A stretch of 31,419 nucleotides of DNA from positions 1-31,419 of the forward strand of contig VRUK01000069.1 in the NCBI GenBank assembly GCA_019456195.1. Direction: 5' to 3'. Position 1 is the stretch's first letter; each line of letters begins with the position of its first letter. Shown piece by piece: positions 1 through 31,419 of the stretch. The stretch comes from Planctomycetota bacterium (GTDB lineage Bacteria > Planctomycetota > Phycisphaerae > Sedimentisphaerales > Anaerobacaceae). The position numbers and the translations under genes are program-made. A model generated the notes under the pieces. It ran no database searches, had not been told where the DNA came from, and saw only the letters and a list, made by a program, of their open reading frames with translations.

Positions 1-1073
1 GACGAGAACTTCGGGAAATACTGCACATCGTGTAAACCGGCCAGTCGGATAGCAAATCCAGGGCCGAACAGGATTGTTATCTGTTAGTGAATTGATCAAG
101 GATAACACAGTTGCTATTTAGAGAAAGCAACTTCACGTAGCTACATTTTAATGCATTATTGATCTTCGGTCCGGTGCAAATGCCTTCAATCCAACATTCA
201 CTACTATTAGAATCAGTATTTAGGGAATTCAAATTAATTTACTTAGCTGCATCGTACGACAGGGAGCATTGCAGCACAATTTCGGCAAGGTCTGGAGGTA
301 GTTCTGAGGTGTCGATTTTGCATTGCTTTGGGGATTTAGGTGTCAACTGCTCTTTTGAGCTTTCACAAGTGCTTGTGTTTTCAGTGGTTATATTTTTCTG
401 GTTCTGGTTTTGTAATCCACCCAGAACATCACTAAGTCTTTTTACACAAGTACTTATCACTAAACACATTAGGAGAATTTTCTGTTTGATATAAAATCAC
501 AAGGAAGCTCATAATAAGAGCGCTGTTCTTTTAAACCAGTGAATAATTCGAGTTATCATTTGGAATGAAGCGATTTGTCCAGCCAGCAATTTATTTGCAG
601 CCAATGAATGCCATCTTGTATCCTCTGGCACATTTTTTCCTTGAACATTTCTTTTTCTTGGTGTAAATTCCAAATTCACAAGCGGACTATTTATTTTTAT
701 TAAATTAATCAATATTTTGAACGTGAGAAACGCCTTTATCTATAGATATATATCAAAATTCTTAGGTGCAGGAGCATATTTTCCGCAAGTTGAATTGGCC
801 TGATGATGACACCGAAGAGTACGGAGTGCAGGAAATGCCGCTCCCAGCTCACGACTTGGTGCCTGCTCCCATTGGTATAGGTGACAACGTGTGATGTTCA
901 ATTGTTTCATTGATTCAGGAGAGTGCATGACTCAGGTAGAAATAAATAAGGCATTGACAGGTTCCTCGTTAGAATGACAAAAACCCAACTGAGAGTTCCG
1001 CTATGCTCTGCCCCCGGCGGATTAGTTGGGGTGTTATGCCGATAACACAAAAATAATAAAGGAGATATTCATA

Positions 1074-1424
1074 ATGAGTGACAGTACAGGGACACCGACA
1101 ACTGGTACGCCACCGATCAGGACAGCGTCTGCTGGGATCGCCAATACATTTGTCAATCCCCAAACCGCCATTTCGTTGCCAGTTGCATCTGGGGCAATAA
1201 CAATGACATGGCGGATTTCCGGTACTCTTTACACCCCATTGGGTCAGACTCCATGGATCCCAGTTGTTCTATCAGTGCTTGTAGGTATCGCGTTCTATAT
1301 AGCGAGCGACCCAATACACGGAAAATGGCGTGACAAGATCCCTTTTATACTCGCAGCTTTCTTCAATACTGTTACGCTGGCTGCTTCCGTGCTCGGATTT
1401 TCCGCTGCAATTACCGGTGGATGA
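1074..1424 (+). CDS. small hypothetical membrane protein (116 aa; Thr/Pro-rich N-terminus, two predicted TM helices)
   Basis: The track ORF 1026..1424 begins at a TTG. The in-frame ATG at 1074 is preceded by AAGGAG (1059-1064). There are two hydrophobic stretches (WIPVVLSVLVGIAFYIA; IPFILAAFFNTVTLAASVLGFSAAI). No family recognised. Confidence 0.5.
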   Translation: MSDSTGTPTTGTPPIRTASAGIANTFVNPQTAISLPVASGAITMTWRISGTLYTPLGQTPWIPVVLSVLVGIAFYIASDPIHGKWRDKIPFILAAFFNTVTLAASVLGFSAAITGG

Positions 1425-1697
1425 AATTTTGGAACTAACTGAGAAATGTTCACCCAGCTTAACCAATCTATGCACGCCGACCAGGCTCGGCATTGCAATC
1501 TCCCAGGGGCGTCTTCCATGGCTACAATGATTGGTGATTCAACGGCTTGCTCGGATTGCTAGCCGAGAGGGTAATCTTAAAAGTTGGTCATTGCAGGAAG
1601 ACCGGTTTTATTTTCTGTCCACCGAGATAGTAATGGAGTATCTTAAGGTAATTTAAGGATAGATGTTGGCAAAATTCTTGATATCATAGGAGGTATT

Positions 1698-3272
1698 ATG
1701 AGCGTTCACCTACCATTGTACGAACATTTGTATGTCGTCTCGGATATTCATATGGGAGGACGGCGTAACGGCCGGGATAATTTCCAAATCTTCAACCGCG
1801 GCCAACGCCTTGGAAATTTGATTGACCATATCTCAAACCAGCATGAGCAGGAGGAGGTCTGCCTGGTCTTGAACGGTGATATTATCGATTCCCTGGCCGA
1901 AGAGGAAGTCTATGGATACGTCGCCTTGGATGGCGACACGGCCCTTCGCATGATGGATCACATCTTCACTGATGCATCCTTTCTACCCGTTTGGGATGCG
2001 CTCGCCCGATTTGTCGGCATACCCAAGAAGCATCTTGTGTTTGTCGTGGGCAATCATGATATCGAACTCGGCCTGCCCATCGTCGCCTATGCTATTAAAG
2101 GGCGCCTGGCGAAGAACGAGGAGGCTCAGGCCCGGATTCATTTTGCGACTCACGGCGGAGGTTTTACCTGCCGTGTGGCCGGCGCCCGAGTGTTTTGTAC
2201 CCATGGCAATGAGCTGGACAAGTGGAACTGGGTTGATTTCACCAAGCTCGGAGAACTGGCCAACGCCATCAATGCCGGCCGCACAGTCGAGCCTTCGAAG
2301 TGGAAAGCCAATGCCGGCACCCGGCTGGTTGTCGACGTGATGAATAGAGTCAAACGCCGCTATCCAATTGTAGATATTTTAAAGCCTGAAGCGGCCGCCG
2401 TGGCCAGCGTGCTGGTGGCCCTGGACAAAGAAGCCTTCAAATATATCGATCTTGACGACGTCATTCCCATGTTGCGGGAAAATGTCAGAGGCAGGCTGGT
2501 GACCCGAAATCTGCTCAGTGCCGAGGCGACGGACTTTACCGGTGTCTCTTCGGCAGACCTGGCCGAGGAGAGCGCCCGGCATCTTCTGGGGTCGAACTTT
2601 CAGGAAGCGCTGCAGCAGCACCGTCAGGATGAAGGTCGCCTTTCGGAAGACGAACTGCTTGAGGCAGCCGAAGACGCCTTCCAAGATAAACCGAGCGCAG
2701 TGTCAACAGCCCTTATCGAAAGCGAAGAGGGAACGCTGGGGGTCTGGGACATTGTCCGCGGCTGGGTCGGACTTGTACCGAAGGCCGAAGGACTCCGCCG
2801 CGCCCTCCAGGATTGGCTGAAAGACGACCGGACCTTTGATGTGGACTACCCCGACGAAGTCTACGAGGCTATGCAGGAACGCATCGGCTCCCAGGTCGAT
2901 TTCACAATAACCGGGCACACCCATAAACCTCGGGCCCTGGCTTTAGAGCGAGGTGACGGGTACTACTATAATTGCGGCACCTGGATTCGAACGCTTCGGC
3001 TGACCAAGGAGGCGCTTGAAAAGCCAGAAGACTTCAAAAAGAGGATCTGGCCGCACCTAACCGCCGGTAATATGGCAACCCTTGACACAGCCAAAATCCC
3101 CGGTCCCGGCGGTAAGCTTGTGCCGCTTCTGTTTGACCGGACGAATGTGGTTAGAATATCCGCCCACGGCGACCAGGCCGTGGGCCAATTGCTACGAGTC
3201 ACCGACGGTGACTCCGAAGAGACGATCAAGTTAAAGCTCGAACCTGGTACCACCCCATTTAAGGTAGGCTAA
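1698..3272 (+). CDS. calcineurin-like metallophosphoesterase (MPE) with a ~235-aa insertion between motifs IV and V
   Basis: ATG at 1698 is preceded by GGAGG (1689-1693). All MPE motifs are read in the translation: I SDIHMG (D16,H18); II NGDIID (D61,D64); III GNHD (N119,H120); IV THGNE (H169); V GHTH (406-409), followed by YYNCGTW. No signal peptide and no P-loop. Confidence 0.85.
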   Translation: MSVHLPLYEHLYVVSDIHMGGRRNGRDNFQIFNRGQRLGNLIDHISNQHEQEEVCLVLNGDIIDSLAEEEVYGYVALDGDTALRMMDHIFTDASFLPVWDALARFVGIPKKHLVFVVGNHDIELGLPIVAYAIKGRLAKNEEAQARIHFATHGGGFTCRVAGARVFCTHGNELDKWNWVDFTKLGELANAINAGRTVEPSKWKANAGTRLVVDVMNRVKRRYPIVDILKPEAAAVASVLVALDKEAFKYIDLDDVIPMLRENVRGRLVTRNLLSAEATDFTGVSSADLAEESARHLLGSNFQEALQQHRQDEGRLSEDELLEAAEDAFQDKPSAVSTALIESEEGTLGVWDIVRGWVGLVPKAEGLRRALQDWLKDDRTFDVDYPDEVYEAMQERIGSQVDFTITGHTHKPRALALERGDGYYYNCGTWIRTLRLTKEALEKPEDFKKRIWPHLTAGNMATLDTAKIPGPGGKLVPLLFDRTNVVRISAHGDQAVGQLLRVTDGDSEETIKLKLEPGTTPFKVG

Positions 3273-3274
3273 TT

Positions 3275-5251
3275 ATGCTCAAATGTCACAAAGTCAATCT
3301 GGAATTTGTCCGCCCCGGGCCTCCACACAATCAGCTATTGTCACCGCTAACGCCGTATATGGCGTTGTGTGGGGGAGGCTCGCCCGTCACGTTCTATCTG
3401 GATTTTGAGCACCACCAGTTTATGCATCGATTGAAGCGGCTGCGCTATGTCACCTCTGACGGCCGCAGCGGCGTGGCGGTTCCCGATCAGATTAGGGAAG
3501 CCACGGTGGCTGAAGTAGGCATGGACGTGGCGCGGATCTTCGCGAAGGTCGGGTCGTTGCTGGCCGAGGAATGGCGGGTCATGGGCGATGCCGAAACCGG
3601 CACGCAAGCCGAGAACACCCAACTGGTCGATTTAAGACTGGTCGTTTCCGGTTCAGAACTGGCGCTGATTCCCTTTGAAATGGCCATTGCGCCGCAGGCT
3701 TATCCCGGCGAGGGACTGGAATGGGCCCTGCAGCATCACCTGCCCATCGTACCCATCCGCCAAATCCGCAGCAACTGTCCTGCTCCAGTGCCATGGGATC
3801 GCCCGCTGGAACCCAAAATCCTGTTCATATCCGCGGCCCCCCAAGGGCTGGATGTGCCTCTAGCCTCGCATGTGCATGCCTTGCGGGCCGCCCTCGATCC
3901 CTGGGTCCGCCGGCCCTTGCACCCCAAGGAAGAGTCCGATACCGCATCCAAAGGTGACAGCAAGGGGCAATCCGCCTTGACTTTTATAAAGAAGCGGCTG
4001 CGTTTACTTCCGAACGCTAGCATTGAGGACATCTATTCCATCTGCGCCCGAGAGCAGTTCACTCATGTCCACATCCTGGCCCACGGCGCTGAACTCGATG
4101 TAGGCGGGGAGAAACGTTACGGCCTGGCGCTGTGCGATCCGAATGAAGGCAATCGCATGAACGTAGTCAGCGGTAAACGCCTGGCCAAGGCTCTTTTGGC
4201 CGAAGGCGAAGACGGCACGCGGCGCTCACAGCCCCTGCTGGTCACTCTGGCCACGTGTGATTCCGGCAATCCCGGCTCGGTCCTGATTCCGGGCGGCAGC
4301 ATCGCATACGACCTTCATGCGGCGGGTATTCCATGGGTACTGGCCTCGCAGTTCCCCCTGACCAAGGTCGGATCGGTTCGCATGACTGAAGCCCTATATC
4401 AGCGGATTCTTAGGGGGGACGATCCGCGCCAAGCCCTGTTCGAGGTCCGGCGTCAACTCTATATGAACGCCGAGCGCGACCATGACTGGGCCAGTCTGGT
4501 GGCGTATGCCACGATCCCGACCGGTTTCGAGGACCAGGTCGCAACATTTTTCGAGAAGCAAGTGCGCCGGAGCATTGATGCGGCCTTAAATCAAGCCGAT
4601 CTTTCGATCGATGATGGCGAAATGGAAAATGCGTATGAGGTCGCTATCGAGAAGCTGGATACTTGGCGCAGCCGCTTGCCTGAGGGCGACGGGTACAAGG
4701 AACGAGTGCGACAGGCGGAATGTTATGGCATGTACGGTTCAACCTGGAAACGCATTGGACTGCTCCACTACAAGAACAAACAGGAATCAAGGGGAAAGGA
4801 CAACCTGCAAAAGTCGCTGGACTGGTACACCAAGGCGATGAAGCTATGGGCCATGGGTGGGGGGCATCATTGGGTGGCCACCCAGACCTTGTCTCTAAAG
4901 GCTGTACTGGATAAACACCAAGATCCCGATACATGGCGGCTTGCCCACAAGATTGCCGAGGAGGAATTGGTTAAGTCCATTGGAGCCGACCAAGCCTGGG
5001 CCCACGGTACCTTGGCGGAACTGATCTTGCTGGCGAAATACCACATTCCGGATGAGCCAATCGGCAACGCCAAGAAGAAGGTGCAAGAGCATTGTCAGGC
5101 CATCGTACGTTTGGTGGGCGAGGGTGCCTTTGCAGTTAAATCAACCCGGCGTCAGTTCAAACGTTATATCAATTACTGGCCTAATCCGGATTGGAATGTT
5201 ATTGCAAAAGCCGCAGTAGCGACGCTCTCGCCATCGGGAAGCAAAGACTAG
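3275..5251 (+). CDS. CHAT-domain (caspase-like, clan CD) protease with a C-terminal helical-repeat region
   Basis: ATG at 3275 lies 2 nt after the MPE stop (TAA 3270-3272), with AAGGTAGG just upstream. CHAT-type pattern: ELALIPFEMA, ILFISAAPQG, the catalytic His in HVHILAHG (His270, nt 4082-4084) and the catalytic Cys in LVTLATCDSG (Cys328, nt 4256-4258). The C-terminal ~240 aa is helical and TPR-like by eye. Confidence 0.85.
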   Translation: MLKCHKVNLEFVRPGPPHNQLLSPLTPYMALCGGGSPVTFYLDFEHHQFMHRLKRLRYVTSDGRSGVAVPDQIREATVAEVGMDVARIFAKVGSLLAEEWRVMGDAETGTQAENTQLVDLRLVVSGSELALIPFEMAIAPQAYPGEGLEWALQHHLPIVPIRQIRSNCPAPVPWDRPLEPKILFISAAPQGLDVPLASHVHALRAALDPWVRRPLHPKEESDTASKGDSKGQSALTFIKKRLRLLPNASIEDIYSICAREQFTHVHILAHGAELDVGGEKRYGLALCDPNEGNRMNVVSGKRLAKALLAEGEDGTRRSQPLLVTLATCDSGNPGSVLIPGGSIAYDLHAAGIPWVLASQFPLTKVGSVRMTEALYQRILRGDDPRQALFEVRRQLYMNAERDHDWASLVAYATIPTGFEDQVATFFEKQVRRSIDAALNQADLSIDDGEMENAYEVAIEKLDTWRSRLPEGDGYKERVRQAECYGMYGSTWKRIGLLHYKNKQESRGKDNLQKSLDWYTKAMKLWAMGGGHHWVATQTLSLKAVLDKHQDPDTWRLAHKIAEEELVKSIGADQAWAHGTLAELILLAKYHIPDEPIGNAKKKVQEHCQAIVRLVGEGAFAVKSTRRQFKRYINYWPNPDWNVIAKAAVATLSPSGSKD

Positions 5252-5609
5252 TCCGAGTTGCCGGCCAAAACGTGGTTGATCAATTTCAGGCGGCCGATAA
5301 AGGAATCATACGACTCTCGGTAAGGCCTGCCTCTTATTAGGACGACTGAACGAGAGCCGAGAGGTGGAGAGAAGACTCAGAGGCCAAAGGGATCATGCGT
5401 AATTATTAACGTACCTATAAGTGATTATAGCGTGACATATGCTAACATCGGATTGCAAGAGACCTCATGCTACGGACGCGTATCATGACCCTGTGTGATA
5501 GACAGAGACAAAGACGATGATACATATGCAAATCAGGTGGTTTCATCTATAAGTTTTTTGATTTCATTGTTTTTCAACCGCATTGAGGTTACCCACATCT
5601 TGCACTTTC

Positions 5610-5638
5610 TTGACATGGTCGGCATACACTAATATACT
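5610..5638 (+). promoter_or_regulatory. sigma70-like promoter candidate (TTGACA-17 nt-TATACT) upstream of the RyR-domain gene
   Basis: TTGACA at 5610-5615, a 17-nt spacer, and TATACT at 5633-5638, about 60 nt upstream of the ATG at 5700. AGGAG RBS at 5689-5693. Whether the E. coli consensus applies to this organism is unknown. Confidence 0.35.
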
Positions 5639-5699
5639 CTTTGACACGCTAACGGTTAGAAATCAGTAAAAATCGTTATACTATGATTAGGAGAGCGAA

Positions 5700-5987
5700 A
5701 TGGCCACATACAAGCCAGAACCTATCAACACATTGCAAGTAGTTCTTCCAGGGAATCTGGCGGATCTTACAGAGAAGCTCGCAAAGAATGCTCACGACAA
5801 TTGGGCGGCAATGAGGATGAAGGATGGATGGACTTGGGGCCCAGAACGCGATGATAAATTGAAGAAGCATCCGGATCTTGTGCCTTATGAAGAACTTTCA
5901 CAATCCGAGAAGCAATACGATCGCACCGCTGCAATGGAAACCCTCAAGGCTATGCTTGCAATCGGTTACAGAATTGAGCCCATATAG
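5700..5987 (+). CDS. stand-alone RyR (ryanodine-receptor repeat, Pfam RyR-type) domain protein, 95 aa
   Basis: The translation LTEKLAKNAHDNWAAMRMKDGWTWGPERDDKLKKHPDLVPYEELSQSEKQYDRTAAMETLKAMLAIGYRI follows the RyR-domain consensus (AenvHevWa...GWtyG..rd...k.hP.lvpyeeL.e.ek.y.r......l..l...Gy.i). Confidence 0.8.
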   Translation: MATYKPEPINTLQVVLPGNLADLTEKLAKNAHDNWAAMRMKDGWTWGPERDDKLKKHPDLVPYEELSQSEKQYDRTAAMETLKAMLAIGYRIEPI

Positions 5988-6246
5988 AGTTGATAATTGA
6001 AGGAGATAAAGATGTTCTAAACGGATAAAACAATAGCAAATCAATCAATATCGACAAATCAACAAAAAATATTACCCTTTTAAATCTATAGGTAACCCAT
6101 AAACAAAAAGAGGCAAATATGAGTCAACTTGCAAAAAGCTTTAACAGAGCACTTCACAAAGAACTTACAATTTATACTGCATGGTTTCCGGTGGCCAATA
6201 TAAGGTCAAGGCCGAATTGTCCCCTTGTTTTTATGGAGAAACAAGC

Positions 6247-6540
6247 ATGACCAACGAAATGATTCTTGAGGCGACTACAAAAGAGCTCAATCGGCTAAGA
6301 ACGCCCAAGCTGTGGATAACAGCGAGGGGGCTCTCCCATCTGATCCGAAGGAAGTATCCCGAGCTATGCAATCTATCTCAAGTGCGCCTCTTCGATGTTC
6401 TGTCCGAACACATGGAGTCTCCCGGACGGCCTCGAAAGATCCGAAACAGCCGCTATCCAAGTGCGAAAACCATCGAGGTACTCTGGGGGGCGATTGATGA
6501 TTGTACGTCTTCAGCAAAAGTGAGACAAAAAGTTCATTAA
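6247..6540 (+). CDS. hypothetical protein (97 aa), basic, no recognised family
   Basis: The track ORF is 6181..6540. The internal ATG at 6247 has GGAGAA 8 nt upstream. That ATG overlaps (ATGA) the stop of an unlisted 43-codon ORF at 6119..6250. Confidence 0.4.
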   Translation: MTNEMILEATTKELNRLRTPKLWITARGLSHLIRRKYPELCNLSQVRLFDVLSEHMESPGRPRKIRNSRYPSAKTIEVLWGAIDDCTSSAKVRQKVH

Positions 6541-6678
6541 GTTAGGAGACGATTTCAGTTCCTGTTTTTAGATTGTACCATTGTGTTTTTCTCTTGCAAG
6601 GATTGTTCTTGTTGTCCAACCGGCACGCCCAGACAAGCCTAGACACGCCTGACGCCCAATTCTCAACTTTTGCACAGC

Positions 6679-6704
6679 AAAAAAGCCAGCCGTAAGTGGC
6701 TGGC
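6679..6704 (-). terminator. rho-independent terminator downstream of tRNA-fMet (possibly bidirectional)
   Basis: Perfect 7-bp stem GCCAGCC (6685-6691) / GGCTGGC (6698-6704) with a 6-nt loop. On the minus strand it is followed by TTTTTT (A-run 6679-6684). On the plus strand it is followed by a weaker CTTTCT. Confidence 0.6.
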
Positions 6705-6722
6705 CTTTCTGGACTTACAGAA

Positions 6723-6796
6723 TAGCGGGGACAGGATTCGAACCTGTGACCTCCGGGTTATGGGCCCGACGAGCTACCAGACTGCTCTACCCCGCG
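6723..6796 (-). tRNA. initiator tRNA-fMet (anticodon CAT), CCA not encoded
   Basis: The reverse complement reads CGCGGGGTAGAGCAGTCTGGTAGCTCGTCGGGCCCATAACCCGGAGGTCACAGGTTCGAATCCTGTCCCCGCTA. It folds as a cloverleaf with a 1:72 mismatch (C:U), an A11:U24 pair, three consecutive G:C pairs closing the anticodon stem and a CAT anticodon. These are the hallmarks of a bacterial initiator tRNA, and the sequence is very close to E. coli tRNA-fMet. Confidence 0.92.
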
Positions 6797-6808
6797 ATCA
6801 TAAACATA

Positions 6809-6836
6809 TATATACTATAAAAATGATATTGTTCAA
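6809..6836 (-). promoter_or_regulatory. candidate promoter for tRNA-fMet (TTGAAC-16 nt-TATATA on the minus strand)
   Basis: The reverse complement of 6831-6836 is TTGAAC and 6809-6814 is TATATA. The -10 element ends 12 nt before tRNA position 1. The context is AT-rich, so chance matches are likely. Confidence 0.3.
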
Positions 6837-6852
6837 GAAGAACAAATATAAT

Positions 6853-7269
6853 TTACAATTTTTTTCTTATTTCCTCTGCAATTACTTCGATTCTTCCCTG
6901 CTTATACCTGTAAGCAGGCCACCGATCAAAAAGGCCATCGCCATTACTGCGAGCAATTATATGAAAGTGTAAATGCTCGACAAGCTGGCCCGCCGCTCTG
7001 CCATTATTGCATAATACATTATAGCCGTCGGAATTCATCGCGGCAGTTACAGCGGCTGCAATTTTGCCAAGCCACGAACCAATCCGGCCTAAAAGCTCCG
7101 ATGGACAGTCATGTAACTTTTCAAAGTGCTGCTTCGGTATTACCAAAGTATGGCCGTCACTAATAGGCTCAATATCCAAAAAAGCAAAAACATCCTCATC
7201 TTCGTAAATCTTTGTAACCGGAATTTGCCCGGCTACCATTTTACAAAAAAGGCAATCATCGGCGCTCAT
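6853..7269 (-). CDS. HIT-family (histidine triad) nucleotide hydrolase/transferase
   Basis: 138-aa ORF with an ATG start. It has the N-terminal CLFCKMVAGQIP motif and the histidine triad HLHFHII. Confidence 0.88.
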   Translation of the reverse strand: MSADDCLFCKMVAGQIPVTKIYEDEDVFAFLDIEPISDGHTLVIPKQHFEKLHDCPSELLGRIGSWLGKIAAAVTAAMNSDGYNVLCNNGRAAGQLVEHLHFHIIARSNGDGLFDRWPAYRYKQGRIEVIAEEIRKKL

Positions 7270-7368
7270 TCTACCATATCTCGTATTGCTTATAGCGGAC
7301 TGCGTTCCCAGCCGTGTCTATTGCTTTTACACTTAACGCTATTTTCTAACTGCTAACAGCTATAACTG

Positions 7369-7881
7369 TTAAGTATTTTCCGGTTTCTCGCTGGTTTCTG
7401 CAGTTTCCACAGCTTTGGCGGTATGCTCTGGCTTTTTGCGAGAACGTTTTTTGGGTTTATCATGTTTTTTTGAACCCTCGTCAGCACCCACCAACTGCAG
7501 CAAAACAAGCTGGCCGTTATCACCGAGCCTTCTCATAGACAATCGAATAATTCTCGTATAGCCGCCGGCCCTGTCAAGGTATCTTGGGCCAAGTTCACTG
7601 AACAATTTACCGACTACCGTGCCGGTTTTGACAGCCTTGCCATCCTCGTCATTTACTATATCGCGATTTCCAAGCCGAGAAATGGCAAGTCGCCTTGCCG
7701 CCAAAGTACCTTTCTTGGCTAATGTAATCAATTTTTCGGCAAAGGGCTTTACCTCTTTAGCTTTTTCAATCGTAGTTGAAATCGTCTCGTGCTGGATGAG
7801 CGAAGCGACTAAATTTCGCCGCATAGCCAGCCGATGCTCTTTTGTTCGACCCAACCGACGTCCTGCTACTCTATGACGCAT
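7369..7881 (-). CDS. rplQ: 50S ribosomal protein L17 (with a Lys-rich C-terminal tail)
   Basis: MRHRVAGRRLGRTKEHRLAMRRNL... is the canonical L17 N-terminus, and the gene sits after rpoA as expected. Confidence 0.95.
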   Translation of the reverse strand: MRHRVAGRRLGRTKEHRLAMRRNLVASLIQHETISTTIEKAKEVKPFAEKLITLAKKGTLAARRLAISRLGNRDIVNDEDGKAVKTGTVVGKLFSELGPRYLDRAGGYTRIIRLSMRRLGDNGQLVLLQLVGADEGSKKHDKPKKRSRKKPEHTAKAVETAETSEKPENT

Positions 7882-7945
7882 ATTTCTATATACCTCTTAA
7901 TCCGGCACTACTGCCTTCGAACATTATCAAACTAATTCATCAATA

Positions 7946-8953
7946 TTAACTATCAATATCTGTCATTCCCAAAGACAAGCCTATGTCGGCGAGTTTTCTC
8001 CTGATTTCCCGCAGAGAAGTCTTGCCGAAACTGCGAATCTTCAACAATTCAGCTTCTGTCATTTTCACCAAATCGCCAACCCTTTCGGTTTTAGCAGATT
8101 CAAGGCAGTTGCTTGCTCTTACAGACAACTCCAGCTCCTGAATCGGCATGGTGAGTTTTTGAGTTAATTCCTCATCCACCACTTGTTCCGGAGTCTCAAC
8201 CTCAATAACCTCAGAAGCGGCAACGGTTTGCTCTCCAAGCTCGAAATACTGTATGAACGGATTGACATGCTTGCGTAAGATTTTTGCAGCCTCGACCAGC
8301 GCCATTTCAGGTGTAATCGTTCCGTTGGTCCAAATCTCCAGGATCAGCCTGTCATAATTGGTTCGCTGGCCGACACGTGTGTTCTCGGTTATGTAGCGTA
8401 CTCTTGTAACCGGTGAATAAACAGCGTCGAGCATTATCCTTCCGACTTCCTGTTCGAACCTGTCGGCGTCGGCGATACGTTCGGAAGCCGGTACATAGCC
8501 ACGACCATTCTCAACAACCATTTCCATTTTAAACTCTACTTTTTCCGTCAAAGTAGCCATTACCATATCTTTGTTTATCACTTCAATAGACGGGTCGGCA
8601 ACTATATCAGCGGCCGTTACAAGGCCGGCCTTGTTTGCCGAAATAGTCATCGTCTTTGGCCCTTCGCCCTGGAGGCAAATGACAAGACTCTTGACATTCA
8701 AAACAATATCGGTAACATCCTCCTTTACTCCTTTTACCGTACTGAACTCATGGCTGACACCGTCTATTTTGATGGATGTTACGGCACTGCCTTCCAAAGA
8801 GGAAAGCAATATACGTCTAAGACTGTTCCCAATAGTGGTGCCAAAGCCTCTTTCAAATGGTTCAATAAAGAATCTGCCATACTTATCGCTCGATACGATC
8901 GTGTCTCGTTCAACACGAGTCGGCAATTCCAAGCCACGCCATGTAACTCGCAT
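7946..8953 (-). CDS. rpoA: DNA-directed RNA polymerase alpha subunit
   Basis: 335 aa. Contains [32 protein letters not shown] and the C-terminal CTD motif ([11 protein letters not shown]). Position in the alpha operon fits. Confidence 0.97.
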   Translation of the reverse strand: [335 protein letters not shown]

Positions 8954-9042
8954 ATAGTTCTCCTATGTAAGTTTTGAGTTTCGAATTATTAGTTTTGATT
9001 TATCTCAAAACTCGACATTAATAAACTTAAAGCTGTTAGCAG

Positions 9043-9675
9043 CTATCTCGAACAGAATTCCACAACCAACTGCTCTTCAACAGGAATCTGGACATCATCC
9101 CGAGCGGGCAATGCAACAACAGTAGCTTCGGGTTTTTCCCGAGCTAATTGTAGCCAGCTTTGTGTAGTATAATTCGGGTTGCTTTCCAACTGTTCCTTTA
9201 CTTTTTTTACGCTTTTTTTAGAACCTTTGATGATTATCTTATCGCCTATTTTCGTGGTATAATCACTGATATTCACCTTGTGTCCGTTTATATAGATGTG
9301 ACCGTGAGCAATCAACTGCCTTGCAGACTTGCGCGACGGTGCAAAATTTAACTTATAGACTACATTATCCAAACGTCTTTCCAGCAATTGCAGCAGTGTT
9401 TCGCCGGTATTGCCCTTACCCCGCTCCGCTCGATGAAAATACCTCATAAACTGGCGCTCAAAAAGTCCGTAATATCTTTTGACCTTTTGCTTTTCGCGCA
9501 GCCGAACACCGTATTCACTTATCCTGCCCCTTCGCCATCCGTGCATCCCAGGGGCCAGATTTCTCTGTTTCTTTTCGATAGGACACTTGGCCGTCTCACA
9601 TCTTATGCCTTTGAGCATAAGTTTCATTCCTTCACGACGACAGTGTTTACAAGATGAACCCAGATAACGTCCCAT
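9043..9675 (-). CDS. rpsD: 30S ribosomal protein S4 (Cys-rich, Zn-ribbon-type N-terminus)
   Basis: MGRYLGSSCKHCRREGMKLMLKGIRCETAKC... plus an S4 domain (ARQLIAHGHIYINGHKVN). Confidence 0.96.
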   Translation of the reverse strand: MGRYLGSSCKHCRREGMKLMLKGIRCETAKCPIEKKQRNLAPGMHGWRRGRISEYGVRLREKQKVKRYYGLFERQFMRYFHRAERGKGNTGETLLQLLERRLDNVVYKLNFAPSRKSARQLIAHGHIYINGHKVNISDYTTKIGDKIIIKGSKKSVKKVKEQLESNPNYTTQSWLQLAREKPEATVVALPARDDVQIPVEEQLVVEFCSR

Positions 9676-9719
9676 TCTTTTTATTTATCTCCGAAATAAT
9701 TTCTCATAGTACTTGACTC

Positions 9720-10100
9720 TTAAACTCTCCTTCGCTTCGGCGGCCTGCAGCCGTTGTGCGGAAGTGGAGTAACATCTTCTATCGAAGCGATACGCAATCC
9801 AGCCTGCTGTAAAGCTGAGATGGCGGATTCTCGGCCTGAACCAGGCCCTTTAACCCTGATTTCAACTTCGCGAACACCGTTACGCATAGCGGAACTGGCG
9901 CAGCGCTGTGCTGCCCTTTGAGCGGCAAAAGGAGTGCTTTTGCGAGAGCCTTTGAAACCTACACAGCCGGCTGAGCCAGAAGCAACCGCATTACCATCCA
10001 TATCCGTAATCGTAATCAATGTATTATTGAATGTCGCCTTTATGTGTACAATAGCCCGGACAACATTTTTCCTTACTTTTCGCTTCGTTCTTTTTGCCAT
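9720..10100 (-). CDS. rpsK: 30S ribosomal protein S11
   Basis: [29 protein letters not shown]...[13 protein letters not shown] is canonical S11. Confidence 0.96.
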
Positions 10101-10152
10101 TATTCAGAAAATTCCTCAAATCAGCATATATAAAGTATATGACATTTTATCT

Positions 10153-10536
10153 TTAGCGTTTTTCCTTTACACCCTTCTTGCCTGCAACTGTTTTTCTCGG
10201 GCCTTTGCGGGTACGCGCGTTACTCTGCGTACACTGGCCCCGAACTGGCAAACCCCTTCTGTGACGAACGCCTCTGTAACAATTTATATCACGCAAGCGG
10301 GCTATATTTTGTGAATGCTGCCTGCGAAGCTGACCTTCCACCGTATAATTACGGTCGATAATCTGCGTTATACGGCTAAGCTCATCTTCGCTAAGTTTGC
10401 CGGCTTTTGTATTTCTTTCTATACCTGCCTCTTTAATTATCTGTTCCGAGGTATATTTACCTATACCGACAATATAAGTCAGCGAAATCCATATAGATTT
10501 TTCATTCGGTATATCAACACCAACTATACGTGGCAT
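10153..10536 (-). CDS. rpsM: 30S ribosomal protein S13
   Basis: [13 protein letters not shown]...[15 protein letters not shown] is canonical S13. Confidence 0.96.
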
Positions 10537-10594
10537 ATAAGCTCCTTTTCGAATCCGGTAATTGGTTATTTACCACCGGTCAATCACAATCAAA

Positions 10595-10708
10595 TCAACC
10601 CTGGCGTTGTTTATGCCGCGGGTTCGTACATATTACCCTCACAACACCTCTGCGACGAATAACCTTACAATTCTCACAAATACGTTTAACTGAACTTCTA
10701 ACTTTCAT
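10595..10708 (-). CDS. rpmJ: 50S ribosomal protein L36 (Zn-binding form)
   Basis: Not in the ORF track because it is shorter than 60 aa. Hand translation of the minus strand gives [37 protein letters not shown] then a stop. ATG at 10706-10708 and TGA at 10595-10597. Confidence 0.93.
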
Positions 10709-10742
10709 TTTATCTACCTATTATTGCGGTATTATCCTGTAA

Positions 10743-10958
10743 CTAATGCCGGAGTACTATCCGGCCTCTGTTTAGATCATAAGGTGACATTTCAACTATA
10801 ACTGTGTCACCCGGCAAAATCCGAATATAATGCATTCGCATTTTGCCAGAAACATGCGCCAAAACCTTGTGGCCGTTATCCAACTCTACCTTAAATACTG
10901 CATTCGGTAAAGCATCGGTCACTTTGGCTTGTAATCTTATTGAGTCCTTCTTTGGCAT
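10743..10958 (-). CDS. infA: translation initiation factor IF-1
   Basis: 71 aa; [57 protein letters not shown] is canonical IF-1. Confidence 0.96.
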
Positions 10959-11019
10959 TTTCCTGTCTTGTATTTCCTTATTTTCTGACTCGTAACTCTT
11001 GTTTCGTCCGAAATACGAC

Positions 11020-11805
11020 TCACTGACTTTCTACAGTTAATACCTTACAACCACCTTTAACTATCGCGATTGTATGCTCAAAATGAGCCGAGCATTTCCT
11101 GTCTCTTGTTACCACCGTCCACCCGTTCCCAAGCGTTTTTACGCCACTTGAGCCGGCGTTAATCATCGGCTCAACAGCCAGAACCATTCCTTCGGCCAAA
11201 ATAATGTCATTTGCCAGCAAATCATCGTTGACGAAATTAGGCACTCTCGGCTCTTCATGCATTTTTCTGCCGATGCCGTGTCCAACAAAGTCTTTCACCA
11301 CCGAAAAACCTGATGACTCGGCATATCGTTGCATCTCGGCAGCCACCTGGCTCCATTTAACAGACGGAGCAGATTTCGCTATTGCTATGTCAAGAACATC
11401 TTTTGTTACATCCAACAGCTTGCGCTTAATCTCTGAAATTTCGCCGATGGCGATCGTAACAGCAGCATCTCCACAATAGCCGTCAAGTCTAACGCCAAAA
11501 TCAATGCTGAGAATATCACCTTCTTTAAGCTTAGCATCCTCAGTAGGAATCCCATGAACGACCTGCTCGTTTATCGAAGCACAAATTGCACCCGGAAACG
11601 AGATTTTAGATATTGGAGTGCGAACACCCTTAAACAAAGCCTCAGCTCCGGCATCAGCGGTCATCTGCAAAGCTACGCCATCCAACTGCAGGGTGGAAAC
11701 TCCCGGCTTAGCAATCTCTTTTAGTTTTAAAAGAACTCCTGCTACAACATCACCTGCTTTACGCATTATGTCAATTTCTCTTGGACTGCGAAGCGTTATA
11801 GCCAT
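11020..11805 (-). CDS. map: methionine aminopeptidase, type I
   Basis: 261 aa; [10 protein letters not shown]..., [12 protein letters not shown] and the EPM...HFEHT motifs. It sits at the usual spc-operon position after adk. Confidence 0.93.
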
Positions 11806-11850
11806 TTAATTCCGTATCTCGTTAAGTGTTCCGATACATTTTCCATCGCT

Positions 11851-12504
11851 TCACGTCTTGACAAGTGCGTCCAACTTCTCAAATATCGAATCCCTTACTT
11901 CATCCGGGCTTCTATCTGCATCAAAGTCATAAACAGTACCGTTTTTTCTATAGTAATCCACCAGCGGTTCTGTCTGCTGATGGTATGTTTTAAGACGATT
12001 AATCACCACTTCAGGGCTGTCATCAGGCCTTTGAGCAAGTTTAATGCCGTCATTATCGCATATATCTTCGGTCGTTGGCTTCAAGTGTTCAATATGATAG
12101 ATTGCCCCACACTTAGGACAACTTCTCCTGCCCGTTATACGCTTTGCTACTGTGTCGTCATCTACCTGGAGGTTCAAAACATAATCTATCGTCATCTCGT
12201 TGTCAGTCAATGACTTATCAAGCTCAACCGTCTGGTTGACGGTTCTTGGAAAACCATCCAGTAAGAAACCTGCAGAAGGGGCATCTTTTATCGCCTTGGT
12301 CATCATCTCAATTATTATTTCATCAGGCACAAGGCCGCCCGAATCCATATAACTTTGGGCTTTTTGCCCTAATTCGGTACCTGCGGCCCGTTCCTGCCGT
12401 AAAATATCACCACTGGATAAATGAAGGAGACCATATTGGACAACAATGTTCTTACACTGCGTTCCCTTACCTGCACCCGGTGCTCCCAACAAAACTATTC
12501 TCAT
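11851..12504 (-). CDS. adk: adenylate kinase
   Basis: MRIVLLGAPGAGKGTQ P-loop and a lid segment containing CPKCG...CDND. The 4-nt ATGA overlap with the secY stop is typical. Confidence 0.96.
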   Translation of the reverse strand: MRIVLLGAPGAGKGTQCKNIVVQYGLLHLSSGDILRQERAAGTELGQKAQSYMDSGGLVPDEIIIEMMTKAIKDAPSAGFLLDGFPRTVNQTVELDKSLTDNEMTIDYVLNLQVDDDTVAKRITGRRSCPKCGAIYHIEHLKPTTEDICDNDGIKLAQRPDDSPEVVINRLKTYHQQTEPLVDYYRKNGTVYDFDADRSPDEVRDSIFEKLDALVKT

Positions 12505-13862
12505 CCCATTGCTCCTTTTATCCTGCCGGCTCCACTGAAACCATCATAGCTGCGCATCAAAAGATTCGCTTCGATTTTCTGAACCAGATCCAGCGAGACA
12601 CTAACAACTATCAATAAACCGGTTCCACCGAGGAACGTCGCCACACGCCAGTCAATTCCCAATAATATTGAAATCAGCGACGGCACAACGGCAATTATAG
12701 CCAAAAATGAAGCTCCGAAATACGTAATTCTTGTCATTACCGTTTCCAGGTAATCAGCGGTCCTGCGTCCCGGACGAAGCCCGGGAATGAAGCTTCCCGA
12801 ATCCCGCAGGTTCTTAGCCATCTCCTTGGGCTGAAATTGTACTGTTACCCAAAAATAAGCAAACAAAAATATCAACAGCATATATAGAACATTATAGGTA
12901 TAAGAACTTGGCCCGAGAGCATCCTTAATAGTCAGCACAACGGCCGAATTAGCAAGACTTGGAATTCTCAACAACTGCTCGATTATAATTGGTGGAAACA
13001 TCATAAAGCTCGATGCGAAAATTATGGGCATCACACCACCGTGATTGACACGAAGCGGCAAATAATGCCTCTGCCCGCCATACATCCGGCGACCTCGCAT
13101 CTGCTTTGCCTGCTGAATCGGTATTCGGCGCTGGCCCTGAGTTATCAGTATCGCACCGGCTACAACAAACACAAATGCCGCTATCAGGAACAATATCTTC
13201 GCCGGGCCTACAGTGCCTGGTGCTGCGCCGAGTTTAAAGTCAACATTCTGCCAAAGCGTCCAGATTGCCCAGGGCATTCTGGAGACAATACCGGCCATAA
13301 TTATCAAACTAATACCGTTGCCTATTCCGTATTCATCTATCTGCTCGCCAAGCCACATCAAAAAGACAGTACCGGCCGTCATACCTACAATGCCCATTAT
13401 CATTGCCTGACGATACATGCCAGCATAGGTTAATCCCTGCCCACCTAACAACTTCATAAACATTATCGACTGAACAATACATATCAGCACAGTTAAATAG
13501 CGGGTGTACTCCTGTATTTTTTTGTGGCCTGTTTGCCCTTCCTGTCGCAGCTTCTTCAAAGCAGGAACAACCTCACCCAACAGCATAAGAATAATCGATG
13601 AGGTAATATAAGGCATAATCCCAAGGCCAAACAAGCTGCTCTTATCCAGCCTTCCTCCGGTAAACATCTGCATGTATTCGGCAGCTCTGCCCAGGGGACT
13701 CTCCGTGTCTCTTGAACCGGCAATTTTAGCTATAGATACCGGGTTAAAGCCGGGTACGGGGATATGAAATCCGACCTTGTATATTATCAGCAGCGCCAGA
13801 GTAAAAAGAATCTTATTGCGCAGATCAGGAATCCTAAATATGTTAATTACCGTTCCAAGCAT
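12501..13862 (-). CDS. secY: preprotein translocase subunit SecY
   Basis: The track ORF extends to 13958 and would overlap rplO. The ATG at 13862 (MLGTVINIFRIPDLRNKILFTL...) is preceded by AGGAAA and gives a canonical 453-aa, multi-TM SecY. Confidence 0.95.
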   Translation of the reverse strand: MLGTVINIFRIPDLRNKILFTLALLIIYKVGFHIPVPGFNPVSIAKIAGSRDTESPLGRAAEYMQMFTGGRLDKSSLFGLGIMPYITSSIILMLLGEVVPALKKLRQEGQTGHKKIQEYTRYLTVLICIVQSIMFMKLLGGQGLTYAGMYRQAMIMGIVGMTAGTVFLMWLGEQIDEYGIGNGISLIIMAGIVSRMPWAIWTLWQNVDFKLGAAPGTVGPAKILFLIAAFVFVVAGAILITQGQRRIPIQQAKQMRGRRMYGGQRHYLPLRVNHGGVMPIIFASSFMMFPPIIIEQLLRIPSLANSAVVLTIKDALGPSSYTYNVLYMLLIFLFAYFWVTVQFQPKEMAKNLRDSGSFIPGLRPGRRTADYLETVMTRITYFGASFLAIIAVVPSLISILLGIDWRVATFLGGTGLLIVVSVSLDLVQKIEANLLMRSYDGFSGAGRIKGAMG

Positions 13863-13954
13863 AATTTCCTGTCCATTATTCTGTTTCCACTTCGTGGGAA
13901 GCGAATACACCGGTTTTCTATTTCCTTCCGCATGATAGAACATGCGGACAACAA

Positions 13955-14398
13955 TCAAATAATTTTTGCTGAGCCGCCGGAAGCCACAATCTTGTGCTCT
14001 GCCGACTTGCTGAATTTGTGAGCTGTAACCTGCAGCTTCTTTGTAAGATCTCCCATGCCGAGAATTTTGATTTTGCTTTTGGTGCTGTTAATCAGTCCGA
14101 CGCTGGATAATTGCTCTACGCCAACTTCAGCACCATCGGCAAATCGTTCCAGTTGTGAGATATTAACGATTTCGCAGCGTACCGCAAAATCATAATTATT
14201 AAAACCTCGTTTAGGCAGTCGTCTGAACAAAGGCATCTGGCCACCTTCAAGAAGCGTAATAGAAGTCGAGCCCGCCCTACTGCCGGCACCTTTGTGTCCT
14301 CGGCCACAGGTTTTTCCGTGACCACTACCCGAACCCCTGCCGACACGCCTACGACGCTTATGCTTACCCACAAGAGATGTTATTTCATGATTCAACAT
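13955..14398 (-). CDS. rplO: 50S ribosomal protein L15
   Basis: KRRRRVGRGSGSGHGKTCGRGHKG is canonical L15. It lies only 31 nt after rpsE, so no L30 gene fits between them. Confidence 0.95.
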   Translation of the reverse strand: MLNHEITSLVGKHKRRRRVGRGSGSGHGKTCGRGHKGAGSRAGSTSITLLEGGQMPLFRRLPKRGFNNYDFAVRCEIVNISQLERFADGAEVGVEQLSSVGLINSTKSKIKILGMGDLTKKLQVTAHKFSKSAEHKIVASGGSAKII

Positions 14399-14429
14399 TA
14401 TAAATCACCCGATCGTTAATCAGCAACCA

Positions 14430-14948
14430 TTAAACATTAATTGCAACACCACGAAGAGATTCAATCAATTCCTTGCTGCGTAATTTCAGCAATCCGTCAA
14501 GTGTAGCTTTGACCACATTTTTGGCAGAAGTGCTTCCGTAAACTTTTGTTAGAACATCCTGTACGCCGGCATATTCGAGCACTGCTCGAGCACTGGAACC
14601 CGCGATAACCCCGGTACCGGGACTGGCCGGGACCAAGACAACTTTTGTGGCCCTGTATTTGCCGTTTACTGCGTGTGGGATTGTCCGGTTAAGCAAAGAT
14701 ATCTTATGCAAAGATTTTTTGGCGTCTTTTATACTTTTCTCGACCGCCTGCGGAACCTCATTAGCCTTGCCATAACCGACACCGACAGTGCCTGCCCTGT
14801 CACCAATCACAACTAACGCGGCAAAACTAAATCGCCTACCGCCCTTCACCACTTTGGCGCAGCGAAACACCTTTACAACCGTATCTTCCAACGGTTTTTC
14901 TTCCTGACCCGAAAGTTTAACTGGTTCTACTGCCAATTTATTCTCCAA
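14430..14948 (-). CDS. rpsE: 30S ribosomal protein S5
   Basis: VVKVFRCAKVVKGGRRFSFAALVVIGD... is canonical S5. There is no ATG near the 5' end, so the TTG at 14948 is the apparent start and the exact start is uncertain. Confidence 0.92.
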   Translation of the reverse strand: MENKLAVEPVKLSGQEEKPLEDTVVKVFRCAKVVKGGRRFSFAALVVIGDRAGTVGVGYGKANEVPQAVEKSIKDAKKSLHKISLLNRTIPHAVNGKYRATKVVLVPASPGTGVIAGSSARAVLEYAGVQDVLTKVYGSTSAKNVVKATLDGLLKLRSKELIESLRGVAINV

Positions 14949-14971
14949 ACATTTTCGTGTTGACTATGTTG

Positions 14972-15337
14972 TTAAAAAACCAACCCGGCTTTTCTTGCCC
15001 CTTCGGCAAGTGCCTTGACTCTGCCATGAAACTTATATCGATTTCTATCAAAACGAACGCACTTAATACCAACACCAAGTGCTTGTTTAGCAACCGATTC
15101 ACCTATTACCCTGGCAGCTTTTTTATTACCGGCATTGGGCATTTTATCCTGCATACCCTTTGTCTTTGTACTTGCCGAAGCAAGTGTCGCTCCGGCAACG
15201 TCATCTATAATCTGAGCGTAAATATGCCTGTTTGAGCGAAAAACCAACAACCGAGGTCTGTCCGGCGTCCCAAAGACTTTCTTCCTCACATGATATTTAC
15301 GCCTTAGTGCTGCTTTTTTTAAACTGTTCGTTTTCAT
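14972..15337 (-). CDS. rplR: 50S ribosomal protein L18
   Basis: [20 protein letters not shown] is canonical L18. The track start at 15352 is a TTG directly abutting the rplF stop, so I prefer the ATG at 15337 (MKTNSLKK...). Confidence 0.92.
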
Positions 15338-15352
15338 TAAACTAAATCCCAA

Positions 15353-15934
15353 TTATGCCGATCCGGTAGCAAATGCCTTACCAGCCTTACGTCGTACATG
15401 TTCGTCGGCATAGCGGATACCTTTTCCTTTATAGGGTTCCGGCGGCCTTATCTTTCTAATATCTGCGGCGAATTGTCCCAGCAGACATTTGTCCGTTCCC
15501 GAAAGCGTAAACCTTGCAGGCACATCATTACCCCTTGTTGCACCGACATCGATATTAACCTTTACACCCTTCGGTATTACCAACTCTACAGAATGGCAAA
15601 AACCTATCTGAAAAGTCAGCTTTCCGCCCTGCTCTTTTATATTATAACCAGTGCCGAATATTTGCATTTGCTTCTCAAAACCTTTACTGACACCAGTAAT
15701 CATATTAGCAATCAAAGCGCGCATAGTGCCATGTAACTGCCTGTTCTGGCGGTCCTTTGGACGCTTATTTTCGACTAATATTTCCCCCCCGGCATCGTCA
15801 ATTTTAACCTTTATCCGAGGATGACAGTCCATCTGGAGCTCGCCAAGAGAGCCTTCGACCTTGACACATCGGCCTTTCAGCTCAACCTTTACGCCTTCAG
15901 GAATACTAATAGATTTATTTCCAATACGACTCAT
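15353..15934 (-). CDS. rplF: 50S ribosomal protein L6
   Basis: MSRIGNKSISIPEGVKVEL... is the canonical L6 start. The ATG at 15934 overlaps the rpsH stop (TAATG). Confidence 0.94.
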   Translation of the reverse strand: MSRIGNKSISIPEGVKVELKGRCVKVEGSLGELQMDCHPRIKVKIDDAGGEILVENKRPKDRQNRQLHGTMRALIANMITGVSKGFEKQMQIFGTGYNIKEQGGKLTFQIGFCHSVELVIPKGVKVNIDVGATRGNDVPARFTLSGTDKCLLGQFAADIRKIRPPEPYKGKGIRYADEHVRRKAGKAFATGSA

Positions 15935-16332
15935 TAGCTTACCGTACAAAGTATTTCGCCGCCGACTTTAGCTTCGCGGCAGTTTCCGTCACTCATTACA
16001 CCTTTACTTGTCGAAACAATTGCTATACCCATGCCAGCTAAAACGCGCGGCAATTTGTCAACTGACGAATATATTCTTCGACCAGGCCTGCTCGTTCTGG
16101 CTATTTCGATGATAATAGAATTGCCGTCCTGGTCATACTTTAACATAACCCTCAGTATTCCCTGCTGGCCGTCGTCGATTCGGTCGAAATCCTCGATGTA
16201 ACCTTCCTTCTTCAAAACAGCCGCTATACCTTCACAAATATTTGATGCCTTTATATTGACCTGCTTTTTGTTTATTCGCGATGCATTGCGAATTCTCGTC
16301 AACATATCAGCTATTGGATCACTTAGACTCAT
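15934..16332 (-). CDS. rpsH: 30S ribosomal protein S8
   Basis: MSLSDPIADMLTRIRNA is the canonical S8 start at ATG 16332. The track ORF begins 5 codons upstream. Confidence 0.95.
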   Translation of the reverse strand: MSLSDPIADMLTRIRNASRINKKQVNIKASNICEGIAAVLKKEGYIEDFDRIDDGQQGILRVMLKYDQDGNSIIIEIARTSRPGRRIYSSVDKLPRVLAGMGIAIVSTSKGVMSDGNCREAKVGGEILCTVS

Positions 16333-16380
16333 AATTTCGTGCCTCAAGCTCTGGGGCTTTTCGTGATTATATTCACGATT

Positions 16381-16566
16381 TTACCAACTGGCTTTTCTAA
16401 CTCCCGGTATTTTTCCTTCATTCGCTAACGTTCTAAAGCAAATCCGGCAAACCTTAAACTTGCGATAGACTGCTCTGGACCTGCCACAAAGCTGACAACG
16501 CGTATATTGTCTGACGCGAAATTTTTGTTTTTGTTCTGCCTTGATTTCAAGTGCTTTAGTTGACAT
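16381..16566 (-). CDS. rpsN: 30S ribosomal protein S14, short Zn-ribbon type (type Z)
   Basis: 61 aa with CQLCGR...CRIC and a C-terminal KASW. Confidence 0.95.
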
Positions 16567-16602
16567 TCATACGCTCCAATTTCTCGTTTCCGAGCTTAAG
16601 CT

Positions 16603-17163
16603 TTATTCTTCATTTACTGCCGTTAACCCTTTGAACGGCATACCAAAGAGCTGAAGCAGTTTCCTTGCTTCATCGTCGCTCCGTGCCGTAGTTACAAAAG
16701 TTATGTTCATACCCTGCTGAAATTCCACTTTTACCGGATTGATTTCAGGAAATACACTCTGTTCACCCAAGCCCATCGAGTAATTTCCTCTGCCGTCAAA
16801 ACTCTCGGCATTAAGCCCCCGAAAGTCTCGTACCCGTGGTATTGCAAGACTAATGAGTCTGTCCATAAATTCATACATTCTCACGCCGCGGACTGTAACC
16901 TTCAAACCGGTTTCCTGACCTTCACGAACTTTAAAGTTCGAAACACTCTTTTTCGCCTTACAGACCAATGGCAATTGGCCGGTTATCATCATTAAATCCT
17001 TTTTGGCTAATTCAATGAATTTCTTATCCTGCACCGCCCTGCCAACGCCCATAGAGATAACAACTTTTGTCATCTGCGGTACAGCCATAGGATTCTTGTA
17101 GCTGAATTCTTTTGTCAGCTCCGGAACTATTTTTGACTTATATAAATCTTTTAAACGCGCCAT
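16603..17163 (-). CDS. rplE: 50S ribosomal protein L5
   Basis: MARLKDLYKSKIVPEL... is the canonical start at ATG 17163. The track ORF begins 14 codons upstream. Confidence 0.95.
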   Translation of the reverse strand: MARLKDLYKSKIVPELTKEFSYKNPMAVPQMTKVVISMGVGRAVQDKKFIELAKKDLMMITGQLPLVCKAKKSVSNFKVREGQETGLKVTVRGVRMYEFMDRLISLAIPRVRDFRGLNAESFDGRGNYSMGLGEQSVFPEINPVKVEFQQGMNITFVTTARSDDEARKLLQLFGMPFKGLTAVNEE

Positions 17164-17220
17164 ACTGTATCTCATAAAACGGTTAACCGGCAACTTAAAC
17201 ACCAATTAACAATTAATAAA

Positions 17221-17556
17221 TTACTTTTTAGTTTTCCTGATAACACCGATTTCATTACCATCGGTAGTAAGGCGTTTTTTACCGCCATCCTCACTTACCT
17301 GAAAACGTACTCTGCTGCCTTTCGAGCTTTTCATATTCACCGGCAAAACATTACTTATATGTATCGGCTGCTCAACATTGATTCGGCCTCCCTGTGGATT
17401 TTTCCGCGAAGGCTTTACATGTTTTTTTGCTATGTTATGACCTTGAACCACTACGCGATGCTTGTCAAGTATCACACGGAGAATCCTCCCGGTAGCACCT
17501 TTGTGGTCACCGGCTATTATCTCGACTAAATCACCTTTTTTTATATGCGAAGCCAT
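17221..17556 (-). CDS. rplX: 50S ribosomal protein L24
   Basis: MASHIKKGDLVEIIAGDHKG is a KOW motif. The track start at 17562 is a GTG, and the ATG at 17556 is preferred. Confidence 0.93.
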   Translation of the reverse strand: MASHIKKGDLVEIIAGDHKGATGRILRVILDKHRVVVQGHNIAKKHVKPSRKNPQGGRINVEQPIHISNVLPVNMKSSKGSRVRFQVSEDGGKKRLTTDGNEIGVIRKTKK

Positions 17557-17584
17557 AAACACCCAAATTACAATTCAATATTCT

Positions 17585-17971
17585 TTATACTACCTCGCTT
17601 GCCAGCGAGATAATCTTCATATAATTTTTTTCGCGAAGCTCGCGAGCCACCGCGCCGAATATTCTTGTTCCTATCGGATTGCCATCACCGTCAATCATCA
17701 CTGCGGCATTGCTGTCAAATCTTACATAGCTGCCATCCTTGCGTTTCACAGGGCTCTTAGTGCGAATAATAAGACACTTATGCACTTTCTTATCATCCAA
17801 CTGACAATTGGGAAGCGACTTTTTTATCGCAACACAAACAATATCTCCAACGCCTGCGCACGGACGGGTCTTTCTACCCCGAGATCCGCCTCTTCCGAGA
17901 ACCTTTATACACAACGCCGACTTGACACCTGAATTGTCGGCTATATCCAACATTGTTTCCTGCTGAACCAT
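17585..17971 (-). CDS. rplN: 50S ribosomal protein L14
   Basis: [17 protein letters not shown]... is canonical L14. Confidence 0.96.
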
Positions 17972-17987
17972 TATCTTTTATCCCAAC

Positions 17988-18266
17988 TCAAACTTTAACT
18001 GCTCTCTGGACAACCTTGACAAGCCGCCAACTCTTGGTCTTGCTGCGAGGACTGCACTGAGTGATTTCAACCACATCGCCAACACCACTGTTATTGTGTT
18101 CGTCGTGAACACCAATTTTCGTCCTGCGCTTGATGTATTTGCCGTACTTTGGATGCTTGACTTTGAAGTCAATGACTACCTTGACGCTCTTGTCGCCACT
18201 GTTGCTTACCACCACGCCGGTTAATGTTTTTAATTTTTGTTCCTGCATCTTTGCTTTCCGACTCAT
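17988..18266 (-). CDS. rpsQ: 30S ribosomal protein S17
   Basis: [33 protein letters not shown] is canonical S17. The ATG at 18266 overlaps the rpmC stop (TGATG), and the track start at 18269 is a TTG. Confidence 0.94.
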
Positions 18267-18472
18267 CAATCGTCTGCGGGTAAAACGTTACTTTTTTCCC
18301 GCATTATTGTTTTAATTCTTGCGATATCACGCTTGACATTAATAACGGCTTTGGAGTTCTCCAGCTTTTCCGTAACCGCCTGTGAGCGCAGATCAAACAA
18401 ATGCCTTTCAAGCTCTTCAAGCTTGTGTTCGAGCTCATCCTGACTCATCTCTCTGTAATGCTGCGCTTTCAT
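18266..18472 (-). CDS. rpmC: 50S ribosomal protein L29
   Basis: [31 protein letters not shown] is canonical L29, starting at ATG 18472, 13 nt after the rplP stop. The track ORF runs into rplP. Confidence 0.94.
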
Positions 18473-18485
18473 TCGAAGAGTTCCT

Positions 18486-18905
18486 TTACAATGAATGTCT
18501 TCGTTTAATAAATCTACACCTAATCGGCATTTTATGAGCAACCCTGAGCAGCGCCTCTTTTGCAACATCCTCAGCTACTCCGCCGATCTCAAAACAAACC
18601 TGTCCGGGCCTGACTCTTGCAACCCAGAACTCCGGCTCACCTTTACCTTTACCCATTCGAGTTTCGAGCGGCTTGGAACTCACCGGCTTATGCGGGAATA
18701 TTCTGATATATACCTTGCCTTCGCGATGCAAAAAGTGAGTTGCTGCTACTCGGCCGGCCTCAATGTGTCTTGCCGTTATCCAGCTCATTTCCAAAACCTG
18801 TAAACCGTATTCACCGAACGCAACAAAATTGCTTCTCGAGGCATTGCCCTTCATTTTGCCGCGTTGGCTTTTACGATATTTAACTCTTTTCGGCATCATT
18901 GCCAT
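18486..18905 (-). CDS. rplP: 50S ribosomal protein L16
   Basis: [16 protein letters not shown]... is canonical L16. The start could instead be Met3 or Met4. Confidence 0.95.
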
Positions 18906-18967
18906 TTTTATTTACCCTTGCAAAACTCGTATTTAAGATATCACTATTTTATCAACAAAACAGCTTT

Positions 18968-19795
18968 TCAGCTTTCTTTTGCTTCACCTGGCTCTGCCTT
19001 TGTCGGCTCTGCAGGCGGCACATTCGGTGCAGCAGCAACAGGTGCGGCAACTGCTCTGCTACTTCTCTTAGGAGCCTCTTTAGGTCTCCCGCCGCCTCTT
19101 GATGAGGGACCCGTACGTCTTGGTGGACGGCGCCGATGCTGGATCGGAACAATTTCTTCGCCGAATTTGCCTTTATAAATCCAAACTTTTATACCAATAG
19201 CTCCGTATGTTGTTCTTGACGTTGCGATAGCATAATCTACGTTGGCGTCCAACGTATGCAACGGGATACTGCCAAGCTTCTGAGTTTCCTTTCGGGACAT
19301 CTCAGAACCGCCCAGCCGACCCGAGCAAATAATCTTAACTCCTTTAGCACCACATTGCATTGCATTTTCACAATATTGTTTCATCGTACGCCTGAAGGAA
19401 GCCCGCTTGCCTAACTGCTCAGCAATCGCCTCAGCAACCAAAGTAGAGTTAAGGTCAGGGTCTTTTATCTCGATGACGTTGACACTTATCTTCCTGCCTG
19501 TCAGGTCTTCAAGCTCTTCACGCAGCTTATCGACTTCACCGCCCCTTGGGCCAATGACCACGCCGGGCCGAGCGCTGTGCAGTGTTACTTTCACTTCGTT
19601 GCGCGTCCGAATTATTTCGGTCTTTGCAACCGCACCTTTGGGCATGCGACGGTTAAATCTATTGTCAACATACCGGCGAATCTTCTGGTCCTCGACAAGA
19701 TAATCCCCGTAATTGGCCTTTGTAGCAAACCACGTACTCTGCCAACCAAGTGTTATTCCTGTCCTAAATCCTATTGGCGATACTTTCTGGCCCAT
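18968..19795 (-). CDS. rpsC: 30S ribosomal protein S3 (with a ~55-aa Pro/Ala/Arg-rich C-terminal tail)
   Basis: MGQKVSPIGFRTGI... with KH and S3-C domains. The core ends near GIKVWIYKG (aa ~209). Confidence 0.96.
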   Translation of the reverse strand: MGQKVSPIGFRTGITLGWQSTWFATKANYGDYLVEDQKIRRYVDNRFNRRMPKGAVAKTEIIRTRNEVKVTLHSARPGVVIGPRGGEVDKLREELEDLTGRKISVNVIEIKDPDLNSTLVAEAIAEQLGKRASFRRTMKQYCENAMQCGAKGVKIICSGRLGGSEMSRKETQKLGSIPLHTLDANVDYAIATSRTTYGAIGIKVWIYKGKFGEEIVPIQHRRRPPRRTGPSSRGGGRPKEAPKRSSRAVAAPVAAAPNVPPAEPTKAEPGEAKES

Positions 19796-19816
19796 AATTC
19801 GTATCTCGTATTTCGT

Positions 19817-20365
19817 TTATGCTTGTGTTACTGTTATATGTATATGACAAGCTTTCTTGTGAATAGGATGCGCTCTGCCTCTGTCTTTTGGTATCCATCT
19901 TTTTGTACCGATCCGAATTCCCGCATCATCGCACCGGGCAGAGCATACATAAAGTTTTTCAACATCAACCTGCCGCTCGTCGGCATCCGCTACAGCGCTT
20001 CTCAAAACCTTATCAATCATCGTTGCAGCACGTTTTCTCGTGAACTTCAGGATATCCATTGCGTCCTGAACACTCCGACCGACTATCAATTGAGTAACCA
20101 AACGGGCTTTGCGAGCTGACATCGGTGCATATCGATAAGACGAACGCCAGTTAGCAATATCATTTACCTCGACAGACAAGGCACTCGCCAGGCGACTAAT
20201 ATCATCCGCACGCGGTTCCGGTTTGAACAGACCTTTTTGCCAGTTCTTAATAGCTGCAACCGCTTGCTTTTTATTAAGCCTGGCTCCGGTAAGTCTATCG
20301 GCCATCTGCCCGATATCCATCTGTCGTTCCCGGCAACATTCTTTTAACTTCTCAGCACTTAGCAT
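19817..20365 (-). CDS. rplV: 50S ribosomal protein L22 with a ~70-aa N-terminal extension (HTH-like)
   Basis: The canonical L22 core starts near aa 73 (RYAPMSARKARLVTQLIVGRSVQDAMDILKF...HIHITV). The frame is open back to ATG 20365, 42 nt after the rpsS stop. Confidence 0.9.
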   Translation of the reverse strand: MLSAEKLKECCRERQMDIGQMADRLTGARLNKKQAVAAIKNWQKGLFKPEPRADDISRLASALSVEVNDIANWRSSYRYAPMSARKARLVTQLIVGRSVQDAMDILKFTRKRAATMIDKVLRSAVADADERQVDVEKLYVCSARCDDAGIRIGTKRWIPKDRGRAHPIHKKACHIHITVTQA

Positions 20366-20407
20366 AATTATCTCAAATCTGTCTTTACGAGCAGCGCTTC
20401 ACGCATA

Positions 20408-20677
20408 TTACTTTATCTTCTTACTCGAATGTCCCTTAAACGTCCGTGTGGGCGAAAATTCACCTAACTTATGCCCTACCATATCTTCGGTAACAAATAC
20501 TTTATGAAACATCTTGCCATTGTGAACCATAAACGTAAAACCGACGAACTCCGGGACAATAGTACATCTTCTTGCCCAGGTCTTTATCGGCTCGCGAGAA
20601 CCGGCATCAATTTGCTTATTGACCTTGCCAAACAGCTTGTCGTCAACGTATGGTCCTTTTTTAAGAGATCTTCCCAT
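20408..20677 (-). CDS. rpsS: 30S ribosomal protein S19
   Basis: [12 protein letters not shown]...[16 protein letters not shown] is canonical S19. Confidence 0.96.
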
Positions 20678-20718
20678 TTCTCGTATCTCACATGGCGTGC
20701 GTTTTTCGCACGACTAAA

Positions 20719-21570
20719 TCATATATTCAGTTGTTTCTGTCGTTTACTTTTACGCCTGCGAATTATCCTCTTGTTACTTGGATTCCGCGGATTTCTGGTT
20801 TTCCCACCCTTTGCAAGCACACCGGTAGGCGAACAGGGATGGCGTCCGCCATTTGCTCTGCCTTCTCCACCACCCATCGGATGAGAGACCGGATTCATCG
20901 CTTTTCCCCTTACATGCGGCTTGATACCCATATGCCGCTTACGTCCGGCTTTGCCAATGCGTACATTCTGGTGGTCGGGATTGCTAACCCGGCCGATTGT
21001 TGCCCGGCATTCCTTACGAATCATCCGCATCTCACCACTTGGCAAAATGATGCTAACCCAGTTACCTTCTTTTGCCACAATCTTTGCGGCGTTTCCGGCG
21101 CCTCTGACAAGCTTTCCACCCTGGCCGGCTATCATTTCGATATTATGAATCTCCATACTGGCAGGAATAGCAGACATAGGCATCGTATTACCAATCTTAG
21201 GCTCACAAACCTGTCCGCTTTCCACCTTGTCTCCGGCCTTTATACCAAGTGGAGCTAATATATACCTCTTTTCGCCGTCGGCGTAGTGAAGCAGGGAAAT
21301 AAAACAATTCCTGTTGGGGTCGTATTCAATTGTCGCCACTTTTGCCGGGATGCCGTCCTTCTTACGTTTGAAATCGATTATTCGGTAAATCTTTCTTGCA
21401 CCACCGCCCCGAAAACGAGTGGTGGTAACACCATAATGATTTCTCCCACCGCTCTTTTTGATACGCTTGCAAAGTGACTTCTCAGGCTTGTCGGTGGTCA
21501 ATTCGGCATAATCGTTGACCGAACTGTTTCTTCGACCGGCACTTGTTGGTTTATAAATTCGAATACCCAT
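20719..21570 (-). CDS. rplB: 50S ribosomal protein L2
   Basis: YKPTSAGRR...GGGEGR...MNPVSHPMGGGEG is canonical L2. Confidence 0.97.
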   Translation of the reverse strand: MGIRIYKPTSAGRRNSSVNDYAELTTDKPEKSLCKRIKKSGGRNHYGVTTTRFRGGGARKIYRIIDFKRKKDGIPAKVATIEYDPNRNCFISLLHYADGEKRYILAPLGIKAGDKVESGQVCEPKIGNTMPMSAIPASMEIHNIEMIAGQGGKLVRGAGNAAKIVAKEGNWVSIILPSGEMRMIRKECRATIGRVSNPDHQNVRIGKAGRKRHMGIKPHVRGKAMNPVSHPMGGGEGRANGGRHPCSPTGVLAKGGKTRNPRNPSNKRIIRRRKSKRQKQLNI

Positions 21571-21586
21571 AATTCGTATCTCGTAT

Positions 21587-21865
21587 TTAGAACAAATCTA
21601 TATGAAATTCAGGGTCCAGAAATACAATAGCCTTTTTCCAGCTTGATGTCTCTCCAGTCGCCCTGCCTCTGCGACGTTGCTTGCCTTTGCGGTTGGCCGT
21701 CCTTACCTTTTGGACCTTGACATTATATATTCTTTCAACAGCATTTTTTATCTGCGTCTTATTGGCTCTTTTATTTACTTGAAAAGAATATGCACTTTTT
21801 GTATTTGCAAAGTGCATCCCCTGTTCTGTAATCAAAGGCCGAATTATTACGTTATAATCATCCAC
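21587..21865 (-). CDS. rplW: 50S ribosomal protein L23
   Basis: IIRPLITEQ...YSFQVNKRANKTQIKNAVERIYNVKV is canonical L23. The apparent start is a GTG at 21865, 11 nt after the rplD stop. Confidence 0.93.
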   Translation of the reverse strand: MDDYNVIIRPLITEQGMHFANTKSAYSFQVNKRANKTQIKNAVERIYNVKVQKVRTANRKGKQRRRGRATGETSSWKKAIVFLDPEFHIDLF

Positions 21866-21876
21866 ACTAATACCCG

Positions 21877-22512
21877 TTAATTATCGCTTGCCTGCTCTCG
21901 GTTCAAAACATCTAAAAACGCTTCCTTTGTAAACAGCATTTTGCGATGACAGCAAATATCACCAGCGTTCAATTCACTTACACGCAAAACATCTACCTTT
22001 GGAATATTATTAGCCGATTTGTAAAGATTTACGTTTTCAGAGCTAACCGTTACCAGACAACTGCGATCAATTTTCAAGTTGCCCAGAATACCTGCAAAAT
22101 CTTTTGTTTTTGGTTTATCGAAATTTAGACCATCAACAAGCACGACATCGCTTTTCAAAAGCTTTGCCAATATCGCTGAGTCCCTGGCTAATCTTCTTTG
22201 CTTTTTCGGCATGCTTTTGCTGAAATCCCTTTTAGTTTTGGCAAAGGTAACGCCACCACCTTTACGTTTACCGGTTCTGATATTACCAACCCGGGCATTT
22301 CCAGTCCCCTTTTGCCGAAAGAGCTTTTTAGTCGAACCAGACACCATACTTCTGCTCTTGGTGGCGGCAGTCCCCACACGCTTGTTCGCATGATACATAA
22401 CAATGGCTTGCTTAAGCAGAGAGTATCTGACCGATCCGCCAAAAACCGCCACATCAACTTTCAAGATTTCGACTTCCTGACCATCTGTGTTGTAAACCGC
22501 CAATTTAATCAT
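21877..22512 (-). CDS. rplD: 50S ribosomal protein L4
   Basis: 211 aa; KQKGTGNARVGNIR is the L4 signature. Confidence 0.95.
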   Translation of the reverse strand: MIKLAVYNTDGQEVEILKVDVAVFGGSVRYSLLKQAIVMYHANKRVGTAATKSRSMVSGSTKKLFRQKGTGNARVGNIRTGKRKGGGVTFAKTKRDFSKSMPKKQRRLARDSAILAKLLKSDVVLVDGLNFDKPKTKDFAGILGNLKIDRSCLVTVSSENVNLYKSANNIPKVDVLRVSELNAGDICCHRKMLFTKEAFLDVLNREQASDN

Positions 22513-22540
22513 TTTTCCAGGTATTCCATTCTCCCACTAT

Positions 22541-23188
22541 TTAGTCTTTTTTTGCACTTCGTACAATGCAATAACCACCGGCCGGGCCAGGCACAGAACC
22601 CTTGATTATTAGCAAGTTCTTCTCTTCGTCCACTTCTAGCAACTTGTGGTTCTTCATAGTTACACGACAGTTGCCCATATGCCCTGCCATTTTCTTCCCT
22701 TTTTTAGGGCCTGCACCGTGACCTGCGTCACTACAGTAACTCGCTATCGAGCCGGGCGCTCTGTGTTTTCTTTCCGTGCCGTGCGAGGCCGGGAACCCAC
22801 CGAAACCGTGCCGCTTCATTACTCCGGCAAAGCCTTTACCCTTGCTGGTGCCTACAACATCGACGTATTTCTCTTCCGCAAAAACTGAAACCGTCACAGC
22901 ATTTCCAACTTCGTACTGCTGTTCGGCGCCTTCGTCCAAACGCATTTCTTTGATGAACTTCTTTGGGGTTGTGTTGGCTTTTTTGGCATGCCCGATTTGC
23001 GGATGCTTCCTGCGGGCGGGCTTTATCTCATCGTAACCCAATTGAACAGCATTGTAGCCGTCAGTTTCAGTCGTTTTTACCTGCATAACCTGACAGGGAC
23101 CGGCCTGTATGACCGTAACCGGCACTAAGTTACCCAAATCGTTATATATCTGGGTCATTCCAACTTTTTTTCCTAACAACATTGTCAT
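22541..23188 (-). CDS. rplC: 50S ribosomal protein L3
   Basis: LLGKKVGMTQIY...VTVIQAGPC...TSKGKGFAGVMKRHGF is canonical L3. Confidence 0.96.
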   Translation of the reverse strand: MTMLLGKKVGMTQIYNDLGNLVPVTVIQAGPCQVMQVKTTETDGYNAVQLGYDEIKPARRKHPQIGHAKKANTTPKKFIKEMRLDEGAEQQYEVGNAVTVSVFAEEKYVDVVGTSKGKGFAGVMKRHGFGGFPASHGTERKHRAPGSIASYCSDAGHGAGPKKGKKMAGHMGNCRVTMKNHKLLEVDEEKNLLIIKGSVPGPAGGYCIVRSAKKD

Positions 23189-23226
23189 TTCTTTGTATCT
23201 CGTATCTGGTGATTCGCTTGGAAGTA

Positions 23227-23541
23227 TCAGGCTTTTATCCTTACAAAAACTCCCGCCGGTACTACAAGGCGGTTCAACACTTCAACCGTTCGAGCGTTGG
23301 CTTCGTGAATATCAATCAGGCGTTTATGAGTCCTCAGTTCGAACTGTTCACGCGATTTCTTGTCGATGTGCGGACTTCGCAAAACAGTATATCTTTCAAT
23401 ACGCGTCGGCAGAGGCACGGGACCACTAACACGAGCATTGGTCTTACGAGCGTGCTCCACTATTTCCTTGGCGGATGCATCAAGAGCCCTGTGGTCGTAA
23501 GACTCCATCTTAATTCTTATTCTTTCAGTGTCAGCTGCCAT
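23227..23541 (-). CDS. rpsJ: 30S ribosomal protein S10
   Basis: [15 protein letters not shown]...GPVPLPT...[16 protein letters not shown] is canonical S10. RBS AAGGGA at 23547-23552. Confidence 0.96.
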
Positions 23542-24016
23542 AAAGTTCCCTTACTCAAGCCGCTAAAGGCTTGAAGTATTTCAACTTATACTACAAAAAA
23601 AACATAAAACCCAATTTTAGACTATATTACTTCTGCTATCAGCCAAACGTAATTTGTTTGATTTCTGGCAGGAAAAGCCTTTATATCGATTATTGATTAC
23701 TCAAATGTTATTTTCGCTTTAGTCTTTCAATAATCAACTACCAAATTCGCCTTCCTTAAGAGTTTGGGTTCGGGTTGTAACTACTACCCATTCAAAGCCA
23801 TACACAAGCTTTTGGAATACCCCTGATTCTAAACAGAGTCATAAATCATCCATGACCACAATTTTTTAGATATGCCACAGCCCAACTAAGGTTTTCGCAA
23901 AGCCGTCCTTGGCTCTGCTCGCTACGGCTGAAAACATTGGAAGCTAACACATAAAACAATAGCTGTCAACAAAATGTCGATAAAAATATATAAAATTTAA
24001 AATATTTTACACTTTC

Positions 24017-26092
24017 TTAAAAAATGATTTGCTTGGCAATCTGTTCGGGGACCTTCTCATAGCTCAACGGCTCCATCGTAAAGTTCCCCCTGCCCGCTGT
24101 TACACTTCTAATATCGCTGGAATATCCAAATAATTCAACCAGCGGTGCCTTCGCATCAATTACCTGCATATTTCCATGCACATGACAATCGGTAATTAGT
24201 CCCCTTTTTGAAAGCAAGTTACCCTGAACAGCTCCAAAATTAACCTGCGGTACTATTACTTGAAGTCTCATAACCGGCTCAAGTAATACCGGGTTCGCCT
24301 CTTTTATCGCCTTCCCGAGAGCAATTGCGGCTGCCTGCTCAAAAGCAAGACCCGAGGAATCCACAGAATGGAAAGATCCATCAATTAGCGTAACTTTAAT
24401 TCCCACAATAGGATAGCCCGACAATACACCGCTGCTTAATGCATCCTTGCACCCACTTTTAACGTCAGGAATGTATTCTCTTGGTACGGCATCGCCGGGG
24501 GCCTCATTTTGAAATTCATAATCACGGCTCCAATGGCCGTCATCTGTTAAAAGTGGCTCGACTTTCAAAACAACGTGCCCATATTGGCCATGCCCACCTG
24601 TCTGGCGGACAAACTTGCCTTCAGCCTGTGCTGTTTTAGTAATAGCCTCCTTGTAGGCCACTCGGGGTTTGCCTACCCTGACGTCCACTCCTTTGTCCCT
24701 TATCAGTTTATGCTGAAGTATCTCCAGGTGTAATTCACCCATTCCACTGATTATTGTCTGGCCCGTTTCACTGTCTGTTTTGCATTCAAAAGTCGGATCC
24801 TCACGCTTTAAGTCGGCCAGGGCATCAGCCAGTTTTGCCTTTTCTGCAGTCGTTCTTGGCTCTATCGACATATTAATAACCGTTTGTGGAAATGTAATAC
24901 TCGGAAGAGAAACCGGTTTCTTGGGGTCACAAATCGTATCGCCTGTAAGTGTCTGCTTCAGTCCAACAACTGCGACAATATCGCCTGCACTGGCTGAATC
25001 CAAAATTTTTCGTTCAGCGGCGTGCATTTCAAATATTCTGGTAATATTCTCCCGACGATTACGATTTGTATTCAAAACTCTGCTGCTTGATTTTAATTTG
25101 CCCTGATAGATCCTTAGAAAATACAAATCACCATGTGAATCACTGGTAATCTTAAACGCCAGCGCAACCAGACTGCCATTGGGGTCGCATTTAATAGTTA
25201 TTTTTTTATCTTCATCATTCGGTTTGTATCCGGTTAAAACCGGTTTATCCAGGGGGGAAGGCAAATATGCCAGAACGCCGTCAAGCAGTCTTTGCACACC
25301 AATATACTTCAAGGCAGAGCCAACAAATACCGGATGAAGCTTGTTGCTCAGGGTTCCTTTTCTAATTGCCCTGTTAATCATCGTAATATCGGCCGGCTTA
25401 TCGTGAACATAACAGTCCATCAACTCGTCATCAAATTCGGCTGCAAGCTCAATCATCTGTTTTCTTTCCCGCTGAGCAGTCTGTTTAAACTCATCAGGAA
25501 TTTCCATTTCTTCGAAAGTCGCACCCATCTTTTCAGCTTTATAGAAAACCGCCTGCATCTTTAACAGGTCTATCACGCCGGCAAAAGTGTCCTCGGCGCC
25601 AATCGGAATCTGCAGCAAAATCGGATTCGCAAGGAGCTTATCTCGAATACTGTTAATCGTCATCTCGAAATCGGCGCCAACTTTGTCCATCTTATTTACA
25701 AAGCAAAAACAAGGCAGATCGTATTTTTGCCCCTGCCTCCAGACGGTTTCACTCTGGGCCTGAACGCCTTCACTGCCGTCAAAGACAGCTATAGCGCCGT
25801 CGAGAACACGTAACGACCTTTCGACTTCAGCAGTAAAGTCAATATGGCCCGGTGTATCGATAAGATTGATTTCATAATCCTTCCATGGGCATTTCGTCGC
25901 CGCTGAAGTGATAGTAATACCTCTTTTTTGCTCTTCTTCCATAAAGTCCATAACGGCAGTACCATCATGGACCTCTCCCATTTTGTAGGTTTTGCCCGCA
26001 TAGAAAAGAATACGCTCGGTAACCGTTGTTTTACCGGCATCGATATGGGCCATAATCCCGATATTCCGCAGTTTTTCCAAATTGCTCGACAT
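24017..26092 (-). CDS. fusA: translation elongation factor G
   Basis: 691 aa; G1 [10 protein letters not shown]3 DTPGHIDF and G4 NKMD. Position after rpsG fits. Confidence 0.97.
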
Positions 26093-26136
26093 AATTAATA
26101 TTTCGTCTTTCTTGAGCCGTAACTCGAGCGGTGTAT

Positions 26137-26178
26137 AAAAAAACTGCCACGGTTATTTTCATAAAATTCCGTGGCAGT
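26137..26178 (-). terminator. terminator/attenuator-like hairpin between rpsG and fusA
   Basis: The minus strand reads ACTGCCACGG-(16-nt AT-rich loop)-CCGTGGCAGT followed by TTTTTTT. That is a perfect 10-bp stem (26143-26152 / 26169-26178) with the T-tract corresponding to the A-run at 26137-26143. Confidence 0.5.
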
Positions 26179-26193
26179 TACAAGCTAAGGTTG

Positions 26194-26667
26194 TTACCAG
26201 GCAAAGTGGGCAAAGGCCTTATTCGCCTCGGCCATTCTGTGAATATTCTCCCGGGTGGTCATTGCCGTACCATGTTCTTTATATGCATCTATTAATTCAG
26301 CAGCCAGTCGCTCGCACATAGGTTTGCCCTTTTTGCCTCTGGCCGAAGCCAATATCCACCTGAACGCAAGCGATTGCTGGCGTTTGGAGCTTACCTGCAT
26401 CGGAACCTGATAACTGGCTCCGCCAATACGTTTGCTGCGAACTTCGAGTAACGGCTTTACATTGTTTATCGCTTTCTCAAATACCTCAAGAACCTCAACA
26501 TCCTTGACATCTTTACCGATGATATCCATAGCATCATAAAATACCTGCTGCGCCGTGCTTTTTTTGCCGTCCAACATCAAACAGTTCACAAACTTGGAGA
26601 CCAGCTTGCTGTTATATTTCGCATCCGGTTTTAATTGTTGACTTGAAGCCGTAAACTTTTTAGACAT
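26194..26667 (-). CDS. rpsG: 30S ribosomal protein S7
   Basis: 157 aa; [22 protein letters not shown]...[10 protein letters not shown] is canonical S7. RBS AAGGAAAA. Confidence 0.96.
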
Positions 26668-26717
26668 TACTTTTCCTTAATATTGTTAACTTATAATTAC
26701 TTATATATTTAACCAGC

Positions 26718-27089
26718 TCACTTCGCCTTTTTTGCACCATATTTACTTCTGCCTTGTTTTCGATTAGCCACGCCGGCACAGTCAAGAACACCACGAACGA
26801 TATGATACCGCACACCCGGCAGGTCTCTGACTCGGCCGCCGCGAACCACAACCGTGCTGTGCTCCTGAAGATTGTGGTCAATACCCGGTATATAAGCGGT
26901 AACTTCCTTGCCGTTGGTAAGACGAACACGAGCGATTTTTCGCAAAGCCGAGTTCGGTTTCTTGGGCGTTTGTGTCCTTACAATCAGGCACACACCTTTT
27001 TTCTGCGGACAACCCTTGATATCAGATACTCGTTTATGGCCCTTCGATTTCGACCGAGGATTTCTAACTAACTGATTTATAGTTGGCAT
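26718..27089 (-). CDS. rpsL: 30S ribosomal protein S12
   Basis: The canonical start [12 protein letters not shown] is at ATG 27087-27089. The track ORF (to 27239) is an upstream extension that would overlap the rpoC 3' end. Confidence 0.96.
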
Positions 27090-27126
27090 AATACTTGTAT
27101 GGCCTTTCGTGTTTTCATTATCGAAA

Positions 27127-30100
27127 CTAATTGATTCCCAGTGCTTCCCTGACGGCGGCATCGGCCTTCGCTTCGGCCTCTTTGGCTTCCTTGATTTCCT
27201 TGGCCTCTTCAAATTCCTTCGGCAGCGGAACTTCCACAAGGTGCTTAACCTTTATATTCAAATACGGCTTGAAAGCCGTACCGGCCGGTATCAGGTGACC
27301 GAGTATTACATTTTCCTTCAATCCATGAAGCTCATCCACTTTACCAGCCAAAGAAGCCTCTGTCAAGACTTTAGTTGTTTCCTGGAAACTGGCCGCGGCG
27401 ATAAAGCTCTCAGACCACAGTGAAGCCTTCGTAATCCCCAAAAGCAACGTCTTGGCGGTCGCAGGCTTTGGTTTCCTTCCCGTGGCCCCGGCACCTCCAA
27501 TCAATTCAACCTTTTCGTTAATAGCGGCCAATTCCTTTTTATCGACAACCTGACCGACAACTAAATCAGACGCATCCCCAGCGTTAGTAATTTTGATACT
27601 GCTGGTTAATTTTTCATTCGCTCTTCTGAACACGAATTTATCAACAACCTCGCCCGGTAAAAACGAACTGTCACCCACAGACTCAATCTCGACTTTGCGC
27701 ATCATTTGAGAGCAGATAATTTCAATGTGTTTGTCGTTAATATTGACATTTTGTGAACGATAAACATTTTGAATCTCTATAGTCAAATACCTTTGCAGCG
27801 CCTCTTCGCCTTTTATCCGCAGAATATCATGCGGCACAAGCGGGCCGTCTGTCAGGGAATCTCCTGCTTCGGCTAAATCACCGGTGTGAACATTAAGGTG
27901 TCTGTCACGTGGGACGTGGTGCTCTTTTTCCATTCCGGATTCGGAACGTATTATAATCGTCATTTTACCCTTGCGCTTATCACTTCGCAACTCAACCCGA
28001 CCGCTGATCTCAGCCATTGCGGCGGGATCCTTGGGTTTGCGCGCCTCAAATACTTCGGTAACTCTGGGCAAACCACCTGTGATGTCCTGGGTACCGCCGG
28101 AAGCTCTGGGCTGATGGGCAAGCAGCTGACCCGCCTGAACACCCTGACCCTCATCAACCTCGATTCTGGCCCCAGCAGGCAGATAATGAACGTCGAGTAT
28201 CTTGCCATCCTTGTCTTCGATAATGATTTGCGGATGCTTATCGCCTTTATGCTCGATTACGATGGGTCTGCCAACCTGGCCTTTTCGCTCTTCCTCAATT
28301 CCAATCGTCTCGCCTTCGATAACATCAACAAACCGTATAAGCCCGGGCACCTCTGCCAATATTGGTGTACGGTGCGGGTCCCATTGGAATAACACAGATC
28401 CGGCTTTAACTTTCTGGCCGTCATCCACTAAAACAATGGCGCCATAAGGCACTTTGAATCGGTCCAATTCCCTGTCTTTTGCATCAAGAATAGCTATTTC
28501 GCCGTTACGTTTCAGCGCGACTATCTCCACTTTACTACTGCTTCGCTTGATGGAAACAGCATTGATATCACGATACTGCACACTTCCTGTGTGCGTGGCT
28601 TTCTGCTCGCGTTCAAGAATAGCTCTTTCGGCGACACCACCGGTATGGAATGTTCGAAGTGTCAACTGCGTACCCGGTTCCCCGATAGACTGTGCCGCAA
28701 TGATGCCGGCAGCCGAACCTTCTTCAATCAATTTCCCCGTACTCATATCCCATCCGTAACACTTTGCACAAACACCAAACGGACTGTCGCAGGTCAGGGT
28801 GCTCCTGATTCTGATGGCATCAAGCCCCAAAGCTTCAATCTTTGCCGCCGCTTCATGGTTGATAACCTCATTCTCCTTGACAATCATTTCATCCATAATC
28901 GGGTTACGAATATTATCTCTTGCTGTTCTACCGATAATAAGCTGTGAAAGAGGCACCTCAACCTGATCGCCCCTGCTGACTATGCCTTTGGTAATTCCCT
29001 GGAGCGTCTGGCAGTCTCTTTCAATTACAATCATATTCTGGGCAACATCGATAAGCTTCCTGGTAAGATATCCTGAATTAGCTGTTTTTAGTGCCGTATC
29101 GGCAAGTCCCTTACGTGCCCCGTGTGTTGAACTGAAATACTCAAGGACTGTCATTCCCTCTCTGAAGTTTGCCTTAATCGGCGTTTCGATAATTTCGCCG
29201 CTGGGCTTTGCCATTAGCGCTCTCATTCCCGCTAACTGCTGAATCTGATCTACACTTCCTCTTGCACCCGAATCACTCATGAGAAAGATGGGATTTAGGT
29301 AGGGCTTTCCGTCCTCAGTAGTATCATCTTTAAGCCCTTTCATCATTTCGTTCGTTACAGCGACTCTGGCGTTTGTCCAGGCATCGACAACCTGATTATA
29401 CCTTTCTCCCTCAGTCAAAACTCCGTTATCGTAGTTCTTACGTATTTTGGCTACTTTCTTTTCGGTTTGTTCGATAATCTGTGCCTTCTTCTTCGGTATT
29501 TTGATGTCCGTAATACCAAAGCTTAATCCGGCAAGAGTAGCATGTTTGAAACCCAAATCTTTTATTTTATCAAGCAGGTCCACCGTCTCGGCCGAGCCCG
29601 TGTATTTAAAACAGTCACTAATAACGAGGCTCAATATCTTTTGAGACATCGTCATATTGTAAAACGGCATTCCCTCCGGAAGCATATCGTTGAATATGCA
29701 TCTTCCAGCAGTTGTTTCAAGAATATCAGAATCCTCCGATTCGGATTCTCCAACTACTTTGATGTCATTTAAGCGGACTTTAATTCTATTGTGCAAACCA
29801 ATTTTACCTACTTCCATGGCCATAATGGCCTCGAAAGTATCCCGGAACAACCTAAACTCTTTTTTCCCGGAAACATCACGATGTTCTGCATACGTCAAAT
29901 AATAATTTCCCATCACCATATCCTGTGAAGGCCCGACCATCGGCGAACCATTGGCAGGTGAAAATATATTGGAGGTGGTCATCATTAAAATATGCGTCTC
30001 AGCCTGTGCTTCGATACTTAACGGTAAATGCACCGCCATCTGGTCGCCATCGAAGTCAGCATTGAATCCTCTGCAGGCCAGCGGATGCAGCATAATCGCG

Positions 30101-31419
30101 TTACCTTCAACAAGTACCGGCTCAAAGGCCTGAACACCCATTCTATGGAGTGTAGGTGCACGGTTAAGCAACACCGGATGCTGATGAATAACCTCTTCGA
30201 GTATGTCCCAGACCTGCTCATCACGACGCTCAATCATTCTCTTGGCGCTCTTAATCGTATCTGCCAGGCCACGCTGTTTCAGCTTGCGAATAATAAAAGG
30301 CTGATACAGCTCAAGAGCTATTTTCTTCGGTAATCCGCATTGATATAGTTTCAAATTAGGACCAACGACAATTACCGAACGGGCCGAATAATCCACACGC
30401 TTACCAAGCAGGTTCTCACGGAATCGTCCCTGTTTGCCCTTAATCATATCGGTCAGAGACTTTAGCGGGCGATTATTACTACCCAGAACAGAGCGCCTGC
30501 AGCGACCGTTATCAAGCAGAGAATCCACCGCCTGCTGAAGCATCCGTTTCTCATTGCGGATAATAACCTCAGGAGCGTTCAGATCCATCAGCTTCTTTAA
30601 ACGGTTGTTGCGATTGATAATTCTCCTGTAAAGGTCGTTTAAATCACTGGTAGCAAAATTATCTCTTTCGAGCAGAACCAGCGGCCTTAAATCCGGCGGA
30701 ATGACAGGGGCCACTTCTAGCACCATCCAATGCGCCTTATTGCTGCTGTTCTTGACCTGGTTGATAATCGTAAGTCGCTTTGTGAGGTCTTTTATCTTTT
30801 GCTTGCTGTTTGTCTTGCCTATGGCCTCTCTGAGCTGATCGCCGACTTCTTCAAGGTTGAGGTTTTCCAACAGAGCTTTGATGGCTTCGGCACCCATCCC
30901 GGCCTTAAACGCCTTGCCGTATTTCTTCTCAGCTTCTCTGAATTCTTCCTCACTGAGCAGTTGACCGACTTTCAAGGGGCTTTGTCCCGCCTCTGTTACG
31001 ACATACTCCTGGAAATAGATAATTTTCTCCAGGTCGGCGGATTTCATTGCCAAAAGGTTTCCAAGCCGATTTGGTATAGCTTTGAAAAACCATATATGCA
31101 CAACCGGAGCCGCCAGATTGATATGCCCCATTCGCTTTCTTCGGACGCGGCTATGGGTAACTTTAACTCCACATCGATCGCAAATTATTCCCTTGAACTT
31201 TGTACCTTTGTACTTTCCACAGGCACATTCCCAGTCACGTTCCGGTCCAAAGATTCGCTCGCAGAATAATCCGTCCTTCTCAGGACGATAAGTACGATAG
31301 TTGATAGTCTCAGGTTTTCGTACTTCGCCAAAAGACCAACTGCGAATATCATTGGGACTGGCCAACGAAATCTTGACCGAACCGTAGTCATTAATTCGAT
31401 CGTAAATACTTGCTAACAT
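27127..31419 (-). CDS. rpoC: DNA-directed RNA polymerase beta' subunit
   Basis: 1430 aa with an N-terminal Zn motif (CACGKYKG...CDRCG) and the catalytic NADFDGD. The ATG occupies the last 3 nt of the window. The N-terminus looks complete ([17 protein letters not shown] near residue 20), but an upstream start cannot be excluded. Confidence 0.95.

Follow-up and report, generated by a model that had tools for sequence, protein, structure and literature searches.

Gene organization of the locus

The window, i.e., the whole stretch of 31,419 nucleotides that was analysed, contains two long adjacent reading frames whose products are a calcineurin-like metallophosphoesterase (MPE) and a caspase-like protease of the CHAT family. 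The features of this locus are:

1688..1693, + strand, AGGAGG Shine-Dalgarno element of the MPE gene, 4 nt 5' of the ATG (sequence)
1698..3272, + strand, gene 1, MPE, calcineurin-like metallophosphoesterase, 524 aa (ORF list)
3261..3268, + strand, AAGGTAGG, Shine-Dalgarno-like element of the CHAT gene, within the final codons of the MPE gene (sequence)
3275..5251, + strand, gene 2, CHAT, caspase-like protease, 658 aa (ORF list)
5610-5638, promoter-like site 5' of the RyR-domain gene
5700..5987, + strand, stand-alone RyR-domain protein, 95 aa (Pfam RyR, E value 4.3e-35)
6722..6797, - strand, tRNA-Met gene, between the island and the ribosomal-protein/rpoA operon (ARAGORN, Rfam)

The junction of the two genes reads TAA(3270-3272)-tt-ATG(3275-3277), with a stop-to-start gap of 2 nt. 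Re-reading of the sequence returned both frames, this gap and the CHAT ribosome-binding site inside the end of the MPE gene as they had been given in the first-pass annotation. Across about 73 homologous loci, almost every gap lies between -4 and +10 nt, and, judged from this arrangement, the MPE and CHAT genes are translationally coupled. The GC content of the two genes is 56.5%, versus 44.9% in the flanks, a difference of +11.6 points that had previously been missed. No att-type repeat was found at this island in a repeat search, and the tRNA-Met gene is a landmark only.

The RyR-domain gene downstream of CHAT, also missed before, is located outside of the high-GC block. An RyR homologue lies directly past the CHAT gene at L030 (on the opposite strand), L035, L042 and L057, and this gene is possibly an optional accessory of the pair.

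The metallophosphoesterase

The MPE sequence matches Pfam Metallophos (PF00149; E value 5.8e-9; 37.1 bits, cut-off 21.5). Every metal-binding residue named in the first-pass annotation (D16, H18, D61, D64, N119, H120, H169 and G406-H407-T408-H409) is present, and these positions are invariant or nearly so in an alignment of 119 homologues. In the AF2 model (pLDDT 86.5), the protein has a catalytic core into which some 220 aa of helical structure are inserted, and a beta-rich C-terminal region. The insertion corresponds to:

2235..2897, + strand, helical insertion, residues ~180-400, between motif IV (H169) and motif V (GHTH 406-409) (AF2 model)

In the profile, conservation across the MPE is lowest in this insertion, and on the basis of the model we propose that it may be a regulatory or autoinhibitory cap. 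The lid of LpxH is likewise placed between motifs IV and V, with approximately 50 aa as against approximately 220 aa here. Neither the MPE nor the CHAT protein contains a Walker A motif, a transmembrane segment or a signal peptide; the lack of the first and the last had been noted earlier and was confirmed on the sequences.

The best Foldseek matches of the MPE are LpxH, GpdQ, UshA/CD73 and SbcD. Because LpxH structures top this list and many homologues are annotated as 'LpxH' by JGI, the protein might be taken for a plain LpxH (UDP-2,3-diacylglucosamine pyrophosphatase) to which the CHAT gene is adjacent by coincidence, an identity that we regard as scarcely credible. There is no match to LpxH in NCBIfam, the MPE has 524 aa versus approximately 240 aa, it shares 9-14% identity with the LpxH structures, and the Foldseek TM-scores are only 0.19-0.27 over the query. 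Furthermore, the MPE is not universal in Gram-negative bacteria but sporadic, horizontally transferred and linked to CHAT in a near-absolute manner. Membership in the LpxH family is refuted by NCBIfam, length, structure scores, distribution and CHAT linkage taken together. As to housekeeping families in general, a match to which would have spoken against a conflict role, no characterised family was matched by either protein in NCBIfam or in sequence comparison to solved structures, none of which is close by sequence to the MPE or CHAT.

The CHAT protease

The second protein matches Pfam CHAT (PF12770) over residues 116-411 (E value 9.4e-24; 84.8 bits, cut-off 24). It is composed of three parts:

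3275..3619, + strand, N-terminal domain, residues 1-115 (alignments, conservation profile, model)
3620..4519, + strand, catalytic domain, residues 116-415 (Pfam)
4082-4084 and 4256-4258, + strand, codons of His270 and Cys328 (sequence)
4526..5227, + strand, C-terminal alpha-helical repeat (TPR-like) domain, residues 418-651 (model)

The catalytic dyad that had been assigned to His270 (in HILAHG) and Cys328 (in LATCDSG) is invariant in 111 CHAT homologues, in agreement with the Pfam match. With the catalytic residues of both enzymes intact, their sequences predict that both are catalytically competent. The best Foldseek matches of the AF2 model (pLDDT 87.0) are SAVED-CHAT (PDB: 8tl0; 1.4e-6), the anti-sigma factor DdvA and separase.

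In a profile of 70 species, few regions of CHAT are as conserved as the N-terminal domain, which includes the near-invariant stretch E10..R13-G15-P16-H18-N19-Q20-L21-S23-T26-Y28; this domain may form an MPE-binding or regulatory surface. The C-terminal domain, which the earlier reading did not recognise, comprises ten long helices in the AF2 model, and Foldseek retrieves TPR proteins with it. TPR-S (PF20308) scores 22.2 bits on this region, under the cut-off of 27.6 bits, and is among the precomputed Pfam domains of many CHAT homologues. These repeats are less conserved than the catalytic domain, and we propose that they are the sensor of the trigger. Pfam, PADLOC and Foldseek gave no SAVED, CARF or cNMP-binding domain in CHAT and no ligand-sensor domain of another known type. 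Since no nucleotide-sensor domain was detected in CHAT, there is no support for the earlier suggestion of a nucleotide signal to it from an MPE that would synthesise or sense this signal.

Linkage, distribution and mobility of the pair

The pairing of MPE and CHAT is far beyond chance. A full-length MPE homologue (30-67% identity) is present in 73 GTDB species, and at every testable locus of these a CHAT gene is directly downstream; in the reciprocal direction the MPE gene is directly upstream in 70 of the 71 metagenome loci retrieved via CHAT. The synteny on which the first-pass annotation had made its proposal depend is therefore seen from both sides. The identity matrices of the two proteins are correlated with r = 0.90, a value reached by none of 999 permutations. 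No fusion of the two proteins was seen among the homologues.

The pair occurs across many bacterial phyla, and its spread is sparse and patchy, with at least 110 confirmed relatives in a scan of 185,579 species genomes. At 21 of 72 loci, its GC content is over 5 points higher than that of the flanks, and the genes outside of the pair vary from locus to locus. Copies in which CHAT again directly follows the MPE gene are present on a Methylobacterium plasmid of 37.5 kb and on megaplasmids of Paraburkholderia, at 30-33% identity; the majority of copies are chromosomal, and the pair was not found on phage or viral contigs. These results show that the pair is transferred across phyla and has entered plasmids, and the GC anomaly together with plasmid carriage identifies it as an accessory, mobile trait.

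A coupled two-gene cassette which is horizontally transferred and found on plasmids could also be an addiction or toxin-antitoxin-like module, stabilising mobile elements through a toxin that one protein restrains in the other, without any sensing of invaders. The decayed copies would suit such a module (CHAT is truncated in L001, and frameshifts are present in L007, L050 and L072). However, typical toxin-antitoxin pairs do not consist of large enzymes (here 524 and 658 aa) equipped with a recognition domain of repeats, the copies are mostly chromosomal, and integrases and transposases are absent from the commonest neighbour families. Moreover, MPE-only and CHAT-only copies survive (L001, L166), which speaks against the two genes being strictly dependent on each other for viability. 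We consider a module of this kind very improbable.

Gene neighbourhood

Some of the immediate neighbours of the pair in other genomes match PADLOC-type defence models, i.e., TIR-NACHT-TPR, ThsB-like TIR, AriA, Toprim ATPase and JetD, as well as Cas3, HerA, DRT and Shedu. Defence genes are found at a minority of loci; of the 266 genes that are at most two positions away, they were estimated to make up approximately 10-12%, a raw share; the Cas3-like neighbour is one among 134 upstream neighbour genes. The plasmid copy adjoins a Dam / calcineurin / ORC-CDC6-like cluster. Paralogues with housekeeping functions may account for some of the PADLOC neighbour matches (GajB/UvrD-like, mad models).

Ordinary metabolic genes surround the pair at most loci, and many loci lie amid transporters. 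In eight gammaproteobacterial genomes, belonging to several orders, the pair directly follows a cluster of alpha/beta-hydrolase, ADC-like, patatin and GMC-oxidoreductase genes on the same strand, which could indicate a metabolic or lipid role. The pair might then be a non-immune metabolic or envelope module, e.g., for (phospho)lipid turnover under stress, in which CHAT would control an LpxH-like hydrolase post-translationally. The top structural matches, LpxH and the glycerophosphodiesterase GpdQ, are MPEs that act on lipid-related phosphoesters, and distant MPE relatives lacking CHAT have transmembrane helices in the insertion and housekeeping gene neighbours. Against this role stand the sparse, patchy spread, the GC anomaly and plasmid carriage of an accessory mobile trait, the lack of transmembrane segments and signal peptides, and the fact that most lineages carry the pair without the cluster; patatin itself is a common immune effector. 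On balance, a metabolic module appears unlikely.

A candidate cleavage site in the metallophosphoesterase

Within the helical insertion of the MPE, the alignment of homologues revealed a variable loop that ends in an invariant dipeptide:

2673..2735, + strand, hypervariable, length-variable loop, residues 326-346 (alignment, model)
2736..2741, + strand, CTG GGG, codons of Leu347-Gly348, candidate CHAT cleavage site (P1-P1') (alignment)

The loop is 13-23 residues long among the 73 species and is the block of lowest conservation (0.14); residues 334-345 have a pLDDT below 50 and are disordered in the AF2 model. Both Leu347 and Gly348 are 100% conserved in the 73 species-level homologues, while the conservation upstream of them, 0.18 and 0.24, is the lowest among the 45 invariant positions of the MPE, the next value being 0.46. 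The distant MPE relatives without CHAT contain neither a loop of this type nor the Leu-Gly. The CHAT protease of the Runella gasdermin system needs Leu-Gly at P1-P1' in an exposed flexible loop (bioRxiv 10.1101/2021.06.07.447441), and this requirement is a precedent for the candidate site. By analogy, we infer that CHAT would cut the MPE at Leu347-Gly348. Alternatively, a purely structural constraint could conserve the dipeptide, with which a helix begins. The invariant Leu-Gly had not been noticed in the first reading.

Proposed mechanism

We propose that the pair is a mobile, self-contained, protease-gated effector switch in inter-genomic conflict, i.e., anti-phage defence or abortive infection, and assign to this reading a probability of roughly 0.4. 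CHAT would be both sensor and activator, with its variable C-terminal TPR-like repeats detecting the trigger. Its caspase-like domain would then cleave the partner MPE at Leu347-Gly348, at the end of the exposed hypervariable loop within the helical insertion, and the cleavage would lift autoinhibition. The freed MPE would hydrolyse an essential phosphoester substrate, and growth would stop. The substrate could be a nucleotide compound (pyrophosphate or diester), nucleic acid or a lipid-linked phosphate. A precedent for the logic of such a switch is trypsin-MBL, in which a co-evolving protease cuts the inserted inhibitory loops of a metallohydrolase (bioRxiv 10.1101/2025.09.03.673762). In addition, calcineurin-type phosphoesterases are predicted or reported as effectors of conflict systems (Kaur et al. 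2020, 2021; PUA-Calcineurin-CE-HAD).

Of the conflict or cell-death module originally suggested, the linked two-gene unit is borne out by synteny, and the function has circumstantial backing from transfer, plasmids, domains and some defence neighbours. None of the computational tests by which the first-pass annotation said that its idea could fail spoke against it. Several points count against the switch: only a minority of loci have defence neighbours, the surroundings are metabolic, the gammaproteobacterial cluster is of lipid type, and there is neither a fusion nor a viral copy.

The direction of action had initially been left open. With the wiring reversed, the MPE would be the sensor or regulator, e.g., through a small phosphoester signal that it makes or breaks down or through binding of the trigger, and CHAT would act as the effector, with proteins of the host or the invader as its targets for degradation. 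A role as terminal effector is possible for proteases of the CHAT family, the cascade from SAVED-CHAT to PCaspase being an example, the calcineurin-type enzymes of conflict systems have been predicted to be nucleotide phosphodiesterases, and strict pairing and co-evolution suit this arrangement equally well. Nevertheless, CHAT is without a detected ligand-sensor domain and the MPE without a recognisable sensor domain, the variable repeats typical of sensors belong to CHAT, and the invariant Leu-Gly beside a disordered loop is in the MPE and not in CHAT. Reverse wiring is unlikely, and the evidence favours cleavage and activation of the MPE by CHAT as the inferred direction.

Comparison with known systems

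The MPE-CHAT pair is new to the catalogues and papers searched. The first-pass annotation had not recognised it as any named defence system, and PADLOC-DB v2 and NCBIfam indeed contain no model for it; the literature searched contains no description, no NCBIfam model comes near its cut-off with either protein (LpxH included), and the sole PADLOC-DB match is a partial one of the CHAT domain to SAVED_CHAT.

LpxH is the best structural match of the MPE (Foldseek E value 5e-5) and shares with it the core and the position of the helical insertion. The MPE differs in being twice as long, in its low identity (9-14%) and lack of an NCBIfam LpxH match, and in being accessory, mobile and paired with CHAT. 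SAVED-CHAT (type III CRISPR / CBASS-linked; PDB: 8tl0) is the best match of the CHAT domain both in structure (Foldseek E value 1.4e-6) and in PADLOC (E value 2.7e-13), although the latter spans just positions 148-267 of a 498-position model, and here there is neither a SAVED sensor domain nor a cyclic-oligonucleotide synthase nearby. The type III-E Craspase (TPR-CHAT/Csx29 with Csx30) likewise combines CHAT with TPR-type repeats and has a dedicated protein substrate encoded nearby. In the present pair, by contrast, the domain order is reversed, with CHAT first and the repeats C-terminal, and the partner is an enzyme and not Csx30; no gRAMP/Cas7-11 gene or CRISPR array is present in the window, and Rfam and tandem-repeat searches gave no such signal.

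The calcineurin-type conflict effectors (Kaur et al. 2020, 2021; PUA-Calcineurin-CE-HAD) are predicted nucleotide phosphodiesterases or reported to deplete dNTPs, and are domains to which NTPase, STAND, vWA-MoxR or PUA sensors are joined or which such sensors control; the text consulted describes neither control by a CHAT protease nor the present 524-aa architecture. In the Runella bGSDM system (bioRxiv 10.1101/2021.06.07.447441), the genes are also adjacent and a CHAT protease, often fused to repeats, frees an autoinhibited effector by a single cut. The Leu-Gly is there in an exposed loop, as it here closes the disordered loop of the partner. The partners differ, a pore-forming gasdermin there and a metallophosphoesterase here, and the Runella site precedes a short C-terminal inhibitory peptide, whereas the candidate site here is internal, in the helical insertion. 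Trypsin-MBL (bioRxiv 10.1101/2025.09.03.673762) similarly links a co-evolving protease with a metal-dependent hydrolase autoinhibited by inserted loops, whose toxic activity is freed by proteolysis. It employs trypsin-like and metallo-beta-lactamase folds instead of caspase-like and calcineurin-like ones, its substrate is DNA, and it mostly forms part of Hachiman, Argonaute or AVAST systems, whereas the MPE-CHAT pair stands alone. Among the readings considered, an immune or suicide switch that a protease triggers is the most probable one for the pair.

Organization of the gene pair

Two adjacent genes on the forward strand encode a calcineurin-like metallophosphoesterase (MPE) and a caspase-like CHAT protein:

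1698..3272, +, ORF1, MPE gene, 524 aa (ORF call)
3261-3268, +, Shine-Dalgarno-like AAGGTAGG of the CHAT gene, within the end of gene 1
3275..5251, +, ORF2, CHAT gene, 658 aa (ORF call)

The junction reads ...AAGGTAGGC-TAA-TT-ATG, which puts 2 nt between the MPE stop and the CHAT start. Gene 1 is preceded by an AGGAGG of its own, four bases 5' of its ATG. A simple scan identified neither a sigma-70-like promoter 5' of gene 1 nor a terminator 3' of gene 2. The first-pass annotation had described two ORFs with this spacing, a ribosome binding site inside the end of gene 1, and no Walker A motif in either product; all of this is confirmed, and both proteins also lack a transmembrane segment.

Metallophosphoesterase

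The product of gene 1 matches Pfam Metallophos (PF00149; E value 5.8e-9) with 37.1 bits against a curated cut-off of 21.5 bits. It includes the five metal-binding motifs of the superfamily (DxH, GDxxD, GNH[D/E], H, and GHxH). The residues D16/H18, D61/D64, N119/H120, H169, and H407/H409 show at least 90% conservation, up to invariance, among 119 homologues. Every residue that had been named by eye in the two proteins is present, and all are invariant or nearly so in the 119 MPE and 111 CHAT homologues.

The AF2 model (pLDDT 86.5, pTM 0.87) has the beta-sandwich fold of the superfamily, with Foldseek matches that include LpxH, GpdQ, UshA/CD73, SbcD, and Vps29. In this model a helical insertion (about 220 residues, approximately 180-400) interrupts the core between motif IV (H169) and motif V (GHTH, 406-409), and the C-terminal region after it is beta-rich. 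LpxH has a far smaller, lipid-binding lid at the same position between motifs IV and V. Among PDB entries, the top Foldseek match is LpxH (E value 5e-5), followed by GpdQ, inactive polymerase-delta B subunits, UshA/CD73, and SbcD, at an identity of only 9-16%. Sequence searches of the PDB, using the full profile or a core-only profile minus the insertion, identified no close solved structure (best E value 0.0015, a partial match to YfcE).

JGI/IMG labels many homologues (P0007, P0012, P0016 and others) as "UDP-2,3-diacylglucosamine pyrophosphatase LpxH". Membership in the LpxH family is rejected: the NCBIfam LpxH equivalog is unmatched at E <= 1, the protein has 524 residues versus about 240, and it shares 9-14% identity with LpxH structures. 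No NCBIfam match, to LpxH or otherwise, was obtained for MPE. Because of this missing match, the label is an over-annotation, unsupported by NCBIfam, protein length, or context; and since JGI gives the name to many homologues, the analysis corrects a recurrent mis-annotation. An Mre11/SbcD-type nuclease was also considered and rejected. SbcD is a weak structural match (Foldseek E value 1.3e-2), the invariable neighbor is CHAT and not an SMC-type ATPase, and the protein has no Walker A motif. Based on NCBIfam and the PDB sequence search, neither MPE nor CHAT matches a characterized housekeeping family; such a match would have spoken against the original reading of the pair.

CHAT protease

ORF2 matches Pfam CHAT (PF12770; E value 9.4e-24) over residues 116-411, with 84.8 bits versus a cut-off of 24 bits, again in agreement with the initial assignment. 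The catalytic dyad H270/C328 is invariant in 111 homologues. ORF2 thus belongs to the CHAT peptidase family (caspase-like, clan CD) and is a predicted protease. The AF2 model (pLDDT 87.0) has three parts:

residues 1-115, N-terminal alpha/beta domain
residues 116-415, caspase-like CHAT domain
residues 418-651, ten long C-terminal helices

The N-terminal domain contains a strongly conserved stretch with E10, R13, G15, P16, H18, N19, Q20, L21, S23, T26, and Y28. Residues 436-524 have a sub-threshold Pfam match to the "TPR-S" repeat family. The best Foldseek match is SAVED-CHAT (PDB: 8tl0; E value 1.4e-6). Other matches include the CHAT-containing anti-sigma factor DdvA, separase, and many TPR proteins.

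Conservation of the pair

The two genes form an obligately linked, co-evolving, and mobile pair in which the catalytic residues of both enzymes are intact. Each protein has hundreds of homologues, found in Planctomycetota, Desulfobacterota, Nitrospirota, Acidobacteriota, Myxococcota, Methylococcales, Nitrosomonas, Burkholderiales, Azotobacter, Shewanella, and others. It had been proposed that synteny in other genomes would decide whether the two genes belong together, and the linkage proves near-absolute from both sides. When one genome per GTDB species was scanned, a full-length CHAT gene was located directly 3', on the same strand, at every locus with a full-length MPE, the only exceptions being contigs that end at that point and a few frameshifted copies. 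Conversely, in a CHAT-seeded search of metagenomes, MPE is directly upstream of CHAT in 70 of the 71 loci with enough upstream sequence (the exception is L166). On a 37.5-kb Methylobacterium plasmid and on Paraburkholderia megaplasmids, where identity is down to 30-33%, the two genes are still paired. In nearly all loci the MPE stop and the CHAT start are spaced by -4 to +10 nt, and the pairwise identities of MPE and CHAT are correlated across 67 loci (r = 0.90, a value reached by 0 of 999 permutations). Clustering of the neighboring genes revealed no third gene that is universally conserved near the pair.

MPE belongs to a compact, well-defined family: at E <= 1e-30, a set of 1.84 billion representatives yielded 810 representative clusters (50% identity). 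The best 150 of these clusters have lengths of 317-555 aa, mostly about 500 aa, and no fusion of MPE to a protease or CHAT was seen among the homologues listed, which include these 150. That the pair serves as a toxin-antitoxin-like addiction module appears very improbable, as two large enzymes are atypical of such modules.

Several irregular copies were recorded. In L001 (Phycisphaerales CP070723.1) the copy is decayed, with a 90-aa CHAT stub at 11590-11859 behind an intact MPE; L166 has an orphan CHAT gene from which the upstream MPE is missing; L007, L050, and L072 are frameshifted; and unusually wide intergenic gaps are present in L008 (506 nt) and L067 (192 nt).

Distant relatives of MPE from Ktedonobacteria and Bdellovibrionota/Oligoflexia MAGs (L077-L083; 23-30% identity, 448-476 aa) have no CHAT partner, and their genes adjoin housekeeping genes such as those for DNA polymerase I and threonine dehydratase. 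Those of the Bdellovibrio type have predicted transmembrane helices within the insertion.

Mobility and gene neighborhood

The GC content of the two genes (1698-5251) is 56.5%, versus 44.9% for the flanks of the window. Of 72 loci, 21 have a pair that is over 5 GC points richer than its flanks, and none has one that is over 5 points poorer; this one-sided excess could reflect either a high-GC origin or a constraint on amino-acid composition. No integrase was found in the window, nor any direct repeat of the 3' end of tRNA-Met of the kind left by an att site, and no homologues were found in phage GenBank records, IMG/VR viral contigs, or PHROGs. The remainder of the window contains the following:

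1-1700 and 5990-6720, low-GC flanks (39-44%), few convincing genes
1074-1424, 116-aa ORF, hydrophobic C-terminal half, resembling two transmembrane helices by eye
5610-5638, promoter-like site of the RyR gene (scan of the window)
5700-5987, +, stand-alone RyR-domain gene, 95 aa (Pfam PF02026, E value 4.3e-35), 450 nt 3' of the CHAT gene
6247-6540, 97-aa ORF in the low-GC flank
6853-31419, -, conserved block with HIT-family protein, rplQ, rpoA, rpsD, rpsK, and rpsM, assigned mostly from ORF sizes and order

The ORFs at 1074-1424 and 6247-6540 have no Pfam match, and neither clustered with neighbors of other loci. Within the block, HIT through rpsM are confirmed by gene calls in L084, one of the loci compared, and ORF sizes and order suggest that it continues with the spc and S10 ribosomal-protein operons, a probable EF-G, rpsG/rpsL, and the start of rpoC. 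The flanks include tRNA-Met and the rpoA/ribosomal-protein operon, and the accessory pair therefore adjoins a region that ranks among the most conserved of the chromosome, with tRNA-Met between them.

An RyR homologue is located just past CHAT in four other, phylogenetically separate loci (L035, L042, L057, and, on the opposite strand, L030). The protein weakly matches PHROG families whose function is unknown. The gene may have an optional, accessory role or may encode a regulator.

Most neighbors of the pair are ordinary transport or metabolic genes. When two genes on each side were sampled at 76 loci (266 proteins), an estimated 10-12% matched PADLOC models at E <= 1e-5, a raw share, some of it from models that also match housekeeping paralogues. 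These matches include ThsB-like or SAVED-TIR-type TIR, AriA, Toprim ATPases, JetD, Cas3, HerA, DRT reverse transcriptase, GajB-like helicase, Shedu, and mad2/3/8. At four loci, a gene of 950-1300 aa encoding a TIR-NACHT-like STAND-TPR protein is directly 5' of MPE on the same strand (L035, 6971-9979; L042, 6928-9762; L071, 2013-4883; L072, 3955-7887). Two of these four loci carry the downstream RyR gene as well.

The pair on the Methylobacterium plasmid (L085; NZ_CP099612.1) is adjoined by a divergent cluster on the opposite strand (9186-14084) which encodes a Dam methyltransferase, a second calcineurin-like phosphoesterase with a wHTH-Calcineurin_assc tail, an ORC-CDC6-like protein (634 aa; PF24389, E value 1.3e-95), and a hypothetical protein. 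The cluster resembles a further conflict system.

Four closely spaced genes, for an alpha/beta hydrolase, an acetoacetate-decarboxylase-like protein, a patatin-like phospholipase, and a GMC oxidoreductase, form a cluster that precedes the pair on the same strand (about 5.5 kb upstream of MPE) in L016, L023, L026, L028, L051, L065, L066, and L076 (Methylobacter, Shewanella, Azotobacter, and a Pseudomonadales MAG). Together with the pair it may constitute a larger mobile unit, or it may indicate a functional tie to lipids. The occurrence of this conserved cluster just 5' of the pair in eight gammaproteobacterial genomes, the resemblance of MPE to LpxH and GpdQ, and the membrane-embedded sister MPE family would all suit a metabolic or envelope role. 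Against a core metabolic function, however, the pair is accessory, patchy, horizontally transferred, and plasmid-borne, and we consider such a role unlikely. Even if the pair turned out to act as a regulated enzyme of lipid or envelope metabolism, control of its activation by CHAT would be a new way of regulating an MPE.

A candidate cleavage site and proposed mechanism

The residues Leu347 and Gly348 of MPE are conserved in 100% of 73 species-level homologues, and they form the C-terminal end of its least conserved stretch, which varies in length from 13 to 23 residues and is the sole MPE segment with a pLDDT below 50 in the AF2 model. Among the 45 invariant positions of the protein, Leu347 and Gly348 stand out clearly by how little the 12 residues before them are conserved (0.18 and 0.24, with the next lowest value at 0.46). 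Both the variable loop and the Leu-Gly are absent from the CHAT-less relatives (L077-L083). A second dipeptide, Leu297-Gly298, has a weaker conservation of 97% and 95%. We also considered an acidic "pseudo-substrate" plug between the two dipeptides (297/298 and 347/348). Although 69 of 73 homologues have a net negative charge in this segment, the signal is unspecific because the entire MPE is acidic as well (median charge -12).

Two precedents bear on this pattern. In the two-gene gasdermin module of Runella, the CHAT protease requires a P1-P1' Leu-Gly in an exposed loop of about 12 residues, and a single cut activates the partner (bioRxiv 10.1101/2021.06.07.447441). In the trypsin-MBL module, inserted loops obstruct the active site of a metallohydrolase and are cut by a linked, co-evolving protease (bioRxiv 10.1101/2025.09.03.673762). 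Because of these precedents and the conservation pattern at Leu347-Gly348, we propose that a trigger would be sensed by the variable C-terminal repeats of CHAT, that CHAT would cut MPE at Leu347|Gly348 and possibly at Leu297-Gly298 as well, and that the freed phosphoesterase would destroy an essential phosphoester compound. We infer all steps of this model: cleavage, its direction, autoinhibition, toxicity, trigger, and substrate. The reverse wiring, in which MPE would be the regulator and CHAT the executioner, would leave the Leu-Gly of MPE unexplained, and no ligand-sensor domain was detected in CHAT; we regard it as improbable.

With CHAT cutting MPE, the pair would be an undescribed, stand-alone, two-gene immune system, in which CHAT-TPR would recognize a protein of the invader and switch on a latent, LpxH-like MPE by a cut at the invariant Leu-Gly, and the freed MPE would attack a substrate class unused by known defense effectors (e.g., nucleotide-sugar, lipid-linked, or other pyrophosphates). 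To this tentative reading we assign a rough probability of 0.3. If it is true, zymogen activation of the caspase type in bacteria would reach phosphoesterases, beyond pores and proteases. The hypothesis is unusually concrete to test, as it involves one dipeptide (Leu347-Gly348) and two catalytic dyads. The pair is present in cultured, tractable bacteria, namely Azotobacter chroococcum DSM 2286, A. beijerinckii DSM 378, Shewanella salipaludis, Methylobacter marinus A45, and Nitrosomonas spp., and the finding is of interest because the hypothesis comes down to a few point mutants in genes of cultured strains.

Comparison with known systems

No catalogued anti-phage system in PADLOC-DB v2.0.0 or the NCBIfam 20.0 antiphage models matches both proteins. 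The best PADLOC match of MPE has an E value of 0.052 and its best NCBIfam match reaches 14 bits versus a 790-bit cut-off, while the one catalogue match of CHAT is a partial SAVED_CHAT (PADLOC). No published description of the pair was found in the searchable literature. Two papers on conflict systems from the Aravind laboratory (Kaur et al. 2020, 2021) mention calcineurin and caspase effectors and not an MPE-CHAT pair, and "TPR-S" is absent from their main text. The view that the pair is part of no named defense system thus holds for these catalogues and this literature. The first-pass reading of a candidate, undescribed conflict module is partly supported: it survives every computational test that was run against it, and the conflict function itself is putative.

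In the type III-E Craspase, TPR-CHAT (Csx29) has an N-terminal TPR followed by CHAT, whereas ORF2 has the reverse order; and Craspase includes gRAMP/Cas7-11, a CRISPR array, and Csx30, whereas the conserved partner here is MPE. No CRISPR array or Rfam CRISPR match was found in the window. The C-terminal repeats, the window free of an array, and MPE as partner rule out a Csx29-type Craspase. SAVED-CHAT is a fusion of the SAVED cyclic-oligonucleotide sensor to CHAT, and ORF2 has no SAVED domain according to Pfam. It is likewise rejected as a SAVED-CHAT, since the PADLOC match covers the CHAT part only (model positions 148-267 of 498). A gasdermin-protease system is excluded in the same way: the partner is MPE, no PADLOC gasdermin model matches either protein, and gasdermin is absent from the 25 commonest PADLOC or Pfam families among the neighbors.

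The pair is therefore outside Craspase, SAVED-CHAT, gasdermin systems, Mre11/SbcD, and LpxH. We rate it as a putative effector module under protease control, whose effector would be of a new class. If the model holds, a metallophosphoesterase zymogen would join gasdermin, PCaspase, Csx30, and the MBL nuclease among the bacterial immune modules activated by caspase-like proteolysis. By its proposed mechanism, the pair would work most like the gasdermin-CHAT and trypsin-MBL modules.
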